64,000 nt of DNA from Myxococcota bacterium (GTDB taxonomy: Bacteria; Myxococcota_A; UBA9160; UBA6930). Of the stretch, positions 1 to 64,000 are shown piece after piece; position 1 is the first letter of the stretch, and each line of letters starts with the position of its first letter. Both the position numbers and the translations under genes were made by a program. The notes under the pieces were generated by a model. It did not search any database, was not told where the DNA came from, and saw only the letters and a list, made by a program, of their open reading frames with translations. The stretch spans positions 5,088,001-5,152,000 of the forward strand of contig OZ245002.1 in NCBI GenBank assembly GCA_965223415.1, written 5' to 3'.

Positions 1-705
1 CGCCAGGCCCTGCATGCGCTCGCCGCTCGGCCGCTCGGTCACCGGGCCGTGGGGCGTCACCGGCTGGAGGACGACGCAGGCACCGGGATGGACCTCGGCC
101 ACGGTCGCCAGCGCCTCCTCGACCTCCGCGTCCCCACTGGCGGGGGTGATCACCAGCTTCACCACCACCGCCGGCGCGGCGCGCGCCACCTCGAGGAAGC
201 GGCGATGCTCCGGGTGGAAGGGCGCCGGCTCGCCGCGCTTGGGGTCGCTCTCCCGCCGCACGTCGCTGGCGAGCTTCCAGTCCATCGACACAAGGTCGAC
301 GCGCCCGATCACGCGGGCGAGAGCGTCGGCGTGGAGGCCGTGGGTCTCGAGGAAGAGCCCCGGCCCGCGCCCCGCCAGGCGCTCAGCGGCCGCGGCCAGC
401 GCCTCGGGCTGGAGCAGGGGCTCGCCGCCGGTGAAGCTCACCCAGCGGTGGGCCGCCAGGTCGAGAGCCTCCGCCGCGGCCAGCAGCCGCTCCGGTGCGA
501 CCGGGTTCGGCTCCTCGTACCACTGGCCGCTGCCCGGTGCCGTCTCGAAACGCGCGCGGTGGGCCGCCAGCCAGGTCCCGGGCGAATCGCACCAGCGGCA
601 GCGCAGGTCACAGCGCCCGAAGCGCACGAAGAGCGTCCGGGTGCCGACCTCCGGTCCCTCGCCCTGGACCGAGGAGAAGACCTCGACCAGGTTCGCCGAC
701 GTCAC
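1..705 (-). CDS. queE: 7-carboxy-7-deazaguanine synthase (radical SAM), 3' end beyond window
   Basis: Manual translation from GTG 705: MTSANLVEVFSSVQGEGPEVGTRTLFVRFGRCDLRCRWCDSP, with the SxQGEG and CxxxCxxCD motifs plus FTGGEP. Absent from the ORF track because it has no stop in the window. Confidence 0.9.
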   Translation of the reverse strand, partial: MTSANLVEVFSSVQGEGPEVGTRTLFVRFGRCDLRCRWCDSPGTWLAAHRARFETAPGSGQWYEEPNPVAPERLLAAAEALDLAAHRWVSFTGGEPLLQPEALAAAAERLAGRGPGLFLETHGLHADALARVIGRVDLVSMDWKLASDVRRESDPKRGEPAPFHPEHRRFLEVARAAPAVVVKLVITPASGDAEVEEALATVAEVHPGACVVLQPVTPHGPVTERPSGERMQGLA

Positions 706-713
706 CGGGCCGC

Positions 714-3584
714 TCAGCCCTCGAGCACCGAGCGGCCCATGCCGATCTCCGCGACCAGATCGTCCAGGCGCTCGGGCTTCGCTGCCAGGTCCTTCACCCG
801 GAAGCGCGCCACGTGATCCGCGTCGGACCCGGCCTCGACCCAGGCGAACTTCTCCACCAGGTGTTCGAGCATCGAAGCCAGGTCGACCGCCCTCTTGCCC
901 GTGACGTCGTCGGCGCCCAGCACGAGCAGGTCCTCGCCCTCGGTCAGCGCCAGGGACAGCCCCGCGCCGTAGCGCTCGCGGGCCATGCGCATGGTCAAGT
1001 GTAGGTCCAGATGGGCAGGAACCGAGGCCACCACCATGCCGAGGCCTGCGAAGTGCACGAGCCGGAAGTCCCGCTCCTGCACGTAGGCGAGCTCCGGGGG
1101 CAGCGGCGGCTCCTCGGCGCGGGATGCCTCCTTCGCCAGGTCCGAGGGGCGGCCCGCCAGCAGCATCTCCAGGTTGGAGCGGCGATCTCCCGGGTTGGCC
1201 ACGATCTCTCCGAGCCTCCACCACCACACCCGCCCCCAGCGCTGGAAGTCGTGGTGGCTGAAGCGCCCCGTCACCAGGTCGACGAGCTTCTCGGAGAAGC
1301 GGCTGCGACGGGTGCACTCCGGGATCACCAGGGGAAGCGAGCTGCCGGCGCCCGGCGCGACCCGCGTGTAGCCGGCGCCGATCGCATCGCGCATGGCACC
1401 CAGGTCTTCCGGCGGCCAGTCGTGGTGGTCGAACCAGACGATGCGCCCCCGGTAGAGGGAGGCCGCCTGGATCGCGTCCCGTGCCGGCTTGGCCGCGAAG
1501 CCCACCACGTAGATCGGCGTCTTGTCGCGGAGGTCCGTCGCCACGCCCCGGAAGAAGGTCATGAGCTCTTCCTGGGGGTAGACCCAGATCCCCTCGATCT
1601 GGCGCAGGTCCCGGGCGAGCAGCACCGCCGCCGCGATGGACTGGCGATCCGCGTGGGCCAGGATCGCGGCCCGCCCCCGCGGCAGCCCCGCGGTCTCCTC
1701 CGGCGAATCGACGGCCCGCTCTCCCGACGGTGTCGGCGGCGCCAGGGCCGCGTGCCGGGCGCGGCGACGCTTCTCGCGCTCGAGCCGGACCCGTTCGAGC
1801 TCCGTCATGGGCTCGTCGTCGTCGTCGTCGTAGCTCACCTCGTCCCGGGTCTCGTCGGGATCCGGCGCGTCCGGGGAGAGACCGAGCTCCTCGTCGTCGA
1901 CGACGTCCTCGTCGTCGACTGCGGCTCCCGAGGCGGCTGGTGCGCTGTCGAGATCGGCCGGCGACGACTCTCCGGCCTCGCCTTCGGCGCGGCTGCCTTC
2001 CTCCGCCGGCCGGCGGCCGCCGCGTCCGCGACGGCCCCGTCCTCGGCGGCGGCGCCGGGCTCCGCCGTTGCGGTCGTCGCTTCCATCCTCGTCGAGATCG
2101 AAGAGCGAGAGCTCGTCGAAGCCCACCTCGGCCGGCTCCTCCGGCTCGTCGCCTTGGGGCGACGCGCCGTCGCTACCGGCGGGCCCTCGCGAGCCGCCGT
2201 CGGCCGCGCCTCGCGCGCCGCCATCGGCCGGGTCGCCCCCGTTGCCCGCCCCCGCAGCTCGCTCACCACCGCCGCGACGCCGTCGGCCGCCGCGCCGGCG
2301 ACGCCGGGCGCCGCCCTCGCGAGCCTCGCTGCCTTCGCCGTCCTCGCTCTCCGGCTGCGGCTCTCCGCGGCCTTCCCCGCCCTCCCGAGCCGGCGCATTG
2401 CGGGCCGCGGGAAGGGGTGCCGGCGCAGTCACCGCCGCGTCGAGCTCTGCCTTCACCCGAAGTCCGCCGTCACTGCCCGCACCCTCGTAGCAGGTGACCG
2501 GCAGCCCGAGGTGGCCGAGCACCGCCTGGGTCGCCCCGTCGTACTCCGCTGCCGCCAGGGCCAGACGCGGCCGTTCGAAGCGGAGCGGCGCACCGGCCTC
2601 GGCGAGGGCCACCGGGAGCCACGGCTCGGCGGCGAGGGTAGCGTCGAGCACCTCGCCCAGCGCCTCGAGGCCGAGGCGCTGTCGGGCCGCGCCCACCACC
2701 GGCGCGCCGTCGCCGGTCACGCCGATCACGTCGATCGCACCGGCGGCGGAGCCGAAGGGCCAGCGACGCGCGAAGCGCAGCCCCGCCTGGGCCTCCAGGG
2801 CCGGGAGCCAGCGCGCGCGCACGCCGTCCTCGCCGGACTGGACCCGGCGGTCGTTGAGGCGCTTGCGAATGGAGCCCTCCAGGCGATCCATGGCTTCGGA
2901 GACGCTGCCCTCGGTCAGGGGATGGACGCTCCGGCTCGGCTCGAGGAGCTCGAGCACGATGCGCGCGCCGTCCGCCCGCAGGCTGGCGACGGTGCGCGCC
3001 AGGATCACGAGCTCGACGCCGCCTCCCGCGGCGCGCATGGCGCCCGCGTGCTTCGCCGCGAGACCGCGGAAGGCCTCGAGGGCGCGCTGGCAGAGCGCCC
3101 TCCCCTCCGGCGTACTCACCTGGGCGACGACCGTGTCCGGCGCCGCCCAGACGGCGTCGCCGGCGCGCTCGGCCACGACCGGTTCGGGCTCGGCGCCGTC
3201 GCCGGGCACGAGCAGCGCCCGGGGCGTCGGCTCGAACGCCGCCAGCGCCCCGAGCCGGCGGCGACTGGCCGGATCCCACCTCGGCGCGAAGGCCGCGACG
3301 ACCGTTCCCTCGCCCTCCTCGCGGGCCGCGGCCACGATCCCCGCCAGCAGCGCGTCGCCGCCGGAGTGGGGGCTCACCGCCACCACCCAGCGCTCGTCCT
3401 CGCGCTGGGCGCGAGCGATCAGGGCGTAGTGGTCCGGCACGTCCTCGGGCTGGGCCGCCTCCAGCTCGGCACCGGCCAGCTGGGGCGTCTCGCGCACCCG
3501 CTCGAGCCAGCGTGCCTCAATCGGGGTCGATCGCCCCTCGTCTGCGCGGCGTCGCCGCCGCGGGAATCGTCGCCGCATCACCAT
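714..3584 (-). CDS. Large multidomain protein: unknown N-terminal region, Arg/acidic low-complexity linker, C-terminal DHH-phosphoesterase-like domain
   Basis: The C-terminal region has IVWFDHH and an AILAHAD motif-1-like segment; the central region has RRRRRGGRRRR and D/E-rich tracts. Confidence 0.7.
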   Translation of the reverse strand: MVMRRRFPRRRRRADEGRSTPIEARWLERVRETPQLAGAELEAAQPEDVPDHYALIARAQREDERWVVAVSPHSGGDALLAGIVAAAREEGEGTVVAAFAPRWDPASRRRLGALAAFEPTPRALLVPGDGAEPEPVVAERAGDAVWAAPDTVVAQVSTPEGRALCQRALEAFRGLAAKHAGAMRAAGGGVELVILARTVASLRADGARIVLELLEPSRSVHPLTEGSVSEAMDRLEGSIRKRLNDRRVQSGEDGVRARWLPALEAQAGLRFARRWPFGSAAGAIDVIGVTGDGAPVVGAARQRLGLEALGEVLDATLAAEPWLPVALAEAGAPLRFERPRLALAAAEYDGATQAVLGHLGLPVTCYEGAGSDGGLRVKAELDAAVTAPAPLPAARNAPAREGGEGRGEPQPESEDGEGSEAREGGARRRRRGGRRRRGGGERAAGAGNGGDPADGGARGAADGGSRGPAGSDGASPQGDEPEEPAEVGFDELSLFDLDEDGSDDRNGGARRRRRGRGRRGRGGRRPAEEGSRAEGEAGESSPADLDSAPAASGAAVDDEDVVDDEELGLSPDAPDPDETRDEVSYDDDDDEPMTELERVRLEREKRRRARHAALAPPTPSGERAVDSPEETAGLPRGRAAILAHADRQSIAAAVLLARDLRQIEGIWVYPQEELMTFFRGVATDLRDKTPIYVVGFAAKPARDAIQAASLYRGRIVWFDHHDWPPEDLGAMRDAIGAGYTRVAPGAGSSLPLVIPECTRRSRFSEKLVDLVTGRFSHHDFQRWGRVWWWRLGEIVANPGDRRSNLEMLLAGRPSDLAKEASRAEEPPLPPELAYVQERDFRLVHFAGLGMVVASVPAHLDLHLTMRMARERYGAGLSLALTEGEDLLVLGADDVTGKRAVDLASMLEHLVEKFAWVEAGSDADHVARFRVKDLAAKPERLDDLVAEIGMGRSVLEG

Positions 3585-3634
3585 GGGTCCGTCATCTCCA
3601 ACGTCGCGGCCTCAGCGAGGCCGGGCTGCCGCCT

Positions 3635-3982
3635 TCACTCGTCTTCGGGAGGCGGCGCGAGGCCGAGCCGCTCTCCCTGGACGAGGCTCACGGTGGCGTC
3701 GACCAGCACCTTCTCGAGCTCCAGGTAGAGCCCGTCGTGCCCGATCGCCGCCGCCAGGCGGTCCTTGTGTTTCGCGAAATCCAGGAGGATGCCGCCCAGC
3801 AGCTTGCGATCGGCCCGGGCGTACTTCACGACCCGGTTCCAATCGGCCAGCGGCACGTCGATCCGCAGGTCACGGACCTCCTCCAGCTCCGGCGCCAGAT
3901 CGTCGCGCAGGATCGTGAGCGTCACGCTCTTCGCACCCTTGCGTACCTGGGCGCGCCAGAATCGTCCCTGGGAGAGGATCAC
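3635..3982 (-). CDS. Hypothetical protein
   Basis: 115-aa ORF of normal composition, co-oriented within the operon. Confidence 0.7.
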   Translation of the reverse strand: MILSQGRFWRAQVRKGAKSVTLTILRDDLAPELEEVRDLRIDVPLADWNRVVKYARADRKLLGGILLDFAKHKDRLAAAIGHDGLYLELEKVLVDATVSLVQGERLGLAPPPEDE

Positions 3983-4013
3983 GGCCTCAGCCCCTCCGGC
4001 TCGTCGGGGAGCG

Positions 4014-5219
4014 TCACGGCGTCACGATCAGCGACTCGCCGTCGCCCTCGTCGTCGACGCCGGCCTCGCCAGGGGCTTCGTCTTCGAGACCGAGCCCGGC
4101 GATGGCCGGACCCAGGGGAATCCACAGCATCGCGCGGGCCAGCGGGTTGTCCCGGGGCTCGCGCTCTTCGAAGGCCGCCGCCGCCGCGAGACAGGCGCGG
4201 GCCGCGTCCTCGTCGCCTCGGCGCCAGAGCAGGAAGGCGGTCTCGCGGAAGCGATGAGCGGTCGTCCCGCCTCGCTCGCCGGAATAGATGGCGTCGGCGC
4301 CGTCGGCCAGCACCCCGTCGAGCTGCTCGCGCTTGGCGGTGCCGGACACGATCAGCGGGCTGTCCATGGCGGTCTGGATCGTGGCGAGGAGCTCGCTCAG
4401 CAGCTCGCGGGGCGGCGGCCAGGGGCCCACGCGACCCTGCTCCACCATCTCGGTGGCGCGCTCGAGCAGCGCGCCCTCGTCGTCGAGCTCCAGCGCTTCG
4501 CGGGCCTGCTCGCCCGGGAGCTTCGCGTCGGCCGGTGCCTCGACGAGCCGGCTGCGGCACTCGCCGAAGCCCCGCGGCAGCCCGCGGTCCTTGGGATGCG
4601 CCTCGAGGGCCCGCGCCACCACGGCCTGGAGCGCCGCCTCCTCGACTGGGATGGCCGGGTGGCCGTCGCGCTCGGTGAGCTGCTTCAGAAACCGGCGCAC
4701 CTTGCCACGGCTCGCCGAATAGCGTTCGAAGGAGAGGATCCCGCGCTCGTCATCCAGGATCACTTCGAGCAGTCGCGTGCCCGAGGTCGGGTGCGGCTCG
4801 ACGAGGACGGCCATGCGCGCACCGGAGGGATCCAGCGGTGTGAGCCAGCTTCCCTCGAGGCTCTCCTCCGACGGGGCGAGGGCGGCCACCTTGGGAGCCG
4901 GCGCCTCCTCCCGGACGGCGACGCCCCGAGAACGCAGCCGGTGCTTCAGGCGCCGCAGCGCCTTGCCTCCGGCCTTGCTCAGGTCGGCTTCGGGCAGCTC
5001 CGCGACCAGCTCGGCGCCGCGGGGCTCCGCCTCCCAGGCTTCGGCCAGCTCGATGGCATCCTCGGGATGGTGATCGAGGAGCCAGCCCAGGACGCGGGCC
5101 GCGGCCTCGGGCGCCAGCTCCTCCAGCAGGCGATGGGCATCTCCGTTGGCGGGCCGGATCGCGTCCGCATCGCTGGGCAACGCACCCGCCGCCGCCTCCA
5201 GGGCCTCGGCCAGGCTCAC
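4014..5219 (-). CDS. Hypothetical protein (helical)
   Basis: 401-aa ORF whose start overlaps the cutA stop (GTGA). Confidence 0.75.
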   Translation of the reverse strand: MSLAEALEAAAGALPSDADAIRPANGDAHRLLEELAPEAAARVLGWLLDHHPEDAIELAEAWEAEPRGAELVAELPEADLSKAGGKALRRLKHRLRSRGVAVREEAPAPKVAALAPSEESLEGSWLTPLDPSGARMAVLVEPHPTSGTRLLEVILDDERGILSFERYSASRGKVRRFLKQLTERDGHPAIPVEEAALQAVVARALEAHPKDRGLPRGFGECRSRLVEAPADAKLPGEQAREALELDDEGALLERATEMVEQGRVGPWPPPRELLSELLATIQTAMDSPLIVSGTAKREQLDGVLADGADAIYSGERGGTTAHRFRETAFLLWRRGDEDAARACLAAAAAFEEREPRDNPLARAMLWIPLGPAIAGLGLEDEAPGEAGVDDEGDGESLIVTP

Positions 5220-5563
5220 GCCGAGGCCTCGGCACGCACCCAGTCGAGATAGTCGGCGCTCCCGCCGTCCACCGCCAGGACGAGCACCTCCGGCACGTCG
5301 TAGGGATGGAGCTCCCGAACCCGGGTGGTGAGGTTCTCGAGACGGTCCGCTCGGGTCTTCACCAAGAGCAGTACCTCCGCGTCATCCTGGATCTCCCCCT
5401 CCCACCGGTAGATCGAGCGCAGGCCGGGCACGACGTTGACGCAGGCAGCCAGGCGCTCGTCGACGAGGGCGCGGCCCAGGCGGGCGCCGGCCTCCGCGTC
5501 CGGGGCGGTCACCAGCACCAGCCGCAAGGCGTCTCCGCCGTCTCGTCCCCCCTCCAGGGTCAT
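5216..5563 (-). CDS. cutA: Divalent-cation tolerance protein CutA
   Basis: LVDERLAACVN, SIYRWEG and HPYDVPE motifs. Confidence 0.93.
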   Translation of the reverse strand: MTLEGGRDGGDALRLVLVTAPDAEAGARLGRALVDERLAACVNVVPGLRSIYRWEGEIQDDAEVLLLVKTRADRLENLTTRVRELHPYDVPEVLVLAVDGGSADYLDWVRAEASA

Positions 5564-6711
5564 CGGGAATCCAGCAGTTTCTCGTGTTCCGCGAGCGCGA
5601 ACCGGTCGGTCATGCCCGCGATGTAGTCGGCAATCGCGCGAGCTTCGCCTTCCTCGGGGAATCGCGCCACTACGTGTGCCGGAAGCCGCCCGGGATCCCG
5701 CCGGTAGGCCTCGAAGAGGCCCCCGATCACCTCCTCCGCGACCCGGCTGCGGCCCACGACGTCGGGATGGTGGTACATGTGAACCGAAAGGAACTCCTTG
5801 AGGTTCGCCTTAAGCTCCCGGATCTCGGACGAAAAACCGATCAGCCGTTGCGAGGTACGAACCTCGTCCGCCGAGCCCGGGGCTCGCTCCGCCAGCCCTG
5901 CGGCCGAGGCCTCCAGCAGGTCCGTCACGAGCCGGTTGATGAGCGCGACGATCACCTGGGCGCCCTGCACGGGCGGCGCCAGGGTGCCGTGCTGCACCTC
6001 CACGTGGCGCCTGCACTCGGCCCAGAGCGGCACCGCGTCGAGCTGGCCCGGCTGCAGCAGGCCCGAGCGCAGCCCGTCGTCGAGATCGTGGTTCAGGTAG
6101 GCGATTTCGTCGGACTGGTCGGCGACCTGCGCTTCCAGGCTCGGGCTCCGGGCGAGCTCCGGCAGGGGCGCCGGATGCTCCCAGTCGCTGCCGTGCTTCA
6201 GGATCCCCTCCCGGGTCTCGTGGGTGAGGTTCAGGCCGCGGAAGCCCGGGTAGCGATCCTCCAGCCAGTCGACGATGCGGAGGGTCTGGCGATTGTGGTC
6301 GAAGCCGCCTGCTTCCTTCATCCACTCGTCGAGTACGCGCTCACCGGCGTGACCGAAGGGCGTGTGGCCCAGATCGTGGGCCAGGGCGACGGCCTCCGCC
6401 AGCTCCTCGTGGAGGCGCAGGCCGCGGGCCAGGGTGCGCGCGATCTGGCTGCCCTCGAGGGTGTGGGTGAGGCGATTGCGCTCGTGGTCTCCCTCGTGGA
6501 AGACGAACACCTGGGTCTTGTACTCGAGCCGGCGAAAGGCACGACTGTGGACGACCCGGTCGCGATCCCGGGCGAAGGCCGTGCGGTGGCGGTGCTCCGG
6601 CTCCGGGTGGACCCGTCCGCGGGAGTCGCCGCTCTTCTGGGCGAAGGGCGCGAGGCGCGCGCGTTCCTCCGCCTCGCGATCCTCGCGGGTCGCGATCAGC
6701 GATCGGCTCAC
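5560..6711 (-). CDS. dgt: Deoxyguanosinetriphosphate triphosphohydrolase (HD domain)
   Basis: RTAFARDRDR, FRRLEYKTQVF, RNRLTH, HDLGHTPFGHAGE and DYIAGMTD motifs; start taken at GTG 6711. Confidence 0.93.
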   Translation of the reverse strand: MSRSLIATREDREAEERARLAPFAQKSGDSRGRVHPEPEHRHRTAFARDRDRVVHSRAFRRLEYKTQVFVFHEGDHERNRLTHTLEGSQIARTLARGLRLHEELAEAVALAHDLGHTPFGHAGERVLDEWMKEAGGFDHNRQTLRIVDWLEDRYPGFRGLNLTHETREGILKHGSDWEHPAPLPELARSPSLEAQVADQSDEIAYLNHDLDDGLRSGLLQPGQLDAVPLWAECRRHVEVQHGTLAPPVQGAQVIVALINRLVTDLLEASAAGLAERAPGSADEVRTSQRLIGFSSEIRELKANLKEFLSVHMYHHPDVVGRSRVAEEVIGGLFEAYRRDPGRLPAHVVARFPEEGEARAIADYIAGMTDRFALAEHEKLLDSR

Positions 6712-6875
6712 GGCGCCTCCTCCCGTGAATCGCGAAGCACCCGCTCCAGCTCCGCGCGGGAGGGCTCGTCGATGGGCTCGTGAGGCGGCGTCGCCTGCGA
6801 ACCGTCGCTGCGCACGTCCATCGTGACCAACGCCCAGGCTGCCAGCGCGGCCAGGGCGAGGGCCACCCATGCCAT
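6708..6875 (-). CDS. Small membrane-anchored protein (55 aa)
   Basis: MAWVALALAALAAWALVT...; its stop overlaps the dgt start. Confidence 0.55.
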   Translation of the reverse strand: MAWVALALAALAAWALVTMDVRSDGSQATPPHEPIDEPSRAELERVLRDSREEAP

Positions 6876-7042
6876 AGGCCCGCGCGTCACGAGAACACCT
6901 CCTGGGACCGACGTGGAGAGCGTGGGTCGGGGTGAGGGGCGGGGGACCGGGGGAGATGAAGAGCGTAGCCCCGGCGACCGGCCCCGGCACGGCGCCCCGG
7001 ACCGGACCGAGAGAGGCGCCGGATCACGGCTAGCATTCCGCC

Positions 7043-8158
7043 ATGGACGCCCCGCCCGATCGCCTGCTCCTCGGCCCCGGCCCGTCGAACGCCCACCCGC
7101 GCGTGCTCGAAGCCATGTCCCGCCCACTCCTCGGTCATCTCGACCCGGCCTTCCTGGCCCTGATGGACGAGGCCCAGGAGCGGCTGCGTCGCCTGTTCGG
7201 CACCGAGAACCCGCTCACCCTCCCCCTCTCCGCCACCGGGAGCGCGGGGATGGAGGCGTGCCTGAGCAACCTGCTCGAGCCCGGCGACGATGTAGTGGTC
7301 GGCGTGGCGGGCGTGTTCGGCGAGCGCATGAGCGAGGTGGCGAGCCGCATCGGCGCACGGGTCACCCGGGTGGAGGCCGAGTGGGGGACCGCCCTCGACC
7401 CGGCGGCGATGGAGGCCGCGGTGACGCGGGTCGCCCCGAAGGTGGTGGCCTTCGTGCACGCGGAGACGTCCACCGGCGTGCTTCAGCCCGTGCCGCCGAT
7501 CGCCGGGCCGGCTCGCGAGGCCGGCGCCTTCGTGGTACTCGACTGCGTCACCTCTCTCGCGGGGCTGTCGCTGGAGCTCGATGCCTGGGGGATCGACGCG
7601 GCCTACAGCGGCACCCAGAAGTGTCTCTCGATCCCGCCGGGTCTCTCGCCGGCCTCGTTCAGCGAGCGCGCGGTGGAGCGGGTGCGCGGGCGCCGGAAGA
7701 AGGTGCAGAGCTGGTACTTCGACGTCTCCCTGCTCGCCGGCTACTACGGCGGCGAGCGCGCCTATCATCACACGGCGCCCATCTCGGCGATCTACGGACT
7801 GGTCGAGGGCCTGCGCGTGGTCGAAGAAGAAGGCCTGCCCGCCCGGGAAGCCCGCCATCGCGAGGCCCAGCGCGTCCTCCTCCAACGCCTGGCCACCCTG
7901 GGCTTCGAGCCCCTGGTCGACGAGGCCGTGCGGCTGCCGCCGCTCACGACCCTGCGCCTGCCGCCCGCGGTCCAGAACGCGGGCGAGGCCGCCGTGCGGC
8001 GCCGGCTTCTGGACGAGCACGGCATCGAGGTCGGCGGCGGCCTGGGCAAGCTCGCGGGCGGCGTGTGGCGAGTCGGCCTCATGGGCGAGAACGCCCGGCC
8101 CGAAAGCGTGGCGCGGCTCGAGAACGCCCTACATGCCGTGCTCGGGGATGCTGCTTGA
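7043..8158 (+). CDS. Alanine-glyoxylate/serine-pyruvate aminotransferase family (class V PLP)
   Basis: LLLGPGPSN, HAETSTGV, YSGTQKCL and YHHT motifs. Confidence 0.92.
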   Translation: MDAPPDRLLLGPGPSNAHPRVLEAMSRPLLGHLDPAFLALMDEAQERLRRLFGTENPLTLPLSATGSAGMEACLSNLLEPGDDVVVGVAGVFGERMSEVASRIGARVTRVEAEWGTALDPAAMEAAVTRVAPKVVAFVHAETSTGVLQPVPPIAGPAREAGAFVVLDCVTSLAGLSLELDAWGIDAAYSGTQKCLSIPPGLSPASFSERAVERVRGRRKKVQSWYFDVSLLAGYYGGERAYHHTAPISAIYGLVEGLRVVEEEGLPAREARHREAQRVLLQRLATLGFEPLVDEAVRLPPLTTLRLPPAVQNAGEAAVRRRLLDEHGIEVGGGLGKLAGGVWRVGLMGENARPESVARLENALHAVLGDAA

Positions 8159-8184
8159 CCGCGCCGCGCGGCGGCTGCTAACCC
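8155..8184 (+). promoter_or_regulatory. Putative sigma70 promoter of the riboswitch leader
   Basis: TTGACC (8155-8160), an 18-bp spacer, and an extended -10-like TGcTAACCC. Confidence 0.4.
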
Positions 8185-8198
8185 TGCGCCAACAGAAA

Positions 8199-8452
8199 CG
8201 CCCGGGCGCCCCGCAAGGCCCGAGCCGAACGAGCGTTCGGCTCGGTGGGAAGGTCGTGAGAATCGACCGCGGTCGCGCCACTGTGATAGGGGAGCTTCGC
8301 ACGCCAGAGCCACTGGGCCGACCTCGCCGATCCCGACGGGATCCGGACGCGGCCGGCCTGGGAAGGAAGCCGCGGAGCGCCAGCGGCCCCCCGATACCCG
8401 AGGACCAGGGGGACCCGCCGACACCCTTCAGCCAGGACACCTGCCCGGGACG
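8199..8452 (+). ncRNA. Cobalamin (B12) riboswitch
   Basis: Contains GGGAAGgtcGTGAgAATCgaccGCGGTcgcGCCACTGTGA, GAGCCACTGG...CTGGGAAGG and the B12 box AGCCAGgAcACCTGCC. P1 pairs CCCGGGC with GCCCGGG. It sits upstream of a TonB-dependent receptor. Confidence 0.88.
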
Positions 8453-8578
8453 AAAGACGCAGCGGCTCTCCGCGAAAGGGAGCGACGCGGCGAGGTGCCC
8501 AGTGATCCGCTGAAGGAGACGGGCTCCTCCTCCTTCGCTCGCCCGCCATGAACGGAGAGCGGCGGCAGGAGGCCCGAC

Positions 8579-10747
8579 ATGGCCCAGGCACGACGAGACC
8601 GGCGCGTCCACCGGCTCCCGCTCCGCAGCTTCTTCCTCTCCCTCCCGATCGCCCTGCTGACCGGCGGCGCCTGGGCCGAAGAGCCGGACGTACTGGCGCC
8701 CAGCCCGCCGCCGGAGCCCCCGGTGATCGACGTCCGCGAGGTGACGATCACCACCGGGCGCAGCGAGCAGGATCTCCTCGACGTGCCCGCCCACGTGACC
8801 GTGATCGATCGCGAGACGATCGAGCAGAGCGGCGTGCGGACGGTTCCGGACATCCTGCGGCGCGAGGCCGGGGTCTACGTCCAGAACACCACCACGAATC
8901 CCGAGGGCTTCACGGTGGAGACGCGCGGCTTCAACAACGGCGCGGGCAACGGCGGGCGCACCCTGGTGCTGCTCGACGATCGGCCTCTGAACGAGCCCGG
9001 CTCCGGCAGCGTGGACTGGTCCTTCGTGTCCCTCGACAACATCGAGCGCATCGAAGTCGTGCGCGGGCCGGTGAGTGCCGCCTGGGGAGATCACGCCATC
9101 GGCGGCGTCGTGCACATCATCACTCGCCACCCCACGGAGGACGGGGTCCGCGCGACCTTGCGCGGGCAGTCTGGCACCTACGACCTGGATGCCGGCAGCG
9201 TCTTCCTCGAGGGCAAGGCGGGCGCGGTCTCCGCGACGGCCTTCTTCGACGACTACAAGACGAAGGGCTTCCGCGAACGCGCCGACTTCCGGAACAAGAA
9301 GGGCGAGCTCGACCTTCGCTTCCAGCTCGGAGATCGGGGACAGCTCCGCGTGAAGGGGGGCTACTCGACCTCCCATCGCAAGCGACCCGGCGCCCTGGAG
9401 CAGTTCGAGATCGACGAAGACCGTCGCCAGGCGGAGCCGGGCACCCTCGACGACTTCAACTCCGGGCGTGAGCGCTACGTCGAAGCCGAGCTCGACCTGC
9501 GGCTGACGGACTACCTCACGGTCAACCTCCATCCCTGGCATCGGCGCCTGACGGACCGGGCGGCGCTCTCGAGCTTCTCCAGCTCGGCGTTCTTCGGAAC
9601 GGTCTTCGACACCACGAGCTCCTTCGAGACCGACGGCGAGGGCGACGAGCTCGGCCTCTCGGGCCAGCTCCAGTTCGACTTCGAGCTGCTGGGGCGCCCC
9701 AACCGCCTGCTGATCGGGGGCGACGTCCTCCAGGAGGACGTGGACAACGACAGCCTGTTCCTCTCGACCACCACCTCCACGCCGTCGTTCGGACCGCCCT
9801 CGGTCTTCGAGTCCCGCACGTCGAACCGCGCCCGTCGGAAGACCTGGGGAGCCTTTCTCCAGAACGACCTCGAGATCCACGACCGGGTGTCGCTCTCCTT
9901 CGGCGTGAGGCGAGACCGCATCCGGGTGGCGGGGAGGAACCGCCTGGCCATGGTCGGGATGCAGGCGTTCGAGGCCCGGCAGACCGCCTGGGGGCCCCGA
10001 GCCGGCATCACCGTGCGCCTGACCGAGCCCCTCTCGGTCTACGTGTCCTACACCCGGGGCTATCGCTTCCCCAACCTGAACGAGCTGTTCCGCTTCTTCG
10101 GCACCAACGATCCCCTCCGGCCCGAGAAATCGGACAGCTACGAGGTCGGCTTCAAGCTCCACACGGAACGGGTCACGCTCGACGCCGCCGTCTACTCGAT
10201 GAATGTCCAGGACGAGATCTTCTTCGACCCGTTCGCGGGAACTTTCGGCCAGGACGTCAACCTGCAGCGCGTGCGCCACCGCGGCATCGAGCTGTCGGGA
10301 AGCGTGCGGCCGTGCGGGTGGCTCGAGCTCTACGGGAGTTACACCTACGACGGCACCAAGATCGCGCGGGACAACCTCACCTTCCTCGAGGGCAACCGCA
10401 TCCCCATCACCCCGCGTCACCGCGGCACTGCCGGCGTGCGGCTCCTGCTTCCGTGGGGCTTCGAGGCCGGGCTGAACGGAAACTTCGTCGGAGCCCGCTT
10501 CGCGGCCAATGACCTGCGGGAAGCCGCCCCGAAGCTCGGCAAGTTCGCGAGCTACGACGCGCGCCTGGCCTGGAAAGGCGAGCTCACCGAATGGCTCGAG
10601 GTCGGGGCCGACTTCACGGTGCACAACCTCACGAACCGTCGCTACGTCGAGAACGGTGGCTTCAGCACGTTCTTCGGGACGGTCGGCTTCTTCCCCTCTC
10701 CGGACCGGCACTACGCAGCCGGCATCCGCATCACCCTGAGGCGCTGA
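8579..10747 (+). CDS. TonB-dependent receptor, probable cobalamin receptor (BtuB-like)
   Basis: Signal peptide, TonB-box-like EVTIT, plug motif NIERIEVVRGPVSAAWG and LRPEKSDSYEVG; B12 riboswitch upstream. Confidence 0.9.
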   Translation: MAQARRDRRVHRLPLRSFFLSLPIALLTGGAWAEEPDVLAPSPPPEPPVIDVREVTITTGRSEQDLLDVPAHVTVIDRETIEQSGVRTVPDILRREAGVYVQNTTTNPEGFTVETRGFNNGAGNGGRTLVLLDDRPLNEPGSGSVDWSFVSLDNIERIEVVRGPVSAAWGDHAIGGVVHIITRHPTEDGVRATLRGQSGTYDLDAGSVFLEGKAGAVSATAFFDDYKTKGFRERADFRNKKGELDLRFQLGDRGQLRVKGGYSTSHRKRPGALEQFEIDEDRRQAEPGTLDDFNSGRERYVEAELDLRLTDYLTVNLHPWHRRLTDRAALSSFSSSAFFGTVFDTTSSFETDGEGDELGLSGQLQFDFELLGRPNRLLIGGDVLQEDVDNDSLFLSTTTSTPSFGPPSVFESRTSNRARRKTWGAFLQNDLEIHDRVSLSFGVRRDRIRVAGRNRLAMVGMQAFEARQTAWGPRAGITVRLTEPLSVYVSYTRGYRFPNLNELFRFFGTNDPLRPEKSDSYEVGFKLHTERVTLDAAVYSMNVQDEIFFDPFAGTFGQDVNLQRVRHRGIELSGSVRPCGWLELYGSYTYDGTKIARDNLTFLEGNRIPITPRHRGTAGVRLLLPWGFEAGLNGNFVGARFAANDLREAAPKLGKFASYDARLAWKGELTEWLEVGADFTVHNLTNRRYVENGGFSTFFGTVGFFPSPDRHYAAGIRITLRR

Positions 10748-10749
10748 TC

Positions 10750-11166
10750 ATGGGACACGGGCTCGCACTGCTCTCGATCGGAATCGCGCTCCTCGCCGCC
10801 GCGATCAGCTACGCCGAGGCCGCCTCGACCTCCCGGCCGCTGGTGAAGCCGGAGCACGTCGACGCCATGCCCTCAGGCCCGAGCGCCCTGGCCCGCATCG
10901 AGGAGATCCGGCGCCGGGTGCAGGAGGCGGTCGTCTACCCGAAGGAGGCACGGCGGCGCGGCATCGAAGGCACGGCCCGCATCCAGTTCCTGGTGGGGGC
11001 GGACGGTCGGGCCACGGAGGTCTCGACGGTCGAGAGCTCCGGGAGCGCGCTCCTCGATGCGGCGGCCGAGCGCGGCGCCCGGGAGGCGGCCCCCCTGCCC
11101 TACGTGTTCGGTCGCTTGCGGATCCCGGTGGTCTTCCAGGTCACGAGCGTCGGACCGTCTCGCTAG
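10750..11166 (+). CDS. tonB: Short energy transducer TonB (C-terminal domain)
   Basis: YPKEARRRGIEG...SSGSALLDAAA; N-terminal TM; ATG 2 nt after the receptor stop. Confidence 0.85.
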   Translation: MGHGLALLSIGIALLAAAISYAEAASTSRPLVKPEHVDAMPSGPSALARIEEIRRRVQEAVVYPKEARRRGIEGTARIQFLVGADGRATEVSTVESSGSALLDAAAERGAREAAPLPYVFGRLRIPVVFQVTSVGPSR

Positions 11167-13115
11167 GAGGGCGAGCCCGAGCGCAGCGCCTTCTCGACCT
11201 TCTCGATCAGCGTCTTCATGGGGGCAGGCTTGCGGAGGACCCCGGCCAGCCCCGCGCCGCGGAAACGTGCCATCAGCTCCTCTTCCGCGAAGCCGCTGTT
11301 CAGGATGACCCGAACGTCGCTGCGAATCTCCTGGAGCTGCGCGAAGGCCTCTTCCCCGCCGAGCTTCGGCATGTTGAGATCGAGCAGGACGCAATCGAAG
11401 CCGTCCGGATCGCTTCGGAAGGCGTCGACGGCCTGCTGGCCGTCTTCGACCTCCACGACGCGGTAGCCCGCCGTCTCGAGCATCGCTACGAGGACGACCC
11501 GCACGGCCTTCTCGTCCTCGGCCACGAGGATCCGCCTGGCCTTCGGTGCCCCGGCAGACGACGCCGCGCTCGCCGGGTCTCGTGGGTCCAGCGGCGTGAT
11601 CGGTAGCCAGACGGTGAAGGTCGTGCCGCTCCCCAGCTGGCTCTCGACCGAAATCGCGCCCTTGTGGGATTTCACGATTCCCAGGACCGCCGCCAGGCCG
11701 AGGCCATGGCCGGTGCGCTTCGTGGTGAAGAAGGGATCGAAGATCTTCGCGATCGTCTCCGGGCCCATGCCCTCGCCGGAGTCGCCCACCTGAACGCGGA
11801 TGTAGTCGCCCGGGCTCAACCGCGGGAAGGAGCCGATCTCCTGGACCTCTTCCGGGCCCAGCCGGACCGCCCGGGTGCCGACCACGATCTGCCCGGCCTC
11901 GTCCCCGATCGCGTCCGAGGCGTTCGTCATCAGGTTCATGAAGACCTGGCGGAGATGACTCTGGTCACCGAATACCCCGATCGGCGCGTCATGCATCTCG
12001 AAGGACATCGACACCTTCTTCGAGAGCGCGGCCATCATGAGGTCGCCGAGCTCCTTCACCAGGAGGCTGCAGTCGAGCACCTCCTTCGAGCTGGAGCCCC
12101 GACCCGCGTAGGCCAATATCTGCTTGCACAGATCGGACGCCGCCTCGCAGGTGGACACGATCGTGTCGAGGTTCGAGCGGGCCGGCGAATCCTCCGGGAG
12201 GGTGAACGATGCAAGCTCCGCGTTGCCCATCACCGCGGCCATCAGGTTGTTGAAGTCGTGGGCGACGCCGCCGGCGAGCACGCCGATCGCCTCGGCCTTG
12301 GTCGCCTCACGGAGCTGCTCTGCCATCCGGTCGTGCTCGATCGCCAGGCCGACCATGCGTGCCGCGATCTCCAGCAGCTCCATGTCGAAGGGCCCGGGCG
12401 CTGCAGGCTCGTCCTTGTAGAGTGCCATCGCGCCGAGGACCTCATCCCCGGTGGCGCCGGTGACCGGGACGGACCAGCACGCCGACACGCCGGCGATCTT
12501 CGCGGCTTCGCGCAGATCCTTCCACAGCGGGTCCTCGTAGATGTTCTCCACGACGACTGGCACGTTCCAGTACGCGGCGGTGCCGCAAGAGCCGACGGTG
12601 GGCCCGATCCGGAGCCCCTGGACCGCCCGGTTGTACTCCGGCGGCATGCTGGGGCCTGCACCCACGGACACGTGCTCGCCGTCCGACTCGACCAACAGGA
12701 TCGACGATCGGCATCCGTCCACCTTCGACTCGACGATGCGGACCATCGTTTCGAGGGTCTCGGTGAGCGAGCTCTTCGACCGGGACGGGGCCTCCGACAG
12801 ATCGACCGAGGCCTGGTGGGTGCGATGGGACTGGGCCAGGGCGACGACCCGGCCGTCGTCGGTGCGTACGCGCCAACGCAGCGTCCTCCACTCGCGGTCC
12901 CGCGTCTGGTGCCGCGCGAGGAGCTCACCTTCTCCGCTCTCGAGGGCTCGTCGTAGCGCGGCTCGATCGTCGGGATGCACCCACTCGATCAGCGGCCTGG
13001 CGACGAGGTCCTCGACCCGGAGCCCGTACTCGGCCGTGAACGACGGGTTGATGCGCGGGGCTTCGCCCGGCTCGGTAGATCGGAGCAGCATGGGCTGTCG
13101 GGAGACGGATGCCAT
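11163..13115 (-). CDS. Cytoplasmic hybrid sensor kinase PAS-GAF-HisKA-HATPase-REC
   Basis: VHPDDR (PAS), GSCGTAAY (GAF), AHDFNN H-box, FDPFFTTK and GHGLGLA, and REC LLDLNMP. Confidence 0.9.
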   Translation of the reverse strand: MASVSRQPMLLRSTEPGEAPRINPSFTAEYGLRVEDLVARPLIEWVHPDDRAALRRALESGEGELLARHQTRDREWRTLRWRVRTDDGRVVALAQSHRTHQASVDLSEAPSRSKSSLTETLETMVRIVESKVDGCRSSILLVESDGEHVSVGAGPSMPPEYNRAVQGLRIGPTVGSCGTAAYWNVPVVVENIYEDPLWKDLREAAKIAGVSACWSVPVTGATGDEVLGAMALYKDEPAAPGPFDMELLEIAARMVGLAIEHDRMAEQLREATKAEAIGVLAGGVAHDFNNLMAAVMGNAELASFTLPEDSPARSNLDTIVSTCEAASDLCKQILAYAGRGSSSKEVLDCSLLVKELGDLMMAALSKKVSMSFEMHDAPIGVFGDQSHLRQVFMNLMTNASDAIGDEAGQIVVGTRAVRLGPEEVQEIGSFPRLSPGDYIRVQVGDSGEGMGPETIAKIFDPFFTTKRTGHGLGLAAVLGIVKSHKGAISVESQLGSGTTFTVWLPITPLDPRDPASAASSAGAPKARRILVAEDEKAVRVVLVAMLETAGYRVVEVEDGQQAVDAFRSDPDGFDCVLLDLNMPKLGGEEAFAQLQEIRSDVRVILNSGFAEEELMARFRGAGLAGVLRKPAPMKTLIEKVEKALRSGSPS

Positions 13116-13203
13116 GCCGGAGTGTATCGGCCCCCCGTCGGAATCGCTGACGGAGTTCTCGGCACCAGTGCGTGCTCTTCGGAGTGCGCGTAGGGTAAAC
13201 GCT

Positions 13204-14244
13204 CTAGAGATCCCGCCGGGTCGAGACCCCACTGGTGGCCCCGCGGGCCTTCGAGGCCAGGAGCGCCGCGAGGAGCAGGAGCGCCACCCCGGGCTCGGGC
13301 AGGACGAGACGCAGGGCGAAGGCCGTTGCGGGTGCGTTCCCGCCGCCGTCGCTCACCAGCACCAGGCTGAGGTCGCCGCCCGAGAGCGTGGGCCCCAGGC
13401 CGACGCCCTCGACGTTGAGGCTTCCCGTGATCCGGCTCCACAGCAGCGTCTTGCCGACGCCCTGGAAGCTGGCTCCTGCCAGGCCCGCGAGCCCGCTCAC
13501 GTCGGTCGCACCCGTGAAGTCCGCGAGGAACAGACGCGCCTCGAAGCCCCCGGGCCCGATGCCCCGCTCCAGGACGAGGAGCTCGCCGGTGGGCAAGGCC
13601 ACGAGATCGACCACGCCGGCCACGAAGCCCCGCGGCTCGGTCTGGTAGGCCCACTGTCCCGTCGGGTTGCCGAGGCCGTCGAAGCGCTGGATCCGTACCC
13701 AGGTGCCGGTGGTGAAGTCCGCATCCGGGCCGTCGCCGAGGAGCGAGGCCTCGTTGGCGGTCCAGAAGGCGGAGCCGTCGGGAGCCAGGGTGAGGGACTC
13801 GAGGCCGAGGTTGGTGCGCACCTGGCCATAGACCGAAGGCAGCAGGATCGAGCCGGTCTGGGCGCCGGTGAGCGGATCATGCTCGCGGATCGCCGGACCG
13901 ACTTCGTCGGAGACCCAGACCCGTCCGCTGCCCGCGTGCCAGGCCACACCCTCCAGGTCGACCCCGTTCTGCAGCACCACCGGCGTCGCCGCCGTGGCAC
14001 TGGTGACGAAGCCGGTCGCCGGATCGATGGCGACGGTCAAGGGGTGAAGGGTGGCGCCGGAATCGGCGACGGCGAGGAACTGGCCGCCTCCGGTGTGGGC
14101 GATCCCCGAGAGCTCCGCGTTGCCCGCCCCGGTGACGGTGACCGGCGTCTGACCCGGATCGATCACGCTGAGGGCGTGCACCGCCGCAGGAGAGAGCAGG
14201 ACCCACAGGAGGAGAAAGGCCAGCGGGCTGCGGAGAGAAGGCAT
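13204..14244 (-). CDS. Secreted 'esterase-like activity of phytase' beta-propeller protein with PEP-CTERM-like tail
   Basis: Signal peptide, ELSGI, DLEG, VSDE and NLGLESL motifs; C-terminal LPEPGVALLLLAALLASKAR. Confidence 0.75.
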   Translation of the reverse strand: MPSLRSPLAFLLLWVLLSPAAVHALSVIDPGQTPVTVTGAGNAELSGIAHTGGGQFLAVADSGATLHPLTVAIDPATGFVTSATAATPVVLQNGVDLEGVAWHAGSGRVWVSDEVGPAIREHDPLTGAQTGSILLPSVYGQVRTNLGLESLTLAPDGSAFWTANEASLLGDGPDADFTTGTWVRIQRFDGLGNPTGQWAYQTEPRGFVAGVVDLVALPTGELLVLERGIGPGGFEARLFLADFTGATDVSGLAGLAGASFQGVGKTLLWSRITGSLNVEGVGLGPTLSGGDLSLVLVSDGGGNAPATAFALRLVLPEPGVALLLLAALLASKARGATSGVSTRRDL

Positions 14245-14271
14245 CCTACCTGGAGGTGGCCCTCGGCGCGG

Positions 14272-15144
14272 CTAGGTGGCAACCGAGACACGCTCGAGGT
14301 GGACCTCCAGGGCTTCCTGCCAGGCCTCGGGGCTCTCGTTCTGGGGCTGGTGGGCGGCCCCGGGCAGGGTCACGAGCACGGCGCCCGGGATCTCCGCCGC
14401 CAGGACCTCGCTCGGGCCGAGGAAGGGATCGTCCTCGGCGCCAACCATCACGAGGGTGGGACAGCCGATCTCGCCGAGGCGGGCCTCCAGGCAAGGCGCC
14501 TCCGCCATCGCCCGCCCGAGGGCGGCGTAGGCCTCCGGGTCCATCGCTTCGATGCGCTCGCTTCGCCAGCGCCAGAAGCGGTCGGCGCCCCACTCGGCCT
14601 CGACACGCCGGTCGGCATCGCTGCGGTCCCGGTCGTCGCGGGCGCGGGCGCGCAGGATCTGGGCGAGGCTCGCCATCCCGGCCTCGCGGCCCACCCGCGC
14701 GGCGGTCTCCAGCAGCTCGAGCTGGATCCACGAGAGCGGGCGGGCGGCGGTGTCCATCAGCACGAGAGAGGCCACCCGGTCCGGGTGAGCGAGCGCGATC
14801 CGCAGGGCCAGCATGCCGCCCATCGAGTGGCCCAGCAGGTCGCACGGCGCGGCGTCTACCGCGACGAGCCAATCGGCGAGCAGGCCGGCCAGGCGGTCGA
14901 GGCCGTACTCGGCCGGCGCCAGCCGCGCCGACACGCCATGGCCTGGGAGATCCGGCACGAGCACCCGCCGCTGCCGGGCGAGGGCGGGGATCCTGCCCTC
15001 GAAGTCTTTCCAATGGCCGGTGTAGCCGTGGACGAGGACGAGGGGCCGGCCGCGTGGACCGGAGTTTCGCCCCCCGACGTCCAGGTGGGTGATCTCGACT
15101 CCGTCGACCGCGGTCTGGCGGAAGGCGTCGGTCCCCGGCCGCAT
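14272..15144 (-). CDS. Alpha/beta fold hydrolase
   Basis: VLVHG, DLPGHG and GHSMGG motifs, with catalytic Asp/His (AAHQP). Confidence 0.88.
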   Translation of the reverse strand: MRPGTDAFRQTAVDGVEITHLDVGGRNSGPRGRPLVLVHGYTGHWKDFEGRIPALARQRRVLVPDLPGHGVSARLAPAEYGLDRLAGLLADWLVAVDAAPCDLLGHSMGGMLALRIALAHPDRVASLVLMDTAARPLSWIQLELLETAARVGREAGMASLAQILRARARDDRDRSDADRRVEAEWGADRFWRWRSERIEAMDPEAYAALGRAMAEAPCLEARLGEIGCPTLVMVGAEDDPFLGPSEVLAAEIPGAVLVTLPGAAHQPQNESPEAWQEALEVHLERVSVAT

Positions 15145-15148
15145 GGCG

Positions 15149-15733
15149 CTACCAGGCCGCGCTGTGCAGGCGGGGCTCGCCCGGGGCTTCGGCGAGCACG
15201 GCGGCCTCGTGAGCGGTCACCTCTTCGAGCCGTGCCGCCACCTCGCCGGGCGGGGCGAGCCGGCAGGCCAGATCGACGTACACACCATGGTGGCGTGCCT
15301 CGGCGTTTCGCAGGCCGCGGTAGAAGCGGCCGAGGGGCGTCTCGCCGAGGGCCTCGGCCAGGAGCCCCAAACGCTCGCAGCTGCGCGCCTCGATCACCGC
15401 CGAGCACAGGAGCGTGTCGAGCAGGCGGTCGGGCTCGGCGTCCCGCACGATCCGCCGCAAGCGCCCGGCGTAGGCACTGGGCCGCTGGCGCCGGTAGGTC
15501 AGGCCGTGCCGGCCGAGCCAGCCCAGCACCTCCTCGAAGTGCGCGAGCTCCTCCCGCGCCAGGGCCGCCAGCGGCTCCATCAGGAAGGGGTGCTCGGGAT
15601 ACTGGAAGATCAGCCGCAGGGCCACGCCCGCAGCCTTCTTCTCGCAATGGGCGTGGTCGAGGAGCACCCCGGGCAGATCCCGGAGCATCGCCTCGCCCCA
15701 GGCGGGATCGGTCACGGAGGCGAGCTTCAGCAT
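15149..15733 (-). CDS. miaE: tRNA-(ms2io6A37) hydroxylase MiaE
   Basis: LLDHAHCEKKAA, REELAHF, IEARSCER and EARH di-iron motifs. Confidence 0.92.
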   Translation of the reverse strand: MLKLASVTDPAWGEAMLRDLPGVLLDHAHCEKKAAGVALRLIFQYPEHPFLMEPLAALAREELAHFEEVLGWLGRHGLTYRRQRPSAYAGRLRRIVRDAEPDRLLDTLLCSAVIEARSCERLGLLAEALGETPLGRFYRGLRNAEARHHGVYVDLACRLAPPGEVAARLEEVTAHEAAVLAEAPGEPRLHSAAW

Positions 15734-15741
15734 CCCGGCCC

Positions 15742-15835
15742 GATCGTCCTGGTGGCCGGCTTCGGCGTCCGGTCGAGGATCGTCATGGTGGCCGGCTTCG
15801 GCGTCCGGTCGAGGATCGTCATGGTGGCCGGCTTC
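15742..15835. repeat. 36-bp tandem repeat, about 2.6 copies
   Basis: GATCGTC(C/A)TGGTGGCCGGCTTCGGCGTCCGGTCGAG at 15742 and 15778, partial copy at 15814. Confidence 0.9.
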
Positions 15836-15886
15836 TGCACGCGAGCGGAATATAATGGTGGTCCCGTCTCACGCGAAGGGAGCCCG

Positions 15887-17428
15887 ATGTACCCCGCCGT
15901 CCACGCCGAGAAGACCCCCGACAAGCCCGCCTTCATCATGGCCGGGAGCGGCCGGGTCGTGACCTACCGGGAGCTGAACGACCGCTCCAACCAGGGCGCC
16001 CAGCTCTTCCACGCCCTGGGGCTGCGCCGCGGCGACCACATCGCCTTCTGCATGGAGAACAACGAGGAGTTCTTCCCGCTGGCGTGGGCCGCCCAGCGCA
16101 GCGGGCTCTACTTCACGGCGATCAGCTCGCGGCTCACGGCGCCGGAGGTCGAGTACATCATCGACGACTGCCAGGCGAAGGTCTTCGTCACCTCCGAGGC
16201 GAAGGCCGAGATCGGCGCGGGGCTGGCGGGGGCGTGCCCGAACCTCGTCGGCCGGTACATGGTGGGAGCCCCGGTCTCCGGTTTCGACTCCTGGGAGGAG
16301 GCGCTCGCGGGCCAGCCCGCCACGGCCTTGGCCGAGGAGTGGGAGGGCGCCGCGATGCTCTACTCCTCGGGCACCACCGGCCGGCCCAAGGGAGTGAAGC
16401 ATCCGCTGCCCGACGCGCCGGCCGGGACGGCGCCGGCGTTGGCCGCCGGGGTGATGGCGCTGTACGGCGGCTCCGAAGGGGCGATCTACCTCTCGCCGGC
16501 CCCGCTCTATCACGCGGCGCCTCTCGGCTTCACCATGGCGTTCCTGCGCCTCGGCGCCACGGTGATCGTGATGGAGCAGTTCGACGCGCTCGAGTCGCTC
16601 CGGCTGATCGAGGAGCACCGCGCCACGCACAGTCAGTGGGTGCCGACGATGTTCGTGCGCATGCTGAAGCTCCCCGAAGAGGATCGCGCCCGCTACGACG
16701 TCTCCAGCCTGCAGTACGCGATCCACGCCGCTGCGCCCTGCCCCATCCCCGTGAAGGAGCAGATGATCGAGTGGTGGGGCCCGGTCATCCACGAGTACTA
16801 CGCCGGCACCGAGGGGAACGGCTTCTGCATCATCAACTCGGAGGATTGGCTCACACACAAGGGCTCCGTCGGCCGTCCCACCAACGCGGTGGTGCACATC
16901 CTCGACGAGGACTTCAAGGACCTCCCGCCCGGCGAGGAAGGCGGCATCTACTTCGAGAGCGACGTCGAGTTCGAGTACCACAACGCTCCGGAGAAGACGG
17001 CGGACTCGCGCAGCCCCCAGGGCTACACGACCCTCGGCGACGTCGGCTACGTCGACGAGGACGGCTGGCTCTACCTGACGGACCGCAAGGCCCACATGAT
17101 CATCTCTGGCGGCGTCAACATCTACCCGCAGGAGACCGAGAACGCGCTCATCACCCACCCGAAGGTCGCCGACGTCGCGGTGATCGGGGTACCGAACGAG
17201 GACTTCGGCGAAGAGGTGAAGGCCGTCGTCCAGCTCGTCGACATGGATGACGCCGAGCCGGCGCTAGCCCAGGAGCTGATGGAGTGGTGCCGCGAGCGCA
17301 TCTCCCACGTGAAGTGCCCGCGCTCGGTGGACTTCGAGGCCGAGCTGCCTCGCCACCCGACGGGCAAGCTCTACAAGCGGCTGCTCAAGGACCGCTACTG
17401 GGGCAAGAAGGACAGCCGGATCGTCTGA
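15887..17428 (+). CDS. Acyl-CoA synthetase (AMP-binding)
   Basis: YSSGTTGRPKG, EYYAGTEG and IISGGVNIYPQE motifs; a perfect TATAAT at 15851 and a GAAGGGAG RBS. Confidence 0.92.
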   Translation: MYPAVHAEKTPDKPAFIMAGSGRVVTYRELNDRSNQGAQLFHALGLRRGDHIAFCMENNEEFFPLAWAAQRSGLYFTAISSRLTAPEVEYIIDDCQAKVFVTSEAKAEIGAGLAGACPNLVGRYMVGAPVSGFDSWEEALAGQPATALAEEWEGAAMLYSSGTTGRPKGVKHPLPDAPAGTAPALAAGVMALYGGSEGAIYLSPAPLYHAAPLGFTMAFLRLGATVIVMEQFDALESLRLIEEHRATHSQWVPTMFVRMLKLPEEDRARYDVSSLQYAIHAAAPCPIPVKEQMIEWWGPVIHEYYAGTEGNGFCIINSEDWLTHKGSVGRPTNAVVHILDEDFKDLPPGEEGGIYFESDVEFEYHNAPEKTADSRSPQGYTTLGDVGYVDEDGWLYLTDRKAHMIISGGVNIYPQETENALITHPKVADVAVIGVPNEDFGEEVKAVVQLVDMDDAEPALAQELMEWCRERISHVKCPRSVDFEAELPRHPTGKLYKRLLKDRYWGKKDSRIV

Positions 17429-18627
17429 TGGCGCGCATCGGACGCTACGACAACCCCTACGAGGTGGCCGAGTGGCACCGCGCGCCACCGCCCGGAACGG
17501 GTTGCGAGCCGGTCAAGCTCGTCACCGACGACCGGGCGATCGCCCACGGCTGGCTCTACGCCCGCGGCGGCGAGGAGACCGTCGTCTGCCTGATGCACCC
17601 GCGGGCCAACTTCTCGCGACACTACGTCGTGCCGGGCCTGGTCGCAGCGGGCTTCGCGGTCTTCTGCGAGAACAGCCGCTGGCTGAACAATGACGCAACC
17701 CTCGTGCACGAGCGGGTGCTGCTCGACGTGGCGGCGGGCGTGCGCCACGTGCGCGAGCGCTTCGATCGCGTGATCCTGCTCGGCAACTCCGGCGGCGGCT
17801 CCCTCTTCACCTTCTACCTGAGCCAAGCCCTCGCGCCGGAGGGCGGTCGCCTCACCGAGACCGCCTTCGGCGAGCCCCTCGACCTGAACGCCCACGAAAT
17901 GCCCGCTGCCGACGCCATGGCCTATGTCGCCGCCCATCCCGGCGAGGGCCACTACCTGCTCCACGCGATCGACCCCTCGGTCGCCGAGGAAGGCGACCCG
18001 GTCTCCTGCGATCCGTCCCTCGATCTCTACGATCCGGCCAACGGCTTCGCGCCACCGCCGCGGGGGAGCCGCTACGACGAGGCCTTCCTCGCGCGCTACC
18101 GCGCCGGGCAGCAGGCGCGGATCGAGCGTCTCGACGCCATCGCCCGAGAGCGGCTGGCCCGCAAGCGGGCCGCCCAGGAGCGTGGCGATGCCCGGGCCGC
18201 CATGGCCACGGACTTCATGCTCGTCTACCGCACCGATGCGGACCCACGCTACATCGATCTCTCCCTGGATCCCTCGGAGCGGGACTACGGCTCGCTCTGG
18301 GGGCGCCGGCCGGACCTGATCAACTACGGGCCGGTGGGCTTCAGCCGGGTGGTCTCCCCGGAGGCGTGGCTCTCGACCTGGTCCGGAACGAGCTCCCAGG
18401 CGGAGATCGCCACCACCGGCGCGCGCATGACCCTGCCGGCCCTCGTGGTCGACTACCGCGGGGACAATGCGATCTTCCCCTCCGACACCGAGCTCATCGC
18501 GTCCTCCCTCGCCAGCCCCGAGGTCGTGCGCCGCAGCCTGCCCGGCGATCACTACGGCTTCCCGGCCGAGAAGGGGCGCGACGGCGCGGTGGAAGAGGTG
18601 GTCGCCTGGCTGCGAGGTCTGTCGTGA
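17428..18627 (+). CDS. Alpha/beta hydrolase
   Basis: GNSGGG nucleophile elbow and C-terminal GDH; TGATG coupling. Confidence 0.8.
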   Translation: MARIGRYDNPYEVAEWHRAPPPGTGCEPVKLVTDDRAIAHGWLYARGGEETVVCLMHPRANFSRHYVVPGLVAAGFAVFCENSRWLNNDATLVHERVLLDVAAGVRHVRERFDRVILLGNSGGGSLFTFYLSQALAPEGGRLTETAFGEPLDLNAHEMPAADAMAYVAAHPGEGHYLLHAIDPSVAEEGDPVSCDPSLDLYDPANGFAPPPRGSRYDEAFLARYRAGQQARIERLDAIARERLARKRAAQERGDARAAMATDFMLVYRTDADPRYIDLSLDPSERDYGSLWGRRPDLINYGPVGFSRVVSPEAWLSTWSGTSSQAEIATTGARMTLPALVVDYRGDNAIFPSDTELIASSLASPEVVRRSLPGDHYGFPAEKGRDGAVEEVVAWLRGLS

Positions 18628-19421
18628 GCGAGGCCCTCACCCTCGCCGCCAGCTACGAGCGCACCGTCGCCGCCTCCCTCGAGCGGGTGTGGGAGAACGT
18701 GCACGACTGGGAGCACCTGCCCTGGCTGCACGACACGGCGTTCTGTGGGATCGCCCTGGAGGAAGCCGGGCCCTGGGGCTGGCGAGCCCGAGTGAAGGCG
18801 CCGCCGCAGGAGGCGCCCCAGGAGCTCGTCATCGAGCTGCGTCGCGAGGACGACGCCGAGCGCTACCACGCCCGCACCCTCGAGGGAGCGGGGGCGGGAG
18901 CCGACACGATCACCACGCTCACGCCTCAGGGACCGCACGCCACCCACGTCCACGTCGAGTTCTGGGTGCCCGTCGCCGAGCCGGCCCAGGCCGAGGCCAT
19001 CGGCCGCGGCATGGTCGCCCTCTACACGCGCCTGTGGGACGAGGACGAGGCCATGATGGTGCACCGCCAGGCCGTGCTCGACGGACGCGCGCCCGGTGTG
19101 GCGCGCCCGGGCCCCCGCGCGTCGGTGGACCTGGGCCCCGTCTCCGAGCTCGATCTCCCGGCCGTCGTCGACGTCCACGGCGAGCCCTTCCGCGTGCTTG
19201 TGGTGGACGGCGCGCTCCGCGCCCACTCCACGGTGTGTCCCCACCTGGGCGGGCCCCTGGACGACGCGACGGTCGAGCGCGACCACCTCGTCTGCCCGTG
19301 GCACGGCTACCGTTTCTCGCTTGCGGACGGCGGGAGCCCTGAGCACCCGCGCTGCGTCCTACGCGTCCGGCCCCGGATCGAGGTGGACGGCCAGGACCGG
19401 GCCCGCCTCGTCTTCCCGTGA
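18624..19421 (+). CDS. SRPBCC/START-like plus C-terminal Rieske [2Fe-2S] protein
   Basis: WENVHDWEHLPWLH (ENxxDxxHxxxxH iron motif), followed by CPHLGG...CPWHG. Confidence 0.8.
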   Translation: MSEALTLAASYERTVAASLERVWENVHDWEHLPWLHDTAFCGIALEEAGPWGWRARVKAPPQEAPQELVIELRREDDAERYHARTLEGAGAGADTITTLTPQGPHATHVHVEFWVPVAEPAQAEAIGRGMVALYTRLWDEDEAMMVHRQAVLDGRAPGVARPGPRASVDLGPVSELDLPAVVDVHGEPFRVLVVDGALRAHSTVCPHLGGPLDDATVERDHLVCPWHGYRFSLADGGSPEHPRCVLRVRPRIEVDGQDRARLVFP

Positions 19422-19465
19422 GCAACGGATCGCGACCGTCCTCCGGCCTGGGCTAGCTTCGCGCG

Positions 19466-20368
19466 ATGGCAGAGAACGCTCCGGCGACCGCCTACCGCAC
19501 CTTCGTCAGCTACATCGACCGCACACGCGAGTTCTACGCGGCCCAGGGCTACGACCGGCCCTACCAGTGGGCCCATCACGACGAGGTGCCCTTCGCCCCC
19601 TTGCCGAAGCTTCTTGCGGAGTGCCGCGTCGCCCTGGTGACGACGGCGAACCCTGCCCTCGAGGCACCGCGGAAGAAGGGCTCCCTGCGCGGCGAGCAGC
19701 CGGTCTGGTCCGCGTCGGTCGAGCCCGCACCGGAGCGGCTCTCGACCCAGCATCTCTCGTGGGACAAGGAGACGACCCATACCGACGACGTGGAATCCTT
19801 CCTGCCCCTCGCCGCGCTCGCGGGCTTCGCGGCGGAAGGCCGGATCGGCGGCGTGGCCCCCCGCTTCCACGGCATCCCCACCGACTACAGCCAACGCAGC
19901 ACGGTCGAGAAGGACGCTCCGGAGCTGCTGCGCCGCTGCCACGAAGACGACGTCGACGTGGCGCTGCTCGTGCCCCTGTGACCGGTCTGCCACCAGACCG
20001 TGAGTCTGGCCGCACGTCACCTGGAGGCGAACGGCATCCCCACCGTCGTCATCGGCTCGGCCCGCGACATCGTGGAGGAGTGCGGCGTGGCGCGCTTCCT
20101 GTTCAGCGACTTCCCCCTCGGCAATCCCTGCGGCGTGCCCTGGGACCGGGACATGCAGCGCGCGATCGCGGGTCACGCCCTCGACCTGCTCGAGAGCACC
20201 ACCCTGCCCCGAACCACCGTGCAGACCCCGTTCCGCTGGAGCGGAGACGCCTCCTGGAAGGAACGCTACGCCCGGGTGGACCCGGAGCAGGCCCTCGCCC
20301 TGCGGCGGGCGGGCGAGGCCCGACGTACCGCCCAGGCGAAGGCCAAGGCGAAGGGCGGCTCCGCATGA
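19466..20368 (+). CDS. Selenoprotein of the glycine/sarcosine/betaine reductase B (GrdB/PrdB-like) family; Sec at TGA 19979-19981
   Basis: ORFs 19466-19981 and 20000-20368 are in frame. Readthrough gives DVALLVPL-U-PVCHQTVSLAARHLEANGIPTV (UxxC), and a SECIS-like hairpin follows. Confidence 0.88.
19988..20014 (+). promoter_or_regulatory. Bacterial SECIS-like hairpin
   Basis: TGC-CA-CCAGAC-CGTGA-GTCTGG-CC-GCA; the upper stem starts 11 nt after the UGA. Confidence 0.7.
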
Positions 20369-20730
20369 CCCGGCCGCGGCGCTTCCAGGCGAAGCGCGGC
20401 CAGAAGCTTTCCCCGGGACAGAAGCAGGTCGGTCGCAACACGCGCTGGGGCAACCCGTTCCCGGTCGAGGGCATGATCGATCCCGCCAAGCCACCGCGAC
20501 TCGTCCAGCGCCATGCGGACCGATGGAGCGAGAGCGTCGATTCGTTGATGTGCGCGACGGACGAGGAAGCGGTGGAGCGCTACCGGAAGGCCCTCCTGGC
20601 CGGACGCCTCAACTACGACGCGGAGACCGTCCGAAGCGCGCTGGCGGGGTACGACCTCGGGTGTCCCTGTGGCCTCCCGGCCTGCCACGCGGACGTGCTG
20701 CTCGAGATCGCCAACGAGCGGACTCGCTGA
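20365..20730 (+). CDS. DUF4326 domain protein
   Basis: VGRNTRWGNPF and LAGYDLGCPCGLPACHADVLLEIAN; ATGA overlap with the upstream gene. Confidence 0.8.
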   Translation: MTRPRRFQAKRGQKLSPGQKQVGRNTRWGNPFPVEGMIDPAKPPRLVQRHADRWSESVDSLMCATDEEAVERYRKALLAGRLNYDAETVRSALAGYDLGCPCGLPACHADVLLEIANERTR

Positions 20731-20761
20731 GGCCTTCCGGCGGCGCGCTATCGTCCGGCGC

Positions 20762-21607
20762 ATGAAGCACGGCCTCACCTTCTTCCCCACGGATACCTCG
20801 ATCGATCCCGCCGCGATGGCCCGCGCGGCGGAGGAGCGAGGCTTCGAGTCCGTGTGGTTCGCCGAGCACTCGCACATTCCGGTCTCACCCGCGACGCCCG
20901 GGCCGCCGGAGCCCGGCGCGCCGGGCCTGCCCCGGGAGTACTACGCGGTGGGGGATCCCTTCGTCGCTCTCGGCATGGCGGCTGCCGCTACGGAGCGGCT
21001 CAAGCTCGCGACGGGTATCTGTCTCGTGCCCCAGCGCGACGTGTTCCAGACCGCCAAGCAGGTGGCCAGCCTCGACCACTTCTCCGCCGGCCGCTTCCTG
21101 TTCGGGGTCGGCGCCGGCTGGAACCAGCCCGAGATCGAGAACCATGGAACCGCCTTCGACCAGCGCTTCGCCGTGATGCGCGAGCGCATCGCCGCGATGA
21201 AGGAGCTCTGGCGCGAGGAGAAGGCGGAGTACCACGGCACCCACGTCGACTTCGGGCCCTCCTACGCGTGGCCGAAGCCCGCCCAGCAGCCGCACCCGCC
21301 GATCCACATGGGCGGCGCGGGAGAGACGGCGATCCGGCGCGCCGTCGCCTACTGCGACGGCTGGGTCCCGCTGGCGGCCGGTGACCACGATCCGATCCTG
21401 CTGATGCCGACCCTCCGCGAGCGCCTCGCCGCCGCCGGGCGCGATGCCGGCGCCTTCGAGGTGAGCCTCTACTTCTGCCCGCCCGAGGCGGACTTCGTGC
21501 AGCGTGCGGCGGACGCGGGCATAGCGCGCGTGCTCTTCCCTCTGCCCCCGCTCCCCGCCGGCCCGGCCCTCGGCGTGCTGGACACCTACGCGAAGCTCCT
21601 CGGCTGA
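20762..21607 (+). CDS. LLM-class (probably F420-dependent) oxidoreductase
   Basis: GFESVWFAEHSHIP, TAKQVASLD and PKPAQQPHPPI motifs. Confidence 0.88.
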   Translation: MKHGLTFFPTDTSIDPAAMARAAEERGFESVWFAEHSHIPVSPATPGPPEPGAPGLPREYYAVGDPFVALGMAAAATERLKLATGICLVPQRDVFQTAKQVASLDHFSAGRFLFGVGAGWNQPEIENHGTAFDQRFAVMRERIAAMKELWREEKAEYHGTHVDFGPSYAWPKPAQQPHPPIHMGGAGETAIRRAVAYCDGWVPLAAGDHDPILLMPTLRERLAAAGRDAGAFEVSLYFCPPEADFVQRAADAGIARVLFPLPPLPAGPALGVLDTYAKLLG

Positions 21608-21610
21608 GCC

Positions 21611-22042
21611 TTGCTCGACCGCGGTCTCACCCACATCGCGCTGCCGGTCAGCGACCTCGAGGCGAGCCTCGACTTCTACGCGCGCTTCGCCGCCATGAAG
21701 CCGGTCCACCGGCGCACCGACGAGACGACGGGCGGGCGGGTCGCCTGGATCAGCGACGGCACGCGGCCCTTCGTCGTCGTCCTGATCGAGACCGGCAAGG
21801 TCGAGCATCCCCTGGTGCCGATTGCCCACCTCGGTGTGGGCTGCGCCTCGCGGGAGGAGGTGGACCGGCTGGTCGGTGAGGCGCATGCCGAGCAGCGCCC
21901 GGTGTGGGGGCCCACCGATTCGGGCCACCCGGTCGGCTACTGGGCCTTGATCGGGGACCCGGATCACCACACCCTGGAGATCGCCCACGGCCAGGAGGTG
22001 GCCCTCACCGTCGAGGGCGCGTTCGCGGAGGAGAGCTCGTGA
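21611..22042 (+). CDS. VOC/glyoxalase family protein
   Basis: LTHIALPVSDLEASLDFY, HLGVG and DPDHHTLEI motifs. Confidence 0.85.
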   Translation: MLDRGLTHIALPVSDLEASLDFYARFAAMKPVHRRTDETTGGRVAWISDGTRPFVVVLIETGKVEHPLVPIAHLGVGCASREEVDRLVGEAHAEQRPVWGPTDSGHPVGYWALIGDPDHHTLEIAHGQEVALTVEGAFAEESS

Positions 22043-22917
22043 AGATCGGCCTGTTCGTGCCCCTCGCGAGCCCGGTGGCCACGCCGGCCTTCGTGCGGCG
22101 CCTGGGCGATCAGGCGGAGGCCCTGCACTTCGACTCGATCTGGGCGGCCGAGCACGTCGTGCTCTTCGACGACTACGCCTCCCGCTACCCCTACGCGGAG
22201 GACGGACGCATTCCGGCGGCGAGCGAGAGCGGCTTCCTCGATCCGTGGAACGTCCTCGCCTACCTGGCCGCCTCCACCGAACGGATCCGCCTCGGCACGG
22301 GCATCTGCCTCGTGCCCCAGCGCAACCCGGTCTACACCGCCAAGGAAGCAGCCACCGTCGACTGGCTCTCGGGCGGCCGACTCGATTTGGGCATCGGCGT
22401 GGGCTGGCTGGCCGAGGAGTTCGCGGCGGTGGACGTCCCCTTCGAGGCTCGCGGCCGCCGCTGCCGGGCCTACCTCGAGGTGATGCGCAGCCTGTGGTGC
22501 GACCCGGTCTCGTCCTACGAGGGGGAGTTCTACCGCCTGGCGCCCTGTCGCCAGTATCCGAAGCCTGTGCAGCAGCCTCACCCTCCTCTCGTGTTCGGCG
22601 GCGAGAGCGACGCGGCCCTCCGCCGGGTCGCCGACCTGGGGCAGGGCTGGTACGGCTTCAACCTGGACCCGGCCGGCTTCGCCGAACGCATGAAACGGCT
22701 CGGCGAGCTGCTCGACGCGAATGGCCGGCGGCCCGAGGAGCTCACCATCAGCGTGTCGCCCTACCTTCGGGGATGCGACCGGGTGGCGCTCGAGGCCTAC
22801 CACGAAGCCGGGGCCGACCAGGTGATCCTCACCCTCCTCGCTCGCGGCGAGGACCACCTGAGCGACCTCCTGGACCAGGCGGCGGAGGAGCTCGTCGTGC
22901 CGGGCCACGCCCTTTGA
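22039..22917 (+). CDS. LLM-class (probably F420-dependent) oxidoreductase
   Basis: DSIWAAEHVV, TAKEAATVDWLSGGR and PKPVQQPHPP motifs. Confidence 0.88.
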   Translation: MKIGLFVPLASPVATPAFVRRLGDQAEALHFDSIWAAEHVVLFDDYASRYPYAEDGRIPAASESGFLDPWNVLAYLAASTERIRLGTGICLVPQRNPVYTAKEAATVDWLSGGRLDLGIGVGWLAEEFAAVDVPFEARGRRCRAYLEVMRSLWCDPVSSYEGEFYRLAPCRQYPKPVQQPHPPLVFGGESDAALRRVADLGQGWYGFNLDPAGFAERMKRLGELLDANGRRPEELTISVSPYLRGCDRVALEAYHEAGADQVILTLLARGEDHLSDLLDQAAEELVVPGHAL

Positions 22918-22927
22918 GGAGAACGCG

Positions 22928-23752
22928 ATGACCCATCGTGCCATCGACCCGTGGGTGAACGTCACCATGGGCGAGCAGAAGCCGCCCAAGTACCTGATCC
23001 GCGTGAAGGAGGACTACTTCAAGGGCGGAGACGAGTTCTTCAAGAACATCGAGGTCGAGGAGCTCGTCGCCGATATGAACCAGAAAGGCGTCGAGAAGGC
23101 CGTCCTGTCGGTGGGGACCGCGCGTCCGTCCGAGCACGCCCTGCGCTTCGCCGAGAAGCACCCGGACCGCTTCTTCTACGCGGTGAACCTCCAGCCCACG
23201 GGCAAGATGAAAGAAGTCTGGGAGCTGAAGGCGCTCCTCGACGCCCATCCGGTGGTGATGGCACGGGTCGTCCCCTTCGGCACGGGCCTGCCCCCGACGG
23301 ACACGGCCTACTACCCCCTCTACACGAAGTGCGTGGAGTGGGACCTGCCCGTCTCCATCAACACGGGCATCCCGGGCCCGCCGATGCCGGGCGAGTGCCA
23401 GCACCCGATGTACCTGGACAAGGTGTGCTTGCAGTTCCCGGAGCTGCGCATCTGCATGGCCCACGGCGCCGACCCGTGGTGGGGCGTCGCGATCCGGCTG
23501 ATGATCAAGTACCGCCACCTCCACCTGATGACCTCGGCCTACTCGCCGAAGTACCTGCCGCCGGAGCTGATCCACTACATGAACACGCGGGGGCAGGACA
23601 AGATCCTGTTCGCGTCGGACCACCCGGTGCTGACCTTCGGGCGTTGCCTCGAGGAAGCCCAGCAGCTCGACCTGCGAGAGGGGGTACTCGAGAAGTACCT
23701 CCACGAGAACGCGGAGCGGCTCTTCTTCGCCGAGCGGAAGCCCAGGGTGTAG
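22928..23752 (+). CDS. Amidohydrolase-2 family protein
   Basis: YYPLYTKCVE, FPELRICMAHG and KILFASDHP motifs. Confidence 0.85.
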   Translation: MTHRAIDPWVNVTMGEQKPPKYLIRVKEDYFKGGDEFFKNIEVEELVADMNQKGVEKAVLSVGTARPSEHALRFAEKHPDRFFYAVNLQPTGKMKEVWELKALLDAHPVVMARVVPFGTGLPPTDTAYYPLYTKCVEWDLPVSINTGIPGPPMPGECQHPMYLDKVCLQFPELRICMAHGADPWWGVAIRLMIKYRHLHLMTSAYSPKYLPPELIHYMNTRGQDKILFASDHPVLTFGRCLEEAQQLDLREGVLEKYLHENAERLFFAERKPRV

Positions 23753-23754
23753 CG

Positions 23755-24747
23755 ATGGCGGCACGCGAGAAGGCCACGACCAAGAAGAAGGCGGCGCGCA
23801 AGAAGCTCACCGTGCGCAAGGAGAAGCGCGGCCTCGAGGCAGCCGAGGTCGTGCTCGGCGCCGACGAGCCGGACCTCGCTCCCCTGGCCGGAGAGGTCGA
23901 GGCGGCGGGGGGCGCGGTGATCGGCGCCTACCGGGAGCCCTTCTCGGGAAGGCCGCTGCTGCTCGCGTCTCTGCCCCTCCCGGCGATCGAGCCCACCCCG
24001 TTCCAGCGCGACCTCTCCCCCACCCACACCAAGCGGCTGGCCCAGAAGATCGAGGAGAGCGGCTCGTTCCTCGATCCGCTGATCGTCGTGCGCGGCGCCG
24101 AGGGCGGCTTCTGGACCCCGAACGGGCGCCACCGCCTGGCAGCGGCCAAGGTGCTGGGCCTACGGCAGATCACCGCGCTGATCTCGCCGGACGAGGGCCT
24201 GGCCTTTCGCATCCTCGCCCTCAACACCGAGAAGGCCCACAACCTGAAGGACCGCAGCCTCGAGGTGATCCGCATGGCGCGCACCCTCGCCGAGCGGCAT
24301 CCGCGCGCGAAGGAAGCGGACTTCGCCGCCGAGTTCGAGGCGCCGGAGCTCCTCACCCTGGGCCTCGTCTACCTGGAGAACGGCCGCTTCGCCGGCGGCG
24401 CCTACAGCCCCTTCCTGAAGAAGGTCGATCGCTTCTCCACGGGAACGCTGCGCAAGAGCCTCCAGGCCCGGGAGGGCTACGCGGCGCGGCTGCTCGCCAT
24501 CGACGCGCGGGTGAAGGAGATCGTCGAGGGGCTGAAGCAGCGCGGCTTCAACACGCCCTACGTGCGCAACTACGTCGTCGCCCGGATCAACCCGGTGCGC
24601 TTCCACCGGGCGAAGAAGGGGGAGACGAAGCCCCCGATGGAGCTGGCGGCCGCCCTCACCCGGATGGCGGCGGCGGCCCGCAGGTTCGACCTCGGCTCGG
24701 TACGCGAGCGCGACCTGGCGCTGGTCGCGGCCGCCTCGAGCGACTGA
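23755..24747 (+). CDS. ParB/Srx N-terminal domain protein
   Basis: PTPFQRDLS, FLDPLIVVR, PNGRHRLAA and LALNTEK motifs; no parA nearby. Confidence 0.8.
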   Translation: MAAREKATTKKKAARKKLTVRKEKRGLEAAEVVLGADEPDLAPLAGEVEAAGGAVIGAYREPFSGRPLLLASLPLPAIEPTPFQRDLSPTHTKRLAQKIEESGSFLDPLIVVRGAEGGFWTPNGRHRLAAAKVLGLRQITALISPDEGLAFRILALNTEKAHNLKDRSLEVIRMARTLAERHPRAKEADFAAEFEAPELLTLGLVYLENGRFAGGAYSPFLKKVDRFSTGTLRKSLQAREGYAARLLAIDARVKEIVEGLKQRGFNTPYVRNYVVARINPVRFHRAKKGETKPPMELAAALTRMAAAARRFDLGSVRERDLALVAAASSD

Positions 24748-24762
24748 CCGCAAGGAGTCCCC

Positions 24763-25947
24763 ATGCCCGGCCCCCTCGACGGCATCCGCGTGATCGATAC
24801 CACCACCATGATCTCCGGACCGATCTGCACGCGGATCCTGGCCGATCAAGGCGCCGACGTGATCAAGGTGGAGGCGCCCGGGGTGGGCGACCTCGTGCGG
24901 GTGATGGGTGCGCGACGCGACGGTCTCTCCGCCACCTTCGTCACCTCGAACCGCAACAAGCGCTCCGTCGTGATCGACCTCAAGCAGGAGGAGGGCCTGG
25001 ACGTCCTGCGCCGGCTCGTCGCCAGCGCCGACGTCTTCGTCCAGAACTTCCGACCCGGCGCCGCCGAGCGCATGGGTCTCGGCGAGGCGGCCCTTCGCGC
25101 GGAGAAGCCCGACCTCGTCTACTGCTCGATCAGCGGCTTCGGGGAGAAGGGCCCCTACGCTCACAAGAAGGTCTACGACCCGGTGGTCCAGGCGCTCTCG
25201 GGGCTGGCCGCGATCCAGGCGGATCGCGACACGGGCCGCCCGCGCATGGTCCGGCTGATCGTGCCCGACAAGCTCACCGCCGTGACCGCGGCCCAGGCGA
25301 TCACCGCCGCCCTCTTCCACCGGGAGCGCTCCGGCGAAGGCCAGCACCTGCGCCTCGCGATGCTCGACGCCATGGTCGCCTTTGCCTGGCCGGAAGGCAT
25401 GGCGGGCCACACCTTCATCGGCGAGGGACAGCGCGACCGCGGCGCCCGCTATGCCCAGGACCTGATCTTCGAGACGGCGGACGGCTTTCTGACGGCGGGT
25501 GCGGTCTCGGACAGCGAGTGGCAGGGGCTCTGCCGAGCGATCGGCCGGGAGGACTGGCTCGAGGACGAGCGCTTCCAGACCGCCGCCGGCCGGATCCTCC
25601 ACGCGGGCGAGCGACTGACGATGACCGCCGAGGTCTTCCTCTCCCGCACCACCCGCGAGTGGATGGAACGGCTCGAGGCCGAAGACGTTCCGTCGGCGCC
25701 GGTGCTGCGACGCGAGGACCTGCTCACCCATCCGCAGCTCCTGGCCAACGAGCTGATCGTCGAGAGCGAGCACCCGGTGGCGGGCGCGATGCGCCAGCCG
25801 CGTCCCCCGGAGCGCTTCAGCGCCACGCCGTCGAGTGTGCGACGGCCAGCGCCCGCCCTCGGTGAGCACACGGACGAGGTGCTCGACGAGATCGGCTGCG
25901 CGCCGCCCGAGCGCGCCGCGCTGCGCGAGCGCCGGGTGGTGACGTAA
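24763..25947 (+). CDS. CaiB/BaiF family III CoA-transferase
   Basis: GPLDGIRVID, NRNKRS, QNFRPG and APALGEHT motifs. Confidence 0.92.
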   Translation: MPGPLDGIRVIDTTTMISGPICTRILADQGADVIKVEAPGVGDLVRVMGARRDGLSATFVTSNRNKRSVVIDLKQEEGLDVLRRLVASADVFVQNFRPGAAERMGLGEAALRAEKPDLVYCSISGFGEKGPYAHKKVYDPVVQALSGLAAIQADRDTGRPRMVRLIVPDKLTAVTAAQAITAALFHRERSGEGQHLRLAMLDAMVAFAWPEGMAGHTFIGEGQRDRGARYAQDLIFETADGFLTAGAVSDSEWQGLCRAIGREDWLEDERFQTAAGRILHAGERLTMTAEVFLSRTTREWMERLEAEDVPSAPVLRREDLLTHPQLLANELIVESEHPVAGAMRQPRPPERFSATPSSVRRPAPALGEHTDEVLDEIGCAPPERAALRERRVVT

Positions 25948-25949
25948 CC

Positions 25950-26315
25950 GTGGGCTGGATCGCGACGGCGTCGCTCTTCGGTGCCAGCGGCGTACTGCTA
26001 GGCGCCTTCGGCGCTCACGGACTGAAGGAGCGCCTCTCGCCGGAGAGCCTCGCCGCATGGAACACCGCAGTGGAGTACCACCTGCTCCACGCCGTCGTCC
26101 TCTTCGTGCTGGCCTGGGTGGCCGCCGGCGGCGGGCCGGAGGCGACCTGGGCCCAGCGCCTGTTCACGGCGGGGATCCTGCTGTTCTCCGGTTCGATCTA
26201 TCTGCTCGCCCTCGGAGGGCCGCGGTGGCTGGGTCCGGTGACCCCCATTGGGGGAATCTGCCTCATCCTCGGATGGCTGGCCCTCCTGGTCGCTGGGATC
26301 CGTTCCGCGAGCTGA
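25950..26315 (+). CDS. DUF423 membrane protein
   Basis: LGAFGAHGL, LFSGSIYLL and GPVTPIGG motifs. Confidence 0.9.
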   Translation: MGWIATASLFGASGVLLGAFGAHGLKERLSPESLAAWNTAVEYHLLHAVVLFVLAWVAAGGGPEATWAQRLFTAGILLFSGSIYLLALGGPRWLGPVTPIGGICLILGWLALLVAGIRSAS

Positions 26316-26477
26316 ACCGTGCCCGTGTGACAGTCGTCACTGCATCGTGCCACCCCATCTGGGTAGGTTCGTGACGGGACGCCTGCCTCGGCCTGGCGAG
26401 GGAGCGCCCCGGGAGCCCACCAGCGGGGAAGCGACACGACCGGAGGGACGGTCCGGTCGTTCGCAGGGGGGAGCTGG

Positions 26478-26636
26478 ATGACGACGACGAGCCCTTCGGC
26501 CACCAGCTTGGCCCGGAACCGTGAGCTGCGACGCAGCCTGGATCCGGCGCGAGGCATCCTCGTCTCCCTTGCCCTGGGCGCAGCGGCCTGGTCGTTGATC
26601 GCGGCCCTCGCGCTCGGGCTGAGCCAGCTCCTCTAG
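26478..26636 (+). CDS. Small single-TM protein (52 aa), below the ORF-track cutoff
   Basis: GGGGGAG RBS, then MTTTSPSATSLARNRELRRSLDPARGILVSLALGAAAWSLIAALALGLSQLL*. Confidence 0.6.
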   Translation: MTTTSPSATSLARNRELRRSLDPARGILVSLALGAAAWSLIAALALGLSQLL

Positions 26637-26703
26637 AGCCCATCTCACACGAGTCCTCCCGTCGCCAGGCCCTGGCTCGGTTCGGTCTTGTGAGACGGGC
26701 TCT
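26635..26703. repeat. Inverted repeat, 15-bp arms (MITE-like or hairpin)
   Basis: AGAGCCCATCTCACA ... TGTGAGACGGGCTCT (14 of 15 match). Confidence 0.6.
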
Positions 26704-26751
26704 CGCCCCTCCGCGCTTGCCGCCCGCTGCGGCGGGGGCGAACGTCTCGCG

Positions 26752-28001
26752 GTGGAAGAGCGCCGCGCCTGGCTCGCCTTCAGCGTCGTCACCGCCGTGG
26801 TCTTCGCGACCATCCCCCTGGCGCGACGGATCCAGTACGCGGTGGAGGCGACGACGGGGCGCGAGCTCTTCCTCGTCGTCGTGGCGGCCGGGATCGTCGC
26901 GGCCGCCTGGGCGGCGGCCCGCCGTTCGCGGCGCGGCGCCCACGGCGGCCGGCGCTCGCTCGGGGTCCTCGCCCTGCTCTCGCTCGCCTACCTGGCAGGA
27001 GCCTTCGTCCTACGCCGCAACCCAGAAGAGGCGATCCACCTGCTGGAGTACGGAGCGCTCGGCGTGCTGGGTGCACGGGCACTCGCCTTCCGCATTCCCG
27101 GTGCGTGGGTCTACCCGTCCGCGGCACTGCTGGGCGCGGCCGTCGGCATGATCGACGAAGCGCTCCAGTGGATCACGCCGTCGCGGCACTGGGACCTGCG
27201 CGACCTGGCGATCAATGGCCTGGCGGCGAGCGGCGTGCAGCTGGGCCTCGCCGCCGGCGCCTTCGGCCCGCCGGCCCGGGGCGACAGCGCACGCGGTCGG
27301 CGCGGCTTCTGCGCCGTCGCCGCTCTCGCCTGGGTCCTCCTCGGCGCCAGCCTGCTGAACACGCCCTCGCGCATCGCCGCCTACGCCGGCGCCATGCCGG
27401 GCCTGGGCTTCCTGCTCGAGAACGACGGCGTGATGCTCGAGTACGGTCACCTTCACGAGCTCCCGGACCTGGCCCGCTTCCGTTCGCGCTTCAGCCGCGA
27501 GGCCCTGGCGCGCGCCGATCAGGCGCGAGCCGAGGAGGCGGGAGCCGTGCTGCGACGGCTTGGGAACGACGCCGACTACGCGGCCTTCCTCGCCACTCAC
27601 AACCCGGTCACGGATCCCTTCCTCCACGAGCTGCGGGTCCATCTCTTCCGCCGGGATCGCTACCGGGAGAACGCGGCCCGACACGCCGGTGACCCGCCCC
27701 GGGCCCGCCGCGACCTCACCGTCGCCCACCGGGAGAATGAGATCCTCGAGGCCGCCTTCCCGAAGAGCCTGGCCGCGTCGGGGCACGCCTGGCCCGAGGC
27801 CGAACGGCGCCGCATCGGCCGCGCCCAGGCGGCAGGCCGCCCCTACGAGAGCCCGGTCAGCCGGGGGCTGGTCACGAGCGTGAGGGAGACGACCGTCGCC
27901 GCGGTGTGGCTCGCGGGCTTCGCCGGACTCGCGGCCCTGGCCCTCTCGGCGCGTGGCGTCGGGCGGCGCCTTTCGTCGCCTCCTGGCGCCGGGCAACGTG
28001 G

Positions 28002-28005
<4 letters not shown>
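26752..28005 (+). CDS. VanZ-like membrane protein
   Basis: EAIHLLEYGALG and GMIDEALQWITPSRHWDLRDLAIN motifs; multiple TM segments. Confidence 0.75.
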
Positions 28006-29951
<1,946 letters not shown>

Positions 29952-30148
29952 GCGGGGGCGCCGACCCTTGGGGTCCTCCCCCGCCTGGCGTTAGGATTCC
30001 TCCCAAACAGCGCCGGGAGGAAGACCCGACACCAGGAGCGTTTATTCTGCGACACCCATCTGGGGTAGATCCGCTCCACCCCCGCTGGGAGACACTGGCG
30101 TGCTGCCCGCATGGACGCGGGAGCTTCGCTGTAGGAAAGGACTCTTCC

Positions 30149-32581
30149 GTGGCGCGTCGCACCCCCCTCGACCTGCTCGACTCCTTCGTCACCACCACCG
30201 CCGGAGCCGGTCTCGTCCACCGCTCGGCCGAGGACGCCATCCTGACCGGTCGCACGATCCGCGTGGGCGGCCGCGACCTGCTGCAGTTCGGATCGTGCAG
30301 CTACCTGGGCCTCGAGCTCGACGAGCGCCTGACACGCGCCGCGTGCCGGGCCGCGGAGCAGTACGGCACCCAGTTCTCCTCGTCACGCAGCTACGTCTCC
30401 GCACCCCTGTACGAGGAGCTCGAAGCGCGCCTGGAAGAGATGCTCGGTGGAGCGACCCTGGTGACGCCGTCCACCACCCTGGGACACCTGGCCGCCCTTC
30501 CTGCCCTCGTCCACGAGCACGACGCGCTCCTCCTCGACCACCAGGTGCACCACAGCGTGCAGATGGCGGTCCAGGTGGCGCGCGGCGAGGGCTGCCACGT
30601 CGAGCTGATCCCCCATGACGATCTCGCCACGCTCGAAGAGAGGGCTCGCGAGCTCGCGCCGCGGCACCGGCGGGTCTGGATCCTCGCCGACGGCGTCTAC
30701 AGCATGTTCGGCGATCTCGCGCCGGTGGCGGCCCTGTGGGCCCTGGCCGAGAAGGTCCCGAACCTCTGGCTCTACGTGGACGACGCCCACGGTCTGGGTT
30801 GGTCCGGAGAGCGGGGCTGCGGCACGGTGCTCTCCCGTGCGCCGCTCCACGAGCGGGTCATCGTCGCAACCAGCCTCAACAAATCCTTCGCCGCCGCGGG
30901 TGGATGCCTGGTGTTCGGCGATCCCGAGCAGTGCCGCCGGGTGCGCACCGTCGGAGGGCCGATGATCTTCTCGGGACCGGTCCAGCCGCCCATGCTCGGC
31001 GTCGGGATCGCGTCGGCAGAGCTCCACCTCTCGCCGGAGCTCCCGGGGCTGCAGGCCGAGCTGCGGACGCGCATCGAGGAATCGACCCGCCTGCTCCAGG
31101 AACTCGGCCTTCCCCTCGTCTCGAGCGACCGCACGCCGATCCGTTTCGTGGGGGTGGGCCTGCCCCGGGTCGCCCGCAACCTGGCGGCCCGGCTCATGGC
31201 GGACGGCTTCTACACGAACATCTCCCACTTCCCGGCAGTGCCGATGAAGCAGGCGGGGATCCGCTTCACCCTCACGCGACACCAGCGGCCCGACGACCTC
31301 GCCGCCCTCGCCGACGCCTTCGCCCGCCACTTCCACGCCGCCTTCCGCGAGGAGGGCCAGGATCCCGGCAAGGTCTGGAGCGCCTTCCGGCTGACCGAGC
31401 GACGGCCCAGCCGCCCGCGGGCGATGTTCCCGTCGGAGGTGGAGGAACTCGACTCCATCGAGAACATCGAACCCGCGATCTGGGATGCCTGCCTCGGGGA
31501 TCGCGGGAGCTTCTCCTGGGCCGGCCTGCGCTTCCTCGAACGCCTGTTCCGGTGCCCGGGCCGCCCCGAGGACGAGTGGCGCTTCCGCTACTACCTGATC
31601 CGCGGCCCCGACGGAGCGCCGGTGGTGACCACCTTCTTCACCCGGGCCCTCTGGAAGCTGGACATGCTCGAGGCCGCGCCCGTGTCCGAGGTCGTGGAGG
31701 GACTGCGCCAGAAGCACCCCTATGCCCTGACGGCCCAGGTATTCTCGATGGGATCGCTGCTGACGGAGGGGAACCACCTCTTCGTCGACGAGGCGCGGAT
31801 GCCCGCGGGCTCCCCCATGTGGGAGAAGCAGCTCTCGGCCCTGCTCACCCATGTGCGGGAGCGTGCGGAGCTGGAGCAAGCACCGTTCGTCGCGCTTCGT
31901 GACCTGCCGGCCGACGACGATCGCCTCGATGACCTGCTGGTGGCTCACGGATTCGTGCGCCAGGACGCCGCCGAGCGCTTCGTCCTCGAGCTGGAGTCCG
32001 ACGAAGCACAGGACCTCCGGCGTCTGCGCAAGAAGTATCGCGCCTTCCTGCGTGCCGAGGTCCGGCCCTGGAACGACGCCTACGCCTGCGAGGTGGTCCG
32101 CGCCGGAGGTCGCGCCCTCTCCGACGAGGAGCGAGCGCGCCTCCGCGAGCTCTATCGCAACGTGCACGGGCGAAGCCGCGAGCTGAACACGTTCCCGCTC
32201 CCCGGCGACGTGTTCGATCGGATGCTCGAGGACGAGTGCTGGGAGCTCCTGCTGCTGCGCCCCCGCGCCGCCGCCGTGGGCACGCCCCCGCTGGCCCTGG
32301 TAGCGAGCTTCCGGGGGCCCGGGACCTACAGCCCGATGGTGATCGGGCTCGACTACGACCACGTGCGCAGCGCAGGACTCTATCGCCAGTGCCTGCGGCA
32401 CGTCATCCAGCGGGGCCGCGCCCTCGGCTACCGGAGCATCGCCCTCGGGCTCGGAGCGGGCCTCCAGAAGCGGCGCTTCGGGGCTCGCGCCGAGACGGGG
32501 AGCGTCTACCTGCTGGCGGAGGATCACTACCCCCTGGACGTGCTCGCAGAGATCCGCACGCGTACGCACCGAAGCGCGTGA
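30149..32581 (+). CDS. Alpha-oxoamine synthase-type PLP enzyme fused to a GNAT/FemAB-like domain
   Basis: FGSCSYLGL, DGVYSMFGD, DDAHG and SLNKSF motifs; C-terminal IGLDY...LYRQ...KRRFGA. Confidence 0.85.
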   Translation: MARRTPLDLLDSFVTTTAGAGLVHRSAEDAILTGRTIRVGGRDLLQFGSCSYLGLELDERLTRAACRAAEQYGTQFSSSRSYVSAPLYEELEARLEEMLGGATLVTPSTTLGHLAALPALVHEHDALLLDHQVHHSVQMAVQVARGEGCHVELIPHDDLATLEERARELAPRHRRVWILADGVYSMFGDLAPVAALWALAEKVPNLWLYVDDAHGLGWSGERGCGTVLSRAPLHERVIVATSLNKSFAAAGGCLVFGDPEQCRRVRTVGGPMIFSGPVQPPMLGVGIASAELHLSPELPGLQAELRTRIEESTRLLQELGLPLVSSDRTPIRFVGVGLPRVARNLAARLMADGFYTNISHFPAVPMKQAGIRFTLTRHQRPDDLAALADAFARHFHAAFREEGQDPGKVWSAFRLTERRPSRPRAMFPSEVEELDSIENIEPAIWDACLGDRGSFSWAGLRFLERLFRCPGRPEDEWRFRYYLIRGPDGAPVVTTFFTRALWKLDMLEAAPVSEVVEGLRQKHPYALTAQVFSMGSLLTEGNHLFVDEARMPAGSPMWEKQLSALLTHVRERAELEQAPFVALRDLPADDDRLDDLLVAHGFVRQDAAERFVLELESDEAQDLRRLRKKYRAFLRAEVRPWNDAYACEVVRAGGRALSDEERARLRELYRNVHGRSRELNTFPLPGDVFDRMLEDECWELLLLRPRAAAVGTPPLALVASFRGPGTYSPMVIGLDYDHVRSAGLYRQCLRHVIQRGRALGYRSIALGLGAGLQKRRFGARAETGSVYLLAEDHYPLDVLAEIRTRTHRSA

Positions 32582-33489
32582 GGGGGCCGGCGGCCGGTGC
32601 AGCGCGATGGGTGACCGGGCTCCTGGGAGCCGCGCTCTTCGCCGGGGTGGCGGTGTTCGCTGCCAGCGAGTGGCGTCTCCAACGGCGTTGGCCGGCGCCC
32701 CCGGACGTCGCCGCCTCGCCGCCGGCGCGGACCGTAGCGAACCCGGAGCCCCTCGATCGCGGGCGCCACCTGGCAGAGCACGTCACGCTCTGCGGGCACT
32801 GCCACGCTGCGGACCTGGGCGGCGCGGCGATCTCCGAGAGCTTCTGGGCGGGCACCCTCTGGGCCCCCAATCTGACGGGGGGGCGCGGCGGCCTCGGCGC
32901 GAGTCGAACCGAGGCGGACTGGATCGACGCTCTGCGCCGCGGCGTCGACCCGGACGACCGCACCCTGGTGGCCATGCCCGCCGACCATCTCGGGGCGCTC
33001 TCGGCGGCGGACCTCTCGGCCGTTCTCGCCTACCTGGCCCAGGTACCGCCGGTGGATCGGATCACGCCGCCCCGGCGCATCGGGCCCGCCGCGCGGCTCG
33101 CGATCCTGCTCGAGCGCGGCAGCGACGTGCTCGCCGCCGAGCGTGTCACCCCCACTCGCTCGCCGCCGCCCATGCCGGAACCCGCCCCCAGCGCCGCCTA
33201 CGGCGCCTACCTGGCGCGGGTCGGCCTCTGCTACCTCTGCCACCACGCGGATCTGTCCGGCGGCCTGCATCCCCTCGCCCTGCCGGGAGAGCCCTCGCCC
33301 GCAGACCTGCGTCCGGCCGCCCTGGCGGGCTGGTCCGAGGAGGACTTCCGGCTCGCGATGCGCGCCGGCCGCACTCCGGACGGCCGCACCCTCGACCCGG
33401 CCTGGATGCCCTGGCCCCGCTACGCCGGGCTCAGCGATCTGGAGCTGACGGCGCTCTGGCGGTTCCTTCGTGAGCGAAGAGGTCCCTAA
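32578..33489 (+). CDS. Di-heme c-type cytochrome
   Basis: CGHCH and CYLCH, APNLT and MPW motifs; N-terminal TM. Confidence 0.85.
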   Translation: MRGPAAGAARWVTGLLGAALFAGVAVFAASEWRLQRRWPAPPDVAASPPARTVANPEPLDRGRHLAEHVTLCGHCHAADLGGAAISESFWAGTLWAPNLTGGRGGLGASRTEADWIDALRRGVDPDDRTLVAMPADHLGALSAADLSAVLAYLAQVPPVDRITPPRRIGPAARLAILLERGSDVLAAERVTPTRSPPPMPEPAPSAAYGAYLARVGLCYLCHHADLSGGLHPLALPGEPSPADLRPAALAGWSEEDFRLAMRAGRTPDGRTLDPAWMPWPRYAGLSDLELTALWRFLRERRGP

Positions 33490-34019
33490 CGTCCGGCGTG
33501 CTCCCGGGCGAGCGTGACGTAGGAGAGCGTGCGCTCGCGCTGCAGCGCCAGCTCGTCGGCCCGAAGCTCCCGCACCGGCCGCGCCGGCGTTCCCACGACC
33601 AGGGTGCGCGGGGGCACCTCCGCTCCCGGCGCAACCACCGCGCCGGCTGCCACGAGCGCCTCGTCGCCCACCCGCGCGCCGTCGAGGACGACGGCACCGA
33701 TGCCGATCAGCGCCCCGTCGCCCACCCGGCAGCCGTGCACCACCGCTCGGTGACCGATGGTCACCTCGTCGCCCACCTCGGTCGGATGCCGATCCCGGGT
33801 GACGTGCAGGACCGCGCCGTCCTGCACGTTGCTGCGCTGGCCGACGCGGATGTGGTGCACGTCGCCCCGCAGCACGCAGGCGTACCAAACGCTCGTCTCG
33901 GCCCCGAGCTCCACCTCACCGATCACGGCGGCGCCAGGTGCCACCCAGGCGCTCTCGTCGATCCGCGGGTGGGAAGTGAGATAGGGAAGGATGCGCGCGT
34001 CGGGAAAGCGGTCGGTCAC
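33486..34019 (-). CDS. Gamma-carbonic anhydrase family (YrdA-like)
   Basis: VLRGDV, SNVQDGAVLH and TIGHRAVVHGC hexapeptide repeats. Confidence 0.9.
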   Translation of the reverse strand: MTDRFPDARILPYLTSHPRIDESAWVAPGAAVIGEVELGAETSVWYACVLRGDVHHIRVGQRSNVQDGAVLHVTRDRHPTEVGDEVTIGHRAVVHGCRVGDGALIGIGAVVLDGARVGDEALVAAGAVVAPGAEVPPRTLVVGTPARPVRELRADELALQRERTLSYVTLAREHAGR

Positions 34020-34078
34020 GGCCGGAGAGTGACACGGCTTGCCCGCCGCGGCCCTTCCGGAGTGGGGGCATGCCGGCG

Positions 34079-34117
34079 TGCCCAGGAAACGGGCAGTCCC
34101 TGCCCAGGAGTTGGGCG
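34079..34117. promoter_or_regulatory. Tandem NtrC-like enhancer sites
   Basis: TGCCC-N7-GGGCA (34079-34095) and TGCCC-N7-GGGCG (34101-34117), 22 bp apart. Confidence 0.65.
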
Positions 34118-34153
34118 AGCCCGCCGCACGGGGCCGTTCACGGCCTCCCGCCG

Positions 34154-34169
34154 TGGCATGCCGATTGCT
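34154..34169 (+). promoter_or_regulatory. Sigma54 -24/-12 promoter of amtB
   Basis: TGGCATGCCGATTGCT. Confidence 0.8.
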
Positions 34170-34202
34170 CCCCCGGCAGGCGTCACCGACCCGGAGGAAG
34201 CC

Positions 34203-35483
34203 ATGCTGCGCCCCGTCGTCCACCTGTCGATCCTGCTCGGCGTCGTCCTCGTAGCGGGGCCGGCCCTCGCCGAAGACGCACTCTCGGCGGGCGACACCGC
34301 CTGGATGCTCACCAGCACCGCCCTCGTGCTGATGATGACCGTGCCGGGCCTGGCGCTCTTCTACGGCGGCCTGGTCCGCTCGAAGAACGTGCTCTCGGTC
34401 TTCATGCAGTGCCTGATCTCCGCCGGAATGGCCGGCGTGGTCTGGATCCTGTTCGGCTACAGCCTGGCCTTCGGCGAGGGCAATGCCTTCATCGGGGACA
34501 CCTCGAAGGTGCTGCTCTCGGGCATCACGCCGGAGACGCTGTTCGGCACCATCCCCGAGTACGTCTTCGTGATGTTCCAGGGGATGTTCGCGATCATCAC
34601 CCCGGCGCTGATGCTGGGCGCTTTCGCCGAGCGCATGAAGTTCTCGGCCTATCTGGTGTTCATCGCCCTCTGGCTGGTACTGGTCTACTGCCCCCTGGCT
34701 CACATGGTGTGGGGCGGCGGCTTCATCGGCGCGAGCATCGGCGCCCTGGACTTCGCCGGGGGCCTGGTCGTCCACATGTCCAGCGGCTACTCGGCGCTGG
34801 TGGCGGCGATCGTGCTGGGGCCGCGCAAGGGCTACGGCAAGTCGCCGATGCCTCCCCACAACCTGCCCTACACCGTGATCGGGGCGGCGCTCCTGTGGGT
34901 CGGCTGGTTCGGCTTCAACGCGGGCAGCGAGCTCGCTGCCGACGGAACCGCGGGCCTGGCCTTTCTCACCACGAACACGGCCACTGCCGCGGCGATCCTG
35001 GTGTGGGCGCTCATCGAGCAGCTCCACCTGGGCAAGCCCACGGTGCTGGGGGCCGCCACCGCCGCCGTCGCCGGCCTGGTGTGCATCACGCCGGCCTGCG
35101 CCTTCGTCACGCCGGTCGGCGCCCTGGGCGTGGGAGGCATCGGGGCGGCCGTCTGCTACTTCGCCGTCGGCATCCTGAAGCCGCGCCTCGGCTACGACGA
35201 CTCGCTCGACGTGTTCGGCGTCCACGGCGTGGGCGGCACCTGGGGCGCTCTCGCCACCGCGATCTTCATCGGCGACTTCGCCCTCGGCGACGGGAGCTGG
35301 GGCGGCCAGCTCTGGGCGCAGATCCAGAGCATCGTCTTCACGGCGATCTTCGCGCCGCTGGTGACCATCGTGATCCTCTACGTGCTGAGGGCGGTGCTCG
35401 GCGACCTGCGGGTCGACGAGGATGCGGAGGCCGAGGGGCTCGACCTGGCGGAGCACTCGGAGACGGCCTACTCCCACGAGTGA
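34203..35483 (+). CDS. amtB: Ammonium transporter
   Basis: GDTAWML, FQGMFA, DFAGGLVVH, WFGFNAGS and DDSLDVFGVHG motifs. Confidence 0.95.
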   Translation: MLRPVVHLSILLGVVLVAGPALAEDALSAGDTAWMLTSTALVLMMTVPGLALFYGGLVRSKNVLSVFMQCLISAGMAGVVWILFGYSLAFGEGNAFIGDTSKVLLSGITPETLFGTIPEYVFVMFQGMFAIITPALMLGAFAERMKFSAYLVFIALWLVLVYCPLAHMVWGGGFIGASIGALDFAGGLVVHMSSGYSALVAAIVLGPRKGYGKSPMPPHNLPYTVIGAALLWVGWFGFNAGSELAADGTAGLAFLTTNTATAAAILVWALIEQLHLGKPTVLGAATAAVAGLVCITPACAFVTPVGALGVGGIGAAVCYFAVGILKPRLGYDDSLDVFGVHGVGGTWGALATAIFIGDFALGDGSWGGQLWAQIQSIVFTAIFAPLVTIVILYVLRAVLGDLRVDEDAEAEGLDLAEHSETAYSHE

Positions 35484-35566
35484 TCGGCCCGGCAGGCGGC
35501 ACCCTTCCGGGGCTCCGCCCGCCGGCGCTTCGGGGCTACCCTGGCCCGTCCGCTCAGGAGGAAGCC

Positions 35567-36748
35567 ATGCGCGTGGAAATCGGCGGCAAGCCCACCGGGC
35601 CCCTGGCCGGGGTGCAGGTCCTGGACCTCTCGACCATCGTCTCGGGCCCGCTCTGCGGCCAGGTCCTCGGCGATCTCGGCGCCGACGTGGTGAAGGTGGA
35701 GACCGCCGTCGGGGACACGGCCCGGTATCTGGGCGGCCTGCGACGAGCCGACATGACGGGCTTCTTCGCCCAGTTCAACCGCAACAAGCGCAGCGTCGTG
35801 CTCGATCTCAAGAGCGACGCCGGAGCGGCGGCCCTGCGCAAGCTCGCGCTGCGGGCGGACGTGCTGATCGAGAACTTCCGACCGGGGGTGATGGACCGCC
35901 TGGGGCTCGGCTACGAGCAGCTCGCCGAAGAGCATCCGGAGCTCATCTACGTCGCGATCAGCGGCTTCGGGCCGGACGGCCCGTACCGCGACCAGCCCGC
36001 CTACGACATGATCGTCCAGGCCCTCTCCGGCTTCGCCAAGCTCCTCGGCAGCGACGACGAGCCCCAGCTCATCAGCAACCTCGTGGCCGACAAGACCAGC
36101 GGCATCACCGCCGCCTGGGCGACCCTGGCCGCCCTGTTCGCGCGGGAGCGCGGCGGCCGCGGACAGCGGGTCGACGTGCCCATGCTCGACGCCTTCGCGG
36201 GCTTCGTGCTGCCCGACGCCTTCGGGCCCTACGCGTTCGGCGAGCCTCCGGAAGACCCGGCGGTCGGCGAGATGCTCTATCGGGCGTGGCAGACCGCGGA
36301 CGGACACGTCGCGACCCTGGTGATCGAAGACCACCAGTTCCAGGCCCTGTGCCGCGTGCTCGAGCGCGAGGACCTGGCGGCCGACGCACGCTTCACGTCC
36401 CTCATGGGTCGCCTGCAGAACGCCGGCGAGCTGTTCGGCGTCATGGAGATCGAGCTCCGCAAGCACACCACCGCCGAGCTGATGCGGCGCGCCCACGAGC
36501 ACGGCGCTCCCCTCGGCGCCGTGAACGGTATGGACGAGTTCCTGGCCGACCCCCAGGTCCGGTCGAACCAGACCGTCTTCGAGCTCGAGCACCCGGAAGC
36601 CGGCCCCATCGCCCTCTTCCGCAGCGCCCCCCGCTTCGCCCGCACCCCGAGCGACGTCCGCCGCCCCCCGCCCAAGCTCGGCGAGCACACCGAAGAAGTC
36701 CTCCGCGAAGCCGGCCTCACCCCCGAAGAGATCGAGTCATTGCGCTAG
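35567..36748 (+). CDS. CaiB/BaiF family III CoA-transferase
   Basis: GPLAGVQVLDLS, NRNKRS, ENFRPG and LGEHT motifs. Confidence 0.92.
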   Translation: MRVEIGGKPTGPLAGVQVLDLSTIVSGPLCGQVLGDLGADVVKVETAVGDTARYLGGLRRADMTGFFAQFNRNKRSVVLDLKSDAGAAALRKLALRADVLIENFRPGVMDRLGLGYEQLAEEHPELIYVAISGFGPDGPYRDQPAYDMIVQALSGFAKLLGSDDEPQLISNLVADKTSGITAAWATLAALFARERGGRGQRVDVPMLDAFAGFVLPDAFGPYAFGEPPEDPAVGEMLYRAWQTADGHVATLVIEDHQFQALCRVLEREDLAADARFTSLMGRLQNAGELFGVMEIELRKHTTAELMRRAHEHGAPLGAVNGMDEFLADPQVRSNQTVFELEHPEAGPIALFRSAPRFARTPSDVRRPPPKLGEHTEEVLREAGLTPEEIESLR

Positions 36749-36782
36749 CCGTTGCATTCGGGGCCCGTTCCGTTCGTTGCGT

Positions 36783-36819
36783 CGTTAAGTTAGGGGCCGG
36801 TTCCGATTGTCAAGTTGTT
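36783..36819 (+). repeat. 37-bp REP-like element, left copy
   Basis: CGTTAAGTTAGGGGCCGGTTCCGATTGTCAAGTTGTT; 35/37 identical to the reverse complement of 38323-38359. Confidence 0.85.
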
Positions 36820-37475
36820 CGGGGGGGCCGGCCCGTCACGGTTTGGTAGATGATGCGGGCGCAGGTCTCGACGAGGTCGTCGCGGGTGGCGTCGCCGCTC
36901 AGGAGCGTGGCCTGGTGGGCGGCGATCAGCTCGAGAAGCGAGCCGATGGCGGCGGCGGCGACCCAGGGGTGGAGCTCGGGCTCGACGTGGCCGTCCGCCT
37001 GGGCCCGCTCGATCTTGGCGGCGAAGGCGTCGAGGAGCGGCCCGAGGGCGTCGCGGCGCACTCGGTGGAATCGGCGATTCCCGCGGTCCGACTCCAGGTT
37101 CCGCAGCAGGAGCACCGCGTGGTGCGCCTCCCAGTGGCGGATGAAGCCGTCGACGATCTCCCGGGCGCGGTCGAGCCCGGCGCGGCCGCGCCAGGAGCCA
37201 TCGATCAGGGCGAACAGCGCCGGCATCTCCTCGGCGGCCGTCTCGGCCAGCTCCAGGGCCACCTCCTCCACATCCTTGAAGTAGTGGTAGAAGGTCGCGG
37301 GGGAGGTGCCCGCCGCACGGGCGATCTCGACCACCGACAGATCGAGGACGCCGCGCTCGTCCAGCAATCGTGCGGTGGCGGCGAGGATGCGCTTTCGCGT
37401 CTTGAGGGCGCGGGGCCCGAGGGCGCGGCCGCTCTGGGCGACCGGCGTCTTCCGGCGGCGGTTCGTTTTTGACAC
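36810..37475 (-). CDS. TetR/AcrR family regulator
   Basis: HTH LSVVEIARAAGTSPATFYHYF; start taken at GTG 37475. Confidence 0.9.
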   Translation of the reverse strand: MSKTNRRRKTPVAQSGRALGPRALKTRKRILAATARLLDERGVLDLSVVEIARAAGTSPATFYHYFKDVEEVALELAETAAEEMPALFALIDGSWRGRAGLDRAREIVDGFIRHWEAHHAVLLLRNLESDRGNRRFHRVRRDALGPLLDAFAAKIERAQADGHVEPELHPWVAAAAIGSLLELIAAHQATLLSGDATRDDLVETCARIIYQTVTGRPPRTT

Positions 37476-37484
37476 TTCGTCAAA
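37468..37484. promoter_or_regulatory. Putative TetR operator TTTGAC-N5-GTCAAA
   Basis: Palindrome overlapping the tetR start; the same core recurs at 41236. Confidence 0.7.
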
Positions 37485-37512
37485 TTCTAGCAGCTGGCCT
37501 ACCTTGCGGCGG

Positions 37513-38316
37513 ATGCGCGCTCCGGAGCTGTTCGACCTCGGCGGCCGCACGGCCCTCGTCACCGGCGGCGGACGCGGCCTCGGGCGCTTCATGGCGGAGG
37601 GGTTGGCCGAGGCTGGCGCCCGGGTCTTCGTGGCGTCGCGCAAGCTCGCGGCCTGTGAGGCCGCCGCCGCGGCGATCCGCGAGGCCGGAGGCGACGCCAG
37701 CGCCGTCCAGGCGGACGTGTCGCAGCCGGACAGCGTCCGCGCCCTCGTCGACCAGGTGATCGCGGACGCCGGCCGCATCGACGTCCTCGTGAACAACGCC
37801 GCCCTCGCCTGGGCCGCGCCCTTCTTCGACTATCCCCTCGAAGGCTGGGACAAGGTCTTCGACCTGAACGTCCGCGGCGTCTTCCTGCTTGCCCAGGCCG
37901 TGGCGCGCCACATGCGGGAGCACGGCGGGGGCTCGATCATCAATCTCAGCTCGCTCTCCGCCCGCTTCGGCGCGACCGACGAGGAGCAGCCGGTCGTCGC
38001 GTACATGGCCAGCAAGGGCGCCGTCGAGGCTCTGACCCGCGACCTGGCCGTGAAGCTCGCCCCCCACGGCATCCGCGTGAACGCGATCGCTCCGGGACCC
38101 TTCGATACGGACATGCTCGCCCACATCAAGAGCGACCCGGCCACCCTCGCCCGCCACGACCACCAGGTCCCCCTCGGCCGCCCCGGCGGCCCGGACGACA
38201 TCAAGGGCGTCGCGGTCTTCCTCGCCAGCCCCGCCGCCGCCTACGTCACCGGGGCCGTCCTCCGCGTCGACGGCGGTATCGCCAGCGTCTACCCCGTCAA
38301 GAAGCTCGCCCCCTGA
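37513..38316 (+). CDS. SDR family oxidoreductase
   Basis: TGGGRGLG, NNA, YMASK and VNAIAPG motifs. Confidence 0.92.
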   Translation: MRAPELFDLGGRTALVTGGGRGLGRFMAEGLAEAGARVFVASRKLAACEAAAAAIREAGGDASAVQADVSQPDSVRALVDQVIADAGRIDVLVNNAALAWAAPFFDYPLEGWDKVFDLNVRGVFLLAQAVARHMREHGGGSIINLSSLSARFGATDEEQPVVAYMASKGAVEALTRDLAVKLAPHGIRVNAIAPGPFDTDMLAHIKSDPATLARHDHQVPLGRPGGPDDIKGVAVFLASPAAAYVTGAVLRVDGGIASVYPVKKLAP

Positions 38317-38322
38317 GCGCGC

Positions 38323-38359
38323 AACAACTTAACAAACGGAACCGGCCCCTAACTTAACG
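38323..38359 (-). repeat. 37-bp REP-like element, right inverted copy
   Basis: AACAACTTAACAAACGGAACCGGCCCCTAACTTAACG. Confidence 0.85.
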
Positions 38360-40009
38360 GTAGGTGTGGCCGGCGATTTCGGTGTGGTGGGTGGTGAGGT
38401 GGGCGAGGGCCTTCTCGCGCAGGGGGTCGAGCTGGATCTTCTGGCTGCCGGTGTAGGTAACGTCTTCCGGGCGGACGGGGATGACGACGCGGGGGACCTT
38501 GTAGCTGGCGATCCGATCGCGCAGGTGGGAGCGCAGGGCGTCCGGGTCCGGCGGGGTGGTGGCGTCGGTGGGGATGACGCAGAGCACGATGGCTTCGCCG
38601 AGGGTCGGATGGGGGACGCCCAGGGCGTGGGCGGCCTTCACACCCGGGTAGGCCGCCAGAGCGGTCTCGATCTCGAGGGGCGACACGTTGGCGCCGCCGG
38701 TCTTGATCAGGTTCGAGAGCCGCCCCTTCCAGTGCAGGTTGCCATCGGCGTCGATCCAGCCCCCGTCCTGGGTGCGGAAGAAGCCCTCAGCGTCGAAGGC
38801 GTTCTCTGGATCGACCTTGTAGTAGCCGACCATCAGGGTCGGCCCCTTGACGGCGATCTCGCCTTTCTCGCCCTGGGCCAGCGATGCGCCCGACTCCGGC
38901 TCGACGATCCGGACGGTATTGCCCGGGAGCGGCGGTCCGTGGGTTTCGTGCCGCAGCGCCGGGGCGGCCCGGGCGGGCAGCGCCGTCGCCAGGGTGAAGG
39001 TCTCGGACAGGCCGTAGGACCCGTAGATCCCCCACTCGTCCTTCTCCAGGGGGACGAGCTTCGCGAGGGGCGAGCTGAACTCCACCCGTCGAACGCTGCG
39101 CAGGTCCCGGCCGGTGGCGCTGGGATGCTCGGCCATGGACTTCTCCTGGTGCGGCCAGGCGTGGACGGTGGTGATGCGCTCGCGCTCGATCGTCGCCAGG
39201 GCCTGTTCCGGGTCGAAGGACTCCTCCACGACCAGGGTCGCCCCCGCGGCGAGCGTCGCGCCCAGCGACATGGCGATGCCCGCGGTCCAGAAGAAGGGCT
39301 GGGCGGAGTACACCCGATCGTCGGACGACAGATCCATCAGCTCCGCGAAGCGCCAGCTCTGCAGGATGGCGGCGCGCTGGCGATGCAGCACGCCCTTCGG
39401 TTGGGCGGTCGTGCCCGACGTGTAGATGATGCAGCCCTCGTCCGAGGGTGCGACCTCCGAGATGCAGGCATCGAGGAGCTCGTCGTCTTCCCCGGCCCCC
39501 CGCTCGATCAGCTGGGACCAGGGCACCGCGCCGCCGCGACCGCGCTCGAGAGCCAGACAGAAGATGCGCCGCAGCTGCGGCAGCGCCCGCACCCGCAGCC
39601 CCCCCGGCCCGGCCTCCCCGACGGCGGCGTGCTGCTCGAGCAGCTCGTCGAGGAAGCGGTGCTTGAGGAGCTCCCGCTGCATGAGGAGCACCGAGACGTC
39701 CCCGTGGCGGAGGATGTGGTCGCGCTCCGAGGGGCTCGCGTAGGTGTTCACGGGAACCACCACGGCGCCGGTCATCGCCGCGCCGAAGGCCGCGGTCACC
39801 CACTCCGGGCGGTTCGCCAGCCACACCCCCACGCGAGCACCCTTCACCACGCCGGCCGCGACGAGCCCCTTCGCCACCGCCCGCGCACCCGCGTGCAGCC
39901 GTGCGTAGCTCCAGCTCTCGTCGCCGAAGCGCAGCGCCTCCCGCTCGCCGAAGCGCGCCGCCACGTCCTCGAGGAAACGCGGCCAGGTCTGGCGGTGAGG
40001 ATCGGGCAC
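38354..40009 (-). CDS. Acyl-CoA ligase (class I adenylate-forming)
   Basis: YTSGTTAQPKG, YGLSET and IKTGGANVSPLEIE motifs. Confidence 0.9.
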   Translation of the reverse strand: MPDPHRQTWPRFLEDVAARFGEREALRFGDESWSYARLHAGARAVAKGLVAAGVVKGARVGVWLANRPEWVTAAFGAAMTGAVVVPVNTYASPSERDHILRHGDVSVLLMQRELLKHRFLDELLEQHAAVGEAGPGGLRVRALPQLRRIFCLALERGRGGAVPWSQLIERGAGEDDELLDACISEVAPSDEGCIIYTSGTTAQPKGVLHRQRAAILQSWRFAELMDLSSDDRVYSAQPFFWTAGIAMSLGATLAAGATLVVEESFDPEQALATIERERITTVHAWPHQEKSMAEHPSATGRDLRSVRRVEFSSPLAKLVPLEKDEWGIYGSYGLSETFTLATALPARAAPALRHETHGPPLPGNTVRIVEPESGASLAQGEKGEIAVKGPTLMVGYYKVDPENAFDAEGFFRTQDGGWIDADGNLHWKGRLSNLIKTGGANVSPLEIETALAAYPGVKAAHALGVPHPTLGEAIVLCVIPTDATTPPDPDALRSHLRDRIASYKVPRVVIPVRPEDVTYTGSQKIQLDPLREKALAHLTTHHTEIAGHTYR

Positions 40010-40032
40010 GCGAGCGCCTCCGGGAGCCGAGT

Positions 40033-41205
40033 CTACTCCTCGGGCAGGGCCTCGGTGGGAAGCTGGATCTCGGCCTGGCCGGCGGCCATCACCGCGTCCT
40101 TCTGATTGGTCATCGTCACCTCGACGGTGGCGATCGGCAGGCCCGTCTCCGGCTGCTCCTGCACGTCGGTGACGGCGCCGTTCAGGTAGGTCATGTCGCC
40201 GAGGAGCGCCGGCGAGCGGTAGGACATGTTGCTGTGCAGCACCCGCCCCCACTCGCCGACCCAGTTCGTCAGGTAGTCGAGCACCCACGCGCCCATCGAC
40301 GCCCCGTAGCCGTAGCCGCGGGGCATGCCGATCAGCTGGGCGTAGCGATCCTGCACGTGGCCCCGGGAAGGCCCGTAGTAGAGCCCGTCGCTGTAGGTGG
40401 GATCCACCTTCGCGCCCTCCAGGTCCCGTGACATCTCCGGCAGCCAGCCTGCCCGCCACAGGGAGGTGGGACCGCCGCTCGCGCGGAAGGTGCCCCAGAC
40501 CGTGAACGGGTAGGAGCGCCACTCGGTCGTGAAACTCATCACCGTGTGCGGACCGATGGGACGGGTCGGCAGGGTGTCGCCGGCCTTCACGAAGAGCCGC
40601 CGGTCGTGCGCCAGATCGAGGAAGCTCTGGTAGTAGTCGAACTTCTGCTTCTCGATCTCCCGCAGCTCGTCGTCGTTCCAGGTCGTCGTCGGGTCCTCCA
40701 TGAACTGGCCCTTCTCCCGGGCCAGGTCCGCGCGGTAGCGGATGGAGGTGGAACGCTGCTTGCAGACGATCTCGCCCCGCTGGTTCACGTAGGTCGTGTC
40801 GCCCCGGGAGAACATGGTGGGGCCCGCGAACTTCGTCTCCGTGACCTTGTAGTCGAAGAGCATGCGCTCGTGGCGGAAGGAGTCGCCGGGGTAGATGCGC
40901 GGCCCGTAGAACCACCACTCGTCGCCGCCGAAGAGCATGTGGGTTCCCGGGATGTGCCCTTGGATGGCCGGCGCCGCCCCGTGGCTGTCGTCGGTGCACA
41001 CCGCATAGGACTGGGGCGCCACCAGCTCGCCGTAGCGACCCTCCTCCGCGTACTCCTCGTCGTAGTAGAGCGGGTTCGGGTTCTGCATGCCCTGGGCCCA
41101 GCGCCGCAGATCGTTCGGGTGGATCGGGTCCTTGGGCTCGCCCCCCCCCAAAGGCACCCCGATCCACCGGTCGACGTCGGTCGTGTCGAAGTCGTGAGCC
41201 GCCAT
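40033..41205 (-). CDS. MaoC-like double-hotdog dehydratase
   Basis: NPNPLYYDEEYA and GELVAP motifs plus a second hotdog GH...YA...G motif; ATG 41205 with a GGAGG RBS. Confidence 0.8.
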   Translation of the reverse strand: MAAHDFDTTDVDRWIGVPLGGGEPKDPIHPNDLRRWAQGMQNPNPLYYDEEYAEEGRYGELVAPQSYAVCTDDSHGAAPAIQGHIPGTHMLFGGDEWWFYGPRIYPGDSFRHERMLFDYKVTETKFAGPTMFSRGDTTYVNQRGEIVCKQRSTSIRYRADLAREKGQFMEDPTTTWNDDELREIEKQKFDYYQSFLDLAHDRRLFVKAGDTLPTRPIGPHTVMSFTTEWRSYPFTVWGTFRASGGPTSLWRAGWLPEMSRDLEGAKVDPTYSDGLYYGPSRGHVQDRYAQLIGMPRGYGYGASMGAWVLDYLTNWVGEWGRVLHSNMSYRSPALLGDMTYLNGAVTDVQEQPETGLPIATVEVTMTNQKDAVMAAGQAEIQLPTEALPEE

Positions 41206-41235
41206 GGAGCCTCCGCTGGGGAACCCGGGTAGTAT

Positions 41236-41250
41236 TTGACGGACCGTCAA
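41236..41250. promoter_or_regulatory. Putative TetR operator, second copy
   Basis: TTGACGGACCGTCAA, located between divergent operons. Confidence 0.7.
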
Positions 41251-41276
41251 CTCGGTCAAGGGCTAGCATCGCCGCC

Positions 41277-41750
41277 ATGAGCTCGATCCAACGCTTCTCG
41301 CATCTGGGCCTGTGCGTGGCCGCGCTCGAGCCCGCGCGCCGCTTCTACGTCGACGCCCTGGGATTCGCCGAGGAGAGCGAGCTGCAGGTGAAAGGCGAGC
41401 CGACCGACAGCCTGCTCGGCCTGCGCGATACGGAGCTGCACGCGGTGTACCTCACCCGCGACGGCTTCCGCCTGGAGCTGCTCCACTACGCGAGGCCGGG
41501 GCACGAGGCCGCCCCGCGGCCCCGCCCGATGAACCAGCTGGGGCTCACCCATCTCTCGCTGCGGGTCGCCGACCTGGACGAGGTATTGGTCCGGGTCGCC
41601 GCGTCCGGCGGCGAGGTGCTCGCCGGGACGCGGATCGCGATGGGTCCTTCCGCCGCGGCCTTCGTCCTCGACCCCGACGGCACGCGCATCGAGCTCGTCC
41701 AGGCGCCCGGCGACCCTGCGAGCCCGCCGTCCGCCGGAGGTTCGCGATGA
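41277..41750 (+). CDS. VOC/glyoxalase family protein
   Basis: FSHLGLCV, GLTHLSLRV and DPDGTRIELV motifs. Confidence 0.88.
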   Translation: MSSIQRFSHLGLCVAALEPARRFYVDALGFAEESELQVKGEPTDSLLGLRDTELHAVYLTRDGFRLELLHYARPGHEAAPRPRPMNQLGLTHLSLRVADLDEVLVRVAASGGEVLAGTRIAMGPSAAAFVLDPDGTRIELVQAPGDPASPPSAGGSR

Positions 41751-43390
41751 GTCTGCCCGAGCCGTGCTCGATGCCCGCCTTCGTGCGCGCCCAGGCCGCG
41801 CACCACGGCGATCGTCCCTTCGTCTCCCTCGGCGAGCAGCGCCTCACCTACGCCCAGCTCGAAGCCCGCTCGCGACGCTGGGCCCGGGGGCTCCTGGCCC
41901 GCGGCGTCGGAAAGGGCACGCGGATCGGCCTGCTCATGCCCAACGGTCCCGACTGGGTGACGGCCTGGATCGCCGCGACCCGCATCGGGGCCCTGCTCGT
42001 CCCGCTGAACACCTTCTACCAGGCCCGCGAGCTCGGCTGGGTGCTGGCCCACGCCGATGTCGACACCCTGCTCTGCGTCGACCGCTTTCTCCGCAACGAC
42101 TACCTGGAGCGCCTCGAGCAGTTCGCTCCCGAGCTGGCACGCGCAGAGGCGGCACCGCTCCACCTCGAAGCCCTGCCCTACCTGCGCCGGGTCCTGGTGG
42201 CGGGAGAGCTGCGCCGGCCCTGGGCACGGCCCCTCGCAGAGCTGGAGGCGCAGGCGGAGGCGGTGCCCGAGACCCTCCTGGAGGCGGTGGAGGCCCAGGT
42301 GACTCCCGCCGACCCGATGATCGTGATCTACAGCTCCGGCAGCACGGCAGATCCCAAAGGCGCCGTGCACACCCACGGCACCGTCATCCGCCACGCCCAC
42401 AACCTGAACCAGTTCCGTGATCTCCGGGCCAGCGACCGCATGTACTCGCCGATGCCGTTCTTCTGGGTCGGCGGCTTCCTCTTCACCCTGGCCTCGGTGA
42501 TGCACGTCGGCGCCGCACTCCTGTGCGAGGAGGTGTTCGAGCCCGGACCCACCCTGGAGCTCCTGGAGCGCGAGCGCGCCACCCTCGTCACCGGCTGGCC
42601 CCACTACAGCAAGGCTCTGGCGGACCACCCGACCTTCTCGCAGCGGGACCTCTCGGCCGTACGCGGCGGCAACCTCTACGACCTGCTGCCCGAAGGCCAG
42701 CGCCCGGCGGACCTCGAGCTCCGCTCCAACTCTCTCGGCATGACCGAGACCTGCGGGCCCCACACGATGGACCCGATGGACCAGACCCTGCCCGAAAAGC
42801 TGCGCGGCTCCTTCGGCCACGCGGTGCCGGGCGTCGAGCACAAGGTGGTCGATGCGGAGACCGGTGCGGTGCTCGGGGCCGACGCCTCCGGCGAGATCTG
42901 CGTGCGCGGCTACTCCGTCATGCAGGGCCTCTACAAGCAAGAGCGCGAGGAGGTCTTCGACCGCGACGGCTTCTACCACACCGGAGACGGCGGGCGCTTC
43001 ACCGCCGACGGCGTCCTCTTCTTCGAGGCGCGCCTCGGCGACATGATCAAGACCGCCGGCGCGAACGTGACCCCGCGGGAGGTCGAGGTCGTGCTCGAGG
43101 GCCTTCCGGGGGTGCGCTCGGCCTTCGTCGTGGGCGTGCCACACCCGGACCGGGGCGAGAACGTCGCCGCGGTCGTCGTGCCGAAGGAAGGCGAGAGCCC
43201 GGCGGCCGACGCGCTCCACAGCGCCCTGCGAAACGAGCTCTCCGCCTACAAGGTGCCGCGCCACCTGTGGCTGGCCGGTGCCGACGACGTGCCGATGACC
43301 GACAGCGGCAAGGTCGACAAGAAGCGCCTGCGGGCGGAGCTCGCCGCGCGCATCGAGGCGGGCGACACCGGCGAGCCCCCGCGCACGTGA
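41747..43390 (+). CDS. Acyl-CoA ligase (class I adenylate-forming)
   Basis: YSSGSTADPKG, GMTET and IKTAGANVTPREVE motifs. Confidence 0.9.
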   Translation: MSLPEPCSMPAFVRAQAAHHGDRPFVSLGEQRLTYAQLEARSRRWARGLLARGVGKGTRIGLLMPNGPDWVTAWIAATRIGALLVPLNTFYQARELGWVLAHADVDTLLCVDRFLRNDYLERLEQFAPELARAEAAPLHLEALPYLRRVLVAGELRRPWARPLAELEAQAEAVPETLLEAVEAQVTPADPMIVIYSSGSTADPKGAVHTHGTVIRHAHNLNQFRDLRASDRMYSPMPFFWVGGFLFTLASVMHVGAALLCEEVFEPGPTLELLERERATLVTGWPHYSKALADHPTFSQRDLSAVRGGNLYDLLPEGQRPADLELRSNSLGMTETCGPHTMDPMDQTLPEKLRGSFGHAVPGVEHKVVDAETGAVLGADASGEICVRGYSVMQGLYKQEREEVFDRDGFYHTGDGGRFTADGVLFFEARLGDMIKTAGANVTPREVEVVLEGLPGVRSAFVVGVPHPDRGENVAAVVVPKEGESPAADALHSALRNELSAYKVPRHLWLAGADDVPMTDSGKVDKKRLRAELAARIEAGDTGEPPRT

Positions 43391-43403
43391 CCCACCCCAC
43401 GTC

Positions 43404-44585
43404 GTGAGCACCTACCGATGGTTCACGGCGGGCGTCGCCTCCTGGTTCACCGCCTGGGGCATGAACGCCCTGGTCTTCAGCTGGCTCGTGGTGGGCGTCC
43501 TCGAGGCGGAGCCGCGTTGGGTGGGGATCGCCCAGACCTCGACGCTCCTGCCCTCGCTTTTCCTGCTCCTGTTCGGCGGCGCCGTCGCCGACCGGCTCGA
43601 CCCCCGGCGTCTGCTGATCGGTCTGCACCTGGCCGCAGCGCTGCCGATCCTGGCCCTGGCCGGCGTCGTGCAGGTCGGCGCCCTCACCCTGCCCTTGCTG
43701 CTCGGCTACGGTGCGGTGCTCGGCTCCTTCTCCGCCTTCGTGATGCCGAGCCGGGACGCCCTGCTCTCCCGGGTCGCCGGCGGCGACATGATGCGAGCCG
43801 TGACCGGCATGACCGTCTTCCAGTTCGGCGGCCAGGCCCTGGGCACGCTCCTGGCCGGTCGGGCGGAGGCCGTGGGGGTCGTGGCCGTGCTAGTCGCCCA
43901 GGCGATCATCGTGGCCCTGGGCGCCGGCGCCACCGGCTTCCTCACCGAACGTCCACCTCGGACGGATGACGCCCAGGACGGCTCGGCGCTCGCACGGATC
44001 CGCGCCGGCCTCGGCATCGTGGCGCGCACGCCGGAGCTGCGCACGCCGGTGGCGCTGGTGTTCCTGGTGGGCGTCCTCTTCATCGGCCCGTACCTGGTGC
44101 TCTTCCCGCTCCTCGTCCGGGATCGCTACGCCGGCGGCGCCCAGGAGCTGGCCTTCGTGCTCATGACCTTCCCCCTCGGCACGATCCTGGGCTCACTGGT
44201 TCTGCGGGCCCGCGGCGGCATCCGGCGCAAGGGCCGAGCGCTGCTCCTGGCCCTCGCCGCCGGCGCGACCACCCTCGTCGTGATGGGTACCGGCCTCTCC
44301 TTTCCGGGCATGGTGCTCGCCGCCCTCTTCTGGGGGCTCGCCGGATCGGTCTTCATCAACACGAGTCGCACCCTCGTGCAAGAAGCGGCGCCGGCAGAGG
44401 CAAGGGGTCGCGTGCTGGCCGCCTATCAGGTCGGTTTCGTGGGCGGTGGCCCGATCGGGACCCTGCTGGCGGGCATCGTGGCGGAGCGCGTCGGCCCCCT
44501 CGCGACGCTCACGGCAGCGGGCGGTGCGATGCTCGTGTGCGTCCTCGCAGTCGCCGTGTTCAGCGGCGCGCGGGAGATGCAGTAG
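43404..44585 (+). CDS. MFS transporter
   Basis: GAVADRLDPRR motif A; about 12 TM segments. Confidence 0.88.
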   Translation: MSTYRWFTAGVASWFTAWGMNALVFSWLVVGVLEAEPRWVGIAQTSTLLPSLFLLLFGGAVADRLDPRRLLIGLHLAAALPILALAGVVQVGALTLPLLLGYGAVLGSFSAFVMPSRDALLSRVAGGDMMRAVTGMTVFQFGGQALGTLLAGRAEAVGVVAVLVAQAIIVALGAGATGFLTERPPRTDDAQDGSALARIRAGLGIVARTPELRTPVALVFLVGVLFIGPYLVLFPLLVRDRYAGGAQELAFVLMTFPLGTILGSLVLRARGGIRRKGRALLLALAAGATTLVVMGTGLSFPGMVLAALFWGLAGSVFINTSRTLVQEAAPAEARGRVLAAYQVGFVGGGPIGTLLAGIVAERVGPLATLTAAGGAMLVCVLAVAVFSGAREMQ

Positions 44586-46341
44586 GGCCCGCGCTCCAGC
44601 GGCGACCCAGCAGGGCGTCCGGCGCGCGCCGTGCCGGGGCAATCGCCACGGCACGCCCGCCGAGCTCGATGCGCGCCGCGCTGCCGGCGGCGAGGCGCGG
44701 CACCTCCAGGCGGGCGGGTCTCGGATCGTCCCCGAAGACCTCGACGACCAGCCCCTCCAACGGCCGTGCGTCCCGGTTCACGATGCGAAGGGCGCCGCCC
44801 TCCGCCGCCTCGAGCTCGACCCGCGAGCGCTGCGCGACCCAGCGCACCGCTTCGCCCGCCGTCGCCCGCCAGGCGTCCCGGCGCAGATCGTCCCGGAGCA
44901 CCGGGGCCAGGGCCTCGCGGTGGGAGGTCGCGGCCAGGCCCTGTCCCGAGAGCACCAGCAGGTGGAGACCACCCAGGGCACGCATCCGCCGCAGGTCCCG
45001 CTGGGCCTGGCGAGGCGCCACCCGCTGGCGGGCGGTCCGGTCGTGGGCGGCGGCCGCCCGTGAGACCAACGCCATCGGGAGGCCCTCCGCCGAGACCCAG
45101 CGCGGGTAGGCGCGGTCGAAGGCCGGGTCACCGACGACGTAGGCGTAGCCCGCCGTCGCCGCCTCGTGGAGGGTCAGGGCATCGAACTGCTCGCGAGGCA
45201 CGCGCAGGCCCCTGACCGGTCGCGGGTGGAGCCCGCCGATCGCCGCCCGGCTCTCCGAGAGCTTCTGCTGCTGGTGGATGCGTGTGCCGCCGTCGAATAG
45301 GGTGCGCCGGTCGCCCCGGGAGCCGAGCTCTGCGCTCGCGCGCAGGCGGGTCCTCAGGCGCCCCTCGGCGCGGACGACGTCGCTGTAGACGAACACGGTG
45401 GCACGCGGCTCCAGCGCTGCAGCGGCCTCGACCGCGGCCAGCACCTCGTCCTCGTCACCGTGGGTATCGATGCCGACGACGGAGGCGAAGCGCTGCGCCT
45501 CGGGCCACGGCGCGAGCGCGACCACGTCGTCTCCCGCCACCCACTGCAGGGCAAGACTCCGCAGGCGATCCAGCTCGGCGCGAGAGCCCTCCACCGCATG
45601 GGTGGCCGGGAACCCGAACCAGGCGCGGCGGGAGGCGCCCCCGTCGAGCGCCGCTGCGGGCTGCCAGGCGCCGAGCGGGTCCGGCGACGGGCGCAGCTGC
45701 CAGCTGCTCCACCAGAGCACCGGGTCGCCGCTCTCGTGGGTGTAGGCCGGCGAGTCCAGCGGGATCTCCAGCCGGCGTCCCGGATCGAGGGGAGCCGCCG
45801 GCGCGCTGCGTCCGGCCGGGACCACGAACAGAGCCTCGGCGCCGAAGGGACGGGGCGCCGCATCGGCGAGGCCGGCCGCACCGGTGAGGATCACGCCTCC
45901 GCCGGCGGCGGCGAAGCGATCGATCGCCCGGCGCTCCCCCGGTGCCAGACACAGCACCCAGGGAACGACGATCGCGTCGATCGTCCCCGGCCGAGCGGGG
46001 ATGCGTCGGGCGTTGCCCAGCTCGGTCGCGATACCGACGGCCTCCGCCAGCCCGCGCCAGCGCTCGGTCTGGGACCACAGGTCGAAGCCCCGCTCGGTCG
46101 CGCAGGCGATGTTGCTCGCGGGCTGCACGATCCGCACGCGGCGCGCGGGCCCCCTGCGCCAGGGCGGCGCGGTACCCTGCTCGGCGGTGGGAATGGACGC
46201 CACCTCCATCGCCGGGAACAGGTTGCGCAGGGTCCAGAGATAGGCGAGGCCGCCGCTGGCCATCAGCAGCACGAGGCTCGCCACCAGCAGCGCGTAGTAG
46301 AAGGGAATCCGTCCGCGCGGGTCTCCTTCGGTTCGCTCCAC
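44560..46341 (-). CDS. Membrane-anchored protein with GATase-like and degenerate polysaccharide-deacetylase-like domains
   Basis: N-terminal TM. LAPWPEA...VVGID, ATVFV, ELGSRG and GLRVPRE align with a NodB fold but lack the metal-binding His residues. Confidence 0.6.
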   Translation of the reverse strand: MERTEGDPRGRIPFYYALLVASLVLLMASGGLAYLWTLRNLFPAMEVASIPTAEQGTAPPWRRGPARRVRIVQPASNIACATERGFDLWSQTERWRGLAEAVGIATELGNARRIPARPGTIDAIVVPWVLCLAPGERRAIDRFAAAGGGVILTGAAGLADAAPRPFGAEALFVVPAGRSAPAAPLDPGRRLEIPLDSPAYTHESGDPVLWWSSWQLRPSPDPLGAWQPAAALDGGASRRAWFGFPATHAVEGSRAELDRLRSLALQWVAGDDVVALAPWPEAQRFASVVGIDTHGDEDEVLAAVEAAAALEPRATVFVYSDVVRAEGRLRTRLRASAELGSRGDRRTLFDGGTRIHQQQKLSESRAAIGGLHPRPVRGLRVPREQFDALTLHEAATAGYAYVVGDPAFDRAYPRWVSAEGLPMALVSRAAAAHDRTARQRVAPRQAQRDLRRMRALGGLHLLVLSGQGLAATSHREALAPVLRDDLRRDAWRATAGEAVRWVAQRSRVELEAAEGGALRIVNRDARPLEGLVVEVFGDDPRPARLEVPRLAAGSAARIELGGRAVAIAPARRAPDALLGRRWSAGPTASPARR

Positions 46342-46344
46342 GGT

Positions 46345-46572
46345 CTAGGCCTCGGGGTCTCCGCTCGGCTCCTCGACGGACGCGCCGCCGCCCCGCTGAT
46401 AGCGGCGGAACACGCGCGGCGGCGCTTCCTCCTCCGGCGCCACCCGTCCGGCGCGGGCGCGCTTCTGGTCCCGGAGTTTGTAGGCTGCGTAGGAGCCGAA
46501 CGCGAGGATGATCGTGACGATCGTCGTGGCCATGATCACGGTCGACAGGATCGGGATGAGGTCGAACTTCAC
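46345..46572 (-). CDS. Small single-TM protein, possible synthase partner
   Basis: 75 aa with one TM and a basic tail, directly after the GT2 gene. Confidence 0.7.
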   Translation of the reverse strand: MKFDLIPILSTVIMATTIVTIILAFGSYAAYKLRDQKRARAGRVAPEEEAPPRVFRRYQRGGGASVEEPSGDPEA

Positions 46573-46573
46573 G

Positions 46574-47884
46574 TCAGATGCGCCCCTTTCGCTCGAGCTT
46601 TCCCCAACTCATCTGGCGGCCCATCAGCTCCTCCAGCGTGGCCATCACCTTGCACACGTCGATCACGACGATGAAGAAGACCCGATAGTAGATGGCGTAG
46701 AACGCCAGCTTCAGGTCCTCTTCCTCGATCGCCACACAGAAGAGCGCCGCCGCCACGTCGAGGATCGTGAGCTGCGTCCACCAGAAGAACAGCAGCTCCG
46801 TCATGCCGTACTTGACGCCCACGATGACGAAGAAGGCGTTGGCGAAGATGTTCATCGCGGGCCAGATCAGCCCCTCGAACACCATGTACCAGAGGATCAG
46901 GCTGTTGGCGGGCGTGGCCCACGGCCGCCAGAGCAGCCGCGAGTGCTTCTTGATCGCCTGGAGGATTCCCCGCGTCCAGCGGTAGCGCTGCTTGAGCAGG
47001 TCGAGCAGGTCTTCGGGCGCCTCCGTCAGCGCGACGCAGCGCCGCTCGTAGACGACCTTGAAGCCCTCGAGGAGCAGCTTGAGGGTGAGGTCGCAATCTT
47101 CCGCGTAGGTGTCGTGCTCGTAGAGGCCCACATGGAAGAGCGCGGACTTGCGGAACATCCCGATCGGCCCGGGAATGATGTTCACCATGCGAAAGAAGCC
47201 CTGGGCCTTGCGGGCCATGTTCAGGCCTTCGATGTACTCGAGGGCCTGGAGCTTCGAGATCATGTTCGATCGGTTCACCACCTTCACGTTGCCGGCGACG
47301 GCCGCAATGTTCGGATCGAGGAAGTGTTTGACGCCCTCGCGCACCGTGTCCCGCGTGAGCTTCGAGTCGCCGTCCATGCAGAGCACGATCGAACCGCGCG
47401 CGGAGCGGATGCCCTGATTGAGCGCCCGGCTCTTGCCGCCGTTCGGCTTGCGGATCACCCGCACCTCGGCGCCGCCCGCCTGCTTGCCCGCCAGCTGGTT
47501 CGCCTTGCGGTAGGTGTCGTCGGTCGAGCCGTCGTCGATGACGAGGATCTCGTAGTTCGGGTAGTCGAGCTCGAGGAGCGAGCGGATCGAGCTCTGGACG
47601 ACGGCGCCCTCGTTGTAACAGGGCACGATGATCGTGACCATCGGGTACTGCCGCATGTCCGGCAGGGCCTGGTCCTCGAGCTGATCCAGGTAGGAGAACC
47701 ACAAGAGGCCGAGGTAACGGATGACCAGTAGGACGAGGAAGCCGAAGAGCACCACCACCGAGACCTGGACGAAGGCGTCCTCCAGCACGAGGCGCTTGGA
47801 GAGCACCTGGCGGTAGAGCACGACGCTCAGCGTGATCAGAGCGACGGCGAGGACGACCAGGCCCGCGGTGTAGCGATGCTTCAC
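46574..47884 (-). CDS. Processive GT2 glycosyltransferase (PgaC/IcaA-like synthase)
   Basis: DDGSTD, NGGKSRALN, DGD, AED and QRYRW motifs with N- and C-terminal TMs; no PilZ domain seen. Confidence 0.9.
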   Translation of the reverse strand: MKHRYTAGLVVLAVALITLSVVLYRQVLSKRLVLEDAFVQVSVVVLFGFLVLLVIRYLGLLWFSYLDQLEDQALPDMRQYPMVTIIVPCYNEGAVVQSSIRSLLELDYPNYEILVIDDGSTDDTYRKANQLAGKQAGGAEVRVIRKPNGGKSRALNQGIRSARGSIVLCMDGDSKLTRDTVREGVKHFLDPNIAAVAGNVKVVNRSNMISKLQALEYIEGLNMARKAQGFFRMVNIIPGPIGMFRKSALFHVGLYEHDTYAEDCDLTLKLLLEGFKVVYERRCVALTEAPEDLLDLLKQRYRWTRGILQAIKKHSRLLWRPWATPANSLILWYMVFEGLIWPAMNIFANAFFVIVGVKYGMTELLFFWWTQLTILDVAAALFCVAIEEEDLKLAFYAIYYRVFFIVVIDVCKVMATLEELMGRQMSWGKLERKGRI

Positions 47885-49817
47885 GGCGCCACCGGGAACC
47901 GATAGCGAAGGCCCACCTGCACGAAGTCCGACTCGTAGACGAGCCCCGACCGCACGGACTGATAGTGGTCGTAGCGAAGGGAGAAGCGCAGGCGCTCGTT
48001 CAGCTCCCACAGCAGCTCCGGGTTGATGCGCCAGCTGAGGCCGGAGCTCCCATCCGAATGGATGCGGCCGTACTCGCCGGTCAGCACCAGGTAGAACCGG
48101 TCCCAGAGCCGCTTCTTGAGCCGCAGGCCGAGTGCGTAGGTGAGCAGGTCCTGGGGCGAGTAGTAGAGGGGCGAGGTCTCGCTGTAGTCCCCGACGGAGC
48201 CGACGGCGAGCAGGTCGACCTCGAGCGGGCGCTCGACGAGGGTCAGGCCCAGGACGCTCCGCACGGTCCAGAAGCTGGGGGAGTCCGAATAGCGACCGAC
48301 CTCGGCGCGGGTCCAGCTCGTGAAGCGCTCGCCGTCGTACATGTGCACCAGGAAAGCGGTCGAACGCTCCACGCCCTCCAGCCCGCTCTCGATCGAGTGC
48401 ACCTCGGGGAACGCGTCGCCGTGGCGGAGGTCGAGCTGGAGCGCGTGGCGGTAGCCGAGCCAGCGCGTCGCGAAGACCCGCAGGCGCGGTGAGAGCCCGA
48501 CGCCGCCATAGCGGACCGCGCCCAGCTCCCCGCCCCACTCGAAGCGCTCGTCGGCCCGCTCGGAGAAGCCGACGCGGAAACCGTAGGCGTCGACCCGCTC
48601 GCCCGCATGCTCGGCCCGGGGCGTGTCCAGGCGAAGCGACCAGCGCTGGCCCGGTCGGGGCGTGTACAGGCCCTCGCTCTCGGTGGTCCACACCGAGAGG
48701 CCGTCATTGTCCTGGAACCACGAGAAGGCCGGCTCGGCGGAGGGCGAAGCCAGCAGGGCCAGGTGGGCGAGCTGGCGCTTGGCTTCCGCGTGGTCCGGGT
48801 CTTCGGCAAGGATGCCGCGGTACACGTCGTCGGCGAGACGATGGGCGCCGGACCAGGCGTGGACGTTGCCGAGCCCGACTCGGGCGCGGTGGTCGTCGGG
48901 CTGCTCTGCGATCAGCGCCTCGAGCTGGCGGCGGGCCGGACCGTACCGGCCGCGCCAGCTCGTCATCTCCGCCAGCTCGGTCCGCAGCAGGCGGTCTTCG
49001 GGTCGGGCCTCGAGGAGCTCCTGGTAGAGCATCTGGGCCTCGGCGTATCTTGCGCTCCAGGCGTGGAAGCGCGCCAGGTGGAGACGCGCCTCGTCGTCCT
49101 CCGGGTGCTCGCGAAGGTGCCGGCGCAGCAGGCGCCGCGCCTCCGCGTAGTGGCCCTCCTGTCCCAGCCGGATGCCGAGCGTGCGGGGCGAACGCTGATC
49201 GCGTTGCACCGCCTCGAGCTGGGTCCGGGCCCCCTCGTGGTCGGGATGATCGGCGAGCACCGCTTCCAGCTCCCGGGCCGCGTCGTCCAGGGCGCCGTCG
49301 CCATGATAGCCGCGGGCCCGCGCGACCCGGAAGGCGGGCTCGTCGGGGAAGTGCTGGAGGCCGAAGAGCAGCCAGCGGCTGGCCAGGTCCGGCCGCTCGG
49401 CAGCCCGCATCACCTCGACGGTCTCCGCCAGCACCTCGGGCTCGTCCCGGAAGAACGGCGCCGCGAGCACGTAGTGGGAGAGCGCGGTGCCGCCGTCGCC
49501 CAGGTAGTAGTGGGCGCGGCCGAGGGACAGCCGCGCCTCGCCGTCCCCGGGCGCATCGGCGACGACCGCCTGGAGGGTCGGGATCGCGTCGAGCTCCCTG
49601 CCTGCCCAGAGCTGGGTCAGGCCGAGCTCGCGCCGGAGGGTGGCGTCTCCGGGCTGCTCGGCGAGGAGCGTCTCGTACAGCGCGATCGAATCGTCGTAGT
49701 CGCCGGACCAGGCCAGCTCCCGAGCCCGCTCGTGACGCGGCGCCACCTCGGCCTCGGCGCTTCCGGCGGCGGTCGCGAGGAGCAGGAGGGCCAGCAGGAG
49801 GGGGGAGCGGCTCTCAT
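47881..49817 (-). CDS. TPR plus outer-membrane beta-barrel export protein (PgaA/PelB/BcsC-like); ATG out of frame at a C6 tract
   Basis: Signal-like LLLALLLLATAAGSAEA, TPRs with the ARxxAW motif and barrel end VGLRYRF. ATG 49817 is in a different frame from the body. Confidence 0.75.
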
Positions 49818-52126
49818 GCTTCCCGGCCGCGGAAGACGCGGCCCTCCTCCACCCGGGCCACCACCCGTGGCGGGCTCTCGACCGTCTCCACCCAGAGGAT
49901 GCAGGCGCCGCTCCGGGCACGGAAGCCTGCGGGGGTCTCCTCGGACCCGCTCTGGCGCCGGTAGCGGTGGGCGTCGATGGTCGCGGCGCGCAGGCCGTCG
50001 GCCCCGACGCTGATCTCGTGGCTCGCACCGTCGATGGGTGACGTGACGAGGGTCTGCTCACCGGCCAGGGCGTGATAGACCGCTTCGATCAGCGGGTACT
50101 TCTCCACGGGCTCGCCGGGTCGCTCGTCGACGTCCTCTTCGATGAGCTGCGAGCTCTCCTGGAAGAGCCGCTCGACGTAGGGCGGCTCGATGGCATCGTC
50201 GGCCAGGCGATCGGGCTGCAGGGTGAGGAGACGGAAGAGGGCCTTCGGCTTCACCGTCTGCTCGCCGAGGAACGCCTCGGCCGCCCCGGCCATCTCCGTG
50301 TGCACCCGGCGCACCACGGCGTGGGCGCCCTCGCCGTCCGCGTCGACGAGCACGGCGACCAGCCGCCGTTCGTCCAGCTCCGCCAGCGCGTCCTCGGCGC
50401 GGATGCTGCGGGCGAGCACGTCGCGGAACTGGGCCACGAAGCCGGCACTGGCGCCGTCGACGAAGCGGAACTCGTAGCCCACCAGGCTCACCGGAACGCC
50501 CGCGTCCTCGGCCCAGCTCCGGACGCGCTCGATCGCCGGCTCGAGCTCGTCGCGCGCCAGCGTTCGCGGGAGGAGCATGCGCGGCGCCGCCTCGACGTCG
50601 ATCGCCGGCCATTCCTGGGAGCCCGGCGGCCGCGCGCGCAGCAGCGACACCATCGTCGCCCGCAGGCGCCGCTCGTCGATCGGCTTCGGAAGGGCCGCGT
50701 CGGCACCTGCGGCGAGGGCCCGGGGCAGCTCGCCCGGCCCGGCGTGGGGCGAGCACAGGAGCACGATCGGCACCGTCACGCGGAGCTCGCGCAGGATGCG
50801 GCAGAGCCCGATGCCGTTCAGGCGCGGCATGCGCGCGCCCATCAGCACCAGATCCGGCTCGGAGACGGCGGCGAGACGCAGGCCGGCGACCCCGTCGGCG
50901 GCCTCGAGAACGTCGATCTTCGAGCCGCAGGTGCGTGCCACCTCCCGGCGCGCCTCCTCGTCGGCCTCGATCACGAGCACCGTCGCCGAGAGCCCCGGGC
51001 GCCGGTTGGGCGCCACCTCGACGGGCGGCGGGGCACTCGGCTGCACCCGCGGCGACGCGACGCCGGCCTTCCGGCGGCGCCGGGCGAGCTGCTCGAGCTC
51101 GTCGAGAGTATCGTCGTCCAGCAGCTCGAGGTCATCGGCCCCCGAGCTCGACCCCGCCGCCGGACGCGGCGCGACGGGTGCGTGCGGCTCGGCGACGGCT
51201 GCCGCCTCGGCGGCCCGCGGCACGGCCTCGACGACCGGCTCCACCGCAGCCCGCGGCACGGCCTCGGCGACCGGCTCCGCCGCAGCCCGCGGCACGGCCT
51301 CGACGACCGGCTCTGGAGCGACGACCGGATCCGGGAGCAGCGTGGGCGCCAGCTCGGCGTGCGGGGCCGGCGTCTCCTCCGTCGCGGCGGGCGCCGCCGC
51401 TCGCTTGAAGCGCGCGAAGCCGCGACGCCCGGGGGCGACCGCGGTCGGTCCGCCGCCCGAGATCCCGGCCTCGCCGATCGTGAAGTCGAAGCGGCTCTTC
51501 TTCAGCTGCACGTTGCGCATCTTGTAGACGAGCAGCGAGTGGTCCGGCCCCTCGTCGCCCTCGGCGCCGCGCTGCAGCTCGAACAGACCCCAGCACACCT
51601 CCGAGAAGACCCGCAGCACGAAGGGCTGCTGCATCACCCCGCTGTCGCTCAGCATGAGCGGGCTCCAGCCCATCTCCTCGAAGCGGGCGGTCAGCATGCG
51701 CAGCTCGCTGCGCAGGATCGTCTCGTCGTCCATCGACGAGAAGAACGGGTCCACCGGGTCGAGCACGATACGCCGGACGCCCAGCCCCTCCACCTCGGCC
51801 TGCAGCTCCACCAGCACGGCCTCGGGGCCGGAACGGGCGACGATCTCCCGGAAGCCCTCGTCATACTCGAGCAGGATGAGCTGCTCGTTGTCGACGTACT
51901 GGCTGAAGGGGAAGCCGAACCGCTCGGCCTGCTGGATCAGGTCGTCGGCCTTCTCGCGACACACGTAGAGGGCGCTCTCGCCGGCCTGCAGGCCGGCGTG
52001 GGCGTACTGCAGGCCGAAGATCGACTTGCCGGTGCCGCTCGCGCCGAACGCCATGTAGGGTTTCGCGCGAAAGAAACCGTCTGCCCCGGCGTCGAGGAAA
52101 TCGACGCCGGTGGGGATCCCCTCCAT
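49814..52126 (-). CDS. KaiC/RecA-like ATPase - linker - pseudo-receiver - degenerate GGDEF protein
   Basis: IPTGVDFLD, Walker A GASGTGKS, RRIVLDP and VYKMR. REC has PDLVLMG (Asp replaced by Gly). RAED is followed 5 aa later by DERRL. Confidence 0.85.
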   Translation of the reverse strand: MEGIPTGVDFLDAGADGFFRAKPYMAFGASGTGKSIFGLQYAHAGLQAGESALYVCREKADDLIQQAERFGFPFSQYVDNEQLILLEYDEGFREIVARSGPEAVLVELQAEVEGLGVRRIVLDPVDPFFSSMDDETILRSELRMLTARFEEMGWSPLMLSDSGVMQQPFVLRVFSEVCWGLFELQRGAEGDEGPDHSLLVYKMRNVQLKKSRFDFTIGEAGISGGGPTAVAPGRRGFARFKRAAAPAATEETPAPHAELAPTLLPDPVVAPEPVVEAVPRAAAEPVAEAVPRAAVEPVVEAVPRAAEAAAVAEPHAPVAPRPAAGSSSGADDLELLDDDTLDELEQLARRRRKAGVASPRVQPSAPPPVEVAPNRRPGLSATVLVIEADEEARREVARTCGSKIDVLEAADGVAGLRLAAVSEPDLVLMGARMPRLNGIGLCRILRELRVTVPIVLLCSPHAGPGELPRALAAGADAALPKPIDERRLRATMVSLLRARPPGSQEWPAIDVEAAPRMLLPRTLARDELEPAIERVRSWAEDAGVPVSLVGYEFRFVDGASAGFVAQFRDVLARSIRAEDALAELDERRLVAVLVDADGEGAHAVVRRVHTEMAGAAEAFLGEQTVKPKALFRLLTLQPDRLADDAIEPPYVERLFQESSQLIEEDVDERPGEPVEKYPLIEAVYHALAGEQTLVTSPIDGASHEISVGADGLRAATIDAHRYRRQSGSEETPAGFRARSGACILWVETVESPPRVVARVEEGRVFRGREA
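51213..51313. repeat. In-frame 36-bp tandem repeat, about 2.8 copies (EPV[VA]EAVPRAA[AV])
   Basis: GCCCGCGGCACGGCCTCG(A/G)CGACCGGCTC starting at 51213, 51249 and 51285. Confidence 0.9.
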
Positions 52127-52227
52127 CCGTTCCCATCCTCTCTCGCTCTCTCGCGAGGGTTTCGCTGTTGAATCGGTGCTTTCACCGGGGGGCTTGAGGA
52201 GCGGACGCCTGGGGTCGAAGGGGAGGA

Positions 52228-53268
52228 ATGCCCCGCACGAGCGAGCCGCCGAAGGTCGTCCCCTGGGGGGTCCGGTTCGCCCTGGCCCTCCTTCTCGCCG
52301 CTCCGGACGCCTCCGTCGCCGAGGGCCTGCGGGTGGGCATCGGGGACCGGGTCGAGTTCCACCGCGCCGGCCGGGTCGTCCATGTGCGGGACGAGGCGCG
52401 GGCCCTGGGCCTGGCCACGGACTACCAGCAGATCTGGCTGCCCCGCGGATGGCAGGACGCCTGGCTCGACCCGGCGGCGCTCAGCGCCCTCGCTCACACC
52501 GGGACCACGCCGGTGGTGGCCCACTGGTTCTTCGGCGACGCGATCAGTCGCGAGCGGGTCGAGGCGGAGCGCCACGCGTGGCACCGGAGCCTGGCCCGCA
52601 TGGCGCGGCGCATCGCGATCGGCGCGCCGGTGCTGGTGCTGCTCGAGCCCGAGTTCAACAACGCCCCGCCGCCGGGAGAGACCGCCGTCACCGACTGGCC
52701 CGGCTTCGCGCGGGAGGTGCGCGAAGCCGTGCGCATCCTCCGCCACTTCGCGCCGGAGGTCCGCGTCGGCCTGTGCGCCGGGGACTTCTCACCGACCCGG
52801 AACCTGGAGCGCGCGCTCGGCGGCGTCGCCGACGAGCTCGACTTCCTCGCCTTCCAGGAGATGCGCGCCAGCACGCGCCACGGGCGCGACGCCCTCGACC
52901 TGGGGACCGCCGCCGTCTCCTACGCCCGCTACCTGAAGGAAGCGTTCGGGCGGCCGCTGTTCCTGGGCTACGTGGCCGTCTCGTCCCACGGCGGCTGGGA
53001 GGACGCCCAGCGCGAGGCCCTCGCCTCCCTCGTTCGCGAACGCGAAGCCCTGACCGGGGCCGGTGTCTTCGGCCTCGTCTACTTCCAGCTCCGCGACGAT
53101 CCGGACCACACGGGCTGGTTCGGCGACGCCGAGCGCCACTTCGGCGTGCTCACCGCCGAGGGCGCGCCGAAGCCGGCGCTCGAGGCGCTGCGCGCGCTGG
53201 GGACGAGCCCGGCCGCCCCGCCTGCCGCACGAGACGGATCCCCTGGATCCGCTCCCACACCTCGCTGA
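52228..53268 (+). CDS. Secreted TIM-barrel glycoside hydrolase-like protein
   Basis: Signal peptide, VLLEPEFN, LDFLAFQ, GLVYFQLRD and ERHFGV...GAPKPA motifs. Confidence 0.65.
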   Translation: MPRTSEPPKVVPWGVRFALALLLAAPDASVAEGLRVGIGDRVEFHRAGRVVHVRDEARALGLATDYQQIWLPRGWQDAWLDPAALSALAHTGTTPVVAHWFFGDAISRERVEAERHAWHRSLARMARRIAIGAPVLVLLEPEFNNAPPPGETAVTDWPGFAREVREAVRILRHFAPEVRVGLCAGDFSPTRNLERALGGVADELDFLAFQEMRASTRHGRDALDLGTAAVSYARYLKEAFGRPLFLGYVAVSSHGGWEDAQREALASLVREREALTGAGVFGLVYFQLRDDPDHTGWFGDAERHFGVLTAEGAPKPALEALRALGTSPAAPPAARDGSPGSAPTPR

Positions 53269-54451
53269 CCGGCAGCACCGTCACGCCGCTCCTCTCGATC
53301 TCGACCAGGGCCTTCTCGAAGTCGTCGACGGCGTACTCGATCTCGATCCGGGGATCGCCGTTCAGCACGTGGAACATCAGGATCGCCCATTCGCCGTGCT
53401 CCTTCGCCCGCCGCGCGATGGCGCCGATCTCCGCGGGCGTCGTCGTGTCCAGCACGTTGACGGCGCGGAGCAGGTGACGGTCCGCGACCGGGATCGTCTC
53501 GGGACCGGCGCCGGCGACGCGGGCCGTCGCGAAGTGCTTGCGTACGATCGGCCGCACCACCCGCGGCTCCTGTCGGCCGAGGGGATAGGCGAGGTGGCCG
53601 TCAGCGCGGAAGCCCCGCCCGCGCAGGTAACCCTGCACGTCCTGGATCTCCCGCTCGAGCTCGAGCTCGCTCATCTCCGTGAACGGGGTCGCGTGGTGGG
53701 CGGCCACGTCCCAGCCGTAGCGGCCGCCAAGGCCTTCGAGCTGCTTCGCGGTGACGAAGCCCTCCTCGCCCACCTGCGCCGGCATGACGTAGGCCGTGCC
53801 CCGGAAGCCGTGGGCGTGCATGGCCGGCGCGGCGATCGTGGCGTGGTCGTCGGTGCCGTCGTCGAAGGTGAACGAGAGGAAGCCCTCAGAGGCCCGTTGC
53901 ACGGCGGTCAAGCCCGTCCACGCCACCTCGACCCCGCCCTGGCCCCGATCGGCGAAGTAGAGGCCGACGGCGCGCACGTTCTGGAGGTCCACCGCGCCTT
54001 CGACCCGGGCAGTCCCGAGGCTGAAGCTCACCGGGGTCCAGGTGCCGGGCTGGACGACGTTGAACGGCGCATCCGAGAAGAGCGGAATGGGGAAGGCCGC
54101 CGTGCCCTCGTCGAAGCGGCTCGAGGTGAGCCGCAGCTCCAGGCCCGACAGGTGGGCGAGGTTGCTCACCCGGATCCAGGTGCGCAGGGTGTGACCCGTG
54201 AGGTCGGCGCCCGGCGTGATCGGAGCCGCCGAGGCGAGGAAGGCGGGACGGCCGTCACCGCGGGTGCGGCACGCCACCCAGGGCTGGGCCGGCTCGCCCC
54301 CTGCCTGGCAACGGGCCGTGCCCCACTTCTCCACGATGCGCGCAGCGCCGGGATCCTGCACCACCCACTCGCCCACCCCGCGCCCGGTGGCGGCGGAGGC
54401 GGCCAGCAGGGCGACGAGGGCGACGAGTCCGTGAATCGCTCTGGAGCCCAT
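53150..54451 (-). CDS. Secreted polysaccharide deacetylase (CE4/NodB) with an N-terminal beta-sandwich
   Basis: FTFDDG, WDVAAHH, LAYPLG and ILMFH motifs. Confidence 0.85.
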   Translation of the reverse strand: MGSRAIHGLVALVALLAASAATGRGVGEWVVQDPGAARIVEKWGTARCQAGGEPAQPWVACRTRGDGRPAFLASAAPITPGADLTGHTLRTWIRVSNLAHLSGLELRLTSSRFDEGTAAFPIPLFSDAPFNVVQPGTWTPVSFSLGTARVEGAVDLQNVRAVGLYFADRGQGGVEVAWTGLTAVQRASEGFLSFTFDDGTDDHATIAAPAMHAHGFRGTAYVMPAQVGEEGFVTAKQLEGLGGRYGWDVAAHHATPFTEMSELELEREIQDVQGYLRGRGFRADGHLAYPLGRQEPRVVRPIVRKHFATARVAGAGPETIPVADRHLLRAVNVLDTTTPAEIGAIARRAKEHGEWAILMFHVLNGDPRIEIEYAVDDFEKALVEIERSGVTVLPVSEVWERIQGIRLVRQAGRPGSSPARAAPRAPASARPRR

Positions 54452-54533
54452 GGGTCTCCTCCCGGTGCGAGATCCGACAGCTCATCGACCTCCGCGGCGT
54501 CTCCCTGAAGGCGGTCGCGGTAGACTGCTGCCG

Positions 54534-56237
54534 GTGCGCGCCCTCCCCTCCCGCCGGGTCTCCTTCGTCTTGCTTCTCCTCCTGCTCCTCGCGGCCACAG
54601 CCTGCGGGAGGCGGACGGTCTTCGTGGGTGCGCCGGTCCTCACTGTGGGCCCGGACAACCGGATCGCGGAGGCCTTCGGCATCGACGGCGACCGCATCGG
54701 GGCGGTCGGGAGCGAGACCGAGGTGCGGGCCTGGGCCGGCCCCGCGGCGCAGGTGGTGGAGCTCTCGGGGGGCGCCATCGTGCCGGGCTTCATCGACGCC
54801 CACGGCCACTTCCCCGGCGACGGCGTGTGGGCCGGCGTCACCGATCTGAACCCGCCGCCGATCGGCGACCTGGAGACCCTCGAGGAGCTCGTGGCACGCA
54901 TGCGCGCGCGGGCGGAGACGACGCCGGCCGGGGAGTGGGTGACCGGCATGGGCTACGACGACACGCTCCTCGCCGAGCGCCGCCACCCCACCCGCGTCGA
55001 TCTCGACCGGGTGTCCACCGAGCACCCGGTGGCGATCTTGCACATCTCCGGCCATCTGGCCTCGGTGAACAGCCGCGCCCTCCGGGACCTCGGCTGGGAT
55101 GCGAGCACGCCGGACCCGGAAGGCGGCGTGATCCGCCGGGATCCGGAGACGGGCGAGCCCGACGGCGTGCTGGAAGAGAACGCCATGGAGTCGCTGCAGG
55201 CGGAGCTCCTGAGCCCGGGCCTGGCCGACGGGCTGGCGATGGTGCGGCTGGCCGTGGAGCGCGCCGTCGCAGAGGGCGTGACGACGGCCCAGGTCGGCTA
55301 CACGCCGACCTCCCAGCTGCGCCTCTTTCCGTGGCTCTCGCGCCTCGGGATCGTTCCGATCCGGCTCGTGCTGTGGCCCAGCATGGAAGCCCTCGATGAG
55401 CTGCTGGACGGCGGCGACCCCTACACCACCTACGACCCGGAGTGGGTGCGCATCGGCGCCGTGAAGCTCGTGGCCGACGGCTCGATCCAGGGCTACACGG
55501 GCTACCTGGCCGAGCCCTACCACGTGCCGCCCGGCGACGATCCGGAGTTCCGCGGCTATCCGCGCATCGCCCGAGACGAGCTGATCCGCAGGGCCCGGCG
55601 CTACCACGCGGCGGGCTGGCAGCTCGCCATCCACGGCAACGGCGACGCCTCGATCGACGACATCCTCGACGCCTTCGAGGCCGCCTTCGCCGAGACGCCC
55701 GCCGACGACCCGCGACCCATCGTGATCCACGCCCAGATGACCCGCGACGACCAGCTCGACCGCATGGCCGCGCTCGGCGTGATCCCCTCCTTCTTCAGCC
55801 TGCACACCTACTACTGGGGCGACCGCCACCGCGATCTGTTCATGGGTCCCGAGCGCGCGGCGCGCATGAGCCCCGCGAAGAGCGCCCTCGAGAAGGGCGT
55901 GCGCTTCACGATCCACTGCGACGCGCCGGTCGTGCCGATGGAGCCGCTGCGACTCATGTGGGCGGCGGTGAACCGCAAGAGCAGCAGCGGCAACGACATC
56001 GGGCCGAGCGAGCGTATCACGCCGATGCAGGCGCTGCGCGCCACCACCCTCGACGCGGCTTACCAGTACCGCGACGAGGACCTGAAGGGATCACTGGAGG
56101 TCGGCAAGCTCGCCGACTTCGTGATCCTCTCCGCGTCGCCCCTCGACGATCCCACCCGCATCGACGAGATCCGGGTGCTCGAGACCTGGGTCGGCGGCGA
56201 GCGGGTATACCGGGCGGGAGACACGGCGAGTGAGTGA
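54534..56237 (+). CDS. Amidohydrolase-3 (YtcJ-like), probable lipoprotein
   Basis: PGFIDAHGH, KLVADGS, IHGNGD and GSLEVGKLADF motifs; LAATAC signal. Confidence 0.9.
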   Translation: MRALPSRRVSFVLLLLLLLAATACGRRTVFVGAPVLTVGPDNRIAEAFGIDGDRIGAVGSETEVRAWAGPAAQVVELSGGAIVPGFIDAHGHFPGDGVWAGVTDLNPPPIGDLETLEELVARMRARAETTPAGEWVTGMGYDDTLLAERRHPTRVDLDRVSTEHPVAILHISGHLASVNSRALRDLGWDASTPDPEGGVIRRDPETGEPDGVLEENAMESLQAELLSPGLADGLAMVRLAVERAVAEGVTTAQVGYTPTSQLRLFPWLSRLGIVPIRLVLWPSMEALDELLDGGDPYTTYDPEWVRIGAVKLVADGSIQGYTGYLAEPYHVPPGDDPEFRGYPRIARDELIRRARRYHAAGWQLAIHGNGDASIDDILDAFEAAFAETPADDPRPIVIHAQMTRDDQLDRMAALGVIPSFFSLHTYYWGDRHRDLFMGPERAARMSPAKSALEKGVRFTIHCDAPVVPMEPLRLMWAAVNRKSSSGNDIGPSERITPMQALRATTLDAAYQYRDEDLKGSLEVGKLADFVILSASPLDDPTRIDEIRVLETWVGGERVYRAGDTASE

Positions 56238-57495
56238 AGCCCGCGACCGCACGGCGAGCTGGGTGCTCGCCGTGCTCCTCGTCACCTACACCTTCAACTA
56301 CCTCGATCGCTACCTGCTCACGATCCTGGTCCAGCCGATCAAGGAGGAGCTGGGCGTCTCGGACACCGTGATGGGCTTCCTGATCGGGCCGGCCTTCGCC
56401 CTCTTCTACACCGGCCTCGGCGTCCCGATCGCCCGACTCGCCGACCGCACCAACCGGCGGAACGTGATCGCCGCCGGCTTCGTCCTGTGGAGCGCCTTCA
56501 CCGCCTTGTCGGGCGCCGCGCGCAGCTGGGTGCAGCTCGCCCTGGCGCGGGTCGCCGTGGGCGTGGGCGAGGCGGCCGGTGCGGCGCCCTCCCACTCGCT
56601 GATCTCGGACACCTTCCCCGCCGAGCGGCGCGCCGGCGCCCTCTCCATCTTCCAGATGGGGGTCTACCTGGGCCAGATCCTCGGGCTCGCGGTCGGCGGC
56701 CTGCTCGTGGCGCCCCTCGGCTGGCGCTGGACCTTCGTCGTGGTGGGCCTGCCCGGCCTCTTGTTCGCTGCGCTCCTGCGCTTCACCATCGACGAGCCAC
56801 CGCGCGGGCGCTTCGACCCGGTCGACACGGGCGCGCCGCCGCCGCCGTTCACGGACGTGTTGAAGCACCTCTGGGCCATGCCGACCTTCCGCTGGCTCGC
56901 CATCGGCACCGGCCTCGCGTCCTTCGCCGGCACCGGCTACGGCTTCTGGATCCCGACCCTCTTTCTGCGGGTCCACGACATGAGCTTCGCCGAGATCGGC
57001 ACCAGCTTCGGATTGATCAGTGGCCTCAGTGCGCTCACCGGCACCTGGATCGCCGGCCGACTGGGCGTCCGCCTGGGTGCGCGGGATCCGCGCTGGCTGC
57101 TGCTCCTGGCGAGCCTGGCCGTCGCGGTCTCGCTGCCCTTCCTGTGCGCCGTGAGTCTCTGGCCCACGCCGTGGATCGCGATCTCCTTCGCGATTCCCGC
57201 CGGCCTGGCCGGCGCCGGCTGGGCGCCGCTCACCTACACGGTGGTGCAGAACCTCGTGCCACCGGCGATGCGCTCGGTGGCGGCGTCGATCCTGATCTTC
57301 TTCATCACCTTCCTCGGCATGGGCCTCGGTCCCCAGGCCGTGGGCCTGCTGAGCGACGCCCTCGCCGCCAGCCAGGGCGACCAGGCCCTGCGCTACGCCC
57401 TCGTGCTGGTGCTCGGGACGAGCGGCGTGGGCGCGGCGTGCATCGCGGTGGCGGCACGCCACCTCCCGCGCGATCTCGCAAGGGCCGCGCCGTGA
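56230..57495 (+). CDS. Spinster-like MFS transporter
   Basis: NYLDR, ARLADRTNRR and VGVGEA motifs. Confidence 0.9.
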   Translation: MSEARDRTASWVLAVLLVTYTFNYLDRYLLTILVQPIKEELGVSDTVMGFLIGPAFALFYTGLGVPIARLADRTNRRNVIAAGFVLWSAFTALSGAARSWVQLALARVAVGVGEAAGAAPSHSLISDTFPAERRAGALSIFQMGVYLGQILGLAVGGLLVAPLGWRWTFVVVGLPGLLFAALLRFTIDEPPRGRFDPVDTGAPPPPFTDVLKHLWAMPTFRWLAIGTGLASFAGTGYGFWIPTLFLRVHDMSFAEIGTSFGLISGLSALTGTWIAGRLGVRLGARDPRWLLLLASLAVAVSLPFLCAVSLWPTPWIAISFAIPAGLAGAGWAPLTYTVVQNLVPPAMRSVAASILIFFITFLGMGLGPQAVGLLSDALAASQGDQALRYALVLVLGTSGVGAACIAVAARHLPRDLARAAP

Positions 57496-57815
57496 CCCGC
57501 CTGCGCCCGGGCCCGCCGGGCGACGACTCGGGCGACGACGAGCTCGTCGTCGAGGTGCCGATCACCGAGGTGCTCGACCTGCACGACTTCGCGCCCCGGG
57601 AGATCCCGGAGGTGGTGGAAGCATACCTGGAAGCGGCCTGGGAGAAGGGCCTCCGCGAGGTGCGCCTCGTCCACGGCAAGGGCAAGGGGGTGCAGCGGGC
57701 GCGGGTGCAGAGCCTGCTGACGACGGTCCCCCACGCCCGCGCCTTCCGCGACGCCCCGGCGGAGCGCGGCGGCTGGGGCGCCACGATCGTCGAGCTCGGC
57801 CCGCCGGAGGACTGA
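57492..57815 (+). CDS. Stand-alone Smr/MutS2 C-terminal domain protein
   Basis: LDLHDF, VHGKGKG and GGWGAT motifs. Confidence 0.9.
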   Translation: MTRLRPGPPGDDSGDDELVVEVPITEVLDLHDFAPREIPEVVEAYLEAAWEKGLREVRLVHGKGKGVQRARVQSLLTTVPHARAFRDAPAERGGWGATIVELGPPED

Positions 57816-57847
57816 AAGAGGAGAGCCGGCCCGTCGATGCGTGGGCA

Positions 57848-58564
57848 ATGCCCGGCCTCGCCCACGTGCTGCTCCTCGTGCTCCCCGCCACCTGCGGCGG
57901 GGCGGCGGCATGGATCGCCTACCTGCGCTGGAAGGACCGCCGCACCCCGGAGCCCTGGCCCCTCATGTTCGGCGCCGCGCTCCTGGGCGCCGGCGCCATG
58001 CTGCTCGCGCACCTCGGCTACCGGGCCCTGGACGGCGTGGGCCTCCAGGCGAGCTGGGCGATGCTGACCGGCCCGCTGCCCCGGGCCTGGGCCGGCGCCC
58101 TGGCGATCGGAGCGGTGGAGGAGGCCGCCAAGCTGGTCCCGGTGCTGCCCTTCGTCTTCGTCACCCATCGCTTCGACGAGCTGTGGGACGGCCCGGTGTA
58201 CGCGGGCGCCTGCGCGGTGGGCTTCGCCGTGGCCGAGGCCGTGCTGCTGGCGGCCCTCGGCGAGATCGGCGTCACCTCCACCCTCGCCCGCGCCGCCGCC
58301 GCTCCGCTCACCCACGCCGTGTTCGCGGGGCCCTGGGGGCTCGGCCTCGCGTACACCGTGCTTCGGGGCGCGCGCTGGGCCTTCCCGCTGGGCTTCGCCG
58401 TCTCCGCGGCCGCCCACGGTGCCTACGACCTGCTGCTCGCGCGCCCCGGCCTCCAGCTCTGGGCGGCGGCCCTGGTCGCGGCGCTCTGGCTGCTGTGGAT
58501 CGCGGTCGCCTCACACCTCACCCGAGAGCGGCGGCGCCACCCGCGGCCAGACTCACACCGATGA
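57848..58564 (+). CDS. PrsW family intramembrane glutamic protease
   Basis: DRRTPEP, VEEAAK, GFAVAE, HAVF and HGAYD motifs. Confidence 0.85.
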   Translation: MPGLAHVLLLVLPATCGGAAAWIAYLRWKDRRTPEPWPLMFGAALLGAGAMLLAHLGYRALDGVGLQASWAMLTGPLPRAWAGALAIGAVEEAAKLVPVLPFVFVTHRFDELWDGPVYAGACAVGFAVAEAVLLAALGEIGVTSTLARAAAAPLTHAVFAGPWGLGLAYTVLRGARWAFPLGFAVSAAAHGAYDLLLARPGLQLWAAALVAALWLLWIAVASHLTRERRRHPRPDSHR

Positions 58565-58630
58565 GGCCCCCGTCGGGGCCCGGCTGCCACCGATGAGGCG
58601 CCCGTCGGGGCCCGGCTCACAGCGATGAGG
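58556..58630. repeat. 32-bp tandem repeat, about 2.3 copies, at a convergent gene junction
   Basis: CACCGATGAGGC(C/G)CCCGTCGGGGCCCGGCT at 58556 and 58588, partial copy at 58620. Confidence 0.85.
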
Positions 58631-59716
58631 AGTCGCCCGGCGACTTCGCCATCAATCGCTTGGCGAGGACCGGGACCAGGGGACGCATCAGCCGCCCGGC
58701 CAGACGACCGAGCCGCCCGGTGGGCGCCGTCTCACCCGCCGAGCCGTAGGCGTCGATGCCGAGTTCCTCGCGCAGGTCGGCGGAGACGAGCTTCACCGGG
58801 GTATCGAGGGGGATGCCGGTGCCGTCGGCGATCCGCACCATGCGCTGGAAGTTGCCGACGACGCCCGCCGCATCGACCGTGGCTGCGTCACCCACCGCCG
58901 CGCGAAGGGATTCGCGCGCGCGACCGATGGCGTCCTCCTCGCCGCCGACGACCGCCTCGGCGAAGCGCACCAGCTCCGGCCCGTGGGCGACGCCGCTCTC
59001 CGCCGCGTCGCCACTCGTCACGCCGCTCACGTCGAGCGTCCGCCCTTCCATCTCGCCGCCCGCACGGAGCAGCACCGCGTGGGAGCTGGTTCAGTAGAAG
59101 CAGTCGTTCAGGGCGGAGACCCGCCCGGCGAGGAGCTCGATCTGCTGCCGATCGAGGGCTCGCCCCTCGGACCAGGTCGGCACGCCGACCGCCCACATCG
59201 GAACGTACTGGGCCGCCGAGAGCGACTGCAGCGCCCGCACCGCATCCGGCACGAGGCTGAGCGCGCGGACCACGTTGGCGGACTGCTTGCCCGAGAAGAG
59301 ATCGCTCTCCTTCGCACCCGCCTTGCCGGACGCGATCATCGGCACCCAGGCGGTCTCGGTCTCGAGGGCCTCGGGGCGGTAGCCGGAAGCCGTGCCCGGC
59401 TCCGGGATCGGCAGCGTCTCCGGCGCCAGGCCGAGGCCGCGATGGAAGGAGTCGATGCTGATCACCGACACCACCACACCCAGGAGCTCCACATAGTGGC
59501 CGTCCGAGAGGCCCTGGGCGGCCAGCTTCTGGACCCAGCTGCCGGAGAGCCGGGACGCGTCGGTGACGAGCCGGTGCACCGTGTCGATCGCCGCATCCGG
59601 CAGCACGCTCCCCTCGGCGTGCTCGTGCTCGCCAGGGCGAGCCAGTAGGCGCGATGGGCCTCGGGGATCTCGGGACGGACGGGCCACGGCGTCGTCTCGT
59701 AGGCGAAGCTCGACAT
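58617..59716 (-). pseudogene. AhpD/CMD-like selenoprotein (CxxU; Sec at TGA 59093-59091) with a frameshift near 59630
   Basis: In-frame readthrough gives IELLAGRVSALNDCFY-U-TSSHAVLLR into ORF 58617-59075. The N-terminus MSSFAYETT...AYWLALA is in a different frame from the body. Confidence 0.75.
59059..59083 (-). promoter_or_regulatory. SECIS-like hairpin
   Basis: mRNA CCC-A-CGCGG-UGCUGCU-CCGUG-C-GGG; the inner stem begins 11 nt after the UGA. Confidence 0.55.
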
Positions 59717-59814
59717 GGGCCGAGCATAGCGTCCTGCCCGCTGCCTCCGTCCCAGGGGGGTAGACAGGGGAAGAAACCGGCGCGTAGGATGGCCCGCTCC
59801 CAAGGAGGATCCCG

Positions 59815-60594
59815 ATGCGCATGCTGCTTCGACTGCCCCTGCTCTGCCTCCTGCTCGCGCTGACCCCGGCCACGAGCGCAATGGCGGGCCCGCTGCTCTC
59901 GGCGACCTGGCGGGGCGCCATGCCGCTCTCTGCGTACCGGCTCACGACCGGCGCCGGAACCCTCCAGGCCAGCGGCTGGGCGTCCGGAGGATCGGCCCAC
60001 GTTTCGCTCACGATCCCGACCTTCACGACGACCCGCTTCGTCACCAGCACCGTGCCGACGGCCATCGTCCGCCAGCACCTCCGCGGCAGCCAGACGATCG
60101 CGTTCGGTCCCGGCGGCGCCGTGGCGAACCAGGCCTTGAGCGCCACGATCGACGTGTCCCTCGCCATCGCTAGCGGCTTCCGCCTCTTCACCCTGCCCAT
60201 GGCCATCGGCCTCAGCCAGACCCCGACCGCCACCGGCTTCAACCCGTTGATCGGTCAGATCACGGTCGTGAACCAGTTCCTCGGCTGGACCACGGGGAGC
60301 TTCGCGAGCCCCGTGACCTTCAGCGGCATCTCCTACGGCAGCTACGTCAGCCGGGGCTCGAACCGGCTCACGGCCAGCGGCGGGGGCACACTGACGCTGA
60401 TCGGCCCCTCCGTCACGAACGTCACCATCCAGGGGCAGCCCAACCGCCACGACCCGAGCGTCACCCGCCTCACCCTGACCTTCGCGCCCGGCCCGGGCCC
60501 CGGCGGCCCCCAGCCCGCGATCCCGGAGCCCGCCGCCGCCCAGCTCGTGCTGGGCGCCCTCGCGCTCCTGGGCCTGCTCCGCCGAGCACGCTGA
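59815..60594 (+). CDS. PEP-CTERM sorting-domain protein
   Basis: Signal peptide, Thr/Gly-rich body and IPEPAAAQLVLGALALLGLLRRAR. Confidence 0.85.
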   Translation: MRMLLRLPLLCLLLALTPATSAMAGPLLSATWRGAMPLSAYRLTTGAGTLQASGWASGGSAHVSLTIPTFTTTRFVTSTVPTAIVRQHLRGSQTIAFGPGGAVANQALSATIDVSLAIASGFRLFTLPMAIGLSQTPTATGFNPLIGQITVVNQFLGWTTGSFASPVTFSGISYGSYVSRGSNRLTASGGGTLTLIGPSVTNVTIQGQPNRHDPSVTRLTLTFAPGPGPGGPQPAIPEPAAAQLVLGALALLGLLRRAR

Positions 60595-60875
60595 AGCTCC
60601 GTTCGCAGGGAGAACGGCTGAGGCCGTAGGCCACTCCCCGCGCCACAGGTGTCCATTGACGCCACGCGTCGGGACCCGTGCCGACCGGGGATGACGCAGG
60701 GTCAGATATATTTGTTGAACTTCAGTGACTTATCCGGTTGACGCATTGCGCCACAAGTTCCCCGGGGACGTTGGGACTCCGCGTGGCGTTCCGTCCCAAT
60801 CTGCCGGTCGACGCCCCTTGGATGCGGCGATCTCCCACGACCCCGCCCTGCAGCTCTGTTCGCCCCCTGTCGAGA

Positions 60876-60891
60876 TGGCACGGCGGCTGCA
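60876..60891 (+). promoter_or_regulatory. Sigma54 promoter
   Basis: TGGCACGGCGGCTGCA, 76 nt upstream of ATG 60967. Confidence 0.65.
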
Positions 60892-60966
60892 AATACCGCG
60901 AGCGTGGCTCCGCACCAGAGACGGACGCCGCGCTGAACCCGCCACTGAGGATCCAGGAAAACCGCC

Positions 60967-61254
60967 ATGGACAACGATCGCGCCTTCGTCTTCTACGCCA
61001 CCACGATCTTCGCCGCATTGGCCTCCGTGGTCACAGCCTCCCTGATGGCGGGTGTCGCCGCGCTGCCGACCCTCGGCGTCTTCCTCTCCCACTGGGCGCT
61101 CAGCCTCGGCTTCCGCCTGGCCTACAAGAACTTCGACAACAGCTACAGCCCGATCCCCTGGTTCGTCCCGACCGCCATCCCCGCACCCGCCGGCGCTCCC
61201 GCGCTGCCGACCGCGGACGCCACGGTCAAGGAAGAGGAGAAGCAGGCGGCCTAG
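60967..61254 (+). CDS. Small membrane protein (95 aa)
   Basis: AGGA RBS, two hydrophobic segments and a strongly biased codon usage. Confidence 0.75.
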   Translation: MDNDRAFVFYATTIFAALASVVTASLMAGVAALPTLGVFLSHWALSLGFRLAYKNFDNSYSPIPWFVPTAIPAPAGAPALPTADATVKEEEKQAA

Positions 61255-61394
61255 CTCCCCGCATCCCCTACGACCCGCATCGCCGCGGCGCGTCGACCCG
61301 GTCGGCGCGTCGCGGTTTCGTTTGGGTTCGGGCCAAGGGCGCGGCCGCCGCCCGCGCACACCTGTGGCAGACTCGCCTGCGGAGGGACGCCGAG

Positions 61395-61826
61395 ATGAAG
61401 AAGGCCGCCCGGATCACCGTCGCCGTGCTCGTCGGCTACGTCGTCCTGGCGTTGGCCTTCGATGCCTTCATCGGCGCTACGCAGATCGCCCTCGGCGGGC
61501 CCGAGGGTGTCCTGCGCACCTTCGACGAGGACGGCCAGGTGCACGAGACGCGCATGATCGTCCTCCAGGACGGCGACGTGACCTGGGTGCAGTCCGGCCA
61601 TCACTTCCGCGGCTGGTACCACCGCCTCATGGCCAACTCCGAGGTCGAACTCCTCATGGACGACGGCGAGGTGCGGGCCTACCTGGCCGTGCCCCTCGAG
61701 GACGCGGCCTCGAAGGCGAACATGAAGCGGCTGATCGAGGAGCGCGTCGGCCGGGTCCGCGCCCGGGTGATCCGGACGATCCTGCTCTTCGCCGACGTCA
61801 AGCCGGTGCGGCTCGACCCGCGTTGA
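61395..61826 (+). CDS. Membrane-anchored split-barrel (DDN/nitroreductase-like) protein
   Basis: N-terminal TM, GWYHRLMANSEVEL and VRLDPR; GGAGGG RBS. Confidence 0.65.
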   Translation: MKKAARITVAVLVGYVVLALAFDAFIGATQIALGGPEGVLRTFDEDGQVHETRMIVLQDGDVTWVQSGHHFRGWYHRLMANSEVELLMDDGEVRAYLAVPLEDAASKANMKRLIEERVGRVRARVIRTILLFADVKPVRLDPR

Positions 61827-61854
61827 GTCGGGCTGCGCCCGGAGACGGGCGCGT

Positions 61855-62658
61855 TCAGTCGAAGCCGTTGGGCAGCGAGCTCCGGTGGCGGCGCGTCATG
61901 GCTGCCAGGCCGATCACACTGGAACCCAGGAGGAGCAACGTGCCCGGCTCCGGCACGAAGTTCAGGGTCAGGATCGTGGCGTCCGCGGTGCGGAAGTCGA
62001 GGTTCGAGCCGTCGCAGGCACCCAGGGTCGTCCCCCCCGCGCACACCGAAGCGACACCGGGCGAAACCAGGGTGATCGACCCGCCGCCGTCCGGCGTCAA
62101 GCCGAACGATCCGGCGGCGGTGAGCGCCGGCAGGGGCGCCGTCATGTTGGTGGCGCCGTTGGGCGTGGTCGTGGTGCCGAACAGACCGCCGATCGATACG
62201 GAGCCCGGTGTCCACGGGAAGAAAGTCGCTGTGATGGTGGCGGCGCCCAGCTGCATGACGGTGACGACCATCGCGGTGCCCGATCCGCCGGGGGAGATCG
62301 GGATCGTCAGCAGCGGAAAGATGTCTGCGATGTACGTCACGGCGCCCGGAATCCCCGCGTTCGCCGTGGCACCGGCCGCGGTGATGCCGATGGATGCCTG
62401 GCCACCCAGCACCTGGGCGATGTAGAAGGGGAACGTCCCGCTCAGGAACCCCTGATACGGCACCGTGATGGCGACGGAGGCACCGAAGGCGGTGGAGCTT
62501 CCGGAGGCGATCAGGCTTCCCCCGGCGGTGGTGAGCGTGAACGGCGTGCCGTCCTGGAAGTCGCCCGTCCAGCTGGCCGACGTGAGCGTTCCCGCTGGGG
62601 CCGTGCTGGCGACCCACAGAGAGCCCAGAACGACCGCCAGAGAAAGGGACCACCGCAT
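61855..62658 (-). CDS. PEP-CTERM sorting-domain protein
   Basis: Signal MRWSLSLAVVLG...APA; C-terminal FVPEPGTLLLLGSSVIGLAAMTRRHR. Confidence 0.88.
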   Translation of the reverse strand: MRWSLSLAVVLGSLWVASTAPAGTLTSASWTGDFQDGTPFTLTTAGGSLIASGSSTAFGASVAITVPYQGFLSGTFPFYIAQVLGGQASIGITAAGATANAGIPGAVTYIADIFPLLTIPISPGGSGTAMVVTVMQLGAATITATFFPWTPGSVSIGGLFGTTTTPNGATNMTAPLPALTAAGSFGLTPDGGGSITLVSPGVASVCAGGTTLGACDGSNLDFRTADATILTLNFVPEPGTLLLLGSSVIGLAAMTRRHRSSLPNGFD

Positions 62659-62719
62659 GGTGGGGATGGTACCACGATCCGGCATCTGCCCGGCCGGCCT
62701 GCCACACGACAGGCTCTCG

Positions 62720-63139
62720 GGCAGCATCGACTGGGTCACGGTCGGAGGCGCCGGCAACGCCGCCGACACCACGGGCCATGGCGCCGTGGCAACCCCCTAC
62801 CGCACCTCGAAGACCGAGGTGACGAACGCCCAGTACGCTGAGTTCCTGAACGCGGTCGCGGCCACGGATACCCACGGCCTCTACAACGCGAGCATGGGCT
62901 CGGGCTTCAGCGGCATCACACGCGGCGGAAGCTCCGGGAGCTGCACCTACCGCGCGATCGCGGGCCGGGCGGACATGCCCGTGACCTACGTCTCGTTCCG
63001 GGACAGCCTGCGCTTCGCGAACTGGCTGCACAACGGCCAGCCGACCGGCGCGCAGGGCAATGCCACGACGGAAGACGGCGCCTACACGATCTCCCCGATC
63101 GGGATCGCGACCACAGATCGGTGTACCCTCGCCTCGTGA
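62720..63139 (+). pseudogene. Fragment of an FGE-sulfatase/SUMF1-domain protein
   Basis: IDWVTVGGAGNAAD...EVTNAQYAEFLN...PVTYVS...RFANWLHNG; no signal peptide and stops before the LPxExEW motif. Confidence 0.7.
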
Positions 63140-64000
63140 ACGTGCGGGCACTGCGCGCGCTGGAGGGGCATTCGCCGGGAGCGGTCGCGTCGGGCCTGCT
63201 CGTCGCGGCGCTGCTGTTGGGCGTCTACGTGGCCGGTGTCGCGCTGCTCGGCGCGCCCGGACACCGCTGGAGCGCCGCCGGCGCCCCGCTCCTCCACCCC
63301 GAGCACCGGCTGAACGTGGTCGTGATCTTCCTGATGAGCTTCCTCTTCGCGAGCCAGCGCTACGTGAACCAACGGAAGGACGAGAGCCTGGAGCAGCTGC
63401 GCTCTCTCACCGATTGCGGGGAGGCGGAGTTCGAGGAGCTGCGCGAGCGGCACGAATCGGTGGATCGGCGCCGCCTCTTCCTTGTGGCGTTGGGCTCTGC
63501 GCTGCTCGGCATCGGGGCCGTGCCCGCCACCCAGCGCGATCCGCTCTCCCTGCTGCAGCCCGGCCTCTGGGGCTTCCGGTTGGCCTGGTCGTTCGGCGCG
63601 AATGCCGCGCTGTTCGCAACGCTCGGGGTCGGGATCTACCGCTCCATGCGGTCGCACGCCGCACTGGCGGACGTCGTCGAGCGGATCGAGCGGATCGACC
63701 TGCTCGATCGTGCGCCGCTGGCTCCGTTCCCGCACATGGGGCTGCGTCACGCCTTCGTCTGGCTGGGCGGGAGCTCGATCGCGTCGCTCATCGTCCTGGA
63801 CGTGGAGCGCGCCTGGCCCGTCGCCGTCGTGATCCTGGTGACGCTCGGAACGGGCGCCTTCGCGTTCCTGGGTCCGCTGCGGGCGATTCGCGACCGCCTG
63901 CGCCTCGAGAAGAGCGCCGAGCTGGCGCGGGTGCGCGCCCGGATCCGCGAGGCCAGCAGCTCGGCGCTGGCGAGCGAGCCCGGCGCCGAGGGGGCGAGCC
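63136..64000 (+). CDS. Multi-pass membrane protein, 3' end beyond window
   Basis: Read from GTG 63136: MNVRALRALEGHSPGAVASGLLVAALLLGVYV..., with several TM segments and no stop seen. Confidence 0.65.
   Translation, partial: MNVRALRALEGHSPGAVASGLLVAALLLGVYVAGVALLGAPGHRWSAAGAPLLHPEHRLNVVVIFLMSFLFASQRYVNQRKDESLEQLRSLTDCGEAEFEELRERHESVDRRRLFLVALGSALLGIGAVPATQRDPLSLLQPGLWGFRLAWSFGANAALFATLGVGIYRSMRSHAALADVVERIERIDLLDRAPLAPFPHMGLRHAFVWLGGSSIASLIVLDVERAWPVAVVILVTLGTGAFAFLGPLRAIRDRLRLEKSAELARVRARIREASSSALASEPGAEGAS

Follow-up and report, generated by a model that had tools for sequence, protein, structure and literature searches.

Which kind of polysaccharide secretion system is encoded by a compact gene cluster of a Myxococcota bacterium (GTDB lineage Bacteria; Myxococcota_A; UBA9160; UBA6930), and what controls it? 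The cluster lies in a stretch of 64,000 nucleotides (hereafter, the window; GenBank assembly GCA_965223415.1, contig OZ245002.1, positions 5,088,001 to 5,152,000), and all coordinates are counted from its first letter. A sequence-only reading had described the locus as a mosaic that fits no known system exactly, a view that held when features of the PNAG, Bcs and Pel systems were checked and key members of each were found to be missing; our literature search likewise found no description of this system. The best explanation, which sequence comparisons make rather probable, is an undescribed family of synthase-dependent secretion systems, probably making an N-acetylhexosamine polymer, with the head protein R as a likely c-di-GMP switch and T as a likely exporter.

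Organization of the locus and correction of the assembly

All seven genes were found at the following positions (evidence used is given in brackets).

R, 49814..52126, minus strand: 770-aa head protein with a KaiC-type ATPase, a linker, a dead REC, a dead GGDEF and a C-terminal domain (Pfam, 32-orthologue alignment, model and Foldseek, HH comparison)
T, 47881..49817, minus strand: 645-aa protein with a signal peptide, TPR repeats and a predicted outer-membrane beta-barrel (TPR matches, barrel profile comparison)
G, 46574..47884, minus strand: predicted processive GT2 synthase of 436 aa, GTG start (Pfam, NCBIfam, motifs, trees)
S, 46345..46572, minus strand: 75-aa one-helix protein (HMM, alignment, hydropathy)
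D, 44560..46341, minus strand: 593-aa protein with a TM anchor, a GH42M-like domain, CE4 and a C-terminal extension (Pfam, alignment, PDB profile matches)
H, 52228..53268, plus strand: accessory clan GH-A TIM-barrel protein of 346 aa (81-row alignment, model, Foldseek)
C, 53150..54451, minus strand: accessory CE4 deacetylase of 433 aa with an N-terminal hydrophobic segment (Pfam, HfsH match, alignment)

The genomic arrangement is confirmed: R, T, G, S and D follow each other in this order on the minus strand with intergenic gaps of -4, -4, +1 and +3 bases, as tightly packed as had been claimed, and H and C lie beside them, the last 119 bases of H also belonging to C. In the assembly T has no in-frame start. 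This break is an assembly error, a single base missing from the homopolymer behind position 49799 (near 49800), where short-read contigs carry one extra base in all three covering runs (four runs of one study were compared, one of them without cover, and two represent one sample, possibly the source of the window's DNA). The extra base yields an intact 645-aa T from an ATG at 49817; T is also intact from the corresponding start in 5/5 close relatives, and in the window as in these five the stop of R overlaps the start of T. Thus, the TPR/beta-barrel porin recognised earlier needed its lost start restored, while its TPR repeats and putative barrel agree with the profile comparisons given below.

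Conservation of the gene cluster

A survey of gene neighbourhoods, as the sequence-only reading had suggested, revealed that the five-gene cluster is conserved in several distant bacterial groups and is syntenic across phyla. Among 74 Ignavibacteria-labelled loci fetched, all 39 that were fully flanked have the ATPase, T, S and D genes around G. The same gene order recurs in the window's class and in other classes of its phylum, where G was found in 21 of 301 genomes and an ATPase-type head stands beside the GT2 gene in 15/15 further loci; the Ignavibacteria and phylum loci together indicate a conserved head slot. S was found by HMM in 85 of the 88 GT2 loci and D is present in 78 loci, with H and C beside the operon in six and ten other loci, respectively.

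The synthase and its relatives

G has five predicted TM helices and the motifs DDGS, MDGD, QALEY, IIPGP, AED, QRYRW and SWG, and stops after 436 residues; Pfam detects no PilZ domain. QxxRW is invariant among the operon GT2s (88/88), and QxxEY is kept in at least 87 of the 88. The earlier label of a PgaC/IcaA-type GT2 was right about a PgaC-like enzyme, PgaC_IcaA being the best NCBIfam match of G, but too specific: the match scores 219.5 bits against a cut-off of 422.3, and the operon GT2s form a clade (99/93) apart from PgaC/IcaA (100/97; AU p = 0.03, a marginal result from a tree with flagged long branches that did not include YdaM and PssC). BcsA lies far from G in this tree. These results support the assignment of G as a putative processive, rather than non-processive, GT2 in its own clade outside PgaC/IcaA.

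Counterparts of all nine conserved chitin-synthase motifs, as listed for PsChs1 in PMC9556331, were recognised in G by inspection, with EDC or EDA replacing EDR, and are shared by long fusion GT2s. Among them is the signature Pro of chitin synthase, at the place where BcsA has FFCGS and PgaC/IcaA SGV. The long fusion GT2s, which presumably carry GH18 and CE4 domains, are the nearest plasmid matches of G (~35% identity); in a PDB sequence search its best match was entry 6yv7 (E 2e-20), a GT2 that we take to be an archaeal mannosyltransferase, and the other top matches include hyaluronan synthases. G differs from this chitin synthase/NodC/hyaluronan synthase group in the missing EDR, in its clade, which is apart from the fusions and NodC (the latter a long branch of unsure position), and in its porin-containing operon.

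Exporter, small membrane protein and accessory enzymes

In T, the TPR matches of Pfam are accompanied by a weak OMP_b-brl match (E 0.078). The barrel profile aligns weakly with the C-terminal parts of two BcsC proteins (E 3.5e-5 and 2.6e-4) and with PgaA (E 1.1e-3, around the YYxP motif), shuffled sequences giving non-significant values of E 0.2–0.5; a PDB profile search yielded no match for the barrel, and the NCBIfam PgaA model scores 54.7 bits against a cut-off of 366.65. S, correctly read before as a 75-aa TM protein, has one conserved N-terminal TM helix and then a basic tail, a topology like that of BcsF and unlike the two-helix PgaD/IcaD. No Pfam or NCBIfam model matches S, and its sequence has no significant similarity to BcsF, PgaD or IcaD (HH probability at most 5% against single PgaD and IcaD sequences).

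D joins an N-terminal TM anchor to a CE4 domain of PuuE/PgdA type, and its description as a degenerate deacetylase is borne out: of the three main groups compared, only the betaproteobacterial homologues retain the metal-binding His residues and intact active-site motifs, these residues being gone from the window's lineage and from Ignavibacteria. The nearest structures of D are N-deacetylases. When the D profile was compared with the PDB, none of 60 matches was PgaB, and neither PelA nor Agd3 figured in its matches; the NCBIfam PgaB/IcaB models match neither D nor C. The neighbouring C had been taken for an intact CE4 deacetylase; it has TFDDG, LAYP and LMFH, a Pfam CE4 match (E 8e-5) and a weak HfsH match, but its motif 2 is without the second His of HxxxH both in the window and in 7/7 aligned homologues. 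H was rightly seen as glycoside-hydrolase-like with respect to its clan GH-A barrel (model pLDDT 95.1; Foldseek top matches PslG, GH53, GH39 and GH26) and its invariant acid/base Glu on strand 4. It departs from a retaining hydrolase of this clan at strand 7, where Tyr occupies the position of the Glu nucleophile in 81/81 rows, a position assigned by sequence spacing and secondary structure rather than superposition. Another invariant Glu (in QEMR) follows strand 6.

The head protein R

The proposed order of an ATPase, a dead REC and a dead GGDEF domain was confirmed for R. Pfam assigns residues 4-223 to the KaiC ATPase (E 7e-31) and, behind a low-complexity linker, residues 383-491 to REC (E 1e-15), in which the phospho-acceptor Asp is replaced by Gly. 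Pfam reports no GGDEF match in R; the AlphaFold model of residues 378-770 (pLDDT 89.8) matches the REC-GGDEF proteins WspR, PleD and DgcR over ~300 columns (Foldseek, E 2e-13 to 2e-10). An RxxD I-site (R576-A-E-D579, RAED) precedes the dead A-site DERRL by five residues, the same spacing as that of the tested I-site of YdaK before SDERI (PMC5422440). In the model the GGDEF fold is followed by a further domain of ~95 aa at the C-terminus, which went unmentioned in the sequence-only reading. The ATPase residues (Walker A GASGTGKS, Glu58, Walker B Asp123 and a KxR finger) are largely conserved among 32 orthologues (K34, S35 and D123 in 32/32, E58 in 31/32, R204 in 29/32). R does not qualify as a clock KaiC, having one ATPase domain instead of a tandem and scoring 73.3 bits vs. 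a cut-off of 408.

RxxD is kept in all 23 REC-bearing R-type proteins (and in 32/32 rows of the orthologue alignment), whereas an intact Walker A GxxGxGKS is found in only four of these 23, and the heads of Ignavibacteria have GRT in 41 of 51 cases. Thus, conservation of the site makes c-di-GMP gating of the system likely, with R as the predicted sensor, and the earlier suggestion of ATP gating is not supported as a general property of the system. The REC-less Ignavibacteria heads have no RxxD at the equivalent place (0/51, the site being located in 40), and four Ignavibacteria chromosomes contain one weak GGDEF match each vs. 21 in the window genome. Five close orthologues of R (L032, L119-L122), all carrying the additional domain at the C-terminus, stand in neighbourhoods where nothing matches T, G, S or D, and a 94% complete genome (G063) has R and no GT2 match at 1e-85; window-type R therefore occurs outside the operon too and may not be dedicated to it.

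The cellulose regulator BcsE was the architectural model proposed for R, and the comparison stands. According to PMC7439463 and PMC8892547, BcsE comprises a KaiC/RecA-like domain, a dead REC and a dead GGDEF with RxxD, which is also the domain order of R. The likeness goes beyond architecture: Pfam BcsE (PF10995; 170 and 131 bits) fills the slot of R upstream of GT2 in two operons of the betaproteobacterial genome G301, and an HH alignment of R with cellulose BcsE, weak and colinear, covers 182 N-terminal columns (E 2.6e-4), followed by a second colinear block with RAED of R on RTGD of BcsE. The HH probabilities are low (42% and 0.2% for R vs. BcsE, 25% and 75% for class-level heads), PF10995 has no match in R at E 0.1, and BcsE does not appear in the listed rows of three fold searches, in which REC domains dominated. 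The BcsE-headed form was seen in one genome only, D having been found in 0/400 other sampled genomes of that order. Overall, R is likely an ATP-binding relative of BcsE that keeps the catalytic ATPase residues BcsE has lost, and it may hydrolyse ATP.

Relation to characterised systems and alternative explanations

Type II cellulose systems share with the locus the head architecture, a one-helix protein and a TPR-barrel exporter, in addition to the BcsE of G301; they differ in PilZ, FFCGS and HAKAGN, all missing from G, and in BcsB, BcsG and BcsZ, none of which has a match in the window operon (for BcsB, among all seven proteins by Pfam). PNAG systems (PgaABCD/IcaADBC) are alike in GT2 size, QxxEY, QxxRW, a C-terminal Trp motif, the downstream small membrane protein, the TPR-porin and CE4. 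They differ in PgaB, which is CE4 plus GH153 where D is GH42M-like plus CE4, and their operons (pga genes examined) are without an ATPase-REC-GGDEF head. Pel also has a degenerate-GGDEF c-di-GMP receptor, a TPR-porin and a periplasmic deacetylase, but its synthase, PelF, is a GT4 enzyme and PelA is not among the profile matches of D. Bacillus YdaJKLMN and Listeria PssABCDE switch on a GT2 via a separate, membrane-bound degenerate-GGDEF receptor, and are monoderm systems without a TPR-porin or KaiC domain. The Listeria product is described as a beta-1,4 ManNAc chain (PMC5422440).

A partly deacetylated hexosamine polymer, as proposed earlier, is a prediction from motifs only, and the degenerate D in two of the three main groups and the atypical metal site of C speak against it. 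Further evidence against an N-acetylhexosamine product comes from the Ignavibacteria loci, where a GH9 gene closest to endoglucanases (nearest CelD and Cel9M) lies upstream in 34/39 and an SGNH protein in 10/39; together with the fold of H, which resembles neutral-glycan hydrolases (PslG, galactanases, lichenase), these neighbours fit a neutral beta-glycan of the glucan or mannan type. CE4 and SGNH would then handle O-acetyl groups and D would be a BcsB-like co-polymerase, and both the 6yv7 match of G and the cellulose role of BcsE would agree. We consider this unlikely, as G is without the HAKAGN and FFCGS of BcsA and has QxxEY, PG and WG in common with chitin synthase, the nearest structures of D are N-deacetylases, and the GH9 synteny may reflect kinship, a PAS-kinase gene being equally conserved there (39/39). 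We regard as quite improbable a diverged PNAG system whose product would be beta-1,6-GlcNAc and in which S is equivalent to PgaD/IcaD and D or C to PgaB/IcaB: the NCBIfam matches of G and T, the barrel alignment around YYxP and a small membrane gene behind that of the synthase (the arrangement of pgaCD and icaAD) speak for it, and the sub-threshold scores, the separate clade, the single helix of S and the lack of PgaB among the matches of D against it.

The lone R orthologues suggest yet another explanation, in which T-G-S-D is the secretion system and window-type R a protein of general ATP/c-di-GMP signalling that took the place of the usual head and exerts no direct control of the synthase. 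It gains from genome G068, in which one of two operons has window-type R and the other a shorter class-level head, and from the Ignavibacteria head without REC and RxxD; we nonetheless regard it as very unlikely in view of the overlap of R and T in the window and all five relatives, and of the head conserved in 39/39 Ignavibacteria and 15/15 further phylum loci.

According to the preferred reading, that of a c-di-GMP-switched N-acetylhexosamine secretion family, G would polymerise and translocate the chain, T would guide and export it via the TPR scaffold and outer-membrane barrel, and R would switch synthesis on by binding c-di-GMP at RxxD. S may tether R or G at the membrane as BcsF recruits BcsE. 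D would be a membrane-anchored periplasmic partner, deacetylating where its His survives (betaproteobacteria) and possibly a scaffold in the window, with C supplying the deacetylase, and H might trim or bind the polymer. The ATPase domain of R is perhaps an oligomerisation module, ATP turnover being conceivable only in the window's clade and dispensable for the system in general. A bolder version, rather unlikely in our estimate, would have the family as a c-di-GMP-controlled machine secreting a beta-1,4 chitin/chitosan-like polymer, and R as the surviving ATP-hydrolysing, ring-forming form ancestral to BcsE; if so, the steps of decay would be visible across operons, from an intact Walker A via K-to-R and no motif to Pfam BcsE.

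Implications

To our knowledge, few synthase-dependent polysaccharide systems have been characterised, and this one would add a family whose members occur in Ignavibacteria and some betaproteobacteria as well as in relatives that bear the labels Myxococcota or Deltaproteobacteria. Homologues of D are labelled Azonexus, Methylotenera and Comamonadaceae, which may offer cultured relatives in which to do genetics. The family also shows that BcsE-family proteins occur outside cellulose operons, and with R, whose ATPase site is intact, the role of the dead N-terminal domain of BcsE becomes a testable question. A product resembling chitin or chitosan would be of interest to biotechnology, as an aminopolysaccharide that bacteria secrete.

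A Compact Operon Conserved Across Phyla

The system consists of five co-oriented minus-strand genes with intergenic gaps of -4, -4, +1 and +3 bases in the order R-T-G-S-D, as tight a packing as the sequence-only reading had described, and of two genes beyond R:

49814-52126, minus strand: R, operon gene co-oriented with T, G, S and D; head protein (KaiC-type ATPase, degenerate REC, degenerate GGDEF)
47881-49817, minus strand: T, operon gene; TPR and beta-barrel protein
46574-47884, minus strand: G, operon gene; processive GT2
46345-46572, minus strand: S, operon gene; small one-helix protein
44560-46341, minus strand: D, operon gene; GH42M-like and CE4 protein
52228-53268, plus strand: H, beyond R; GH-A-type barrel protein
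53150-54451, minus strand: C, beyond R; accessory CE4 deacetylase

MFS transporters and an amidohydrolase-3 gene flank the system (window 43404-44585 and 54450-57495), with nothing to suggest that they form part of it. As assembled, the overlapping ATG of T is out of frame with the signal peptide. Because the frame is open throughout in all five close relatives and short-read contigs carry one additional base in the run behind 49799 (3 of 3 covering runs; four runs of one study compared), T is considered intact at 645 aa, the length found in two relatives, and a real frameshift or pseudogene is ruled out.

A GT2 scan of genome contigs yielded 80 loci. Identity was 78-89% in five of them, 51-59% in 74 (mostly with Ignavibacteria or Bacteroidetes labels) and 44% in one, from a betaproteobacterium. 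The gene set proved to be syntenic elsewhere: an ATPase head, T, S and D are each present in 39/39 Ignavibacteria-type loci with full flanks, and the head-T-G-S-D order is kept, with small variations, in the loci fetched from the window's phylum, where G occurs in 21 of 301 genomes (11/57 others of the window's class, 9/243 outside it). By HMM, S was found behind G at 85 of the 88 GT2 loci. The same 39 loci also hold GH9 (34), FN3 lipoprotein (35), SGNH (10) and PAS-kinase (39) genes, counts that are no proof of membership since kin share neighbours. C lies beside the operon in 10 other loci and H in 6, so both are accessory. The protein database has 488 homologues of D, among them ones with the names Azonexus, Methylotenera or Comamonadaceae. 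A plasmid search for D found none, and D-like clusters of a protein atlas, taken as a lead only, fall in Gemmatimonadota, Pseudomonadota, Ignavibacteriota, Latescibacterota and Bacteroidota. The R-T-G-S-D feature is real and conserved across phyla.

Some loci depart from the standard layout. In those of Ignavibacteria (L044-L117), ATPase genes are often duplicated or truncated, two T genes sometimes occur, and behind D lie a PAS-kinase-REC gene and a gene for an FN3 lipoprotein or for a second D-like protein. In one genome (G004), topologically odd single-frame ORFs (L163:6761-9925 and L164:3372-7277) join an ATPase with intact GKT, TPR and barrel, and the ORF after the one in L163 begins with an S-like helix; the joined ORFs could be real fusions or assembly artefacts.

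A Synthase Separate From PgaC/IcaA

G scores 219.5 bits on the PgaC_IcaA model (cut-off 422.3). In a careful 45-row tree, in which the operon GT2s are represented by 12 rows plus 8 unplaced representatives, they form one group (99/93), PgaC/IcaA another (100/97) and long fusion-type GT2s a third; forcing the first two together was rejected at p = 0.03, with long-branch warnings. A quick 112-row tree agrees. The 45-row tree omits YaiP and 12 near-duplicate operon rows; NfrB and partial sequences are absent from both trees.

The motifs of G are uniform (QxxRW in 88/88, QxxEY in at least 87/88). Nine motifs are listed for chitin synthase, the signature Pro and the SWG loop among them, and all nine, including these two, have counterparts in G (PMC9556331). 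G differs from chitin synthase in having EDC for EDR, from BcsA in that the latter has FFCGS at the signature-Pro position, and from PgaC and IcaA, which have SGV at the Pro loop. Together, the motifs of G would favour a HexNAc donor and leave the linkage unfixed.

The Head Protein and Its Relation to BcsE

Pfam matches a KaiC ATPase and a REC domain in R, and neither GGDEF nor BcsE. A model of residues 378-770 (pLDDT 89.8) comprises REC, a fold of the GGDEF type and another ~95-aa domain, its best Foldseek matches being WspR, PleD and DgcR over ~300 columns. Residues ~675-770 (window 49814-50150) form a conserved alpha/beta C-terminal domain with the end motif ARxExGRVFRG, which is present in window-type R and standalone orthologues and absent from the shorter R-type heads of the class. 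In the linker (window 51200-51310), which differs in length between orthologues, a unit of ~12 aa rich in Pro, Ala, Glu and Val occurs as three near-repeats.

All 32 R orthologues have the Walker A Lys and Ser, the Walker B Asp and the Arg and Asp of RxxD; 31 keep the catalytic-position Glu and 29 the finger Arg. The roles of the ATPase residues are presumed from KaiC/RecA. Gly replaces the REC phospho-acceptor in the window's R. The RxxD (I-site) of R stands five residues ahead of the dead A-site, a spacing shared with YdaK, where the I-site is required for polymer production (PMC5422440).

A census of REC-bearing R-type proteins took in 23, made up of the R of the window, 3 close homologues and another 19 encoded in operon loci; it left aside the fragmented L166, the REC-less G004 fusions and the separately tallied Ignavibacteria heads. 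RxxD is present in 23/23, and Walker A reads GKS (window type) in 4, GRT/GRS in 12 and is broken in 7. Ignavibacteria heads are without REC, have GRT in 41/51, and RxxD was not found at their matching place. GGDEF matches number 21 in the window's genome, 18 in the betaproteobacterial genome G301 and one weak match in each of four Ignavibacteria chromosomes. These counts suggest that the I-site tracks with c-di-GMP signalling across heads and that, judging from such residues, ATP turnover cannot be a general requirement of the system; the ATP gating proposed earlier was not upheld as a general property.

The link to the cellulose regulator BcsE comes from G301 and from profile comparison. G301 has two operons whose heads both exceed the cut-off of the Pfam BcsE model. 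On one contig the head scores 170 bits and precedes G-D; on a second it scores 131 bits and precedes T-G-S-D. The R profile aligned with six cellulose BcsE sequences over 182 N-terminal columns (E 2.6e-4, probability 42%), and a second block, colinear but non-significant, places the RAED of R on the c-di-GMP-binding RTGD of BcsE; the class-level heads aligned over 407 columns (E 8e-4, probability 25%). Matches in R-fragment fold searches were filled by REC domains, hence little power was left for BcsE or the C-terminal domain. In PMC7439463, a model of the N-terminal domain of BcsE was based on KaiC, and the domain was regarded as catalytically dead. We read R as a probable remote BcsE homologue, on statistics that are weak. 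Operons with a BcsE head are rare among the genomes sampled: within the order of G301, the operon GT2 was found in 0/150 and D in 0/400 other genomes. In the other five PF10995 genomes (of 201), cellulose genes lie beside the match (bcsG 5/5, bcsA 3/5).

In G301 (L126 and L170; G301:C103), the BcsE-T-G-S-D operon, whose GT2 has no full-length ORF among those listed, adjoins AlgF, AlgX, MBOAT, GH18 and BcsQ genes. Ahead of genes that we take by sequence to be BcsD-, BcsR-, BcsQ- and BcsA-like sits a third D homologue; D is therefore also present in a cellulose-type cluster. More BcsE-family genes (L124, L125) are distant from any synthase, one directly ahead of a large Ig/cadherin-repeat protein.

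Porin, Small Protein and Carbohydrate-Active Enzymes

The T barrel is a separate family by HMM, aligning weakly with BcsC and PgaA around a conserved YYSP; its profile had 0 matches in PDB. YaiO and NfrA were rejected as relatives, the comparison with them and with shuffles not being significant. With one N-terminal helix and a basic tail, S resembles BcsF rather than PgaD or IcaD, and is significantly homologous to none of the three. Since BcsF brings BcsE to the membrane (PMC7439463), S may serve as a membrane tether.

D combines a GH42M-like domain with a CE4 domain of the PuuE/PgdA type. Betaproteobacterial homologues retain its catalytic motifs, which have been lost in Ignavibacteria and in the window's clade, where D is indeed the degenerate deacetylase first supposed. 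The neighbouring CE4 protein C had been called intact, which is right for its three CE4 motifs and not for its atypical metal site; its profile gave no meaningful PDB match. C occurs in lineages with a dead or shortened D, a pattern suggestive of replacement.

H is modelled (pLDDT 95) as a barrel of clan GH-A whose nearest fold match is PslG (E 6.5e-11, TM 0.67), in keeping with the glycoside-hydrolase-like character noted from the sequence; the best profile match in PDB reached only E 0.17. Its nucleophile position is occupied by an invariant Tyr, and H may either act as a binder or hydrolyse its substrate by an unusual mechanism. Its family of 106 proteins (P0346-P0451; precomputed Pfam match in only one) shares the barrel, this Tyr, an invariant acid/base Glu and an invariant QEMR; speculatively, a Tyr/Glu nucleophile couple or substrate-assisted catalysis could be involved.

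Alternative Explanations and Implications

The endoglucanase-like GH9 and SGNH genes of Ignavibacteria loci and the fold neighbours of H speak for a neutral beta-glycan as the product, a reading that we consider unlikely. That the system is a PNAG variant is less probable again, every sequence test of it having failed, although the product itself could still be of PNAG type. R could also be a non-dedicated passenger. An R-alignment scan of metagenomes gave 5 loci, four of them standalone R (the fifth, L123, a short and weak match, was dropped); T, G, S and D matches were absent from the checked neighbourhoods of five close R orthologues, and one genome with standalone R has no operon GT2 match. 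These orthologues count against a dedicated operon role for R; the passenger reading is held to be improbable.

Standalone ATPase-REC-dead GGDEF genes adjoin what are, judged by sequence, presumably FAD/Fe-S oxidase-like or lipoprotein-like genes (L119-L122) or fusA, mglAB-like genes and another ATPase-like gene (L032).

A full-text literature search (titles and abstract openings) found no description of the R-T-G-S-D operon, and the available portions of PMC7112194 and PMC7710045 hold nothing on it. Overall, R-T-G-S-D is apparently undescribed so far and, as far as sequence comparison indicates, apparently represents a new family among synthase-dependent secretion systems, one that would join BcsE to an intact KaiC-type ATPase.

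Follow-up and report, generated by a model that had tools for sequence, protein, structure and literature searches.

The Sargasso Sea survey of 2005 (Zhang, Fomenko and Gladyshev, 2005; PMC1088965) already described selenoproteins carrying a CxxU motif in an AhpD-type domain. It includes a family called "hypothetical protein 1", to which the 2005 text assigns no known function, and which corresponds to NF041238 according to a 2026 review (PMC13188914). The GOS survey of 2008 (PMC2398784) distinguished two groups, AhpD-like 1 (COG2128) and AhpD-like 2 (pfam02627). These groups resemble NF041238 in having CxxU within an AhpD/CMD domain, and they are described there mostly from uncultured marine and environmental bacteria. 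However, they are distinct from it, since the 2026 review lists TIGR01926 and PF02627 separately from NF041238.

Several AhpD-like proteins have solved structures. The single-domain chains (6k40, the AhpD of D. radiodurans, as well as 2oyo, 2pfx, 2prr and 3c1l) show the same fold as the modelled C-terminal lobe of the NF041238 family, with Z scores of 14.6-14.8, and the AhpD of M. tuberculosis (1knc, 1gu9) also matches this lobe, at Z 8.6. The E...CxxC...H active-site pattern is common to these proteins and to the family. In contrast with single-domain AhpD, the family has selenocysteine (Sec) in place of the second cysteine and adds a predicted AhpD-like N-terminal lobe of about 160 residues with a CxLC motif, together with a basic C-terminal tail. 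No gene for an AhpC partner adjoins it, an AhpC/TSA-type neighbour being present at only one of 20 family loci. Finally, Sestrin2 (5t0n, 5dj4) is a single polypeptide with two AhpD-like helical lobes, an arrangement that predicted models suggest for the family as well. It differs in being a eukaryotic leucine sensor devoid of Sec and is only 10% identical (5t0n_A). In the papers searched, we found no literature tying sestrin to the NF041238 family.

The locus considered here lies on the minus strand of a window of 64,000 nucleotides, the window being the whole stretch of DNA that was analysed. Like other NF041238 members, the window copy has the CFYUT motif, a Sec TGA, a hairpin downstream of it and the C-terminal region; unlike them, it has no in-frame counterpart of profile positions 1-56, and its first 28 codons are out of frame. 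We consider it probable that this copy corresponds by position to a known NF041238 selenoprotein gene, as its ortholog, and that it is now, most likely, a recent pseudogene after a deletion of 124 nucleotides.

Family membership and selenocysteine codon

On the minus strand, one reading frame closes at TGA 59093-59091 (...QQIELLAGRVSALNDCFY). When this codon is read as U, 157 further codons follow, and the translation ...VSALNDCFYUTSSHAVLLR... runs in frame into the open reading frame 58617-59075. The coordinates and strings of the first-pass annotation are right for these frames. The main-frame coding part located 5' of the Sec codon (59094..59633, GEHEH...ALNDCFY) holds the remainder of the N-terminal lobe and the first half of the catalytic AhpD-like lobe. 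The Sec TGA itself (59091..59093), within C-F-Y-U-T-S-S-H, is followed by the rest of the coding sequence including the basic C-terminal tail (58620..59090, supported by translation, profile and alignment) and by the stop TGA of the main frame (58619-58617). A convergent gene for a PrsW-family protease is the neighbour of the locus (window 57848-58564).

The read-through protein scores 381.3 bits (E 5e-114) with NF041238.1, [quoted passage not shown], an NCBIfam equivalog model of 357 positions whose curated threshold is 175 bits. When the genome is searched with the same model in six frames, the locus scores 372.3 bits. The Pfam CMD domain (PF02627) is also matched, with 25.2 bits for a gathering threshold of 23, whereas TIGR00777, the model of AhpD proper, gives 10.7 bits (cut-off 191.95) and TIGR01926 32.9 bits (cut-off 81.8). 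As judged from these profiles, the protein has a predicted AhpD-type redox centre, yet it is not AhpD itself. Together with the alignment on 6k40, these scores uphold the proposal of the first-pass annotation that an AhpD-type CxxU protein continues in frame past the TGA. That annotation also called the selenoprotein hidden, which holds for ordinary gene callers but not for the family, which was published as early as 2005 and is curated as NF041238. Since curation already covers its CxxU motif and its use of Sec, the locus brings little new biology in this respect.

The Sec codon is conserved far beyond the window. The six-frame NF041238 search covered 41 genomes, namely the source genome and 40 relatives. 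Matches over the cut-off occur in 27 genomes and number 41, each of them (41/41) with exactly one in-frame TGA. In homologous copies from public metagenome contigs, TGA stands at the Sec codon in 27 of 27. The CFYUTSSH motif, with its histidine four residues past U, recurs in all 23 copies from relatives and in all 27 metagenome copies, and a homolog with cysteine at the Sec position, P0010 (CFYCTSAH), was also found. Hence the conservation of the Cys/UGA position, which the first-pass annotation had put forward as a check, is now established on these copies. Among the 120 database matches listed, most homologs are "hypothetical proteins" of about 247 residues spanning half of the query, and five of the seven homolog sequences inspected stop at ...CFY, because gene callers terminate at UGA. 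It had been pointed out that homologs might end at CFY and be followed by an unrelated gene; the opposite is seen, with conserved coding sequence past the TGA.

A SECIS-like hairpin (59055..59073) follows the Sec codon. Its conserved stem of 7 base pairs (59073-59067 with 59061-59055) closes a 5-nucleotide loop, CGUGC (59066-59062), and is separated from the TGA by a spacer of 17 nucleotides. The stem is 99.4% paired over 23 relatives and, counted by cells, 98.5% paired over 50 sequences (47 distinct), and the second loop position is a G in 50 of 50. Over the 47 distinct sequences, compensatory double changes are observed in three of the seven stem pairs, for example from C-G to A-U in 12 sequences. 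The covariation score was reached by none of 500 shuffles, and controls slid along the alignment were 28-58% paired. Pairing of the stem is linked with correlated amino-acid changes (L..G vs M..I); changes of this kind, imposed by the pairing, favour a constraint acting on the RNA. Thus, the stem-loop that the first-pass annotation placed after the TGA is indeed there, but not at the position given: the stem that begins 11 nucleotides downstream of the TGA (CGCGG..CCGTG) is specific to the minimum-energy fold of the window sequence itself and is not conserved. An Rfam scan of 58500-59900 returned nothing above chance (best E 1.8).

The genome also encodes the machinery needed for Sec insertion. 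ARAGORN detects a tRNA-SeC (tca), and selB (267 bits, cut-off 242), selA (497 bits, cut-off 268) and selD (253 bits, cut-off 125) are all present.

Predicted architecture of intact members

An intact member of the family has about 400 residues. Its UGA would be recoded by SelB and tRNA-Sec by means of the hairpin located 17 nucleotides downstream, and the redox motif of AhpD would take the form E...C-x-x-U-x-x-x-H, with Sec at its second position. Indeed, in a profile alignment, E236...C248-F-Y-U251-T-x-x-H255 falls on the active-site E/C/C/H of the solved AhpD 6k40. By homology with AhpD, the predicted cycle would alternate between a selenol/thiol and a selenenylsulfide, as in a reductase of the peroxide or disulfide type.

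The ortholog L005, from the same genus, is full length and was modelled with AlphaFold from 24 sequences (pLDDT 92.4, pTM 0.92). The best whole-chain match of this model is Sestrin2 (5t0n_A; Z 17.3, rmsd 3.3, 242 aligned residues, model positions 1-345), and single-domain AhpD-like chains (6k40, 2oyo, 2prr) superpose on model positions 160-356 with the Z scores of 14.6-14.8 quoted above. When the N-terminal lobe is modelled alone (pLDDT 92.9) and compared with 48,161 chains, the top eight matches all have AhpD, CMD or sestrin folds (Z 9.2-5.1), the next one being at 4.3. Comparison of the N-terminal and C-terminal halves with hhalign gave no sequence similarity, only a boundary artefact. These models suggest that family members fold as two AhpD/CMD-like lobes within a single chain, in a sestrin-like arrangement.

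The C-terminal lobe carries CxxU, and the N-terminal lobe carries an invariant C-x-L-C of its own. In the L005 model, the two motifs are placed alike, C-x-L-C at the start of helix 54-61 and CxxU at the start of helix 249-265. All 24 full-length homologs in the alignment (24/24) have an N-terminal C-x-(L/F/Y)-C, which is deleted in the window copy; the N-terminal CxxC is likewise found in every metagenome copy that extends far enough (22/22), five more being cut by contig ends. This invariance is an observation made on the present alignments rather than a published criterion. A scan of 46 ORFs flanking 20 homolog loci, along with two neighbour genes from the window, revealed no recurrent partner gene; a GST gene is found at one locus, as is the AhpC/TSA neighbour mentioned above. 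The invariant CxLC of the N-terminal lobe and the predicted sestrin-like two-lobe fold are the only points that we regard as mildly new. Together, they offer a concrete, model-based hypothesis on the function of the family.

The 124-nucleotide deletion

The frame opened by ATG 59716 starts with MSSFAYETTPWPVRPEIPEAHRAYWLALAS... and is distinct from the Sec frame. It agrees with the first 28 residues of the orthologs and, as counted by eye, is identical at 16 of 28 positions to the N-terminus of the same-genus sequence L008 (MPGFAYETTPWQIREDLPNAYRAEWQKL). This N-terminal remnant consists of the ATG and 27 codons (59633..59716, MSSFAYETTPWPVRPEIPEAHRAYWLAL). Neither the remnant alone nor the 139-aa shifted ORF, in which only 28 residues are homologous, matches an NCBIfam model at E<=10. 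Homology of the ATG frame ends at CT|GGCGAGCAC, between 59634 and 59633, which agrees with the frame shift that the first-pass annotation had placed at about 59620-59636. On the other side of this junction (59633..59634, the exact breakpoint being ambiguous by a few bases), the main frame resumes with GEHEHAEGSV..., at the equivalent of G70 of L005. The absent part therefore corresponds to residues 29-69 of L005.

Compared with the same-genus orthologs L005 and L007, each of which is 124 nucleotides longer at this point, the window copy has a single gap of 124 nucleotides, or 41 codons plus one nucleotide. The extra segment that the first-pass annotation attributed to homologs is thus present in both, its size is now fixed, and the comparison bears out the internal deletion, with its frame shift, that had been proposed. 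In agreement with this, the in-frame match of the window copy to NF041238 extends over profile positions 57-356 only, no single frame covering the full length. Of the 41 family matches in the six-frame search of 41 genomes, 39 begin at profile position 8 or before. The only other late starter besides the window copy, a match in G025 (profile 54-357), was considered as a natural short form and rejected, a run of N lying directly upstream. Besides, the PrsW-family neighbour is common to the L005, L007 and L008 loci, with 78-81% identity in a tblastn search of the neighbours, so that the three copies are positional orthologs of the window gene.

The lost segment contains 11 of the 43 family-invariant columns (G32, W34, G37, R40, R48, A50, C53, C56, R59, A62 and P65), C53-x-L-C56 among them. 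In the L005 model, residues 29-69 correspond to helices 37-50 and 54-61. Hence, the loss of 124 nucleotides strips from the N-terminal lobe 41 codons encoding two predicted helices and the C-x-L-C motif, and at the same time shifts the frame.

As to the origin of the deletion, the window junction reads CT-GGCGAGC-AC, with a single copy of GGCGAGC. The orthologs have GAC|GGCGA(A/G)CAC at the 3' breakpoint and CTTGCC(C/T), not CTGGCGAGC, at the 5' breakpoint. If the ancestor had encoded Leu-Ala(-Ser) there as CTG GCG (AGC), a direct repeat of 4-7 nucleotides with copies 124 nucleotides apart would plausibly have been present, and its spacing would account for the +1 shift. In same-genus genomes and in a protein search, the identity of relatives at the protein level did not exceed about 75%, and the best match of a metagenome scan for a closer relative is 56% identical. 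Programmed frameshifting was considered and rejected: no slippery heptamer is seen by eye at 59650-59620, and the missing codons are in any case absent from the DNA.

Expected product and fate of the broken copy

A -10-like box, TATGCT, is located at 59728-59723, six nucleotides 5' of ATG 59716, where the first-pass annotation had noticed it. A TAnnnT box with the same 6-nucleotide spacing before the start codon is found in five of six same-genus sequences (the window copy, L005, L007, L008 and L012); the sixth, L018, has a GGAGG-type leader in its place. A scan for sigma-70 promoters and terminators gave no site on the minus strand and did not report the TATGCT box, because no -35 match accompanies it. 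As read from the sequence, this arrangement suggests a leaderless mRNA starting at ATG 59716. Translation from this codon would enter the shifted frame and stop at TGA 59464-59462, giving a product of 84 residues; as a consequence of the frame shift, the Sec part would not be made. None of the public runs listed for this stretch is an RNA run.

Beyond the deletion, signs of decay are few. The main frame is free of additional stops and frameshifts, the SECIS stem is preserved, and of the 32 family-invariant residues outside the lost segment 31 are retained, P151 to A being the sole change (by eye from the alignments). Pairwise dN/dS values are 0.17-0.20 between the window copy and its orthologs vs 0.09-0.13 between orthologs, all with dS near 1, close to saturation. 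The loss of function would thus be recent or incomplete, or a shorter product may still be used. We favour the first of these possibilities: most likely, this is a pseudogene of recent origin, and the lesion is probably an ordinary and recent pseudogenising deletion.

It is also conceivable, if unlikely, that the gene is truncated but alive, an internal start giving a shorter selenoprotein that lacks all or part of the N-terminal lobe and works through a self-sufficient C-terminal lobe. Candidate starts are GTG 59687, the GTG that follows GAGGGGAGC near 59607, and re-initiation at GTG 59465-59463, an in-frame codon that overlaps the TGA of the shifted frame (59462..59464) in GTGA (59465-59462). 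Such a product would be consistent with the superposition of model positions 160-356 on complete AhpD-like proteins of about 190 residues, with an intact downstream frame, Sec codon and SECIS, with the near-complete retention of invariant residues, with a dN/dS far under 1 and with the GTGA overlap itself. However, low dN/dS values may merely mean that the deletion is recent, and no natural short form was seen among the family matches in relatives, 39 of 41 of which begin at profile position 8 or before, the G025 exception being explained by its run of N. In addition, the N-terminal lobe packs on the C-terminal lobe in a confident single-chain model, so that its removal would probably be destabilising, and the conserved promoter-start arrangement favours initiation at ATG 59716.

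A bolder version of this idea, which we judge improbable, is that NF041238 proteins are bacterial sestrin-like enzymes with two redox centres, in which the C-x-L-C of the N-terminal lobe relays electrons to, or resolves, the C-x-x-U of the C-terminal lobe. The window copy would then be a natural knock-out of the N-terminal lobe, yielding a C-lobe-only selenoprotein by termination-reinitiation at GTGA 59465-59462. If this were true, it would represent an evolutionary intermediate between double-domain and single-domain AhpD selenoproteins.

Much the same deletion would be seen if it were an artefact of assembly or consensus, or a minority variant in an organism whose real gene is intact; misassembly had indeed been raised as an alternative in the first-pass annotation. 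The assembly of the window was built on runs that resemble community samples. Yet two independently assembled contigs span 59634|59633 without any difference or indel row, X1 (8086 nt, sample S1) and X4 (3461 nt, depth about 80, sample S2 of the same study), although one of them, possibly the best one, may come from the source sample of the window itself and contigs drop rare variants. With the junction bridged in two samples, misassembly is unlikely. No contig carrying an intact form across the junction, nor any alternative one over this stretch, was seen in assemblies of public runs, and a clean loss of 124 nucleotides with good homology on both sides is atypical of homopolymer-type errors. 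We hold this explanation to be very unlikely. The 124-nucleotide deletion is very probably real, and is seen in the source genome only.

Finally, that TGA 59093 is a true stop, with 58617-59075 a separate gene or non-coding, has a negligible probability: standard callers do end homologs at ...CFY, hence the fragments of about 247 residues that make up most of the 120 matches listed, but one HMM covers both sides of the TGA, which is kept in 41/41 and 27/27 copies with conserved coding sequence beyond it, and a Cys-form homolog, a covarying hairpin and a full Sec machinery all speak for recoding.

Read as a recent pseudogene, the locus bears on two general questions. For annotation, standard gene callers split or truncate such genes, and here a Sec TGA and a genuine frameshift, which occur in one gene, need to be separated. 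For selenoprotein turnover, the locus would show a selenoprotein lost through a deletion while an intact paralog persists in the same lineage, in keeping with the theme of PMC1794560, the "balance between selenoprotein loss and gain". This paralog (G000:C1:546560-547582) scores 361.9 bits over profile positions 5-355, with one TGA and the same hairpin, and its presence plausibly lets the genome tolerate the loss.

The first-pass annotation had counted a second Sec gene within the 64 kb, and this gene is indeed found at 19457-20365 on the plus strand, with its TGA at 19979 (...LLVPLUPVCHQ...). It resembles PrdB/GrdB but reaches only 82 bits, the cut-off of that model being 300. Three Sec-TGA genes were thus noticed in the genome, two of the NF041238 family and one PrdB-like.

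Paralogs and paired copies of the selenoprotein gene

The genome to which the window belongs (G000) also carries an intact paralog of the NF041238 family at G000:C1:546560-547582 (L002:1477-2538), scoring 361.9 bits, with one TGA and the motif CFYUTVSH. Of its flanking genes, one encodes an FAD-dependent aromatic-ring hydroxylase, the other a sulfotransferase. As in this genome, both paralog types are present in five of five same-genus genomes. In two loci of relatives, NF041238 copies are found as adjacent pairs, divergent in L013 (G020:C12:603855-606096) and tandem in L031, and every family copy in these loci has a TGA and a hairpin of its own. In the public protein record P0008, a full-length sequence named "alkylhydroperoxidase-related (seleno)protein", the Sec position is occupied by V (CFYVTSSH), possibly the way in which the protein collection stores U.

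selD and a second candidate Sec gene

A profile search of the genome located selD on the minus strand at G000:C1:562702-563610. Because no stop interrupts its frame, selD of this genome does not encode a Sec-containing SelD; this gene and the intact paralog are separated by only about 15 kb. Within the window, a second candidate Sec gene is found on the plus strand at 19457-20365, with an in-frame TGA at 19979-19981; it is probably the "hidden selenoprotein 1" of the first-pass annotation. Read-through gives ...DVALLVPLUPVCHQTVSL..., with a UxxC motif at the TGA. PrdB/GrdB "selenoprotein B" models align to the product on both sides of the TGA, and TIGR04483 matches residues 46-261 with 82 bits, under the model cut-off of 300.

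Flanks of the broken gene

The PrsW-like and selenoprotein genes converge, and a tandem array of three copies of a 32-nt unit (58533-58630; 74-79% identity to the reference copy) bridges the space between their 3′ ends, overlapping both stop regions. Each unit contains a GGCCCC..GGGGCC-type palindrome, and the array may act as a bidirectional terminator; however, a terminator scan of the region found no T-run at the array.

On the other side, a 259-aa ORF (59815-60594, plus strand) diverges from the selenoprotein gene, and the sole sigma-70-like site found by scanning the region (59761-59790, plus strand) faces it. Its product has a signal-peptide-like N-terminus and a C-terminal tail (PEP...hydrophobic...RRAR) that, judged by eye, looks PEP-CTERM-like; a Pfam scan gave no match at E<=1e-6. 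No counterpart was found beside the orthologs in the three same-genus loci L005, L007, and L008. Whereas this PEP-CTERM-like gene stands upstream of the selenoprotein gene in the window, the position is held in G003 by an ORF resembling, by eye, a MerR-family regulator (L005:3415-4023, minus strand). The latter lies about 850 nt upstream of the intact G003 ortholog, on the same strand, and its product carries a C-terminal Cys cluster (…MSCRCPSLEDC…).
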